A DNA stretch of 64,000 nt, taken from contig OX597815.1 in the NCBI GenBank assembly GCA_951406725.2, forward strand, positions 73,470,001-73,534,000, written 5' to 3'. Positions 1-64,000 of the stretch are shown here, piece by piece. The position numbers and the translations under genes were made by a program. Below the pieces are notes generated by a model that worked only from the letters and a program-made list of their open reading frames with translations, did not search any database and was not told where the DNA came from. The DNA comes from Octopus vulgaris (lineage: Eukaryota). Within the stretch, counting starts at the first letter, position 1; each line of letters opens with the position of its first letter.

Positions 1-554
1 GTTTATATTCCCATAACCTAGTGGTTCAACAAAAGAGCCCAATACAATGAATACCAGGCTTAAAAAAAAATCACCACTGGGGCCAGTTTGTTTAACTAAA
101 ATCTCAAGGCAGTGCCCCACTATGGCCACAGTCCAATGACTGAAATAAGTAAAATGTGCATGTGTGTGTATATATATATATAAAACTAGCTGTATGTGGT
201 TGCTTATCATGCTAGTAATAGTGGGAAACTCTTCTTCACTCTCATCTCTATGACATTCCTGTAAATAAGTCAATCACTGATGAAAATATGTTTAAACATC
301 TCATTTTTTAATATGTAAAGGGAGTTTGTATGCAGTGACACATATTTAGCTGGAGGTTTTGAGTCAAATTCAGTCTTTTCAATTTACAATTAACAAGATA
401 GGGGTAAAATATTTGAAAAATTTTACTTGAGTGAAGTAAAATTTCACAAATTCTACAAATATTACTTTACTCTTCTACTTTAACCCTAGGCCAACCAATG
501 CCTTGTGAGTGGATGTTGTAGACAGAAACTGAAAGAAGCCCATTGTGTGTGTGC

Positions 555-624
<70 letters not shown>

Positions 625-866
625 TAAATATTTTGAATTATGTAAGTAATTCCTTTGTTAAAGGCCGAAACCGAGGTATGCATTTAAGTCTGTTTTTTAT
701 ATAAATTTTCATCTGTCCTGCCCGCCAAATTTGGTTCTGGTGTTCGCTGAATTTTTCCTCTAGAGAATTTCCTTTGTAGTTTGATCGTTGATGATCTGTT
801 TCTAGCATTCGGCTGGCTACCTAGCAGTCCAGCCCTGCCAATATACACACATATATATATATATAC

Positions 867-913
<47 letters not shown>

Positions 914-932
914 GCTGGACCATGTTGTACCT

Positions 933-1530
933 GGCCTTCTTCCTGAGTCACAATGTGGCTTTCTGTCAAATCGAGGCACAACTGATGTGCTCTTTACTAT
1001 CCAACGAGGTTAATGAGAAGTGCAGAGAACAACTGTATTGATCTGCATCAGTGTTTCACTGATCTTAGCAAACTGGGGTGTCCAGATATGTCCACAGGGA
1101 TCCTTTGATTTCTTAATAACATGAAAACATTGCTTTGTGCTGATGGTTGAACTACTAGAACCCATCTCAGTTGAATCTGTTATTAAACTGGGTGATATCC
1201 TGGTCCCTACAATGCTATTGTTACCTTGTGAGCTTAACACTTAGCACACAGCAATACTGGTATCTACATTTGTTACTGTACAAGAAGGAAGTTTTTCAAA
1301 ATCTGTTGCTTTACTGTAGTAACAAAAATTTTCATGACTCTCATTCATGATCTCCTTTATTCTGATGATTCCTGTCTCATGATCCACAGTGAGGAAGGCC
1401 AGGGACTCCTCATGGGGTCTTTTCAACTGTGTGTGATGAATTTGGACTTACAATCAGTCTTAGAAGTCTTTAGCCATGCTACAACCAGCGCCAGGTAAGC
1501 CATATATTCCACCATTGATATACATCAAGT
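933..1530 (+). mobile_element. Degraded RTE-clade (BovB-like) LINE reverse transcriptase fragment
   Basis: Frameshifted motifs GLLPESQCGF..RGTTD, EKCREQ, HDLLYSDD (YADD box) and CDEFGLTIS. Confidence 0.8.
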
Positions 1531-1989
1531 TTAGAAGTCATGGATATGCTTTTCTCTCCTAGTAACACACTATATATATATATTATTCTTTTATTTGTTT
1601 CAGTCATTTGACTGCAGCCATGCTGGAGCACCACCTTTAGTCGAACAAATCGACCCCAGGACTTATTCTTTGTAAGCCTAGTACTTATTCTATTGGTCTC
1701 TTTTTGCTGAACTGCTAAGCTACAGGGGACGTAAACACATCAGCATCGGTTGTCAAGCTATGTTGGGGGGGGGACAAACATAGACATACAAACATATATA
1801 TATATGCATATATACAACGGGCTTCTTTCAGTTTCCATCTACAGAATCCACTCACAAAGCTTTGGTTGGCCCAAGACATGGCTTTAGATTCAGTCCCACT
1901 GCATGGTATCTTGGGCAAGTGTTTTCTACTATAGCGTGAAGCAAATCAAAGCTTTTTGAGTACATCTGGTGGACAGAAAGTGAAGGATG

Positions 1990-2307
<318 letters not shown>

Positions 2308-2589
2308 TCCTTTCCTTTCCTTGATTCTAAAAAAATCTGCCTCAACAAGATTCTGTTTGACCCATATAATCATGCATATATATCCACTGCATATTACCTG
2401 TCAAACAAGTTACTCTTAACACTGTGCTCAGGTTGAAAATTCCATGTCTTACCTTCCTTCAACAGCTTGCAAGAAATTTTGAAAACTTTGATTAACAATG
2501 GTAATTTAGATACACTAATTTCTAGGAATGATATTATTATGTCTATGTCTTATTACAGCTATAGCTTAAATATGTTTTTATGTATTTAC

Positions 2590-2669
2590 CTGACCACTGA
2601 TTCCAGCTTTTGTAATGATTTAAGATACTTTATTTGAGCTTGTGATAATTCATTCTCAAGTGACTGAAC
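2590..2669 (-). CDS. CEP112: CEP112-like exon (80 nt): [26 protein letters not shown](R/S)
   Basis: tttttctctag acceptor, gtaaat donor; no following exon found in the window. Confidence 0.82.
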
Positions 2670-5600
2670 CTAGAGAAAAATAAAACAAGATTAAAAAAAT
2701 CATTGTGTTTTAAATGTGTCAAGGAAATTTAATTTCATCAGCAATGAATTCAGTATCTATATTAGTGGTAAGATGAAGTTATGTAGTTAGCACAGAGGAT
2801 AGATAGTTAGTATGCTAGTTATAGTATCTTATAATTGTGAGATCAGATCCTTCAAAGGCAAAATTTGTCAGTCATGTGGGCTTGGGTTCAATCCTACTGT
2901 GAAGCACTTTAGGCATCTTTTTCTACAGCCCCTGGCTGACGAATGTCTTGTGAATGGATTAGGTAGATAGAAACTGTATATGTATGTAAATGATGGGCTT
3001 CTTTCAGTTTCCATCTGACAAATCCACTCTGCAAGGCACTGGTTGGCCAAGGACTATAGAAGACTGAACCCAAAACTATGGGACTGGGAAGCAAATTTTT
3101 TAATTTCACAACCACACCTGGTTAGCACTGCAGAGAAGGAGGTAACCTCTCATTAAGTTGAATTCACAAAAAGAACATCAGTTTTATTTTCATTTATGAA
3201 CATGGCTAAATGAACAAGAGTAAAATATGACTCTTGCACAGCCTCAGTCATGGTTTATTCCTTTTAACTGTCTGATTTAGAAATCAGTGATAAAGAAACC
3301 TGATGATAAAAGGATCAAAACTGATCAAAGAAAATGAGTGATACCAAACTTCATAATCAGGTTCAAGCTCCAGACTTTTTCCTCTTATCTGACTAAAATG
3401 TCTTGTAGCAAAGTTTATTTAGAATGAATATGCATGTTATCATTTTGATTTTTGCTGTTCTCTGTGTGCTTGGTAATTTATTATTGCTTTGGCAAACATG
3501 AGCATGCATCAATAAATAACTTGCTTCCTGAATTCTGTAAAAAAAGAGCCACTAATCTCTCTCAGATCCATTGATCTGGGGGTAGCTTTGACTAAAGAGG
3601 TACAACCAGGTCAAAACACGTGTGTCAAAGTCCCCTTGAGTCAATGAATTAAGTGTGTTTGTTAACACACATCACCTGAACGAAGATGGTGTTCTCTGAT
3701 GGTGAAATACAACAGTGACTAGCATATTCACATTCAAATCTACTGGAACATATTAAGAATGAATATTTACATTATTGTTATGATTCTTGTTGTCCACTGT
3801 ACCCATGATGATTACTGTTGGTTGGCACCATACCTGTTCCACATTAAATCATGCTGGTGCCACATTAATTGCTCCCTGCACATACTGTAAAACAGCTGGC
3901 ATTAGTAAGGGCATCCAGCCATAGAAATCTAGCCAAATCAGAGTGGAACCTGGTGCAGCTCCTCTGTTTGCCAACTCTGGTCAAACCATCCAACCCATGC
4001 CAGTATGGAAAACAAATGTTAAAGGATGATGATGATGATGATGATGATAGACATCAATGCACATCAGCAGATAATTTATTTGCTGAATTCTATAAGCAAG
4101 AGCCACAAACTCTTGTTAAATTCATTAGTCCAGGGTAGTTTTATCTGAGGAGACACAATGATATCGAAACACTGGGTGTCACAAAATACCCTGACCCAAA
4201 TGAACCAAGTGTATTATGATATTATGAACACACATTTATCTGAAAGATGTCATTCTTCAATAACAAAATACAATAACGATTAACATATTAACATTTAAAT
4301 TTGCCAAAACATATTAAGAACTAATATCATTTTGATTCTTGCTGTCCTCTGTGCAAATTGATAAATTAATAGCATAAAGCAACCTGTTCTTTAAACACCA
4401 CCATTACAGTGATCAGTTTAGTTATATAGTAAATGGGAAGCTAGAAGAAGTTCAATTTTATTTGGACAAGGTGTATTGAAGTGATAAACAACTTGCGTTA
4501 CCTTGGTAACCTGAGATTTGGTGAAAGTGGCGGAACCAGTGAGTGTTTTATAGTAGCCAAGAGATAAGAAAACTTCCATCTGTAGAAATTAGTAAACTGA
4601 TTTTTATCAGAACACCTCAGTATGCCATATATAGTGATGTTGTGTGTACAGACAGTCATCTCAGAGAGAAGGAAAACTATGTCATTGCATGTGTGTATGT
4701 ACATGTGTGTGGTGATTGCATATGTGCATGAGCATAAATAAGAGTCTATGCGTGTCTGTGTGTTTGTATGAGAGTCTGTACATGTCTGTGAGCATGACAG
4801 TCTCCAGGGTGTGTGTCTGTGTGTGAGTGTGTGTAAGTGTGTATATATTTCTGTATGTATATATGGATACGTGTATGCAATAATCACGTGAATAAGAACG
4901 TCTGTATGTTTATATGTGCATGACAGTGTGTGTGTGTGTGTGTGAGAATGTGTAAGTGTGTGTGTGTATACACCTATGTGTGTGCCTGTGCATGTGCATA
5001 TATATATATGCAAGTATCCATGTATCTGTATATATGTCTGTATGAAAGAGAGAGAAAGTGTGTGTGTGTGTGTGTGTATTTCCATGCATATTGTTTGTAT
5101 GCTTGTTGTTACTTAGTGAGACAGAGTGTGGAGACTTGAAATCAAACTAAAGATGGATGGACTCATGATTTGAATCTGTGGAGCTTCAAGATTATACGAA
5201 GAAGTTTAGAAAATTAAAAAGTGTGATTTGATTGTTATGGGAATGCAATGAGGTGAGAACAGCCGATGACTATTGGGAAATAAATGCATTATTAAACTAC
5301 TGACTAATGTTATGGAGTGGAGCAAGACAGAAATATAATAGATTTGTTTCAGAGAGTTGCAGCGAGCTAGGAACAGTTGCAGAGAAATGGTGGGGGCAGA
5401 CTATTCAACAGAATTATTTGTCCTGTAATAATAGCGTAAGAAGTCAAGCTTAATATGGTGATGGTAATTTCTAGTAGTAGTAGTGGGGGTGGTGGTGATA
5501 GTTCTGCCTGTGCAAACATTGCAGATTTTTTTGTTTTTATTTTAACTCTTGGCTGTAACTGTACATGTATATGTATCTATGCATGAGATTGTCTGTAGCT

Positions 5601-8600
5601 GTCTGTGTGCATGCCACTGTGTATTTGTGTGTGAATATGTGTAGGTGTGTGCATACACACATATGGATTGAGTCTCCCATCCATGTAGGCCATGGTGAAA
5701 TTTGAACTTGAAATGAAATGCACTAGAACAAATACTACAAATCATCTGATCAAAAGATCTTAAAGTTCCTCCAAGCCACTGCCCTGGATTAGCACATTTT
5801 TTTTTTACCTTGAAAGGAAGAGGAAAGCTAAGGTTAACCATGGAAGAATCTGAACTCAGAGCAGAAAGAGTGAAAGTCAAAGAGCATGAGTCAAAAAAAA
5901 CAAAAAAAAAACAAAACAAAGATTGAAATTCCTTCTTAAGCCAGACTCACAAGGCCAGATTCCCAGATTCTGTGGCGTTATATATTCCTCCCCTTAATAG
6001 AACACTGGTTCATCACAGGATTACTAATTTTTGCCAGCTGAGTGGACTGGAGCAATGTTAAATTAAGTGTTTTGCTCAAGAGTGCAATGCATTACCCAGT
6101 CCAGGAATTGAAACCTCAGTCTTATGATCATGAGTCCAATGTTATAACCACTAATCTCCATGCCTCCACAATAGCATGAGTATTTATCTGATATGCTAAA
6201 GACTCTACAAAAGGCCACCTTAGTCAGGGTGTCATTGTTTTGGTAGCTATGGTTTCTAGTAAAGGTGATGTCAGTCAGTAGTGATGATAGTGTTAGTGAC
6301 AAAGTAGTAAAAAGTGCCCATGTGGCACCACGTAAAAGCAACTGTGCAGTGTCACATAAAAGCGCCTGTGCAGTGCCACATAAAAGCACCTGTGCAATAC
6401 TACATAAAAGCACTCATCCAGTGCCACATAAAAGCATCCAGCACACTCTGTAAAGTGGTTGGTGTTAAGAAGGGCATCCAGCTGTAGAAAACCATGCCAA
6501 ATCAGACTGGAGTCTGGTGCAGCTCCCCATCTTGCTAGCTCTGGTCAAAGCACCCAACCCATGCCAGCATGGACAATAGATATTAAATGAAGATGATGAT
6601 GAATACTAGTTTGCAGGGAAGAAAATTGTAAGTTCACCTGTTTATCATGGAGCTCTTCCAGATGATGTTTATCAGCATTATAAGTGTTTTCTAATTCCTG
6701 TAAAAAAACAAAACAAAAAAAACATCAATTGAGACAATTGAAAGGAAGTAATACCATAATCTTACTTCAATGAAATAATCATAAAAACATAAAAAATGAT
6801 TTTTTAATTCTCTGATTTCATTCTTTCACTAAAAGAGACACATTAAACCTTCTCCCAGTGTTTGGTTTTTATTCTTTTGTTTGTTTCAGTCATTAGACTA
6901 CAGACATGCTGGAGCACCAATTTAAGGAATTTTAGTTAACTAATTGGCCCCACTACTAATTTTCTTTTTAAGCCTGGTATTTATTCTATTGACACTTTTG
7001 CTGAGCCACTAAGTTATGGGGGATGTAAACACACCAACACCGATTGTTGGTAGTGAGGAACAAACACAGACACAAAGAGACACACACAAACCCTTGCACA
7101 CACACTGTCTCTCTCTCTCACACACACACACACATGTAACGGTTTCCTTTCAGTTTCTGTCTACCAAATTCACTCACAAGATTTTGTCGGTCTGAGGCTA
7201 TAGTAGAAGACACATGCCCAAGGTGCCATGCAATGGGACTGAACCCAAAACATGTAGTTGGAAAGCAAACTCATTAGCTCTGTACCACAGTGAGAATAAC
7301 TCAGGGGTCTTAAAATTTTTTTTTTAATAATTTTTGCCTCATTATGTAATTATTTCTAATTTAGACATAAGGCGAGCAATTTAGAGAAAAGGGTCAGTAG
7401 ATACCATTGAGTTCAGTCTATGACCAGTACTTTATTGCATCAACTCCTGGGGGAAGAAAGGCAAAGCTGACACCAATAGGATTCAAACTCAGAATGTAAA
7501 GAGCTGGAACAAGAACTGTAAGGTATTTTACCCAACACTCTAATAATGATTCCGTTGTTCTTCTGACCTTCTGTCTCATTAATAATAGTTCTTGTCCCTT
7601 TATCACACTTTAGCCTCCCAACACCTGACACACAGACACCTCCCTCAATACTGCACTCCTACTCAGTTGAGGGGTATGGTGTTGCAAATTACTTGGTGAC
7701 TTCATACCTGTTGTTGCCACTAAAGAAAGGAGCACCCTGTTACAATATGTAAAGTGATTGGCATTAGAAAAGACATCTAGATGTAGAAACCCTGCCAAAG
7801 TAGACATTGGATGCAGTAATCTAGCTCATTGGATTGGATCTTGTCAAACCATCCAACCGATGCCAGTATGGAACATAGACACTAAATGAGGACGATAATG
7901 ACAACCATTATTATTATCATTATTATATTCTGAGTTCAAATTGTGCCGAGGTCAACTTTACCTTTCATCCTTTCAGGGTTGATAAATTAAGTACCAGTTG
8001 AGTACTGGGGTCGATGTAATCGACTATCCCCCTCCCCCAAATTTCAGGCCTTGTGCCTATAATAGAAAGGATTATTACTATTATTGTTGTTATTATGAGT
8101 ATTATAGTTATTAATAATAATAATTGCTCAATACAACAGATTTGCTTGTCAGTTGATTGACTATAACCAGTTGAATATGTCCCTTAGTAGCTGACAATAT
8201 ATGCATCTCTGATCATGAGCAGGAGTAGTGAGAGAACATTATAGCCATGTATTGAGAGGAATGCTTTGGGGTTTGAATAATTCACCTCTGGAAACATGAG
8301 AGTTTCATTCAACATCCTTAAATAACTCTCATTTAGGGAGCTTTTGAGTGGGATGGGATGGGCTACTCAATCTGAAGAAAATTCTAACTGGGCCCCACTT
8401 GCAAGGTCATACACTGTTTATCTTGACATAAGGTCACTATGTTGCACACATATGGTTATGACACATGTGTCTGGTGTACCCTTATCAGACAGGTAGTCAT
8501 GATGGGTATACTGGGCTTTGTATATTTGTACCCAAGTGTCACTTTGATGGCATGCACTGCTCTCTCACTCAATAATAATAATAGGTATTGTCATAACAGC

Positions 8601-11600
8601 AGTATGTATGCCCTCCAGAGATCCTGAAAATTGTAATCTCTTTTCCTTCTCCCATTCATTCTATACAGACAAACACCTCAAAAGTAAATAGATAACTCTC
8701 ATTATACTGTTTTATCTGTGCACATACCACCTAGTACTTTAAACTTGCTATAGTATTTTATACACAAAATCATGTCTAGGAAATACTAGAGTAAGTATTC
8801 AAATGCATGAAATTTCATTATTTTGTTTCTAGAAATAAATCTTTCAAGAACGATGGTATCTATTTACTTTTAAGATTATCATCATCATTAAATACCCGTT
8901 TTCTGTGCTGGCATATCTTGGACAGTTTGACCATATCTTGTAAGGCCAGGGGCTGCACCAGGCTCCATAGTCTGTTTTGAGACATCTATGTATATCTGTC
9001 ATTCTGAGACTGTGGTTCCCCCATTATTTCAAAATTTTATATTTGAACATTATATTGGCTCTATGATTTGAAAGAGAAACATTTTAAAGCATAACTTGTT
9101 TCTCTATGCACTTTTCAGTTTCCACAGTTACTTTATTCTGCTTGTCAAGTAAATAGGACAGATAAAAATTTAGTGTCTTGTCCATGCTACCAGCAAAAGA
9201 AAGTAAAAACACATGATTTTTGTTTTTTTTAACTGAGAAACTAATATCATTTTCACCTGGCTGACATTCACCTAAGATGAAAGCCACTCCTAACCAATAT
9301 AACTTTCAAAGCCAAGATAAGGTGGAAAAAAACAACAAAAAAACAACAACCTTAATTTGTCTGTGCCGTTCACTTTCTGTGTCTTGGAGTTTCTGCTTTA
9401 GCTGCTGGATACATTTTCCTTGTTCAATATTCGATTCTGATAGCTGCAAAGAGAAAAGTATTAATTTTTACACAGCAGAACATGTTTCAAGTTGAAGCCA
9501 AATTTAAGCAACAACTGTAGATTGAGGAAATTAACCCTTTTGATACCAACCCACCTGAGACTGTTCCTAGTTCTATGATGCAAACTTCATGCTTTAAGGT
9601 GATCTAAATTAAGACCTTCCATCAAAATTTCCTCTTAATTTATATTCCAAACACCAGCTTACTAAGGACAAAATTATTTTGATAAATTCTTCATTATTTT
9701 CAAGATTAATTGAAACAAAAGCAGTATTTTTCAACAGAAATATGGTAACAAAAGGGTTAGAGTGATCTAAAGTAAAATCTTCCATCAAAGTTTCCTCTTA
9801 ATTCATGTTCCAAACACCAGCTTAATAGTGACAAAGTTGTTCTACTAAATTCTTCAAAATCAAGTGAAACAAAGGCAAAATATTTCAAAAGAAATATAAA
9901 CGGAAGGGTTAATTAACAGTATTTGCTACTAATTAAATATATATCTCATAAAGATTACAGTGCTGTGAGCATTATTTCAACTTTGTCTAAGAAAAACCAT
10001 TAAATCATTGCTATAATACTGTTAACAGACCTTCTTTCTCTTTTATCTTTTACTTATTTCAGCCATTGGACTGTGGCCAGGCTGGGGCACCACTTTGAAG
10101 GGTTTAGTAGAATTAATTAACCCCAATACTTATTATTTAAAAAAAAAAGTCTCATACTTATTTTATCAGTCTCTTTCATTGAATCACTATGTTAGAGCGA
10201 CTAAATAAACCAATGCCAGCTGTCAAATGGTGAGGAAAAAACACAAAGAACACACGCACATATGCATATGCACATGTGTGCATACAGGAGCCCCCCCATC
10301 AGTCACTTGAACATGCATCAGCACAAGTATGCAAAACCCTAAGCATGATATTTTTAAATGAATGCACGTCTCTTCCCTCCGTGCCTTCAATGTTTATATC
10401 CAAAGGGATGGCCACCAACTTAGGTCAATACAACTTGGCACCAATACTAGTTTCAAATTTTGGCACAAGGCCAGTAATTTCGGGGCAGGGACCAAGTCAA
10501 TTACATCAACCCCCAGCGCTCAACTGAGACATTGCTCTCAGAGTACAAAGAGCTAGAACAGATACTGCTAAGCATTTTGCATGAGTCTCTGGATTGGTAC
10601 TTTCTCATCAACCTTAACCTTTTAGCATTTAAACCAGTCAAATCCGGTTGAAATATTCTCCCTGTGTTATGTTCAAACTGACCAGATCTGGCTTCTCACA
10701 CTTATCCTGTGATGTCATCCTAAAAATAATCAATCGCGTCATCAAAATCTCTAAACTACAAAATAACGCATGATTAATTCAAAACAACATGAATAAATGA
10801 GCAGGCTGTGTAGTAAGTAACTTACTTCCCAACCACATGGTTCTGGGTTCAGTCCCACTGCGTGACACCTTAGGCAAGTGTCTTCTACTATAGCCTCAGG
10901 CCGATCAAAGCCTTGTGAGTGGATTTGGTACATGGAAACTGAAAGAAGCCCATCGTATATATGTGTGTATGTGTGTGCATTTGTGTCTGCCACTCCAACA
11001 TCACTTGACAACCGATGCTGGTGTGTTTACATCCCCATAACTTAGCAGTTCGCCAAAATAGACCGATAGAATAAGTACTAGGCTTACAAAGAATAAGTCC
11101 TAGGGTCGATTTGCTTGATTAAAGGTGGTGCTCTAGCATGGCCGCAGCCAAATGACTGAAACAAATAAAAGAATAAAATAAACAAGCATTATATATTTGA
11201 CAGGCATATTAAATAAAGTTGACTGTGGCAGGATCTGAACTCAGAGAGGTGGAACAAATACCATGAAGCTGTCTATATTCTATTCAACACTGTAATGCCT
11301 CAGCCAACTTGCAGCCTTCATGCTTATTTCAAAAAGACAGTATAGCAACAGTACAACCACCATATAACCACAGTATGACAATTGTATAACTAGCATATAA
11401 CCATTATATAACCACTGTAGAACCACCACAGTATAACGGCAATACAACCACAGTAAACCATCATATAATAACAATACAACCACAGTATAACCATTGTATA
11501 ACCACTGCATAACGGGTAAGAGTAAAGACCCCGTTTGGTCCTGAATGACCATAGGATTGCACCTAGAAAGTCCCCTTCTGAAACATGGTTGTTTATGGAA

Positions 11601-13392
11601 GACCAGCAGTCACTCATGCATACCAGCCTCCCCTCTCTATGCCACTGATGTTATCCAAGGGAAATGCAAACACTGATACAGCTTGGCACCACTGACGATG
11701 CAACTCATTTCTACAGCTGAGCAAACTGGAGCAATGTGAAATAAAGTGTCTTGCTCAAGAACACAATACGCAGCCTGGTCTAGGAATCGAACTCACCACC
11801 TCATGATTGTGAGCCCAATGCTCTAACTACTGAACCACGTGCCTTCAGCAGTATAACCACTGAATAACCACCACAGTATAATAACAGTACAACCACTATG
11901 TAACCACAATACAACTACAGTATAACTATTGTAAAACCACAGTATAACCATCATATGAGTAACATGTAACCATATTATAACTTTTGTATAACCACCAGAG
12001 TATAATGACAATACAACCACAGTATAACCACTATAAAACCACTGTATAACCATCATATGACTAACATACAACCACAGTATAACCATTGTATGATTAACAT
12101 ACAACCTCAGTATAACCATTGTATAACCACTGTATAACCATCATATAACTAACATATATCCATTGTATAACCACCACAGTATAAAGACAATACATCCACA
12201 ATACAACCACTATACAACCACTGTATGACTAAACCACTGTATAACCATTGTATAACTAGCATGTGACCACTGTATAACCCTTGCATAACCACAGTATAAC
12301 TACAATATAACCCTGTACAATCACTGTATAGCCACAATATACAGCAGGAATAACTACAGCTGTTATTTACCTGGCTATTAAGTTCTTTATATTTTTTTTC
12401 CGTGTTTGCGTATGTTGTTCTGAACTGTTCTTCCATGTCTGAAACCTTTTTACTGTGTTGTTGTTGCAAATCATTGAGTTTTTCTGATAGTTTGGATTCA
12501 CTGAAATATTTCATTTAAGGAAAATCAAAGCAAGAATAATAACTGTAAACAACAATAATGACAATTACAGCATGGAATGAAGGCACATATTAGCCACTCA
12601 AAAACACGTAGAGACTGTTTAAACATTTATTATTTATCTTTTATCTGCTTCAGTCATTAGACTACAGGCCATGCTGGGACACAGCCTTGGAAAAGTTTTA
12701 GTCAAATGAATTGACCCTAGTACTTATTGCTATTTTTTTTTTTAAGCTTGCTACTCATTCTATCAGTCCCCTTTTGCTGAACCATTGAGTTACAGGAATG
12801 TAAACAAACCAACATTGGTTGTCAAGCGGTGGTGGGGACAAAAACTCAGACATACACACACACATATATACAACACGCTTCTTTCAGTTTCTGTCTACCA
12901 AATCCACTCACAAGGTTTTGGTTGGCCCAAGGCTATAATGGAAAACACTTAACCAAGGTGCCATTCAGCGGGCCTGAGCCCTGAACCATGTGGTTGGGAA
13001 GCAAACTTCGTACCATACAGCCATGCCTGTGTCTATGTATATAGATGAAATTATATTTATGACCCAACCCTGAAACCTATATATATATATATATATATAT
13101 ATACAAAGTAAGATAGGAGTTATGGGGGTAACCCACTATAGGATATTATCTATGCAATATACTGTTGGTAAAGTACCCAGCTGAAACAGCTATAAGAAGT
13201 GATTTTATTGATTTTAATAATTTATATTATGACTTTTATAATTTGTATTCTTATCTCATATGTATTGAATTATAAGATATATATGTATGATATTGAGGTT
13301 CTCATTTTGTTAAATGAATAAATAATCCAACATTCTAATATCCGAAAGTTGATGAACAAACTAAATTTATTTCTCCATTTTCTTATTTGTAT

Positions 13393-13439
<47 letters not shown>

Positions 13440-15012
13440 TGACCCACAACCTCACCTCAAACTACTTGTAGCGGAATCATATCAGTGACCAGGTCACAGT
13501 TGGTGTGATGAAAATTTTGACCACAAATAATGTCTAAATGTTTGCCCATTTTAGCATCACCATGTGTCTTCTATGCTGTAATTATACATCTTTGAAATAA
13601 TAATGATGATTTCTAACTTTGGCATTGAGGCATTAGGGTGTTGGCCTCATGATTGTAAGGTTGTGACTTTGATTCTTGGACTGGGTGGTGTTGTGTTCTT
13701 GAGCAAAATACTTCATTTCATGTTGCTCCAGTTCACTCAGCTGGCAAAAATGAGTAATGCTGCAAAGGATCAGCACCCTGTTCAGGTGGGGAATATATAT
13801 ATATCATGGAAACTGGGAAATCAGCCCTCATGAGTTTATATCATTTGGGAAAGAACTTTATTTTTACTAACTTTGGCATATGGTAGAGGAGCCGTAACTG
13901 AATCAGCATCAGCTTTTGAGACCATAGAGTGCTATAAAAACAAAGCAGGCCTTGGTGGAATTTGAACTCATAATATAGTGAGACACCATCATAATAATCA
14001 TTTAATGCTAAGGAGCCAACAGGTCTAAGGGCTGCATCATACTCCAGTGTCTGATTTTGCATGGTTTCTATAGTTACATGCCCTTCTCATGTTAATCAAT
14101 TTAAGGAATGTACTGGATGCTAGTTTTGTGCCATCAGCACTTGTGAGGTTGCCATGCAGCCTGTAAGATTGCATGGCAACCTGTAAGGTGGGAAGTTTTA
14201 TGCTAGGGAATGAAGGGTTAAAGAATGACAGAAAGGGCAAGAGCAGAAAAGGTCCCCAGGATGTAGAGGAGTTACATAACTCATATTTTAGAAGAGAAGG
14301 TGAAATTGATCTGGAAGAGCTAGAAAGCTCCACCACCACCACCACCACCATCATCATCATCATTATCATCATCACCGCCACCGCCACAATCATCATCATC
14401 ATTATTATTTATCTCTAACATAGGCACAAGGTTGGAAATTTTTTGTAGGGAAGGGGATAGTTGATGAAATGAACCCTGGTACTTGACTGGTACTTCATTT
14501 TACTAGGCTCCAAAGGAATGGAAGTCAACGATGACTTCAGCAAGATTTGAACTCAGAACATAAGGAGCCAGAAGAAATAACACAAGGTATATTGTCTGAT
14601 GCTTTTAATGATTTTCTACTCCACTCTTAAAACAATAATTACTACTCATTTAGACACAAAGCTATCAGTTTTGGAGGAAGGGGCTGGTTGATTAAATGAA
14701 CCCTACTAATTTATTGGTACTTTCTTTTATGAATGGCAAAATTAACCTTGTTGAAATGTGAAATCAGAACATAAGGAACCAGAAGGCATTTAAGTTTAAT
14801 GAACTAATGACTCTGCAAATCCACTACCCTTAAAATATTACAGTTCTATATTTAGGAGATGAGGAATTATGTACATTATTTACATTTGATGGATATTTGT
14901 CCTCATCTTGTTTGTTGTTAACACAATGTTTTGGCTGATATACTCTCCAGCCTTCATCAGATGTCTTGGGGAAATTTCAAACCTGGGTTATCATTCCTAA
15001 GGTATTTTTTGA

Positions 15013-15055
<43 letters not shown>

Positions 15056-15059
15056 GTTG

Positions 15060-15090
<31 letters not shown>

Positions 15091-16128
15091 CATTAATAAA
15101 ATATTAATCCTTTCTACTAAAGGCACAAAGCCAGCAATTTCAAGGAGGGGATAAGCTGATGACATTGACCCTGGTGGATAAAAGGCAAAGTTGACCTGGG
15201 CGGAATTTGAACTCAGAACGTAGCAATGGGTGAAATACTGCTAAGCATTTCGTCCAGCATGCTAATGATTCTGCCAACTCGCCACCTTAAAAATAATAAT
15301 AATAATAATGCTTCTAGAAAGCAGATAAAGAATTTTATTAGTTTCTCTGTTCATGTGTCAGTTTCAGTTAATTCATATACACTAATTAAAATAGATTAAT
15401 TACCTTTGTTTTAATGAGTGTATTTCTTCCTTTTGGTTGTCAATGGTTGTTTGTAGTTCTTTATTTTCCGTTTCCAAAACATTTCGTTTCTTAGAAATTG
15501 AGTCTGCTTCAAGAACAAGTTCTTGAACTCTACCCTCCAGATCTTTGATCATATTTATCTGTTGAATAAAATCAATCAATCAATCAATATTTTATTCAAT
15601 TCATGTGTGATGAATAGAGACAATTGTTTGAACTTTCATAATCAATGGTTAAGAAGTTTGGTTTTGCAATCATGTGATTTTGGGTTCTGTCCCACTGAGT
15701 AGCACATTGGGAAAGTATCTTCTACCATATAGCTCTCGGATGACTAATGCCTTGTGAGTGACTCTGATAGACGGAAATGGTACAAAGCCCATCACATATA
15801 TAAATACATACACATACATGCACTCATGCATACATATGCATATTTGTGTGCATATATGTATGTGTCTATGTATGTATGTGTGATGTGCATATATATATAT
15901 ATATATATATATAATGAATTAATAAATAAATAAAACATATGCATATATACATACATATATGTACGTACCTACCTCTACATGTATATTTACATGCTTATAT
16001 GGGTACAGGACACCCAAAAAGCGTCGAACACAATGAGAAACGAAAACATAAACACAAAACCAAACACACGCATCCATTTCTAAGTAAGATTGTTCTTAAT
16101 ATATATATATATATATAGATAGATAGAT

Positions 16129-16203
<75 letters not shown>

Positions 16204-16224
16204 CATATATACATACACACACAT

Positions 16225-16277
<53 letters not shown>

Positions 16278-19200
16278 TATACACACATATACATACATAC
16301 ACACAAACACACATATACATATATATATATACATACACACACACACACACTCACACACACAGATACATACACACAAACATACATGTATATAGTAAATGAA
16401 AAGATGTATGGAAAATAAACAAACAACAATGTATACTGAGTGTACAACCGGATGGGAGACAAACACAGAAGATCCCTAATTCTTCATCAGTTATCAACCA
16501 ATTAGTAATATTCAGTTTTGTACCATTAATGATAAGACTGAGCACTTCCTATATTGGTGGTATCCACAAAAATTTCTGGAGGATATAGGGCTGAGAGCAA
16601 ACAAAGCAAAACAAAACAATACAGAATGGACACACGAAAATGAAAAAATGTGACTTAGGATGATGGACAAAGATGAAATAAATAAGAAATGAGCAAAACA
16701 CAGATGAATAAATTTTATGCTGTGAGGAGGAAGAGAAAAAGTGTAATGATTCAGATAGAAAGTTTTGTTGGAGAGAGAGATGACATAATTACTGGTGTTG
16801 TTGGATAAGTATTCTGGGAGAGTAGAGAGAGTAAAGAAACATTATTATTATAAGGGTGATGAATAAGAAAGATAGATGGAATTTGGATAAGTTTTTCTCT
16901 GCTAGCCTTGTTTAGACTAGGGCTAATTGCAGCAGGATGTTTTTTATGGCTGGATGCTTTTTCAGTTGCCAACCTTACATGTTTTTTTCAAGTAAAAGAT
17001 TATTTGATTCCAGAGGAATTCTAAAGTGCAGAGTTAGAAGATGATTTGTTGAAAGGAAATGTCAACAAATGTTCCTGGTTGCACTCCTGTCACAAATGGT
17101 GACATCACTGCTTGAACCTGAGCTGCAAGTAGTGATTATCACCAGCTGTAGCCACAGCTCAATGTAGGTTGTAAACATTTATGTGGAGACATATATGCAC
17201 ACACGCAAGCATGCACACACACACATACACGACACCTTCTTTTACTTTCTGTTGAAGAAAATATTCTCTCACAAAAAATGTTGTCAGCCCAGAGCTGAAA
17301 TAGAGGACACTTGCCCTGTGGGATTGAACTCAAAGCCACATGGTTGAGAAGTGAAATTCTTTAATCATGCAGTCACTGCATGTACCCCATAGTTCATAGC
17401 ATATAATTATAAGAACATGGGACAGCTGAACCCTGAAGGTTTTTTGTATGGCTGACAATATAGATGGGTGGAAATTCTTCCATTCAGAGCTGCAATTAAA
17501 TGAAGTGAATGGGGAACAATACCATGAATTAAAAGAAATATTAGTCGATGCTGCAGGAAAACATTAAAAAAAAATTCTTAATCTCATCACATTTTGTTAA
17601 ATAAATACCTTACTAATTGTCAATGCAATTTCTCAAAAATCCATAACAGAAAAATTATGCAAAACAATTATTAGTAGAATGTAAAAATAATAGGAATATA
17701 ATATTTAAGCAAAGAAAATTTACATCTTTAAGCATGACACTAAAAAAGAAAAAAACTTGAACAAAGATCTATTAAAATTTAATACTCTGTGTGTAACAGA
17801 TTGCTTAAAATGCAATAATATTTAGTCATTCGAAAGTTATTAATTCCATTTTAATTCCACTCTTTATTAACAACGGAGGCGTTTCTCTGAATGAAGTTCC
17901 AAGTCAACAGAAAAATCCACTTACATTGCCATTGTTTTGCTTTTTGTATGCTTCCTCCATTTCCTCCAATCTCGCATTTGTCTCGTCAAGCATATTCTTA
18001 ATGTTCTGTGAATGCTGACGCCGTAGTTCCACTTTTTCTCGTTCCATATCATTGAGAAGGGTTTGTAACTGTACAGAAAAGGAAGACAATGATATGGCAT
18101 TAAGCATGATTAATTCAAAATTCTACTATCAACCTATAATGATGCAATGACAAGGTTTATCATATTTGATTTTAAGTCTTTATATCTGTTATTTTATGTT
18201 ATCATATGACCCTATAAATCTAGATATGGTTTGGCAAAGCATGTTGTTCTTAATGTTACCCTATAAACTGGAAGTGGTAGAGATAACTATTTCTACTTCA
18301 TTTCTGTCATGTATATTAATGTGTCTTTGCTTTGGGTTTCTGCAGATTCTTAGTGCAAATTGGAAGCTCTTGACACAAACGCATGCAATGTATACAGCAA
18401 TGAATACTGAACACAGAGAGTTTCATACATTCCCATTGTTACTAATAATATCATGTCTGAAACCTTAACCCTTTTGTTACTGTATTTATTTTGAGATGTT
18501 CTGTGTTTCTTTCAATTATTTTAAATATAACAAAGAATTTAGTAAAATAACTTAATTATCATTAAGCTAGTGTTAGGAACATAAATTGTGACTAAGGTTT
18601 GTGGGAATATTTTAATTTTAAAATTAAGAAAACAAGACATTTGTACTACAGAGCCAGAGCCAGTTTTGGCCAGGTTGGTAACGAAAGGGTTAAAGTCCTG
18701 AGCTGACCAAAGTCTTGAGAGCAGGATTGGTAGACAGAAACTGAAAGAAGCCTACCACACACACTCACACATGCACATACACACACACACACAAACACAC
18801 ACATATATATAAATAAGTTTCATCACATTCCACATTACTTGAATTTCATGAGGCCTTATTTTAGTTTGTTCACTTATAAGTATAGAGCAGTTCTCCCCAC
18901 TCAAAGGGAAACTTCACCCTCTCTTCTATTTCTTTGTAAACTCTTTTTCTCCCTCTCTTACTCCAAAAGCAACCAAATGTGACTCAAATTTTCTTGTGTG
19001 TGTGGGCATATATATCATCATCATCATCATCTTCTTCTTTATCATCATTGTTTAACATCCATGTTTCATGCTGGCATAGGTTGGACAGTTTAACAGGATC
19101 TGAAAATTCAAGGACAGCATTGTGCTCCACTGTCTGTTTTATCATGGTTTCTACAGCTTGATGCCCTTCCTAATGCCAACCATTTTACACCATGTACTGG

Positions 19201-20028
19201 GAGCATTCTTTATGCTACCAACACCAGTGAGGTCACAATGCAGTTTGCAGGACTACAAACCCTGAGGAGGGGGAAGCTTTATGCTAGGAGACAAGGGATA
19301 AAAGTATGAAAGAAGGGGTCAGAGTAGGACAATTTTTCCTTGATGTAGAGGACCTACATGACAACTCACATCTTAGAAGAGAGGGTGAGAGTGATTGGAG
19401 TGGATGAGGTGTCAGAAAAAAGCAAATACGACAATCAATGGGAAACTAAAATTCATGAAAGAAACACTGCTGTTATGTAGGAAATTCCATCAAACAAAAG
19501 GAAGAAGAATATGCTGGCCAAGCCATGGAGTCAGTACCAATACTTCAACACAATGAACCTCAAAAAAATCAAAAACAATGCATGAACAATACATTAAAAT
19601 TTTCCAGAAACACCATTGCACCAATCGATACATTATACTCCTTAGAAAACTTAATAGTTATCAAGATGTTCATGGCAGACAACCTGATAACTTGGTCACA
19701 TGACAATGAAATGGCCAATCAATGGACACGGTGAAACTATTACAGAAGCTACACAACAAGAACAAAGAAGCTAATAAGGAAGTTCAACTTTAAAACAAAA
19801 ATTGAAACAGTATCAAGTAATTTGGAAAGAAATATGCCTGAGAGTAGGTAGAGAGAGAGAGAGAGAGAGGGGTGAGAAGAAACAAATAAAGACCAATAGA
19901 TTATGTGAGAGAAGGAAAAGAGTGAAGAGAAAAGATGTAAGGAGTGGGGGGGGGAATAAAGCAGGATAAAGTAAAAAAAAAAATCTAAAGACAATGAAAA
20001 GCAAAAAATGAAAGAGAAATGGAGAGAA

Positions 20029-20075
<47 letters not shown>

Positions 20076-20555
20076 TAATGATAGAGTTTATATTGTTAGG
20101 AAAAATAATAAGAAAAAACAGATTAAGAAATAACAAAGAAATGGCTAAGGGGGAGGGGTATGACGAGAGGTTTTAGGAAGGAAAAGTTAAAAAAGAGTAA
20201 AGAAAAACCTTGAGATTGGTGAAGGAATAGGCATCAATGGAAATATATGAAGTGTGAGATGTAGGTAGATGTCAGCGATATAGATAGATAGATTAAGATA
20301 TCTATCTATCTATCTATCTACCTGTCTATACATGTGGGTGTGTGTATATATATATATATATATATAATGAATTATAAATATATATATATATTTATATATT
20401 ATTATATATATATAGTGAGAGAGAGAGGGAGAAAAAGGTTGGAGAAAGGTTAAGCTAACAAACAGTGAGATAGATAGATAAATAGACTGGTAGATTTATT
20501 ATATGTACATAGACACACAAACAAACATGTGTGTCTATGTATGTACGTGTGTGTA

Positions 20556-20607
<52 letters not shown>

Positions 20608-20727
20608 TATATATATATAGATATGTATGAAGAGAAAGAGATGAGAAGATAGAGAGACACAGATGAATGATATTAAAGGAAAAGGCAGAGAACTATATGT
20701 AATACTGTGTCCGTGTGTGTCCGTGTG

Positions 20728-20765
<38 letters not shown>

Positions 20766-21252
20766 CGCGCGCGTGTGTGTGTGTGTGTGTGTGTGTCCAT
20801 GTCCATGTTGGTGTGTTTAGACGAAATCAAAATATGGAAAAGAAAAGTTACAAATCGGTAGAATAGCAAAATAAAAAGAAATAGATAACAAAACAAAATG
20901 TTAAATAAATTGGAGAAAAAGAAAATGTAAATAAAGAGAGGGGAGGGGAGAAATGAGGGAGGGGGTAGGTGGGAGTCAGATTAAGAGAAAGAAAGAGAGT
21001 GAGAGAGAGAGAGATAAATGTATATAGAGAGATAGGGAGAAAGAGGCAGTAAAGTAGAGAGAAGGCTGCATGGATGACAGATGCGTGTGTGTATCTATGT
21101 GTATATATATGTATATATGTGTGTGTGTGTGTGTGTGTATATGTATGTATGCGTGTATATGTATATATATATATATATGTATGTATGTATGTATATATAT
21201 ATATATACATGTGCATATTTATATATATGTATGCATGTATATATGAATGTAT

Positions 21253-21307
<55 letters not shown>

Positions 21308-21340
21308 TAGCGAGGGAGAGAGAGAGAGTAACAGAGAACA

Positions 21341-21371
<31 letters not shown>

Positions 21372-22268
21372 GGAAGAAAGAGAGATCTATGAGGGGTTGG
21401 GTGAGTGAAACGCTGTAAAGAAAACCACGAACGAAAGATTTTTTTTACTAAGTCACACAAGGGGAGAGAGAGAAAGAGAGAGATACAAGAAAAGTGAAAT
21501 GCAAAAACTTTGAAGAGAAAAGTCAGCATAGCTGAACTATTGATTCCACAAGTCTTTTGTGTTGAGTATGTGGATGTGGTGCAGCTATGCAATGCTGCAG
21601 ATTTCATAGAGAATGAAAGGAAGAACTACACAAGATATAAACACATTGTCATAGCTGTGGGGGTTTTTTGGTTTTGACTTTGGGTTTGTTAGATGAAGGA
21701 AGGAGAGAAGGAGAGGTAGGATGACGGCGGTGACAGCAGCAATAGTGGTGGTGGTGGTGGTGGTGGTGGTGGTGGTGGTGGTGGTGGAGGAGGAGTAGGA
21801 GGAGGAGGAAAAAGACGGAAATGATGAAGATGATGTCGGACCAGCAAAAGGATAGACACGGATACAATTGCCAAGACAGGGGGAAGAAGAAGAAGAAGAA
21901 GAAGAAGAAGAATGGAAGGAGGAGGAGGAGGAGAGGAAGAAGAAGAAGAAAAAGAAGAAAAAGAAGAAGAAGAAGAAGAAGGGGAAGAAAAAAAAGAAGA
22001 TGAAGAAGAAGAAAATGTTCAAACTATATAGAAATAAGACAGATGCATTATATTTTAAATATACATACATATATACACAAATATATACATATGCACATAC
22101 ATATACATGTATATATAGATATACACATACATACACATATATATTTGTATATATAAATATGTATATGTACATATCTATATATATACATATATATGCATAT
22201 ATATATGCATATATATATATATATGTGCATGTATATACATATATATGTGTGTGTGTGTGTATATATGT

Positions 22269-22300
<32 letters not shown>

Positions 22301-22358
22301 GTGTGTGTATGCATATATATACATACATATGTATATATCATATACATGTATGTGCTTA

Positions 22359-22407
<49 letters not shown>

Positions 22408-22847
22408 ACCCACACGTATATAATAAAATAAAACTACTATAACAACAACAACAACAATGAAATGAAATGGCAAACTGGACTCCATTAATTTGATTACGTC
22501 TGAATAAACAGTAAGAGAGACTTTTTGGTCAGATGGGGGTTGGTAAAGTAGGGGTGGAGGTGGAGGGGAGAGGAAGAAATTTGGTAAAAGTAGAGAATAT
22601 TACCAAACAAATCTGAAAGCGAAATAAATAAATAAATAGATAAATAAATAAATAATCAAAGCAATGAAATATTTTATCTCTTATCAACTGTTCTATATTT
22701 CGTTTTATGTTGTTGCTTTTATTTTTATTTTTGTTCCTTTTATTATTATTTTTTTTTTGTTTGTGGTTCTCGATCTTGTTGTTGTTGTTGCTGTTCCTAT
22801 CATTGTTGTTATTTTTTTGTCGAGCCATTGTTGTTTTTCCTTTAGTC

Positions 22848-22904
<57 letters not shown>

Positions 22905-23198
22905 CATCATCATCATCATCATTATTATTGTTGTTATTTTTTTAACATTAAAAAAGTTTTAAAAAAAGGAAGACAAAAAAGACAGAGAGAGAGAGAGAGA
23001 GAAAGGAAGGAAAAGAGAAGAGGAGACCAGAGATAGCAGATAAAACAACAGACCAGCTTCAGATATAGACATTATGTTTTTCAAAGATTTTTAGCTGTTG
23101 AAGTTTGTGAGTAGCTAAGCCTCTGTTTTTGTTTAGATTTAACAATCACAACTTTATAATATACATACATATATACATGTGTGTGTGTGTGCATGTGT

Positions 23199-23252
<54 letters not shown>

Positions 23253-23292
23253 TATAGGGCTGAACTACATAACAAATTATAAATATATGCAC

Positions 23293-23337
<45 letters not shown>

Positions 23338-26300
23338 CACACATATATATATACACATACACACACATATTACGTATATGCCTTTTGTGTATATATATAT
23401 ATATACATACAAATATGTATATATATATATATGTGTGTGTGAATGTGTATGATTGTGTGTGCATGCGTACATGTATACACACATACACACACACACACAC
23501 AAAATCTGGTATTGAGTCAAAATTCGAGGAACTCAGTAGCTTGGGGTGCTGCAGTATTGATCTATTGATTTCAAGCACAACTTGAGGCATTGTGTGTTAC
23601 GTATATTCCTTTAAACAAAACATGTATTTTTCTCCTTTTTTTTTTCTTATCTCAGTAAATCTAATTCATACATTTTTGGTATAGTAATAATTATCATCAA
23701 AGATTTAAAAAAAAAACAAACAAACAAACGAAAACCAGTTTATACTTTGTGGTGTTGTTGTCGTTGTTGTTATTTAGTAATAAAATACTTTGCCCTTGTA
23801 AATATCTAATGTTTCGAAACCTAGACAACCCATGTGAGTATTAGAAAACAAGGAAGATTCTTTGAAAACATGAAATTGAAATATAAGGTTAACCAGTGCT
23901 AATATTGAAAATAAGGTTATGATTCCTTTAAGTTCTGAGTTCAAATCCCACTGAGGTCATTCATCTTTGCCTTTCATCCTTCAGAACTAGATAAAAACAA
24001 AATTGCTAATGAAATAGGTGGTGGTGGTTGAGATGTTGCCTTTTAATGGCTTTGTTCTCCTTTTGTAGTCTTGTGCCCATGTTTGATGGCAATATTAGAT
24101 ATAATTAAAGTGAAAGTGGCAAGCTGGCAGAACTGTTAGCACACTGGGCAAAATGCTTAGTGGCCTTTCATCTGTTTTTATGTTCTCAGTTCAAATTCCA
24201 CTCAGGTCAACTTTGCCTTTCATCCTTTCGGGGTTGATAAAATAAGTACCAGTTGAACACTGGCATCAGTTGTAATCGATTTATCCACTCTTCTTGAACT
24301 TGTTAACCTTGTGCCAAAATTTGGAACCAATATAAAGCAAAGATGACACGCTGGCACAATCATTAGCATGCTGGGCAAAATGGCTTAGCAGTATTTTGTC
24401 TGTTTTTACATTCTGAATTCAAATTCTGCTGAGGTTGACTTTGTCTTTCATCCTTTCAGGGTCATAAAATAAGTATCAGTTGAGCACTGGGATCACTGTA
24501 ATTGACTTACCTGCCCCACCCCGAAATTGCTGGCCTTGTGCCAAAATTAGAAACCAACATTATAAATAAACTAAAAGTGATGAACTGGCAGAATTGTTAG
24601 CACACCAGGCAAAATGCTTAGCGGTATTTCAACTGAGAACTGGAGTTAATATAATTGACTTACCTACTCTCCCAAACTTACTGGCCTTGTGCCAAAATTT
24701 GAAACGAAAGGGTTTCCAGCTATAGAAACCCTACCAAAACAGATATTGGATTTTAGGATGGTCCTCCAGTTTTCCAGCTCCTGAATCATCCAACCCATGT
24801 CGGCATGGAAAACAGACATTAAATGTTGTTGATGATGATGATGATGTAAGACAACTGTTAACATTGTTTATAGTTTTAAAAGTTTCTATGGAAAACCAAA
24901 CTACAATGGAATATTTTCACATTAGTTCCTACAATTATAACTATAAGATATATTTTTCATCCCAAATTTAAAATCAAAATAATTTTCTATCACATGTTTG
25001 CAGTGTCAACTAAAAACTTGAGGCCTGACTGGTTTGAATTTAAAAATAACCATGTTTTTCTCAAGATCATTTGTAAACAGGATGTTCAAGAATGTTGACA
25101 AGATTGGAGGGACTCTGTCAGTCAAGCTTTTATGTGTACAGGCCCAAGGCAAGACATTTTAAAGAAGACTAGCAGTTGTCCATGCTTGAACGTCTCCTCT
25201 CTCCCTATGGTACTGATGAAGAGAAGGGTTGCCAACTTGGGTCAATACTCCTTGGCACCAGTGTAATAATAAGCATTGCTGTTAGAACCCCTAACAAGTA
25301 GGACAGATACTATAAGACTCTCCAACAGCTCCACCAATCCATTTCTTTGGATTGGTACTTTATTTCTCCATTCCAAAATGATGAAAGGCAAATTTGACCT
25401 AGGCAGGATTTGAACTCAAGAGAGCAGAGTTAGAACAAATGCAATGAGGTATCCTTAGCTTATGTTCTAATGACTCAGCCAAATCGTCTGAGGTTAGGAA
25501 ATTAAAAAAAGAAAATGACTAACAGAGATTTATATTTTTTATAGGATTAACTGTATAAGTGTTTACTGAGAAACCTCAAACAAATCCCCAAAACTACATT
25601 CAGAGAATTGATCTTTCTTTCCATGGCCCTTCATTCATGGATACACCACAAAGAAAAGACAAGTCAAAAAGTTTGCAGCATCCACGGAGTAATGGGGGCA
25701 CCAGTTCTTAATTTAGTGTAACTACATCTTTATCTTAGAGGTTTACTCCTTTAGCCTTTTCTAAGCACTCAATAAATTACCCCCACATGGTAGCAGGAAT
25801 TTATCATTATAGTAGGCATAGTTTGTGTAGAGCCAGTCCTACTCTCTCGTCCATCAAATTTGTATTGGTCTGGTGCAACAAGTGCCACAAACCCCAAGAG
25901 TTATCAAGATGCAAGATTTGTATGGAGTTACCTTCTCTTGGATGAGCAGCTAAAGAACTGAAGGAGCTCATCTGCCCTGGGTTGCTTGGAGTGTCTGTAA
26001 GTGACCTTTTTCTGGAAGGAAATGCTAATTAACTCATAGCTGGGACCCTGACCTGGTGCTACTACTCCAGGACTGACTACATCTTGGAGCAACAGTGGCT
26101 AAGAGGTGGTTCCACACTTCTCAAAACCCTGGAACTCCTGAATTAGGACCCCACTATGGGAATGCAGTTTAAAGTCATACCTAGGACAGATATATATATA
26201 AATATATTTATATATATATCTGTCCTGTGCTTGAAAAGACATGTCAAGTTAAGTAAAAACGTGGTTGTCCATGCATACAGACTTGTCCCCTGCAACCTTC

Positions 26301-28015
26301 TCCAGCTGAGCATCCCTAATCTCACAGGCTTGTAGGTGTTGGTGCCCTGAAAAAAGCACCCTTTCTGGTGCTGTGTAAAAGCACCCAGTACACTCTGTAA
26401 AGTGGTTGGTGTTAGGAAGGGCATCAAGCTGTAGAAACCACGCCAAAACAGACAGGGAGCTTGAACAGCCCTTCAACTGGTCAGCTCTTGTCAAATTGTC
26501 CAACCCATGCCAGCATGGAAAACAGACATGATTATCACACACACACATACACATATTGTTTAATAAGCACAAGATCCATATGTGAGTGATTATAAGTTTC
26601 AAGCTCAGATTGTACAGTAATTGAATGGGCTTGTATAGCATGCTGTGTACTATCCAGCAGTTGCTCAGGTTTAGAAAACAGAAAAGGAAAACTTTTTCTG
26701 CTTTTGAACTTGCAGGACATAAGCCAGTATGCTATACAAGCTCATTTGGTTACTGTACTAATCTGAGCATGAAACTTATAATAGCTAAATCCAGTGTTTA
26801 TTAAATGGAATAGTGGTTAGAGCATTGGGCTCACAATCATGAGGTAGTAAGTTTGATTCTCAGATTGGGCTTTGTGTTGTGTTCTTGAGCAAGACACTTT
26901 TTTTCACGCTGCTCCAGTTCATTCAGCTGTAGAAATGAGTTGCAACATCACTGGTGCCAAGCTGTATCAGCCTTTGCTTTTCCTTTGGATAACATCGGTC
27001 ATATGGAGAAGGGAGGCTGGTATACATAAATGACTGCTGGTCTTCCATAAACAACTTTACCTGGACTTGTGCCTTGGAAGGTAACTTTCTGGGTGTAATC
27101 CCATGGTCATTCATGACTGAAGGGGGTCTTTACCTTACTTTTTTATATATCTCTCATTAGAAGGAGTACTTTATTTATTGATCCTACCAACAATGGAACA
27201 GTCACTATCTCTCTCTCTCACTACACACACACACACACACATTCTTTCTGTTATTTGTTTCAGTCATTTGACTGCGGCCATGCTGCAGCACCACCTTTAG
27301 TCGAGCAAATCAACCCCAGGACTTATTCTTTGTAAGCCTAGTACTTATTCTATTGGTCTCTCTTGCCAAACCGCTAAGTGATGGGGACGTAAACACACCA
27401 GCATCAGTCGTCAAGTTAGTTAGTTAGTTAGTTAATTTTTTGGCTCAAAAAGCGAAAAGCAAGGCCATGTAGGGGGACATGGAGTTATGTACAGGGTGGT
27501 GTTCATGTAAAGAGTTCAGGCCACTTGAGGTCAAGGGAGACTTTGAACCGAGCGGTCGTCGACATCTTCACCATCTCGTCTGGCAGCTTATTCCACGGAT
27601 CCGCAACCCAGACGGAGAAAGCCCCTCTCCTTCAATTGAGATGAAATCATCGCAGATAGAGCTTTTCGGAATGACCCCGCAGCCGACGCTCTGGAGCCGG
27701 AGTGAAGAACAGCTCTTTCGAGAGGTTACACTTTCCGCTTATGATGTTGTGAGCAAGAATGAGATCACCACGGCGTCGTCGTTTTTCTAGAGAATAAAGG
27801 TCGAGCGTCTTCAGCCTTTCCTCATAAGACAAATTCTTGAGACCAAGAACTATGCGGGTAGCCAGCTTCTGGACTCTTTCGAGATGCTGTATGTCTTTGA
27901 GGAGATAAGGAGAAGAGGCTTGAATCCCGTACTCCAATATGGGTCTCACCAGCATGACATAGAGCGGTAGGAATATGGCTGCTGTGAGCTTGGGGGGACA
28001 AACACAGACACTCAA

Positions 28016-28060
<45 letters not shown>

Positions 28061-29185
28061 CAACGGGCTTCTTTCAGTTTCTGTCTACCAAATCCACTCA
28101 CAGGGCTTTGGTCGGCTCGAGGCTATAGTAGAAGACACTTGGCCAAGGTGCCACGCAGTGGGACTGAACCTGGAACCATGTGGTTGGTAAGCAAGCACTT
28201 ACCACACAGCCACTCCTGCGCTTATGTATACATGACAGGCTTCTTTCACTTTCAGTTAACCAAATCCATTCACAAAGCTTTGGTTGGCCCAGGGCTACAG
28301 CAGAAGACACTTGCCCAAAGTACCACACAACAGCACTGAAGCTGAATCTACTTATTAACCGCACAGCCATGAAGAGAGAAAAAAAATTAATTGGCTGGTT
28401 TATTTCTTGAGATTTGATAACAGATATTGGCAATCAAGGTTTTGCACTTAACTGGAACACTAACATAGAAAATTAATGTAAAGAACTTATTGCTTCTCTG
28501 GCAATATTTTCATTTTCTCTTCTTTTTCTTTTATTTTTTGCTATTTCCATCTATTTCTGTCTACCAGTGCAAAGACAGACCACCCAGTTTTGGTTTTTAC
28601 ATCAGTCACAGAGAGGTACCGGATCCCATTCTCTTTCCTTTTATGTAATTTATGCTTTTGTTTTTCACTGAATCAATAGGGTTATATAGCTTTTGGCTTA
28701 GTACAATCTATGGATTGTGCACTGATCCATTTAGTTGTCAGACAGTTAGCCAGCAATTTCTTGAAAAAAACCAAAAAACCAAAACCAAAAAATTATCTGA
28801 ATGATAATATTGCTGTCTGTAAGTTGATTTAGTAGCCATTCAGTAGATTCTTGATTCCAATTCTATTTTTGACCTGAATACATTGATAGTTGATATGAAA
28901 AAATGTCGATGAATATAAATACCTACCCTTGGACTGATTTGTTGACTTAATCCATGATTTATATTCTTTTACTGGTTTCAGTCATCTGATTGCAGCCATG
29001 CTGGAGCACCGCCTTTAGTTGAACAAATCAACTCCAGGACTTATTTTTTGTAAGCCTAGTACTTATTCTATGAGTATCTTTTGTCAAACTGCTAAGTTAC
29101 AGGGACGTAGACACACAAATGTCGGTTGTCATGTGATGGTGCGGGGAAAAACACAGACACACAAATATATATATATATATATATA

Positions 29186-29220
<35 letters not shown>

Positions 29221-32200
29221 ATAGATAGATATAGATATATATACGACAGGCTTCATTCAGTTTTCATCTACCAATCCACTCACAAGACTTCGGTCAGCCT
29301 GAGACTATAGTAGAAAACACTTGCTCAAGGTGCCATGCAGTGGGACTGAATCCAGAACAATGTGGTTGGGAAGCAAACTTCTTACCACACAGCTATGCCT
29401 GCACCTATGTTTATTTTTTTCTTTGTTTGTTTTTGTTATTTTTCTTCCTACCATCATCTTACATGCACTTATCTCTGCTAGTATGGGTGGGTGGAAGAAT
29501 TTCATTGGAGGATTTTATTTTTGCAGCTCATTTGTTTAGTTTTATAGTCAGTATTCCATACTAGCATAGCTAAGACAAAACTTCATCATTATCATCATCA
29601 TCATCAACATTTATCGTTCATGTTCCATGCTAGTATGGGTTGAATGGTTTTGATAGGATCCAATATGTCCAAGGACTGCATTGTGCTCCAGCATCTGTTT
29701 TGGCATGGTTTCTATGACTGGATGCCCTTCCTAACACCAACCACTTTACAGTGTGGGCTGGATGCTTTTTAAATGCTCCTTGCACTGTTGAAGTGCCTGT
29801 GCAGCTTGCAGAACTACAAACCTGAAAGTGGGGGTGGGTCAGCTTCATGGCATGGGATGAAGGGATTAAACAATGAGAAGGGGAGTGCAGCAGTGGAGGT
29901 TCCTTTTAGGGGACCTGCATGGCTTCTCAAATTTAGTAGGAGAAAAGGAGAGAAAGAGAGAATGAACAGTAGTTGCAAGACATTGATAATGGCAATAAGG
30001 TGCCCCACCCCACAAGGTTGAGTTAAAGAATCAGCTCACAAGGTCGTATGGGAAGGAGAATGTGGGGATGGGGAAGCAGACAGCCAAAATGGGAAGGGTA
30101 GCAGGGTAGATGAGCAAATGCTCTTCCTATTTTTGTTGCCAACTGTTAGTAGCTTTTTGAGTAAGTTAAAAAAGGTGAGCTTTTTTTTAATTATTAATTT
30201 CAATTTATTAATTTATTTTTGCATTCTAATAGTCCTCATGCATCTAAAGCTGAAATTATGGAACACTTGTTTTGCTTACCAGAAACAGCAAACAACAACA
30301 CTGTTTTGGGGTTTTTTATTTATTTTTTTTTTTTGTGCTCAGATGGTGTTAATAAATACATGCGGAAAATGACACACGTGCATACAGACACACATCATTA
30401 TCAACATCATCATTGTTTTAATGATGACTTTTCCATGCATCCAAGGATCAGACAAAATTTGTTGAAGCAGATTTTCTATGGCTGGATACTTTTCCTGTCG
30501 CCGATCATCACCTGTTTCTAAGTAAGGTAATATTTCTCCTAATTCAGATATGCTTCCATGAAAAATTGCACAAAAACAACACATATTGTATGATGATTGT
30601 GTTTGTATACTTAGAAAGGGTAAAGATCCCCTTTGGTCATGAATAACCATGGGATTGCACCTGGAAAGTTCCCCTCCAAGGCACAAGTTCAGGCAAGGTT
30701 GTTTATGGAAGACCAGCAGTTGGCCATGCATACAAGCCCCACCTCTCCATGCCACCAATGTTATCCAAGGGGAAGGCAAATGCCAAAACAGCTTGGCATC
30801 AGTGACATCGAACTCCTTCCTACAGCTGAGTGAACTGGAGCAACATGAAATAAAGTGTTTTGCACAAGAACACAACACACAGTCTGGTCCAAGAATCAAA
30901 CTCACTACCTCATGTTTGTGAGCCCGACACTCTAACACTGAGCCATGCAAGAAAATAAGAACACAAACACATGTATATATACATGTATAATATTTGACCT
31001 TTTTACATATTGTTTTTTCCATGTTTTTTCAATTAAAGAATCCCTTATTCCACATGTCTCCAAAGGCACCAAACCAGCAAACAATTTGTTGACAGTGGTA
31101 ATGACAACAAACATCACCACTTGTAGCTCAGCTATTTTCAGTAGAAGACACTTGCCTAAGGTGCAGCGTGGTGGAAGCAAATCTAGAACCACATAGTCAT
31201 GAAGCAGACAACTTTCTAACTACACAGCCATACCTGCAGTCAGTCAAGTAAACTGGACCAAGCAGGATCATGTGTTAGATGTCTTGCTTATGAGACAACG
31301 CAATGCTTCTATTAATAAAAATTTGAACTCAGGACTACATGGCCTGTAGATGAGCATCTTAGCTTCACAAACATTGCCTCATGATCTCTTACATAACTCT
31401 TTTTACTTCTCTCCTTTTCTTCTTTTGCTATGTGCAACTGAAGCAGTATTGGTTTGAAATAGCAATCACTGTATCATATTTAATGCAGATACATCATTAG
31501 TTGTAGTATTCATTCTGAGATAATATCTCTTATAGACATACATTGTTAAAAGAAACACAAAAATATATCAGTAGTAGATGAAGATTATTCAGTTGCAGTG
31601 GTGATAATTCTAATTGCACATTACTGTCTTCTTGGGATTCCTCAGTATCAAGCAGCTACTGGCAACTGCATGTTAAAACAAAATCCATTGTCACTGATGT
31701 TGCAATTAGCTAGCCAGCTGAATAAAAATTCATTATGTGCAACAGAAATATTAATAAAAATAGTAATATGTGTACATAATGGAAAGCCAAATCAACTGTG
31801 GTAATCATCTGGAGATAATATCTCTTCAATCAGTTTTCCTGTATCAATGATGATGGATTTTGTCTTAGCCTGTGGTTGCCAATGATGAAGTTCAAAAAGA
31901 TAGAAATGAGTAACTACCATTCTCACCACCACTGTTGAACATCTTTCAACTGCTACTGATATTCTTTTTTGTCATTTAATACTGTATAACAATAAAAGTT
32001 ACTTTCTCCAGACAAATACTGCATTTAATTTGGCTTTTCATGATGCATCTGAATTGAATTAGATACAGAAATTGCTATATTACGCTTCTTGTTTTCAATA
32101 ATTAAGCTAACTACTCAGTGAGCTGGCAGAATTGGTAGCATGCCAGGTGAAATGCTTAGTGGCATTCAGTTCATCTTCACATTCTGAGTTCAAATTCCAC

Positions 32201-33124
32201 TGAGGTTGACTTTACCATTCATCCATTTTGGGGTTGATAAAATAAGTACCAGTTGAGCACTAGGGTCAATGTAATTGACTTACCAACACCTCTAAAATTG
32301 CTGGCCTTGTGTCAAGATTTGAAATCAATAATTAAGCTAACTTCCACTTCCAACCAAAAAAAGTATATTTTCAACTTGAAGTGTATTAATTCTTTCTTAG
32401 TTTAAACCAATTACCTGCGAGAAAAAACAGACTAACAGCTTTCTTAAGAAAGCTCATAATGAGTGCAATAACATCAGGTTTTGTCTGACAGATATTATAT
32501 TTTTCAGAGATCACAGGCTCTACATCACTCATTGAAGCAAGGATGCACATTGAGTGAGCCACAGTTTATAATTAATCTGATTGTTGTTCAATGTCATACC
32601 TTTCAAAAAAAAAAAAAAAAGAAAACAGGTTTACATTAACATCTATAATGCCATAGGAATATTTATATCACTGAGCGGTTTCATGTCAGTTGAAAGTTAG
32701 CTCCAAGCTGGAGTCTTCAATACTGATTCTGTGAAATGTTTTTACAACACTTCAGTCCATTACAAACAACACTGAGAGACAAGACAGAATATCATTATGC
32801 CTCAACTACAAACCTGACAATAAACTTTTCCCTTTGAACTCTTATGATTATATCAGTCTTCTTCTTCTTGTTCTTCTTTTTCCCAACCAACACAAAATTA
32901 TGAGTTAAAAGTTAAGAGATTGCCTTTATCTTCTTTAGAAGAAGATGCAATAACATGTGCCAACGAGTCTAATATATAAACCACCTGTTTTGTAAGATAT
33001 ACTTAGCCATTTCAAACTCTATCTTATCAATTACTATAACAGTGCTGAAATATTAAGACATACCTATTGATATTTTATTATGACACACATACACACACAC
33101 ACACACATATGTATATATATGCAC

Positions 33125-33173
<49 letters not shown>

Positions 33174-33284
33174 TACACATATATATATAGATACATACAT
33201 ATATATATATACACATATGTATATACATATATATACATATAAATACATATGTATATACATATATACACAAACACACACACATAA

Positions 33285-33331
<47 letters not shown>

Positions 33332-33718
33332 AACACAAACACACACACATGTGTATGTATGTATGTATGTATGTATGTATGTATGTATGTATGTATGTAT
33401 GTATGTGTGTGTATGTATATATATATATATAGTCTCAAAGAAAAAGAAGAGACTCACTTTCTGGTCACATTCATTTTTCTTCATCTGATACATATTTTCC
33501 ATTTCTTTCTTCAACTCTTCAATCTGTTTATCTTTGCTCTCTTTTGTTTTTTCTATTTCCAGTTTCAGTGATTTCACTAAAAAGAACAACAAAAACAAAA
33601 CAAAAACAATAATAAATAAATAAAAGAAATCAATGAAAGATAATAATACTTCATTTAGTTGAAGATAACAAGAGAATATTTTTAATGCTCTCTCTCTCTC
33701 TTTCTCTTTATCTTTCTA

Positions 33719-33757
<39 letters not shown>

Positions 33758-36700
33758 TACATGCACACATATACACAAAAATATACAAATATATATATAT
33801 ATATATATATTGATATGTGTGTCGCAGCAGCAATATTATTATCATTACTATCATTATAATTATTAGTATTATTGGTGGTGATGGTAGTAGTAGTATTTCA
33901 TGGTTGCATTTTATAACACAAGATGTTAGAAACATTTACATATAGCTGTCCCCACTCCTTCCACACACACACTGCAACATCAGTGACAGAAGGTGCTACG
34001 TTAGTCAAATTTATGTTTTACAAGGTGTCATTTCACATCCACTTGTAGTTTTTATAGTAGCAATATACTTACATATTTATGTACGTACGTATATTATACA
34101 TAGTATTATCAACTGTATAGTGGGAAACTTAACAAAATGTACCAATACTTCAATAATCTCTGTATGGCAGCAAATGATATAAAGTTATTGGTGTTGTCGT
34201 CGAACACTTTGCCCACCATGAGAAATGGCTCTCCATACTCTATTCTTAATAACTGGCACTCTGTTGTTTATGACAACAAGAGTTCCAGTTGATCCAATCA
34301 ATGGAACAGCCGTTTGTGAAATTAACATGCAAGTGGCTGAGCACTTCACAGAAACATGTACCCTTAACGTAGTTCTCAGGGAGATTCAGCATAACACAGA
34401 ATGTGATAAGGCTGGTCATTTTTGCTAGATGAATGAACTGAAACAACATGAAATAAAGTGTCTTGCTCAAGGACACCATGCTACTGAGAACTGAACTCAT
34501 GACCTTGCGATCATGAACCAAATACCTTAACCACTAAGCCATGTGCCTTCACTCTATTCTTAATATACCATGGGAGTTACTAGTGTCTCTCAATGGTGAT
34601 GTTTTTATATGGATCCTCACATTTGTGGTTCAAATTACATTATTTGAATCTTAGAACTGCCAGCACTGAGACCATCAGATCACATGATTTCGACCTTTCT
34701 TGGTCTTGTCAATGATGGACATGCAACCACTAGAGATAGCAGTGATTCATCTCCCTGCCAGCAATATATAGAATGACAGTCCTGGAACAGACACTGGTGT
34801 CATGATTAGCCAGTGGGCTTGTTAAAAATATTTATTAATGACAGAGGTAGAATTAATATCAAGAGGTAATATTTATCCCCACTTAATTGTGGATGTCCTG
34901 TCAGAACAAACTATAACAATATAAACAAAGTGTACAGAACATGTCCTCCCTTGTATTTCTCAAAAGGTTTTCAATTTGAATCAAAAGAAGCTGAGATAGG
35001 ACCTGGTAAGAAGGTTGCAAGTCACCCTATCTGTAATCAGGGTGCTGTCCTCCATAAAATAAATTGTGAAAAAGAAACCATTAAGGCTTATATTAGTGTT
35101 TCCCAACAAGGATCTTTATTTTCCTTGGGGGTCCATACGCGATTTTGTGGTTAAAATTTATCAGCAATAAATTGGTTATACTTCTATAATATACAAAATA
35201 TTTTTAACAATTTTTTAAATATAATTCCTAATGATATTTATTCATAAAAAGTTCATTCTGATGGGTGGTTGGTGTTAAGAAGAGCATCCAGCTATAAAAA
35301 CCATGCCAAAACATACACAGAAGTCTGGTGCTGTCTTCTGTCTGGCCAGCTCCTGTCAAACCATCCAACCCATGCCAGCATGGAAGGTGGACATTAAATG
35401 ACGATAATAATGATGATAATATGTTTTTTTAAACATCAATTGGCTTGGAAGGTCATTTGAATAAAATAGGAATCAAAACATTGCATAGGCAAAAAAATGG
35501 TTGAGAAACACTGGCTTATATAATTTGAGATGAGATATAACCTGGAGAAAAAAAATTATAAATAAATGAAAATAAAAATCCATAAATGGAGGTATAATGA
35601 ACATTTTAACACATTTTATTATGTATGTCACCACTGACTTCTGCAGGGTAGAATGAATATATTTATTAGCAAAAGAGAGACAGTATTAATGCCAAGAGGT
35701 AATAATTATCCCCACTTAAATGGGAATGTTTTGTAAGAACAAACTATACTCTCATATCAGCTTTTTGGTGCAAATTATACTGTTTATATTGTTGGCAGAG
35801 AGATAAATCTTTGCCACCACCAGCACTGGGACCATCAGATCACATGATTTCGACCTTTCTTGGTCTTGTCAATGATGGACATGCAACCACTAGAGATAGC
35901 AGTGATTCATCTCCCTGCCAGCAATATATAGAATGACAGTCCCGGAACAGATGCTGGTGTCCTGATTAGCCAGTGGGCTTGTTAAAAATATTTATTAATG
36001 ACAGAGGTAGAATTAATATCAAGAGGTAATATTTATCCCCACTTAAATGTGGATGTCCTGTCAGAACAAACTAATAACTGTAAACATGAGTGCATTTTAT
36101 ATATAAACATGAGTGCATTTTATATAAAAAAGCCAGTATGAGAGTTTCTCTCATGGTACCTACCACAGTATAGTTTGTTCTAACAGACGTTTAATATTAT
36201 CTCTCAGAATGAATATAATATTTGTTCTGTATTGTGGGAGTTCACCAGTGATATCCATTTTATAAATATGAGTAACTAGAACACTTAACCTTAGGTCAGC
36301 CTTGATTAATCTGGCCTATGATCAAAGACATGCCAGCCATGACCATCCATTTCTCAGACACAGTTCTCATCCGTTTCTTAGACACAGTTCACCTAGAAAG
36401 GGTAAAAACCCTCTTTGGTCATGAATGACTATGGGATTGCACCTAGAAAGTTCCCCTCCAAAATACTAGTCCAGGCAAGGTTGTTTATGGAAGTTTCCCA
36501 TGCATACCAGCCTCCGCTCTTCACACCAGTGATGTTATCCAAGGGAAAGACAAAGGCCAATACAGCTTGACACCAGTGATGTTGCAACTCATTGCTGCAG
36601 CTGAGTGAACTGGAATGTGAAATACAGAGTTTTTTTTACTCAAGAACACAAAAGCCCAGTCTGGAAATCCAACTCATTACCTCATGATTGTGATCCTGAT

Positions 36701-39700
36701 GCTCTAAGCACTGAGCCATGTGCCTTCACAGTTCACTTAGAAACACATTATCCACTGTATCTAAATTTGGCTGTCCTTTTGAATTTAATACCTCTGCCAC
36801 TCATGGACATGCTTACAAAATCCAAAAAACAGTACAGCATTTATGAATTCCAGAAACGTTTTTTTCATGTGCAGAATTATTGAAGTATGGAATAAACTAC
36901 TTTTCAAAAATTCCATGCTCCCTGAAATTCACAAAAACTACTGCCTATGCACCCCTCCTATTTTATAGCCTTTTACTTCCCATTTTCTGTTTTTATTGTA
37001 TCTACTGTGCATATACTTCTAGCTTTCATTACCAACTTTCTTTATTTGCTTTATTTGACTTGCATACCTGCTTTCTATCCTCTCCCTTAATCCTTTTTTG
37101 ACAAGTTGTAGTGTACCTGAGTACTATATGCAATAATGGACTCCCCTGCCAAAGACGGTGTATGAGTGTTTAATTTTTGCTGAATGACATGCATAAATGA
37201 TTTGTTTATAGTGATCGAATGTATGTGCCACACATTAGTTCACTCTCTCCATCAAATTGATGTTGTCTGAACAGGTGCACTTGTGTCCCACACATCAGGT
37301 GTTAAAGTGATCGTAGAGCAACATGAGATGAAGTGTTTTGCTCAAGAACACAATGAACCACCTAGTCAGGGAATTGAAACCATGATCTCGTGACTGTGAG
37401 TGCAACACCCTAACCACTACACCATGCATCCTCATAATACTATATACTATATGCTCATTATTAATATCATCTTTTTTTTTTCAAGATGTGAGGGTATAGG
37501 ATTTGGTTGCTGTTTGTAGCAAGTCAGGTGACTTCACAGAAACACCTCACTGACTCCAGTGATACAAAGTCAAATCATGTGCTGTTGAATAGTGAAGGGG
37601 ACAAATCCAGACAATTAAATGACACTGACAAACAAGATGGTTTATTATTCAGATCCAAACAATTAAATGACACTGACAAACAAGATGGCTTATTGTTCAG
37701 AGTTGATTAATTTTTCTATAATTCTCCCAAGTAACAATAAAATTAATCTTTATCTTCTTTTTTTTTTTTTATCTTTCACTTTTTTCAGTCAGTGGATTGT
37801 GACTATGCTGGGGAACCACCTCTGAAGGAGTTTAGTCAAATTAAATTGACCCCAATGCTTAGCTTTTAAAGTCTGGTATGCAAACCAGCACTGGTTGTCA
37901 AGTAGTGAGAGGATAAACATAAACTCACACACACAAATATATGGCAGGCTTCTTTCAGTTTCCATCCACCAAATTCACTCACAAAGCTTTGGTCAGCTCA
38001 GGGCTTTAGCAGAAGACATTTGCCCAAGGTGTCACACAGTGGGACTGAACCCAGAACCATGCGGTTGAGAAGCAAACTTCTTACCACTCAGCGACATACA
38101 AACACACACACGCACATATGTGGTAGTGTACGTGTGTGTGTGTATGCAAGTGTGAGTATGTATATGTTTGTTTTTCTTTGTTTTTACATCATGTAATAGA
38201 GTTGTAAATGATTGTCACTGTCATACAAGCAGAGTCGTTCATTTCTAATATTCTGCAAATATAGGGCAGCAAGCTGGCAAAATCGTTAGCATGCCGGGCA
38301 AAATGCTTAGCAGTATTTCGTCTGCCCTTATGTTCTGAGTTCAAATTCTGCTGAGGTCGACTTTGCCTTTCATCTTTTCAGAGTCAGTTAAATAAGTACC
38401 AGTTACACACTGGGGTTGATGTAATTGACTTAATCCCTTTGTCTCTCCTTGTTTGTCCTTTCTATGTTTAGCCCCCTGTGGGCAATGAAGAAATATTCTG
38501 AAAAAACATGTCTGGCCATGGGGAAAATATTATTTTGCATGGAAACAGATGAGGGTAGGTGAAAGGAAGGGCATGTGGCTGTTGAAAATCTACCTCAATT
38601 AATTTGATCCATCCAACCCATGCAAACATGGTAAAGTAGATGTTAACCCTTTAGCATTTACATTACTCTCTAAAACATTAATGTCATGTAAACAAACCCG
38701 TGTCGGTGGCACATAAAAAGCACCCAGCACACTCTGTAAAGTGGTTGGCATTAGGAAGGACATCCAGTTGTACACACCATGCCAAAACAGACAACTGGAG
38801 TCTGGACAGCTCTCCAGCTGGCCAATTCCTGTCAAACCCGCCAACCCATGCCAGCATGGAAAACAGATGTTAAATGATGAGGAAGATGATGATGAAAGAT
38901 AATTTATTCCTATTGCTTTGAATTAATCATGTATTTTCTTGTAGATTTGAGATCTCAATTATTTGATTGTTTATTTTTAGAATTACATTGTATGGTAGGC
39001 ATGAGAGGTTGGATCTAACCTGTTTGAACATCAAACTGGTAAAATAATATTTCAGCCAAATATGGCTAGTTTAAATCCTAAAGGGGTTACAATAATAATG
39101 ATGACGATTCTCTACATATACTCACCTTCATTTTCTAATTTAAATAAAATTTCTTCAAGCTCACTTCTTTTTTCATTGAAATTTGTTTTCAGTTCTTCAA
39201 TTTCTGCATTTTTACGATCCAAGATCTGTAAAATTGAAAAAAAGCACAGCACAAGTTCACAAAGTAAAATATTGGGTCATCCCATAAATAATGCAGTTTT
39301 TTATACTTCTTTTAGTTTTCAAAATTAAGATAAACAAAGTTCTTTTTTAATCTAAAATATACTCTCCTTCATTTCCAACAGTACTGTTCTACTATTTAGT
39401 GACTTGCAAGGCCCCTCTTGCAAAATTCACTTGTCTGTGACGAAAAATACTCCTCCACTATTTTTCTAACCGCGTCTATAGAATTCATATTTTTTCTGTC
39501 TAAATGATTTTGAAGACTGTGGAACAAATGATAATCAGATGGGACAATTTCTGGCCAATATGGTGGGGGGGGGAGGACATTGTTTCCCACTCCAACTGTT
39601 CCAGCTTTTGGAATGTTATCCTTGCTGTATGTGGCTAAGCATAATCCACATAGAAGAATACCTTTTGTCTTGAGTCCGAAGATGGTCATTTTCCTTCTAG

Positions 39701-42058
39701 TGCTGACTTAAGCTGCTCAAGTTGCTCACAGTAGATCTCCTTTGTTATTGTTTGGGTTGGGTTTAAAAGTTCAAAGTGGACAAAACCTTTCATATCCCAC
39801 TAAACAGATAACAACACCTTATGGGGTGAAGACCTTTTGTAGCCTGGGGTGTTGGTGTTTCTCATTTCCTTACCCACTGTCTTCAGAGCTTGACAGTTTT
39901 ATAGAGAACCTATTTCTTGTCACCAGTTACTGTTCGGCTCAAAAACAGTTCATTCGTGAGACATGACAGCAAAGAACAGAACACATTCACTCTCTGCATG
40001 CGATTAAACTTGGAAAGTTTGTGAGGAGCCCATTGGTCTAATTTGCTGATGTTTCCAATAGCACTCAAGTGTTGATGGTGCTTGAATGACCAAATTCAAG
40101 CTTCTCTGTTAGTTTCTCAACAGTTAGGATGGGATTTTGTTCCACCAGAATTTGCAGGACATTCTTGTCAAGCTCTACAGATCTTCCAAGAGAAGGCTCA
40201 TCTTCTAGGCTGTAGTTTGTGGCTCAGAATTTCTGGAACCACTGTTGACACTGGTTTATGCTTATTGTCCGATCCCCATATACTGCATTAATATTCCTCA
40301 CACTTTCCATTGCATTGTTGCCTTTATTGAACTCATAAAGCAAAATATGCTGAATATGCTCTTTTGCCACTTACATTATAGCTTTGAAAATATAACTGTT
40401 AAAATCTAACTGTATTCCTCAAACTTGCACTAAGAATAAGGACAAGGTAAAATTACTACCTGCTTTTATAGCATGGTGATGCAGGTAGTTTATCCCGTTC
40501 TCCTCTAACTTTTAGTTCATGCAATATTTATGGGATGATCCAATACTTCTAAACTTAGATGATGTGACACCAATGTTGGGAGTATTGTGTTTCTGAGATG
40601 CTTCAATGATTTATCTTCATCTCCTTCACCACTTAAGCTAATATCATTAAGTTATAGTATAAAAATCCTTCAACTCATTAGTTGTCATAATAAGCCAATT
40701 AGACAATTCTTTCTGTCAAACACAGAAGCAAATTATTTGTCTACAAAATATTTGAGAGATTGATAACAGTTCACAACAATCAAAACACCTGATGTGTTGC
40801 CATTCGATGATTGTTTCAAAATTTTGTTATCACTCTTGTCACTAAATCAAAGATGATCTGATGCTTTAGTTTCTACCAAATAATTCATCATAGTCACTGC
40901 CACTGTCCCCATCATCAATTCAATGTTGACTTCTCTATGCTTTCATGGGTCAGACTGGATTTGTTGAATCAGATTTTTGCTTTGGTTGGATGCTCTTTCC
41001 GTCACCAACCCTCATCTGATTTCAAGTTCAAGGTAATACTTCCCCGTGGTTTACCACATTTTCATGATGGATTGCAAACAAACAACACACTTGTATGACA
41101 GTGATGTTTGTTTACAATCATCACATTATGTCAAAACAAAGAGACAGACACATACACACATATTTTATTATTATCATCATCATTATTATTTAGGCAAAAT
41201 GCTTGGCAGCATTTCATCCACTTTGATGCTCTGAGTTCAAGTTTCACCAAGGTTGACTTTACCTTTCATCCTTTCGGTGTCGATAAATTAAGTACCAGTG
41301 AAACACAGAGGTAGATGTAATCGGCTAGGCCCCTCCTTCAAAATTTCAGGCCTTGTGCCTTTAGTAGAAAGGATTATTAATAGTAGTAGTATTATTATTA
41401 TTAATAAGGTGGCAAATCTAGCAGAATCATTACTGTGCATAGCGGCATTTTTTTCGACTTCGTGTTTTGAGTTGAAATGCCACTGGGGTCCACTTTGCCT
41501 TTTCTTTTTTTGGGGTTGTTAAAATAAGTGCAGTTGAGCACTGGACTAAATGTAATCAACTAAACTCCTCCCCTGAACTTGCTGGTTTTGTGCCAAATCA
41601 TTGTGGAGAGCTGGCAGAATCATTAGCATGCTGGGTGAAATGCTTAGCAGTATTTTGTCTGTCTTCACGTTCTGAGTTCAAATGCAGCCAGGGTCGACTT
41701 TGCCATTCATCCTTTTGGGGTTAATAAATTAAGCACTGGGGTTGATGTAATTATCTAATCTCCTCCCCACCCCCAATTTCAGACCTTGTGCCTATAGTAG
41801 AAAGGATTATTATTATTATTATTACTAATATTATTAAGGTGGCAAGCTGGTAAAATCATTAGCACACTGGACGAAATGCTCAGCAGTATTTCACTCGTTG
41901 CTCCAATCTGAGTTCAAATCCCTCCGAGATTGACTTTGCTTTTCTTTCTTTTGGGGTAAATAAATTAAGTACCAGTTGAATACTGGGGTTGATGTAATTG
42001 ATTCATCCCTTTCCTCAAAATTGCTGCCCTTGTGACAAAATTTGAAACCATCATCATC

Positions 42059-42091
<33 letters not shown>

Positions 42092-43700
42092 AGGCGGTGA
42101 GCTGGCAGAATTGTTAACACGCTGGGAGACATGCTTAGTGGTATTTTGTCTGTCACTATGTTCTGAGCTCAAATTCCACTGAGGTCAACTATGCCTTTCA
42201 TCTTTTCGGGGTCAATAAAATAAGTACCAGATGTACACTGGGGTTGATGTAATCAACTTAACCCCTTCCCCAAAATTGCTACCCTGGTGGAAAAATTTGA
42301 AATAAATACCAGTTGAACTCCAGGATCAGTCTATTCAACTAGCACCCCTCTCACAATTTTTGATCTTGAGCAAAAATTTGAAACTATCATCATCATTATT
42401 ATTATTGTCATTGTTGTTATCTATGGTTTCCTTTCATTATAACTTTATTTCAGCTGCCTTAATACCAGGCATTCTCCAGAGGCCATGAGTAGCAAGGGCA
42501 CATTTGTTTTGCTATGCATGCTAAAATTATCACCACATTTATTCCATTTTAGATGGAGAGTGCTTTCCGTATATATGGGCTGTACCCATTAAGGTAACCT
42601 TTTGTAGTTCATGGAGAATGGAGTTATCAGGGAGTTGCTTAATATACTTCTCAACTCCCTTCTTTATCATTCCCGATGCACCAATTACTATTGGAATTAT
42701 CGTAGTACTAAGCTTCCACATTTTTGTGATTTCAGTTTGCAGATCTTTATAGTGAGAAAGCTTTACGTATTCCTTTCTTGCGACATTTTGATCTTGTGGG
42801 ACAGACATATCTATTAACAGACAAGTTCCTCTGTTGTAGTCCTTGATCACAATGTCTGGTCAACTGGAGTAAATTTTTCTGTCTTTGTATTGGGAAGTTT
42901 CGAAGAATGGTGACACCCTTGCCATTTACTACACCTTCTGGATGGTGCCTGTACCAATTATCATGGCTTGTTATTATTATTATTATTATAATTATTATTA
43001 TTATTATTCACCAGAAGTTACAAAGTGACTCAAGGATCAAGAGTCTTGTGCACTGGCACTTAACACTGCATGAGATCTCAGCCCTTGAGTCAAACGATAA
43101 CTTTTGATTAATAATAGAAAATACACACACACATGCACTTTATTTCAGTTTTCTGCTTACCAAATTCACTCACAAGACTCAAGATGTTGACTGTTCTAGG
43201 GAGTTAAAATAGAATGCCAGTGGTGTCATGCAAATGTCTTTATTCCTATTTAAAATAATTTTGAGTACATCTATCAAATTTTAAACTACACTGAGAACTA
43301 CTAGTATGTCTGTGTCTAGACACTTGTAAAAGCTGAGATAGCAAAAAGCCAAAGCGAGAAAATATCCCAAGGACTACAAAGTAAGATACTTTGTACTAGT
43401 AATTATAATTTAAACAGCTATGACTCGAAATAACCTCCCAAGAGACTGTCATGATAATTAAATATTGAAAGTTGTGCAAATATTCTGCAGCAGAAGTGAC
43501 TAAATGAAATTTCATTTTAACTTTATTAATTGATAGGACATTAGAAAAGTGAGACAAAATTAAATCACAGTTTATAGAAGAGATTTCGCTATTTCATGTT
43601 TGTATAATATCTATTGAAGAATTAATGAATCTTAAATTCATAAAAATATTATCAAGCCAATCAGTCTTGCTTTCCTGGGAATTGTTACATATATATATAT

Positions 43701-43750
<50 letters not shown>

Positions 43751-46700
43751 GTACACATACATATTTATATATATATATACATATGATGTTCTACCTAGAT
43801 ATATAAGCAGAATTCATTAAAGATTTATAGATTCACAGGCTGTACTACAGTCATTTATTTAGAAGCTGATGACTACTATAGAGAAAAAAATGTAGCATTG
43901 CTATTGCCATTCTTATCGATAATACTATCCATCAAAGGATCAAAGTGTATCTTTTTATCTTTTACTTGTTTCAGTCATTGGACTGTGGCCATGCTGAGGC
44001 ACTGCCTTGAAGGGGTTTTTTTGTCAAACAAATCAACCTCAGTACTTTTTGTTTTAAAAAAAGTTTGGTACTTATTCCACCAGTCTCTTTTGCTGAATTG
44101 TTATGGGGATGTAAGCAAACCAACACCAGTTGTCAAGCAGTGGGGCAGAACAAACACATACACATAATATACGCACATGCATGCACACACACAGAGAGGC
44201 TTCCACATAGTTTTTTCTACCAAATATATTCACAAGGCATTGGTTGTTCAGGGGCTATAGCAGAAGACATTTGCACAAGGTGATGCACAGTGGGACTGAA
44301 CTTGAAACCACGAGGTTTTAGAATAAGCTTCTTAACCACATAACCATGCTTGTGCCAACATACAGCCATACTAGCACCTATATATTTACATGTTTCAAAG
44401 AATTTCCACAAAACTATTAACTGAATGATTTCAAATCTGTCCTCCAATAAGGAAATACTTGATACCTTCTATAATAGTATAATTAAGAATCCCACTAGAC
44501 ATTTGAGAAAACTGACTTCCTCAAATGTCCAGGGAGAATCCTTAGAAATAGTAGATAGCTTCTTATTTCTTTACTGCCCACAAGGGGCTACACACAGAGG
44601 AGACAAACAAGGCTAGGCAAACGGATTAAGCCAATTATATCGACCCCAGAGCATAACCGGTACTAGTTTAATCGACCCCAAAAGAATGAAAGGCAAAGTC
44701 AACCTCGAGGAATCTGAACTGAGAATGTAGCGGCAGACAAAATAGCGCTAAGCATTTCGCCTGGCATGCTAACGTTTCTGCCAGCTCGCTACCTTAATAA
44801 TAGATAGCTTCTGTTACCTAGTTGACCAAATTAGTAGTGGAGGAAGATGCTCTGAAAGCATAGTTGCTATAATAAGGAATGGCTGAGCAGAGGGCAAAGT
44901 TCTGAGAGCTCCGACCTTTGTTGAAAGGCAAATTGCATAATGCCTGTATACGGACAGCTATGCTACATGGCAGTAAACATATGAAGGCTTGAAAGAAATG
45001 AAGCCAACACACTCCAGTGGATGTGCAAAGTCAGTGTGCTTGTATGACAAATAGTAAATGTTTTATGAGAAAAGTTGGGTATAAGAGGCACCAGATGTAG
45101 TATGCAAGACAGAAGATTGTGCTGGTATGATCATGTGATGTATATGGATGGAGACAGCTGCATAAAGAAGTGCTGATCACAAATTGTGGAGGGAACCTGT
45201 GGAAGATGTAGACCCAGGAAGATGTGGCATGAAGTATGAGAAAGGATTTTCAGATGTTGAGCCTGACAGAGGAGAAACAAGAGATTGAGACTCCTGGCGT
45301 TTACTAAGTGAAATCAGGGCCATCTATACATACAGGCATGACCTTTACAGCTAGGCATCTCTGCCCAACTTCATCCAACTCACACACACATTCTGTGCTC
45401 AGTCAAAACTCCCCAGCAACCTATCTTCTCAATACCCCCATTCCACCACCCATGATCCCCGCCCACTGCAGGCTTCTCCACTCTCCTTTATGTGCCTATC
45501 TGCACACTCTCCATGCCCTCACATATCTACATACACACCACCTAGCCACTACAGTTTCTCACCATCACTTGCTGCAGTCACCTCTTCCTCATCTCAAAAC
45601 ATCTCTCCTCACACTTTTATGGAGCACTCCCTCTATCCCTTTTGCATCACTTATATTCCCTCCCCCAACCACTGTTCCCTGAGGGTAGGCTCCTGATGCA
45701 TCTCCAACCCTATTTCTTTTTCTCTCTCACTCTGTCTCTCTATCTTTCTCTCTCCTTCCTCTCCTTTCTTTTTCTACTGGAGCTGACACCTATCTCTATC
45801 CCTCTATTATATTCTAACCTCTCACATGGCACACAACCACTTCCTTCAGTTCCACTCACTCTTCCAGCTGAAGGGTCTTCATCTTGTAATTACTTGGCAA
45901 TTCCTCTAGTGTTGGTGCCCTGTCAAAAGCACTAGTGCTGGTGTCACATGAAAAGCATCCAGTACACTCTGTAAAATGGTTGGTATTGGGAAGGGCACCC
46001 AGCTGTAGAACCCATGCCAAAGTGAACAATGGAGCCTAGTGTGACTTTCTGGCTTACCAGCTCCTGTCAAACTGTCCAAACTATGCCAGCATGGAAGACA
46101 GACACTAAATGATGACAACAGTGGTGGTGGTGGTGATGCCGACGCCGACGACAATGCCGCTGCAGCCACCGCCGATGACGACACTGACGATACAGAGCAG
46201 ACCCAAAAAGAAAATTATTTATACATCTCAAAACTCTCAACCACTGTAAAAAACCTAAAAAGATGTACTGAAGTATTGTGGGTCACACCTATCTATTCCA
46301 CTCACAAAGTTAAAATCCAAAATAACGAGAGATTTTCTAACCTTAATAGACAAATAAATCCCTGTCACACTTGTTTGCCATTCATTGTATCCACCCTACC
46401 ACTTTCCCTATCTCTATCCATCCACCCCCTCACTCTCTCCATACACTCTTGCACCCTCTATTCACCCACTGTTCTTTTGTTCTCACTCTCTCTTCTTTTC
46501 CCCATTTTGTACACCAAGGGTTCATCCCGGCATCTTGTCACCACCATCTTTATTTCTCTTTCCAGCTCCATCCTTATATAGTGCTAAGTAGCTGGAAATC
46601 TCTTCTCAGTAACAAACTTTTTTCAGCCCTTTCTTTCACATTTTAACCACTCAATACTTAGCATAAAGCCACATTGTAGCTCTACTCTTATGAGCTACAA

Positions 46701-49158
46701 TGGCAACCTCACTAGTGCTGATGCCTTGAGAAAAAAACACCTAGTACAAAAATGGTTGGCATGAGGAAGGACATCTAGCCATAGGAACCATACCAAAGCA
46801 GACATTGGAGCACAGCACAGTCCTCCAACTCATCAGATCCTGTCAAACTATTCATCCCATACCAGCATGGAAATGGATGGATATTAAATGATGATAATAC
46901 ACACATAAACAAGCAACTGTGTGTGTGTGTGGTGCATGTGCATGTGTGTGCATGTGCATGTGTGTGCATGTGTTTGCATGTGTGTATTAAGGCACCTGTG
47001 CAAGTGACATGTAAAAGACACCCAGTACACTCTGTAAAGTGGATGGCATTAGGAAGGGCATCTAGCCATGGAAACCAAGCCCAAACAGACTAGAGCCTGG
47101 TGCAGCTCTACAGTTTACCAGCTCTGGTCAAACTGTCCAACCCATGCCAGCATTGAAAACAGGCAGTAAATGATGATGATGATGATGATGATAATGATGA
47201 TATTTATACATATATGTAGGCACTTCTGCTGTGAAGTGAGGATGTGAGGACTATATCAGCTACCCACAGATTCACTGCAGTCCATCATTAGTAAGGCATC
47301 ATGATGGGGGAGCAAAACAAAGACATTGAGGTATTATTTTGCAGTCATATTCTCTTCCTGTCTCTAACTTTCAACTAATAAGGGATATTTTATTCCACTC
47401 ATCTTTGAAATTACAAAAGCTAGCAGATGATTTGTGGAGAGAGAAAATTACAACAATAATTTTGCCACAGGAAGCCCGGTAATTTTTGAAGAAGTACAAA
47501 TGTAAACACACACACATACATACACAAAACGGGCTTCTTTCAGTATCCATCTACCAAATCCCCTCATGTGGCTTTGGTCAAGCAGGAGCTGTCACAAAAG
47601 ACAGTGGGACAGAACTTGAAATCACATTGCAAAGAGAACTTCTCAACCACACAATTATATCTACACCCTACACAGACATGCATACACACACACACACACA
47701 CAGAGGGTGTGGTACATAAATTGTTGTCTAAATTATGCAAAAATGAAAATAACATTGACATCTCATTTTAACAGATATATTTACCAAAATTACATAAAAA
47801 TATCTTGAAATACTAAAGAGTAAATTTATTCAATAAAATCGCCATTGGCTTCAACCATGGCCTGCAGACTTCAGAATCTCTTGCAACTCTTCTGGATGGT
47901 CTCCTTGCTTAAGCTGGTGAATATGCTGCCACAATCTTTGCCTTCAGTTCATCATTGGTGCTACAAGGAATTTTGTTGGTCTCTCATGCAATTGCACCCC
48001 ACACTTATTAATCAAGGGGCTTGCAGTCTGGGAAGTTAGATGGCCAGTTGTTAAAGGTGATGTGATTCCAGAAATTGTCTGACGGCCATGACTGGGTTCT
48101 CCTGCTTGTGTAGCATGATGCTGAGTCCTGTTGCCAGACATAAGGTCTTTCAGCTGCCACCCTGTTGACCTAGGGCAGCACTACCTCCCCCAGGCACTTG
48201 ATGTAGGACTCCATTCTGAGTGTGAAGCAGTGTGGAAAGATGAATGAAGGCATAATGTCACCTTCACTAGTGATCACTCCAAACACTATGATGTTGACTG
48301 GATGTTTGATTTTTATCACTCTCGGTACATGTCCTCAGAGTGACATCCAAACACTCTAAAATATTTGTATTGGAGTTTCCGGTGCAAATGCCAAGCAGTA
48401 CAGTACATCGTTTCCAAATTTTTGGCAGAGTGAATTGCATCATGGTGCTGTTTTTGTCCCAGATGGTGCCCAGCTGACCCTACTATACTGTGTAGTTGAC
48501 AAAATCAAAAGCAAACAATACACATGCATAGAATTAAAGATATAAAATGGCAACAATTTACTCATCACACTGTATATATATATATATATATATAATATAT
48601 AATAAATATATATATATATACTTTTATTAAAACTGTAAAAATTTTCACAAAGTGTTACCCAGAGTTTTATGTTATTCACTAGACAACAGTTGTGATCATA
48701 ATGCCTGATCACAAATGTCCGACAAAGGGTAATGTGAAACCTTGAGTAAGTTTGTGAAGAATTTTACAACTTTAATAAAAGCATAGTATTCTACCTTCAG
48801 TATTTGAGTACTATTTCTTTCCACCTTGTTTTGTATTTATGTGTGTGTGTGTGTCTTTCTGCTTGTTCTACAATATATTTCAATGCTTCAAAAACTAACT
48901 TTTGCTTGTTTACATATGACGTAATATATTGGTATTGGCATCCTTTCTGTCTCGGGAGACAATGGAGTTGCGCATGTTTTTTTTTTTTGTTTTTTTTTTG
49001 TAGTCTAGTTCGGCTTTTATATTTCATGTCCTGATACATTTCCTGCTGTGGCTGTGTAGTCCTATCCTGGACAAACACTCCCTCTGGCAGGATAGGACTA
49101 CACAGCCACAGCAGGAAATGTATCAGGACATGAAATATAAAAGCCGGACTAGACTACA

Positions 49159-49238
<80 letters not shown>

Positions 49239-49996
49239 TACATACATACATACATACATACATACATACATACATACATACATACATACAAGGGTAAGTT
49301 AAAAGTTATACACACTCCTGTTTCTGTAATTTAATAAAACAACAGCAGGGGTTAAGGAATTACATCATTTTTGGGCATAGCCTCCTTACTTTTCGATGCA
49401 CTTCTTCCAGCAGTCTACAAGCTTCCATATTCCATTGGAGAAGGTTTTCAGCTGGTCATGCAGCCATCTCTGCACTGCCATCTGTACTTCATCTGTAGCA
49501 AATTGCTGACCTTATAAAAGATGTTTGAGCATTCCAAAGATGTGATAATCAGAAGTGGGGAGATCTGGACAGTATGCAGAGTGTCCCAGCAACACAAAAT
49601 CCAATTTTTCAATGGTTGTAAAAGTATGGGTGGGCAGGCAAGCAAACATCCTAACCTTAGAACCCATACCAAAGATGACATTGGAGATAATACAGCCCTG
49701 TGGCTCATTGGATTCTGTCAAACTGTCCAACCCATGCCAGCATGAAATACAGATGTTAAATAATGATGATGATGATGTATGTGTTTCTCTCTTCTTCTCT
49801 CCCTCCTCTCTCTCTCTGTCCCTCATATAAATCACCATACTTCCATACTAATTGTATTACCTAGTGTCTATGAGAATTGTGATGCTATTTTGTGTAGAAA
49901 TAAATTAAATTTCTTACTAGAAACCTTTCTGTTCTAAATTTGTTTGACCTAGTTTGAATGGATTTTCGAAAGAGATTAAACCAAGATTTCATAATC

Positions 49997-50052
<56 letters not shown>

Positions 50053-51290
50053 TGATACCGATGTGACAGCTTGATCATGTTTCTCTTGTTCTTGGAGTTT
50101 TTCTTCATGGAATTTTGCTTCTACCATTTTAATTTGCTTTTCACGCTGAGGAGAAAATTTTACATAAATTCAGGAAAAATCAAAATTTTGGTTCCAAATT
50201 TTGAATCAATAAAAGCATTAAAATGTAAAAGAAAAAAAAAGATAAGAATTATAATAATTACTCAGTAAACAACAGTATTTGAGATTTGGGATTAGCCAAA
50301 GTCAGATAATATGTACTTTACTGCTACAAAAACCAAAAAAAATTCTTTACAGTTGTTCCAAGAGACAAACAAGAGCCATGATGGTGGTGGTGGTGGTGGT
50401 GGTGATGGAAATAATGGTGACAGCAATGATAATAATGGTGATATTGACAGTGAAGAGGATGACTAGAATGATGATAATAACGGTGATGACAATAATGATG
50501 GTTATGACAGTGATGATGAGGTAGAAGGAGGGGGATCGATTATCATTGTAATTGACATTGCCATCATTTTTAACAATACATTTAACATCTGTATTGGGCG
50601 CTAGTCTGTCACACACAAAGAGAAAACTGCCAATCTCTGTTGCTTGTAGAAGATTTTAACTTTATTTTCCTTACATTCACATGCTATTTCTATCATCAAC
50701 TATTTTACAGCATGTTCTGAGAGCAAATGCTCCTTCCAAACCCAAAATGTTCCTTCTACTTTCTGTCAGCTTCTATTTACAACTACAAACCTGTCAAATG
50801 AACTACTTTTAGTGTAGCTTGTCAAGTTCACATTCTCTCATGTGTTTAACTCTTTCGTTACCAGCCCGGCCAAAACCGGCTCTGGCTCTGTAGTATAAAT
50901 GTCTTGTTTTCATAAGTTTTGCATTAAAATATACCACCAAACCTTAGTCACAATTTATGTTCCTAACACTAGCTGAATGATAACCGAGTTATTTTACTAA
51001 ATTCTTTCTTATATTTAAAATAATTGAAAGAAACACAGAGCATCTCAAAATAAATACAGTAACGAAAGGGTTAAGGTGAGACCTTTTCATGTACATACAG
51101 TCGGACTGTCTGGTATAGACATGGCTGTGTGGTAGGAAGTTTGCTTCCTAACCACATGGTTTCAAGCACCAAGGGCAAATGCCTTTTATTATAACCCTGG
51201 GCTAACCAAAGTGGAATTGGTAGGCAGAAACTAACAGAAGCCTGTCAGATGTGTGTGTGTGTATGTTAGAGGGAGGGAGGGAGAGAGAGT

Positions 51291-51322
<32 letters not shown>

Positions 51323-52663
51323 AAGAAAAAGAGAGAGAGTGACTTAGTTGTCTCCTTGCTTTGAGAGTTGTGAGTGTCACTGCCATGCAAGTGATGACAT
51401 TTGTTTCCAATCTTCTGTGGAAACATGTCTAGACATGGAAATATTACTTTACTTTATGGGGAGAGGGTTAGTTGATTACGTCAACTTCAGAACTTGACTG
51501 GTACATATTTTATTGACCCGCAAAGGATGAAAGGCAAAGTTGACCTCAGCAGCATTTGCAATCAGGACATAAAGAGCTGGAAGAAATGCTATTAAACATT
51601 TTGTTTGGTGTGGTGCTGATTCTGCCAGTTTGCTGCCTTCTATTTCAATATAATAAAAGTCTAACACAGGCAAAGTTTTTCAGAGACACTTTGTGCCTAT
51701 ACTCAGTCTGGTGCAGTACACATTTGGATTATTTAGCCCTCTGCTAATACTAATAATTACTATTCTGAAATGTTAAATGATTTCCTTCCATAAACAGAAA
51801 CAGCAAGGTTTAATAAATAGAAATAGAAATGGTAGAGTGAAGGTTTGGATGTGTTTGATCATAAGGCTGCTTGATGAAGGTTGACATGGAAAAACAGATG
51901 TTAAATGATGTCAGGTTCTTCTTCAGAGTACACAGCTTCATAGTCGTGTTACTTTCATTATAGTTAAGAAGTTAAACTTCTTCATATGGAATGGAATAGG
52001 GGCTTAATTACCAAGCCAGGCCTAATTAAGTGGCCCTACATAAAAGTTGTTACTTTTATGTAGGTAGGAGGAGGGAGCTTACAGAGTTAGTTTGGGTGGC
52101 TGGAAATGAGGCTTCTGCCTCCATGATACAGAATGACAAGACAGTTAGGTACCAAGAGAGCTTTTGTGATTTCTGTTTGTGTAACATCAAGTAAATTAAC
52201 CAAAATTTCAGTTGAAATCTTAGGAATGAATCATTTGCATATCTCAATTTTAGTAGATTCCAACATGTTTCCAACTTCTCCACCCACCAGGTCATTAGTA
52301 CAGGACAAGTCAACCTTTGAATCATTAGTGTCCCTGTGAAACTTCTGCTGACTTAAGATAGAGAATTCATTTAAAGAATGGGGAATTCACTTATATCAGT
52401 CAATACATTGGGAAAGATTTGCTTTTATAAATTCCCATTTCCCATTCACTATAGATTTGAATCTTTACACCCCTGTAAAATGGTAGTATTTAAACATATT
52501 TATACATAATCTCTGTAGTAGACATGTGGATGTCATAGCAGTGATTCACAAGCGAGTATGACTTGGTCCTATGTGCTTTTGCTAATTATTTTAGGTACCT
52601 ATGTCACATGCAGACATAGACACCTCCTCAGAATTGATCTAGCAGAACACCAAGGATGTGACA

Positions 52664-52736
<73 letters not shown>

Positions 52737-55700
52737 GGGTGCCACAGCACAAAGCTGGCACTCATTTTCAGATGGGGAAAGTGGAGTAACATGAAAAAAC
52801 ACTTAGTTCAAAAAGATATGGTTACCAACCAGTCCAGGAATTGAACCCCAACACCCTAACCACTAGTCTACATATATTCACTTCACATAAATATGATGCC
52901 ACTTTCTTATATTAGTAACATATCCATTTCTAGACACAACCCACTATAACTTTAACCCTTTTGTATTCAGATTACTCTGTCAAATGTAATGCTTATTTAT
53001 TCACACTAATTTGAATTAGTCATGCATTATCTCATAACTTTGAAATTTCAATCGTGATTGTTTATTTTTAGAATGACATTGTAGAATAGGTGTGAGAAGC
53101 CAGATCAGTTCAATTGTGCCATATAACAGGTAAAATATTTGGGCCGGATATGGATGGCTTAAATGCTAAAGGGTTAACAAGGTATACCAAAATGAGTACA
53201 TTGGAATAGTTTCCTACTACCTTTTGGGGGTAGACATGCAACACAATATTTTTAAAGTAGAAGTGAATAAGGTGTGTTGTGATAGTCATGCCTTTCTGTA
53301 AAGACATTATCCTGTGAAGCTGAACAGAAAATAGCATGAAATAGAAATCACGACAGAGTCCACAAACTTGGCTTGCAGTATCAAGCTCACTAAATATAAA
53401 ACTACTAGAAATATATTATCCACTCATTTCAAGTTATAACTTTTCCTACACATCTTTTAACAAGAAATATTTAATTAAATTTGTGCCTTACACATCGGCC
53501 AAACAATATCATCCAGTAACAATGACATCATAGAATCTATTATAAAACTGTCCTTCTTGACTTGAGAAGCTCGAAACAAACCAAGAGAAATTAATTGTTT
53601 GAGTTTCCTTCAATCAAACGGAATTAATATTTAGTATTGTGCATTCAAAGAGAATTTTTATTATAAGGGGAATATTTAAATGTAATTTTGCTCACAATTG
53701 ACTGTAGCTTTTAGATTTCGAAATTCTAAGGTAAGAAATAGTGTTGCCTGCTACTGCTGCTGCTGCTGAACAACAACAGATAGTCAATAAAACAAAGTCG
53801 TTGTCGTGGCTTCGAAGTCATTGTACTTTATTGCTATTGCAACGGCTTTGTGTTATATTTGCACTTTATTATATTACAATTTATGATTACAATTCACCAC
53901 AATACATCGGCATTCTTTTACAATTTAATTACATTACAACCTGATATTTAATCAAAAGAATATCATCTGAAGCTAAATAAAAACTCAGTTGAAATGAGGT
54001 TTATTAGCTATAAAATATACTTGCTATAAACATAACGCATATCAATACAAACAAAAGCAATTCTTTGTATTGCAAAAATTTCAATCATTCTTTTGTAATT
54101 TAAAAACAATAAAAATGTGCAGATATTTACCAATTCCCCCCCATTGACAGATGAAAGAGGTGTGTTTATAAAAGATATGAATGGAAGCTAGATTCCAAAA
54201 GCAGGTTTAATCTGTACTGTTTGATATCATTGAAACTCTGACCAGGATCAAATTTTTCATAGAAAATGGAATAGCATGGAATAGTTTTGTATAGGTTTGT
54301 CTAAAAACACTTAATACTTACTTCATAGCGTTCATTAGACTGAATTAATCTTTGAGAATCATCGATTAAGCCTATAAAATAAAATATGAGGAGATAATTA
54401 AACTTCTATGAATAGAGTTTTACAAATTTGGGAATTTTTTTCCTTATGTTCGGAATTTTGAAAGGTTAATGAAAATTTATCAGCCTTTAATAATCACTTT
54501 CATTGCTGTAGCGTGTCTGTATGAGAGTAGCAGGAGGCTGCTACTCTCACACATAGTAATGAGCTAATGCTGCATCATACCTAGGGAATGGCTGTGTGAT
54601 GAAGAAGTCAGCTTTGAAACTAGGTGGTAAAGGGTTCATTCCTATGGCATGGACACTATCAGTTGGTGCCTTCTACTATAGCAATATATCAATGGCCTAT
54701 GAGAGAAACTTGGTAGGAAGGAACTATATCATCATCATCAGCAGCAACAGCAGCAGCATTTAACGTCCACTTCTCTATGTCTGCATGAGTTAGATGAAAT
54801 TTATTGAGGCAGTTTCTCTATTGCTGGATGCCCTTCCTGTCATCAACCCTCACCTGTTTCCATGCAAGATAATATTTCCCCACTGGCCAGACATATTTTT
54901 GCAGAATATTGGAAATGAATGACACTGCTTGTATGATAGTGACAATCATTTACAACTATCATGCAATGCCAAAACAAGGACACACACACACACACACAAA
55001 CATATATATGATAGGCTTTCAGTTTCTGTCTGCCAACTCCACTCACACAGTGTTGGTTGGCTCAGGGCTACAGAAGAAGGCACTTGCTTAAAGTGCTACA
55101 CAGTAGGACTGAACCTGAAACTATGTGGTTAGCAAGCAGACCTTTTAACTACATAGCCAAGTCTTTCTATACAGATATGTGTAAGAGTATGAGTGTGTGT
55201 GAGTGAGTGCATGTGTATGTGTGTGTGTGCACATGTGTGTACATTCCCCTGTCCTGAAATGAGCATGTTTATTGTGATACAAAGAACACCATCATAGAAA
55301 AAGCATTGTTTGCCTGCAATTCTCTATGAAAACATGTCTGGCCATTGAACTACTTGTTATTCAAAAGAACTAGAGAAAAATTTTACTTTGTCAGGAAAAA
55401 GGTGAGTGTTGGTGACAGGAAGAGCATGTGGCTGTAGAAAAATCTGCCTCAACAAAGTTTTCTCTGAACCATGCAAGCATGGAATTTAATCACAATGCCA
55501 CCACCAGCAATGAGGAGAATGATGGCAAGGATGGGCTAAGAAGAGAATATAGAAGGTAGCTCTTAACCTTTTAGAGATGAAGCTTCATTTGGTGTTGCAA
55601 TGCCAACAAGACGGAGCCCTTTTCACAAGCCCTACAGAGGTCACACACTTATTTTTCGAAAAAATCATAAAAAATAAAGTAATTACTTTTGTATCATTGC

Positions 55701-57855
55701 CAGTGCCATGTAAATGGCACCTGTGAATCATAGTTGTGGTCATTGCTGGTGTCATGTAAATGATACCCATGTTGGTGGCACATAAAAGCACTCATAGCAC
55801 TCCTGGAGTAGTTGACATTAAGAAGTGCATCCAACTGTAGAAACCATGCCAAATCAGACTGGAACCTCTTGCAGCTCTCTGGTTCATTGGCTCCAGTCAA
55901 ACTGTCTAACCTATGCCAGCATAGAGAGTGGACATTAAATGAGGATGATGATAATGATGAAAACTATATATATATTTTTGTAGGAAATCTAATTAATTAA
56001 TATAGTCTTCTTTGTCATTTGACTTTTTAGCTGATAGATCAGTCCTATTGTCTAAGGGTTAAATCAATTTAAACAAGTAAAGCAGCTACAAATTTATGAT
56101 ATAGACCAGGAGTTGAAATTTTTTGTTTTGTATTGCATCCTATAAAGAACATATTACTCTGCTTGCCACATTCTGCCTGACTGACAACAGATAACTACTT
56201 CTGTAGGGTGCAGCAGAAAAAAAATTCTGATGTCTTCAAGTGGTCAATATTTTTGCCATTTTTTTCAAGGTGGTTAGCACTCCAGGCTAAATGCTAAGTG
56301 TCATTTCGTCTGTCTTCACATTCTGAGTTCAAATTCCACCGATGCCAACTTTGCCTTTCATCCCTTCAGAGTCGATAAAACAAGTACCAGTTGGATACTG
56401 GGGTCAATGTAACTGACTTAACCCCCTCCCCTAAAATAGCTGACCCTATGCCAGAGTTTGAAGCCAATATTTTACTGTTTTTCTTTTAGTTATCACCTAA
56501 AAAGCATCCAGTCCACAATGTGAAGTGGTTGGCATTTGAAAGGGTATCCAGCTGTAAAAACTATGCCAAAACTGATCTCACCTGTGCTGGAGCCATATAA
56601 AAACCACTCAGTCTACTCTACAGGGTGGTTGGTGTTAGGAAGGGCATGCTATGACTGTGTCAAAACAGACACAATAGCCTGAGGTAGTCTTCTGCCTGGC
56701 CAGCTCCTGTCAAATCGTCCAACCCATGCCATCATTGAAGACAGACGTTAGATGATGATGATGATGATGATGATAATGATTACTAAGACAGTTTAGACTG
56801 GTGCACAATGTGCATTTACTGTTGCAACATGTACTTTACAAGAGAGTCTATAGTATTAAGAAAGCAGCAGCTAGTTGTAAAAATACTTGTTTAAAAACAT
56901 GAATTATCAAAACCAGCTCTTACATGGAAAATTCTTGTAAAAAAAGAGGTGTTTTAAAAAACCATTTCTTCTAATTTGACACTACTGTGCATGTTATTAG
57001 TAAGAGGGTTTAGTGTCAGATGGGTTTTTTAATCCTGTTTTAAATTGAAATAATTACACAAATTCCATAAAAACCGAGTACTTGCAATCAGGTATGTAAT
57101 CCAGTGATTAGAGTATTGGGCTTGTAATTGTAAGATCATGAATTCCATTCATGGACCAGGCATGTCTTGTACAAGCAAGGCACTTCATTGCATGTTGTTC
57201 CAGTACACCCATCTGAAGACAAGTACCAGCTGAGTGCTAGTGCAACCCTCTTTCTCACTCACTCCATCTGTCACATCTTTTATGTTCCAATGGGCCAAAG
57301 GTTAGGAAAGCTAATAAGAGGATATTTATGTCTGCTTGCGACTAAATAAGTATCTAAAACAATTAGCAAAAGTCTTCTTTCCAACTACTCCCACCTACCC
57401 TTATATAATGTGGAGTAGTCACGGTGATAATGATGATAATGATGATGAAAAGAAATAATTCTCTTACTTTTCCTTGATACAGCAGTTGCTGAGGAAATGG
57501 AATCTATTGGGTTCTCCCAGTGTACAGTTGCTCCTCCCTATAAGAAAGCAAAACAGTAAAAAAATTACAATTGTCAACACTTAAATCAACTACAAAATAT
57601 AATAAATGTTATATATGTGGAAGACAGAAACTCAAGAAGACTTGGAATGAAGACTGATCTCAGGACTTTCAAGGATGACTGGTAATATGCAGTGCTCAAG
57701 ATTCCCACCCCATCTTGGTGAAACCAAGATTCTAGAATAGAAGAACAATCTATATATATACTTGGAAATGAATGTGTGGCATTCAATCAAATAATAATAT
57801 AAATTATATATATGCATATATATAAATAAATAATAATATAAATTATATATATATA

Positions 57856-57903
<48 letters not shown>

Positions 57904-59400
57904 GAAGGAGGATGAGAAGAAGAAGAAGAAGAAGAAGAAGAAGAAGAAGAAGAAGAAGAAGAAGAAGAAGAAGAAGAAGAAGAAGAAGAAGAAGAAGAAG
58001 AAGAAGAAGAAGAAGGTGGAGGTGCCATGACAGTAGTATGTTAAATGGTCAACTGCCCGCTGTGGACGATAGTAAAATGGTCAAGTGACCTGCTGTGGAT
58101 GGTAGTAGTAATTGTTGAATTCCTGAAACATTTCTTTTGAATGTTTTGTTTATAAAATTTGCATAGATGTTATTCTAAACCATAATAGTGGTAAAGTTAG
58201 GAAGGAGGAGGAAGGAGACGAAGAAGAAAGAGAAGGGAGAATAAGAAAGAATGTAGGTCGTATGAAAGTAGTAAGGTGTTAAATAGTCAAGTGACTTAAA
58301 ATTGGCTCGTTATGGATTATAGCAGTGATTGGGACTGTTTTTTAATGAATTCTTGGGAATCTCTTGAATGTATCATTTTTAATATTTGCGTGTGTATTTG
58401 TGTTATTCTAAGGCCATGGCGGATATGTCATTTGTCGTAGACGCGTTCAAAAGGGGTCTGTATTTTGTAATAAAGAAAGTCTCTTTACTGATTCATTGGC
58501 TTCAGGTTGTATCTTCCCTGAATTGGTAGAGGGGAAAAATTCTGAAGCTTGGATTTTTGTTATTGGCACAAATGTCTATGTGTTGGCTGAATGTTATTTT
58601 TCTGTTTAGGGGAATTTTGATCTGGGATCTGTGCAGAGCCATTCTTTTACATAGACTGTTTTTTGTTTGGCCTATGTATTGTTCTTTACCCTTCATAAAT
58701 CCCAAATTTTATTTTGGTACTTATGAGAGCAACTGTCTTCAAAGACTCATATTGTCTTTCAATGCTTGAAATGAGGAGTTGACAGACAGTTGACAACTGA
58801 TGAAGGGTCATTCTTTATGTTACTTGCCCTGTTTTCCATTTGTTTCACCCCAGTTACTCCACCTAGTAATATGAGTAACCATGAAGTTTATCTACAGTAA
58901 GAAACCCGTTCAGTTCAGGCCTTTTCTTTCATACTTTAACCTCTCACCTCCTAGCATAAAATCACTCCCCTATTCACTGTAGTCCCACTCCATTGAAGAG
59001 GATCTTAATTTTGCAAGACATTGGTGCCATGAACAAAGTACCTAATACACTCCTAAAGTGGTTGGCATTAGGAAAGGGCTGGGGCAGAACAAATTCTTCT
59101 TACATTTAGAGGAGTTAGTGAGAAAAAATCAGTAGTAGTAGTATATTATTTCTTGTTGATAGGATCAGCAAAACAGTACTCAGTCTAGTAAGAGATAAGT
59201 ATGATTTAATGAATACAGAAGTTATACATGAGCTACTTAAAGTTTCATGCTCAGATGTAGCAGTAATTGGACAGGCTTATATAGACAGATCATGCACAAT
59301 ATACTATACAAGCCTATCTGATCACTGAACCATCCAAGCATGAAACTTTAAGAAGCTCGCATATAAATCCTGTATTCATTAAATTATATGTGTGTATATA

Positions 59401-59431
<31 letters not shown>

Positions 59432-62400
59432 ATAGATAGATAGATAAAACTTACTTGGTCAATATGCATGGCGTTCGATCATATAATAATATAAATAATA
59501 TATAAATATATGCATATATACATACATATGATTGATTGATTGATTGATTCTAGTTTCAGCTTATGAGCTGTAGCCATGCTGGGGCACCGCCATTTAAAGA
59601 CAATGCATTTATAATTCAACAAGATAGAGAAATAATATGGCAAATTTAACATTATATATATATACTATAAATAATATATAAATATATGCATATATACATA
59701 CATATATGTACATACCTACATTTATATGTATATATACAAGCATATATGGGTACAGGACATCAAAAAAATGTTGAATAGAATGAGAAAGGAAAACATGGAA
59801 ATGAACTTTTTTTCAAACAACAAAAAAACAAAGTACAAGACATACAACACAAGGAATATTCTCCTTCTTCAGTTACGCGGAGTAGACGAAATAGGGACAA
59901 CTGAAGAAGGGGAATATTCCTTGTGTTGTGTCTTGTACTCTGTTTTTTTCGTTGTTTGAAAAAAGAGTTTGTTTCCATGATTTTGTTTTTATGTTTTTGT
60001 TTCTCATTGTGTTCAACGTTATTTTATGTCCTGTACCCATATATGCATGTATATATACATATAGATGTAGGTATGTACATATATGTATGTATATATGCAT
60101 ATATTTATATATTATTTATAGTATATATATATAATGTTAAATTTGCCATATTATTTCTCTATCTTGTTGAATTATAAATGCATTGTCTTTATGTTTACAT
60201 ATGTTTGTACTTACTATTAAAATACTATATTTATTTCAAGAACAATTAGCTAAAAATTATTGATTGAGGAGTGAGGACTACTAAAGTATGAATGATACTG
60301 GAAATGAAAGAAACAACACAATGACTTGATCATGAACATAACATTTAACATTTAATAAAATGCAAAATAACTTACTTGAATTTCAACTCTAGAAGTGATT
60401 GGTTTGTCTGAAAAACAATGTAGGAAGAGTAAAAATTAAAAAGAGGAGTAAAAATAATAATCTTATCTAATATGAGTAGAAAGCCTGGAATATTGAGGAA
60501 GAGGGCTAGTCAATTACATCAATCTCGGTGCTTGACTGGTACTTATTTCATTGAAAAGATGGAAACCAAAATTGATTATGGTGATGTTTGAACTCAAAAT
60601 GCAAATGTGAGAGAAATGTTGCTTTAGGGATAAAAATAATAGTAGGAATAAAAATAATTATAATAGGGGTAAAATTAATAATAGGAAGTGTAAAATTTTA
60701 AATCAATCTTGTTTAAATTGTGTCAATATTCTGTGACTAAAATGTGCTTGCATTTTTAAGGGTTGTGTCTTCATATGTGAAATGAGAATCTTAAAAGGAA
60801 TTTTAAATGAAAATATATCAGGAAAAGTATTTGGTGTCTTTTTTTTTACGACTTCCAATTAATAATACAGCAGTTCTAATTCACAGAAGTTACATTTTCA
60901 GAAACTGTTATATTACAAAGACAAAACCATAACAGACATTTATTTTCATATCTTCAGAAATGAAACAGCTACCCCTCTGCCACCATCTATTCACACCACC
61001 ATCACTCTTTAGTTCCACTCCGTCATTCCCACCCTCTATTCTAAAATGTTAGTAACTGTGTAGTTCCTCTACAGCAAGAAACCTGTTCTTTTCTGGCCCC
61101 TTCTCTCATGCTTCTGCCCACCTTTTGTCTCTCATCTCTTAACATAAAGTTAACCAATTTACTCATCATTTCATTAATTTTTAAAAAATAATGAAGAATT
61201 TAGCCCTTTAATATTTAAACCAGTCATATATGGCCCAAATATTCTACCTGTTTTATGATAAAACCAGACAGACCTGGTCTCCCACACCAACCCTACAATA
61301 TTATACTAAAAATATACAATTGCATCATCAAAATTTTAAAGCTACAAGATAATATATGATTAATTCAAAACAATATAAATAAATAAGCATTCCATTTGAC
61401 AAAGTAATGTGAATGCTAAAGGGTTAATAAAGCAATTTTGTCATTACTGAGCTAATGTTTGAAACATAAATTAACATGAAATTACTATAGCCCTGAGCTA
61501 ACCGAAGCAAGCTTTGTGAGTCAATTTGGTAGGCAGAAATGTGTGTATGTATGTGTGTGTGCATGCATGTGTGTGTGTGAATATATACACACACACACAT
61601 GCATATGTATTACAGTAGTATCAGCACCAAGCTGTGTTTAGACATAAACAAACTTTAGGTTAGTTAGAATGTTTGTGACATATTTCAACTTTTAAAGGCA
61701 AATTCACTGCAGCTATCAGGGAGAAAAAATTCTCACTTATGGTAAAAAGGTGTAAAGATACTATATCTATCTGATGCCTCTCCCCATCAGATTCTCAGAT
61801 GCATTTCTAGTTCTTTAGCTGTTATCAGTGAGAAATATCAAAGAGAGGCAACTCCAGACAGATATATATGAGTGTGTGTGGGGAACATGGCTTAGTGGTT
61901 ACGGTGTTGGACTCATGATCATAAGATTGTGATTTCAGTTTCTGGACTGGGCAATGCATTGTGTTCTTGAGTGAAACACTTCATTTCATGTTGCTGCAGT
62001 CCACTCAGCTGGCAAAAAATGAGTAATCCTGTGACAGACTGGCGTCCTGTCCAGTTGGGAATACATATTCCATAGAAACCAAGAAACTGGCCTTATGAGT
62101 CTATATGACTCAGAAAGGAGCTTTATCCTTTTAACTATGTATGTGTATGCATACATACACACCCTGACTTTAAGTAAAAGAAAATACAGGAGTTAGTTAA
62201 TTATGAATTTTACCCAACATATTCCCCTCTCAGATTCATACACTTATTGTAGCAGCCCTTCAGTTTTTCTAAGCCTTGTAAAAGAGCTCAGAAGGTTGGG
62301 CCTCCAACTGGGCCTTTTGCTATACCCTCAAAGCCAGGAACTTTGCCGCACTTCCTCGTATACACACACACACACACACACACCATGTAAAGTGTAACAA

Positions 62401-62763
62401 TTATTTCTTTTACATACACATGAATTTGCAGGATACCTGGCATCTGGCTGTAGAAAATCTACCCTAACAAATTCCATCTGACATATGCAAGCAAGGGAGA
62501 AGTGAACATTAAATGATAATGATGATGGCGACAATGATGATGATGTTGTAAGTTGGTTTATGTGGGGGTGATTTTTGCTGACTTGCTTATTTCAATCTAA
62601 TTATTGGATCATAATAAACTTGATTGGTTCGCTGAGATATAAACAATGTAATTTTCAATTTTATACCTGTATTTGAGACATAGCTGCAGCTTGATGAGTG
62701 TTCAGCTAAAGGTGGAGGGGCAAAGCTGCCAACAGATATCGACTCAGCAGATGAAGATATTAC
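2590..62763 (-). CDS. CEP112: Internal part of a multi-exon CEP112/CCDC46-like centrosomal coiled-coil gene (13 coding exons; start and stop outside the window)
   Basis: Thirteen GT-AG exons join with consistent phases and no stops. Peptides [41 protein letters not shown] and [12 protein letters not shown] match, in order, human CEP112 segments as recalled ([53 protein letters not shown]). Confidence 0.88.
3420..4350 (+). mobile_element. Diverged tandem ~340-bp repeat (about 2.3 units) with a hammerhead motif per unit; non-LTR retrozyme-like; interrupted by an RTE-tail insertion at ~3855-4050
   Basis: 3505-3800 aligns with 4057-4352, and 3420-3470 repeats the unit end. A decayed motif (CUAAAGA...CAAAACACGUGUGUC) lies at 3569-3646. 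Confidence 0.65.
4131..4193 (+). ncRNA. Type I hammerhead ribozyme motif with canonical core
   Basis: CAGGGUAGUUUUAU-CUGAGGA-GACACAAUGAUAUC-GAA-ACAC(UGG)GUGU-C-ACAAAAUACCCUG. GUC cleavage predicted at 4180/4181; one mismatch each in stems I and II. Confidence 0.72.
6638..6697 (-). CDS. CEP112: CEP112-like exon (60 nt): [20 protein letters not shown]
   Basis: tttttttacag acceptor, gtgaac donor; phase 0/0. Confidence 0.82.
8120..8582. repeat. Unclassified interspersed repeat; second copy at 63710-64000
   Basis: gctcaatacaacagatttgcttgtcagttg...ggggtttgaataattca is shared with 63827-63987; both copies abut (AAT)n. Confidence 0.65.
9351..9443 (-). CDS. CEP112: CEP112-like exon (93 nt): [31 protein letters not shown]
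   Basis: ttctctttgcag acceptor, AG|gttgtt donor; resembles QLKQQLQESELQRKQQLR. Confidence 0.86.
9531..9912. mobile_element. TTAA-flanked MITE (related subfamily) with partial tandem duplication
   Basis: ttaacccttttgatacc ... ggtaacaaaagggttag; 9761-9912 repeats the 3' part. Confidence 0.7.
10803..11180 (+). mobile_element. tRNA-derived CORE-like SINE family A. Other copies (mostly minus): ~1585-1935, 6868-7275, 12635-13030, 27243-28220, 28963-29405, 37768-38092, 43950-44350
   Basis: B-box-like gggttcagtccc, core ccttaggcaagtgtcttctac, internal (TG)n, tail gactgaaacaaataaaagaa; many dispersed copies. Confidence 0.8.
11340..12360. repeat. Degenerate minisatellite built on ACCACAGTATA / ACCACTGTATA-like ~11-nt units, split by a SINE
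   Basis: Dozens of tataaccac variants. Confidence 0.85.
12371..12500 (-). CDS. CEP112: CEP112-like exon (130 nt): (S)[43 protein letters not shown]
   Basis: atttcag acceptor, gtaaat donor; phase 2 to 0. Confidence 0.86.
14855..15015 (-). mobile_element. Penelope-type terminal repeat fragment with decayed minimal hammerhead motif (14921-14964)
   Basis: ACAU-CUGAUGA-A-GGCUGG(AGAGUAUA)UCAGCC-AAAACAUU-GUGU; GAAAC is replaced by AAAAC. Confidence 0.5.
15404..15558 (-). CDS. CEP112: CEP112-like exon (155 nt): [51 protein letters not shown](S)
   Basis: ttcaacag acceptor, gtaatt donor; absent from the ORF track and found by reading the minus strand. Confidence 0.9.
17925..18068 (-). CDS. CEP112: CEP112-like exon (144 nt): [48 protein letters not shown]
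   Basis: ttctgtacag acceptor, gtaagt donor; strongest resemblance to CEP112. Confidence 0.92.
18465..18693. mobile_element. 229-bp TTAA-flanked MITE (piggyBac-type ends)
   Basis: ttaa-cccttttgttac ... gtaacgaaaggg-ttaa; a same-length inverted copy lies at 50846-51074. Confidence 0.8.
19850..23500. repeat. Microsatellite-dense block: (TA)n, (TG)n, (GA)n, (AAT)n, (GGT)n, (GAA)n, (GACA)n
   Basis: Direct reading. Confidence 0.92.
23930..24705 (+). mobile_element. Head-to-tail array of about 4 MetaSINE-like units
   Basis: Repeated gagttcaaattcc B box plus gcctttcatcctttcggggttgataaaataagtaccag (Meta domain as recalled). Confidence 0.78.
26589..26782. mobile_element. Fold-back MITE-like element with ~55-bp inverted ends; related copy at 59230-59358
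   Basis: attataagtttcaagctcagatt ... aatctgagcatgaaacttataat. Confidence 0.65.
26810..27140 (+). mobile_element. tRNA/CORE-like SINE family C. Other copies: ~11515-11848(-), 30618-30947(-), 36398-36730(-), related 61883-62130(+)
   Basis: tagtggttagagc A box, gtttgattct B box, gtgttcttgagcaagacactt core, tail ggtcattcatgactgaagggggtctttacc. Confidence 0.75.
27415..27990 (-). mobile_element. 5'-truncated CR1-clade LINE 3' end with (TAAC)n tail, inserted into a SINE
   Basis: LVRPILEYG...[10 protein letters not shown]...[24 protein letters not shown] is the typical CR1 ORF2 C-terminus; gttagttagtta tail at 27415-27434. Confidence 0.88.
33458..33576 (-). CDS. CEP112: CEP112-like exon (119 nt): (V)[39 protein letters not shown]
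   Basis: tttttag acceptor, gtgagt donor; phase 1 to 0; coiled-coil composition. Confidence 0.88.
34672..34718 (-). ncRNA. Type I hammerhead ribozyme motif, copy 1 (U3-A8 core variant)
   Basis: Minus strand reads CCAUCA-UUGACAA-GACC(AAGAAA)GGUC-GAA-AUCA(UG)UGAU-C-UGAUGG. Stems I, II and III all pair; predicted AUC cleavage between 34678 and 34677. Confidence 0.8.
35832..35878 (-). ncRNA. Type I hammerhead ribozyme motif, copy 2 (identical to copy 1)
   Basis: Same 47-nt sequence, offset exactly 1160 bp; predicted cleavage between 35838 and 35837. Confidence 0.8.
39126..39225 (-). CDS. CEP112: CEP112-like exon (100 nt): [33 protein letters not shown](V)
   Basis: ttttacag acceptor, gtgagt donor; resembles ILERKNNEIEELK. 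Confidence 0.9.
39270..40545 (-). mobile_element. Full-length but decayed mariner transposon
   Basis: TA-flanked inverted ends ttgggtcatcccataaata / tatttatgggatgatccaa; ~1.27 kb; [22 protein letters not shown] resembles the YSPDLAPSDYHLF motif. Confidence 0.88.
41190..42390 (+). mobile_element. Head-to-tail array of about 5-6 MetaSINE-like units. Single copies at ~7927-8072, 15105-15290, 32118-32330, 38265-38495, 56270-56470
   Basis: Same unit repeated about every 210-240 bp, separated by (ATT)n. Confidence 0.78.
42420..42968 (-). mobile_element. R4/Dong-like LINE 3' fragment (restriction-like endonuclease domain)
   Basis: PDIVIKD...[25 protein letters not shown]...IIPIVIGA.G pattern; flanked by (TTA)n tracts. 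Confidence 0.8.
44490..45305 (+). mobile_element. Highly degraded RTE LINE 3' fragment interrupted by a MetaSINE (~44560-44797)
   Basis: Remnants LEIVDSF and [14 protein letters not shown]; 45050-45300 parallels 62840-63100. Confidence 0.65.
47700..48574 (-). mobile_element. Internally deleted Tc1/mariner (maT-like) transposon remnant
   Basis: Minus-strand peptides [15 protein letters not shown] and [13 protein letters not shown]; imperfect inverted ends (gtgtggtacataaattgttgtc / ggcaacaatttactcatcacactgta). Confidence 0.68.
48995..49162. repeat. Inverted repeat, 75-bp arms (one mismatch), 18-nt loop
   Basis: 48995-49069 is the reverse complement of 49088-49162. Confidence 0.93.
49290..49630 (-). 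mobile_element. Mariner transposase 3' fragment
   Basis: [22 protein letters not shown] motif in ORF 49512-49838. Confidence 0.75.
50059..50145 (-). CDS. CEP112: CEP112-like exon (87 nt): [29 protein letters not shown]
   Basis: ttttctcctcag acceptor, gtatca donor; EAKFHEEKL motif. Confidence 0.88.
50846..51074. mobile_element. 229-bp TTAA-flanked MITE, same family as 18465-18693
   Basis: ttaa-ctctttcgttac ... gtaacgaaaggg-ttaa. Confidence 0.8.
52952..53177. mobile_element. Second TTAA-flanked MITE family (other copies at ~10614-11210 split by a SINE, 38643-39088 split, 61200-61427)
   Basis: ttaacccttttgtatt ... aatgctaaagggttaa. Confidence 0.72.
54322..54371 (-). CDS. CEP112: CEP112-like exon (50 nt): (S)[16 protein letters not shown]
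   Basis: ttttatag acceptor, gtaagt donor; phase 1 to 0. Confidence 0.68.
57468..57537 (-). CDS. CEP112: CEP112-like exon (70 nt): [23 protein letters not shown](S)
   Basis: ttcttatag acceptor, gtaaga donor; open frame, phase 0 to 1. Confidence 0.65.
58435..58860 (-). mobile_element. Penelope-like element remnant (GIY-YIG endonuclease C-terminal half plus terminal-repeat piece)
   Basis: [21 protein letters not shown]...FSQHIDIC...[14 protein letters not shown]. Confidence 0.8.
59595..60191. repeat. Long imperfect palindrome, ~280-290-bp arms, 24-nt loop
   Basis: 59595-59874 versus 59899-60191. Confidence 0.93.
60376..60407 (-). CDS. CEP112: CEP112-like small exon (32 nt): (D)[10 protein letters not shown]
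   Basis: tttttcag acceptor, gtaagt donor; phases fit both neighbours. Confidence 0.6.
62667..62763 (-). CDS. CEP112: CEP112-like exon (97 nt): [32 protein letters not shown](D)
   Basis: ttttgcag acceptor, G|gtataa donor; phase-1 end fits the next exon. Ser-rich linker with little recognisable homology. Confidence 0.65.
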
Positions 62764-62826
62764 CTGCAAAACAAATATGTCATAAAATGCTTTCAGTAGT
62801 AATAATAATAATAATAATAATAATAG

Positions 62827-63661
62827 TGCACGCACGACAGAGTGTAAGCACCCTGAGAGAAATGCTGGACATAAGAAGCATCAGATGTGGTGTGCAAGAG
62901 CGACGCTTGCGATGGTATGGTCATGTACTGCGGATGGATGAGGAGAGATGTGTGAAGAAGTGCCACTCCCAAACAGTTGAAGGTATCAGGGGGAGAGGTA
63001 AACCCAGGAAGACATGGGATGAGGTAGTCAAGCATGACCTCAGAGCGTTGGGCCTCACTGAGGCAATGGCAAAGGACCGAGATCTCTGGAGATATGCTGT
63101 GACTGCAAAGATCCGGGCTGCTTCCTGCACCAGTTCCGCATAGCCTCTGCCCATTCAAAGTACCCTGGATTCCAGAATGTCCCGCTGTGCTTGAGGAGAC
63201 CTGTTGAGTCAAGTACATGAACATGAACATCGAAATAAATATCAATAGAAATAGTAGTTGTGATACCTGTGCCGGTGGCACATAAAAAGCACCATCCGAA
63301 CGTGGCCGTTGCCAGTGCCGCCTCGACTGGCTTCTGTGCCGGTAGCACATAAAAAGCACCATCCGAATGTGGACATTGCCAGCGCCGCCTTGGCTGGCTT
63401 CCGTGCCGGTGGCACATTAAAAGCTCCAACCGATCGTGGCCGATGCCGGACCCCCCTGGCACCTGTGCCGGTGGCACGTAAAAAGCACCCACCACACTCG
63501 CGGAGTGGTTGGCGTTAGGAAGGGCATCCAGCTGTAGAAACTCTGCCAGATCAGACTGGAGCCTGGTGCAGCCCTGGCTTCCCAGACCCCGGTCGAACTG
63601 TCCAACCCGTGCTAGCGCAGAAAACAGACGTTAAACGATGATGATGATGATGATGATGATG

Positions 63662-63663
<2 letters not shown>
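62827..63663 (+). mobile_element. Young 5'-truncated RTE LINE: ORF end, 3' UTR with ~58-bp tandem repeats and (GAT)n tail
   Basis: RRLRWYGHVLRMDEER...RGRGKPRKTW...AKDRDLWR; CpGs retained; ends gacgttaaacgatgatgat. Confidence 0.9.
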
Positions 63664-63712
<49 letters not shown>

Positions 63713-64000
63713 CCCTGATGTAGTACTAGGCAGTGGCTCTCATGGCTTCTGATCTTAACAGATTGGAAGTGTTATTATGTACATTGTTTTGTCTTGGTAT
63801 AAAAGATGGGCTGTAACAAATATTCTGCTCAATACCACAGATTTGCTTGTCAGTTGTTTGACCTTAACCAGTTGAGCACGTCTTTCAGTGGCAAACGATA
63901 TGTGTATCTCTGATCACGAGCAGAAGTAGTGAGGGAGCATTATAGCCATGTGTTGAGGGGGATTCTTTGGGGTTTGAATAATTCATCTCAGGAAATATGG

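Follow-up and report, generated by a model that had tools for sequence, protein, structure and literature searches.

Two identical hammerhead ribozyme motifs lie in an intron of a CEP112-like gene of Octopus vulgaris, and their spacing raises the question of whether the pair is a working retrozyme-like unit or an accident of duplication. The locus was analysed within a window of 64,000 nt, the whole stretch of DNA under study (contig OX597815.1, positions 73,470,001 to 73,534,000). The account that we regard as probable is that of an old, decayed insertion of a ~350-nt non-LTR retrozyme, likely pasted by Penelope-type enzymes, with a 254-bp part that was probably duplicated long afterwards at a distance of 1160 nt, so that the spacing of the two ribozymes is likely accidental.

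The hammerhead pair, its host intron and its repeat family

The direct repeats that carry the motifs (34660-34913 and 35820-36073) are 254 nt each, are offset by 1160 nt, and differ at 6 positions, none of which falls inside the 47-nt motif. On the minus strand, the motif reads CCAUCA UUGACAA GACC-AAGAAA-GGUC GAA AUCAUGUGAU C UGAUGG, and it combines the YUGANRA / GAAA / UH core, the 3-8 pair, and the three helices of a type I hammerhead. The two motifs and the exons that flank their intron are as follows:

35832..35878, minus strand: type I hammerhead of copy A, with a U3-A8 core and a predicted cut after C17 (35838)
34672..34718, minus strand: type I hammerhead of copy B, with a predicted cut after C17 (34678)
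39126..39225, minus strand: upstream coding exon of the CEP112-like host gene, with AG/GT ends, a pyrimidine tract, an open frame, and compatible phase
33458..33576, minus strand: downstream coding exon of the same gene, with AG/GT ends, a pyrimidine tract, an open frame, and compatible phase

A strict type I descriptor finds exactly two sites in the window and none in 60 dinucleotide shuffles. The coordinates, spacing, six differences, and type I class given in a preliminary description of this DNA are thereby reproduced, and the motif search permitting U3-A8 that it had proposed returns just the two predicted sites. The Rfam Hammerhead search proposed alongside reports no hammerhead: none is present among the best 150 of 156 matches in the window at E<=1, nor in 34500-36200 at E<=10, and the gathering threshold is not reached. 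Both motifs are real as sequence. One detail of the earlier proposal, an extension of stem I by GCAU/GUGC, is replaced by another pairing: in the family, CGAG is matched by CUCG (helix 4, with 81.8% of cells paired). Of these four distal pairs, two are retained in copy A.

As had been described, the motifs are intronic and have the orientation of the host gene, whose two flanking minus-strand exons are well formed and compatible in phase. The sole DUF4485 match of the genome, which we take to be a mark of CEP112, is found ~79 kb upstream of the 39225 exon, on its contig and strand. A protein atlas search with the host exon returned no name; the CEP112-like identity of the gene is supported. 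Elsewhere, the window harbors a ~1-kb region of 11-nt minisatellite (11337-12341) and a (GTGC)80 array with 99% matches (1989-2307).

The repeat belongs to a dispersed family, as emerged from the genome-wide search that had also been suggested. A 327-nt query against the 2.8 Gb genome (227 contigs) yields 2163 candidates, with 79 matches among the 40 scored and full-length copies mostly at 77-82%. Tandem offsets of 311-362 nt appear on self-comparison in 25 of 28 other loci, 15 loci hold at least two hammerhead-bearing units, and arrays reach ~3.8 units at a constant period. The motif pattern is matched exactly 49 times in its 35-position form and 114 times in its 30-position form (reversed controls, 0). 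The natural monomer, measured from site to site, has 356 nt and a GC content of 0.38, and is 63% paired as a circle (z -3.1 vs 40 mononucleotide shuffles). PLE protein matches are absent from the units and from 57 loci. The family thus shows the traits of a non-LTR retrozyme, i.e., tandem repeats of ~170-400 nt in many copies, non-autonomy, and a GC content below 45% with high self-pairing. Judged by sequence, it is a metazoan non-LTR retrozyme, dispersed and non-coding, with one type I hammerhead per unit, and the earlier assignment of the motifs to a retrozyme stands.

Loci that repeat the window or each other were removed before counting (L001, L002, L035, L036, L039, L048, and L050). The core and helix analysis (40 units) also leaves out paralogous duplicates, namely L017 and one unit of L023, the 3'-end analysis (57 loci) also leaves out L029, which is the query, and the unit alignment comprises 41 of 64 units plus copy A. 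In the tree, L003 groups with L017 (C25) and L018 with L023 (C22), probably as segmental duplications.

Among known systems, the metazoan non-LTR retrozymes are the nearest in kind, above all the family of the mussel Mytilus galloprovincialis, whose repeats are reported to measure 350-390 bp (Cervera and de la Pena 2020, PMC7229834). As that source describes them, they share with the octopus family a type I hammerhead in tandem repeats of similar length (~350 nt in octopus), thousands of motifs, low GC (0.38 in the natural octopus monomer), a self-paired monomer, and a non-coding nature. In contrast to the mussel family, the octopus family looks extinct and CpG-decayed, its arrays comprise 1-4 units, and most of its cores carry U3; the likeness drawn here is one of published descriptions.

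Insertion anatomy and Penelope-like elements

Copy A is embedded in a larger block composed of the following elements:

35749..36075, minus strand: copy A unit 1 of the ~350-nt family, 327 nt, lacking ~27 nt found in other copies
35662..35748, minus strand: copy A partial unit 2, the first ~87 nt, stopping ~204 nt past the cut-site position ("long" 3' end class)
36076..36205, plus strand: inverted 5'-truncated family piece with a 23-nt internal tandem duplication, reaching by eye the "short" 3' end class
35650..35661, no strand: downstream copy of a 12-bp target-site duplication, checked by hand
36206..36217, no strand: upstream copy of the same duplication, checked by hand
35788..35925, minus strand: long imperfect rod with hammerhead A at its tip (-60.5 kcal/mol, z -6.55, 0/200 shuffles)

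On the ribozyme strand, the order is inverted piece (36076-36205), unit 1 (36075-35749), and partial unit 2 (to 35662). The target duplication encloses exactly the block 35662-36205 and leaves copy B outside. Copy A is one insertion, then, made of 1.25 units and an inverted 5'-truncated piece; the preliminary description had overlooked the partial unit, the inverted piece, and the target duplication. BLAST follows the inverted piece to position 124 only, the remainder being read by eye across two deletions. At non-CpG columns, copy A departs by ~10% from each column's commonest letter, and its unit 2 differs by 16.9% from the start of unit 1. In the alignment of 42 sequences, 87.6% of the rod's cells are paired, and covariation in the rod and the hammerhead does not rise above shuffles. 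The structure thus gains no support beyond the pairing itself, as is to be expected of decayed copies of one source.

Across the family, 5' ends are ragged and 3' ends are fixed. The 57 loci provide 67 3' ends, which concentrate in two classes, 160-169 nt (30 ends) and 190-209 nt (13 ends) past the cut site, both at AT-rich runs. Outward-facing inverted pairs occur in 10 of the 57 loci, and half of these combine one short and one long end that differ by ~30-38 nt (BLAST); read by eye, the window locus has the same inverted short/long arrangement. It counts against the preferred account that, of 54 loci, only a minority has a clear target duplication. As the automatic scan for them yields many short chance words, the hand-checked 12-mer of the window is the only one relied on.

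PLE insertions typically show an inversion and a 30-40 bp tail (bioRxiv 10.1101/2021.04.23.441226). The octopus copies combine 5' truncation, an inverted 5' piece, and a tail of ~37 nt at one end, within that 30-40 nt range. Since the inversion and the ~30-38 nt end difference match these marks, we infer Penelope-type enzymes as the movers. Priming would have occurred at AT-rich targets from the fixed 3' positions, with 0.3-4 units copied at a time, which would leave ragged 5' ends, inverted pieces, and target duplications.

The genome does hold autonomous GIY-YIG PLEs with 781-aa open frames, and a minimal hammerhead with UUGAUAA lies downstream of the ORF in at least 6 of 30 fetched PLE loci. 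Comparison of the retrozyme unit with these PLEs, which represent 30 of 148 GIY-YIG matches and mostly one young family, reveals no homology (best E 0.02; none by tblastn). Thus, the driver is inferred and not found among them. The young PLE family (L068, L070, L071, L074, L079, and L085, with L077 assigned by eye) carries a minimal hammerhead whose core, UUGAUAA, has the U3-A8 pair and whose stem III is the palindrome ACAUGU. This hammerhead lies ~570-700 nt past the ORF in L071 and L079; the 3' end of the family enters (AT)n ~70 nt later. Further minimal-hammerhead-like motifs at L079:27 (+) and L072:3015 (-) are related neither to the retrozyme nor to the PLE family. The window itself contains a Penelope-like GIY-YIG endonuclease fragment (58430-58690, minus strand) with up to 61% identity over 82 aa to the PLE proteins of the genome.

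A different origin would make the family the solitary tandem pseudo-LTR of an extinct autonomous Penelope-like element, in which the hammerhead moved as part of the 3' end and no independent RNA stage of the unit ever existed. The PLE-type insertion anatomy fits such an origin, as do the closeness of Xenopus retrozymes to pseudo-LTRs (bioRxiv 10.64898/2026.07.22.740005) and the U3-A8 hammerheads near the 3' ends of the genome's own PLEs. However, an ORF combining RT and GIY-YIG between pseudo-LTRs is absent from the 57 loci and ~1.5 kb around them, where PLE coding sequence occurs in none; upstream of the 5' truncations lies either the previous unit or unrelated DNA; and arrays extend to nearly four units without change of period. 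In addition, the hammerhead resembles those of canonical retrozymes and differs from the minimal PLE motifs (PMC4209133), with 6 bp in stem I, 4 bp in stem II, and a true stem III. We judge this origin unlikely.

The likenesses to PLE pseudo-LTR hammerheads, as those are described in PMC4209133 and bioRxiv 10.1101/2021.04.23.441226, are 5' truncation, the inverted 5' piece, the 30-40 nt tail, AT-rich targets, and a palindromic stem III. U3-A8, reported in Schistosoma PLEs (PMC4209133), is common to these, to the PLEs of the octopus genome, and to the octopus retrozyme family. In contrast to the pseudo-LTR hammerheads, the latter has no ORF, no homology to the fetched PLEs, canonical helix sizes, and a short, constant period.

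Age of the family and origin of copy B

The tree of the family is star-like, with a mean terminal branch of 0.148 versus 0.015 for internal branches; together with a divergence of ~10% and the decay of CpGs, this makes the family look extinct. Its copies have diverged and have lost most of their CpGs: ~20 dinucleotide sites are mixed CG/TG/CA, and only 9 sites lie within one mismatch of the undecayed motif. Core positions 7-8 are among the mixed ones (CG 3, TG 18, CA 36, TA 4), TG and CA both being present in 4 of 15 multi-unit loci. Because this mixture is found within single loci, C7-G8 would have been the state at insertion, and as U3 is present in 34 of 40 units, the spreading form was likely U3·G8.

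The U3-A8 core is thus likely a product of CpG decay of U3·G8. Two hand counts on the 100 listed of 114 matches speak against this origin: CA outnumbers TG by 42 to 17 among U3 copies, and C3 occurs with G8 in 13 of 18 cases compared with 25 of 77 for U3 (Fisher p 0.003). Some source elements may therefore have had true C3-G8 or U3-A8 pairs. Subfamily markers linked to the 3/8 state were not detected, as 0 of 682 column tests survive correction (best p 0.0015). RNA editing was considered as the origin of G8 and rejected, since A>G changes on the ribozyme strand are no more frequent than would be expected from T>C (p 0.62). Outside CpG columns of the family alignment, G>A (12.6%) slightly exceeds C>T (10.2%) on the ribozyme strand (p 0.013).

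U3-A8 is a natural hammerhead variant (PMC4209133; PMC3088659) and is reported to be active in vitro (PMC3088659); data on U3·G8 were not found in the literature consulted.

The second motif belongs to a duplicate of different character:

34660..34915, minus strand: copy B, which duplicates the initial ~255 nt of copy A nearby and ends 18 nt past the cut site
34916..35649, no strand: host intron between copies A and B, without family match but with other dispersed repeats at 35254-35417

Copy B lies 734 nt past the target duplication of copy A, and host intron that does not belong to the element makes up 746 of the 1160 nt. The two copies have diverged by 2.4%, compared with 14.3-24.5% between units within five arrays. 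They have four family-rare states in common, a level of sharing (at least four) reached by 7 of 2016 family pairs, and the end of copy B fits neither 3' end class of the family. On these three grounds, copy B is likely a much younger, truncated local duplicate of copy A. It also reads through the cut site, which argues that it was not made from cleaved RNA. A DNA-level event could have produced it, either as a templated insertion or as a tandem duplication followed by deletion.

That copy B might instead be an assembly artefact, a concern already raised in the preliminary description, or a second independent insertion, is extremely improbable. Short near-identical duplicates can arise from assembly error, and copy B does start near the start of unit 1 of copy A. 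Nevertheless, the upstream junction of copy B is spanned by contigs from two DNA runs, X2 (organism A) and X4 (organism B); X4 also spans the downstream junction, and both cover the matching point of copy A. These contigs, from runs either of which might in principle be related to the source of the assembly, argue against an assembly error; for run X12 (organism E), none of the contigs listed lies over the junctions, and run X15, presumably of RNA, yields only contigs that differ at many positions. The six differences include one CpG that decayed in opposite directions in the two copies, and both the shared rare states and the end outside the two 3' classes are at odds with an independent insertion.

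The preliminary description had taken the 1160 nt for a retrozyme monomer. The family period is ~350 nt, and the target duplication surrounds copy A alone. An 1160-nt retrozyme unit is accordingly not supported: self-comparison of 28 other family loci shows no 1160-nt offset, and no target duplication frames the whole. The distance between the two ribozymes is likely an accident, and the intron likely holds no working device. Plant LTR retrozymes (PMC4918200) present the layout that had been assumed, in which two direct repeats, each with a hammerhead, flank non-coding sequence. In contrast to these, the window pair is of type I and not type III, has no target duplication around it, and consists of an insertion and its truncated later duplicate with host intron in the middle.

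Two further pairs of identical family motifs occur in the genome, one at C4:95989607 (+) and C4:95990013 (-), ~400 nt apart on opposite strands, and one at C2:32574217 and 32574770, 553 nt apart on one strand. Thus, local duplicates such as copy B are not unique.

Predicted cutting and significance

By analogy to the tested retrozymes of coral, mussel, and axolotl, the dispersed, non-coding arrays would have been transcribed into multimeric RNA and cut at each hammerhead into ~350-nt monomers or circles, probably in a dimeric fold via the palindromic stem III. The stem III sequence self-pairs at -8.6 kcal/mol as opposed to +1.1 kcal/mol as a hairpin, and its 10-mer in the CG form, present in 7 of 64 units, is a perfect palindrome, which fits such a fold.

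In context, the constrained hammerhead fold of copy A lies 1.4 kcal/mol above the minimum, with P(stem I) of 0.48 and P(stem III) of 0.03, according to a program that ignores tertiary contacts. For copy B, the corresponding fold lies 4.4-4.8 kcal/mol above the minimum with P(stem I) <=0.01, and copy B is predicted to misfold and not to adopt the hammerhead. Today, copy A may cut weakly, copy B probably does not cut, and the intron would likely be spliced normally.

The core and all three helices are kept in only 4 of 40 other units as well as in the copies of the window, so that copy A is among the better-preserved members of the family. By a rough sum, chance alone would leave ~70-230 motifs intact in 2163 copies if each site had changed with a frequency of 8-12%, which agrees with the 114 counted. 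The five core adenosines are unchanged (0 of 199) in 40 units picked by similarity, where ~22 changes would be expected, hinting at constraint. A pattern test free of similarity selection (10/215 vs 21/270, p=0.19) leaves this constraint unconfirmed. Introns are reported to contain 42-44% of the retrozyme copies of Xenopus, and of 9 predicted dimers tested in the same study, 8 did not cleave (bioRxiv 10.64898/2026.07.22.740005); an intronic site is thus common, and an intact motif is no proof of activity. By the definition of this preprint, a retrozyme is active if two or more tandem units with complete hammerheads follow one another directly. The 1.25 units of copy A contain a single hammerhead, and copy B is not consecutive with them.

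It is quite unlikely, in our estimate, that the accidental pair is nonetheless active, i.e., that both hammerheads fold as the host gene is transcribed, each by itself or jointly as a double hammerhead via the near-palindromic stem III, and that this frees an 1160-nt RNA containing the host intron segment or cuts some of the CEP112-like pre-mRNA. Both cores are complete and of the U3-A8 kind with reported activity, all three helices can form, stem III favors self-pairing, the motifs are sense to the gene, and the duplication is found in runs of organisms A and B. However, copy B is without the 3' arm of the rod and favors another fold, copy A has lost half of its distal stem I pairs, and a strand swap would probably require opening its local rod of -60 kcal/mol. 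The lack of the 1160-nt offset in the 28 other loci and the non-cleaving dimers of the preprint weigh against activity as well.

A bolder version, which we consider very unlikely, holds that the family spread with U3·G8 and that CpG decay turned about half of its copies into active U3-A8 ribozymes. The local duplication would then have framed 746 nt of intron and yielded a chimeric 1160-nt RNA or circle, a newborn retrozyme capturing host sequence that also acts as a cis brake on the CEP112-like mRNA.

On the preferred reading, that of a decayed insertion with a later local duplicate, the locus itself is of little weight, since decayed copies like it number in the thousands; cutting of the pre-mRNA by the intronic pair, if it occurred, would give it more importance. 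The element belongs to a known kind, and its family seems to be undescribed for this genome. The giant squid genome has 235 Rfam hammerhead hits (PMC6962438), and no description of a cephalopod retrozyme family was found in the literature open to search, although the supplementary lists of PMC7229834, PMC4209133, and the preprints may hold cephalopod entries. The family is thus of modest value, as a cephalopod retrozyme family for which no description was found and whose motif is missed by Rfam. Its decay also carries a caution, namely that U3-A8 "covariation" in old repeats can reflect CpG decay and not selection. Mobilisation of retrozymes by Penelope has been argued for vertebrates from co-occurrence and pseudo-LTR homology, in a preprint that states other organisms to be unexamined (bioRxiv 10.64898/2026.07.22.740005). 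The insertion anatomy of the octopus family offers evidence from invertebrate DNA that Penelope-type enzymes may have moved a non-LTR retrozyme.
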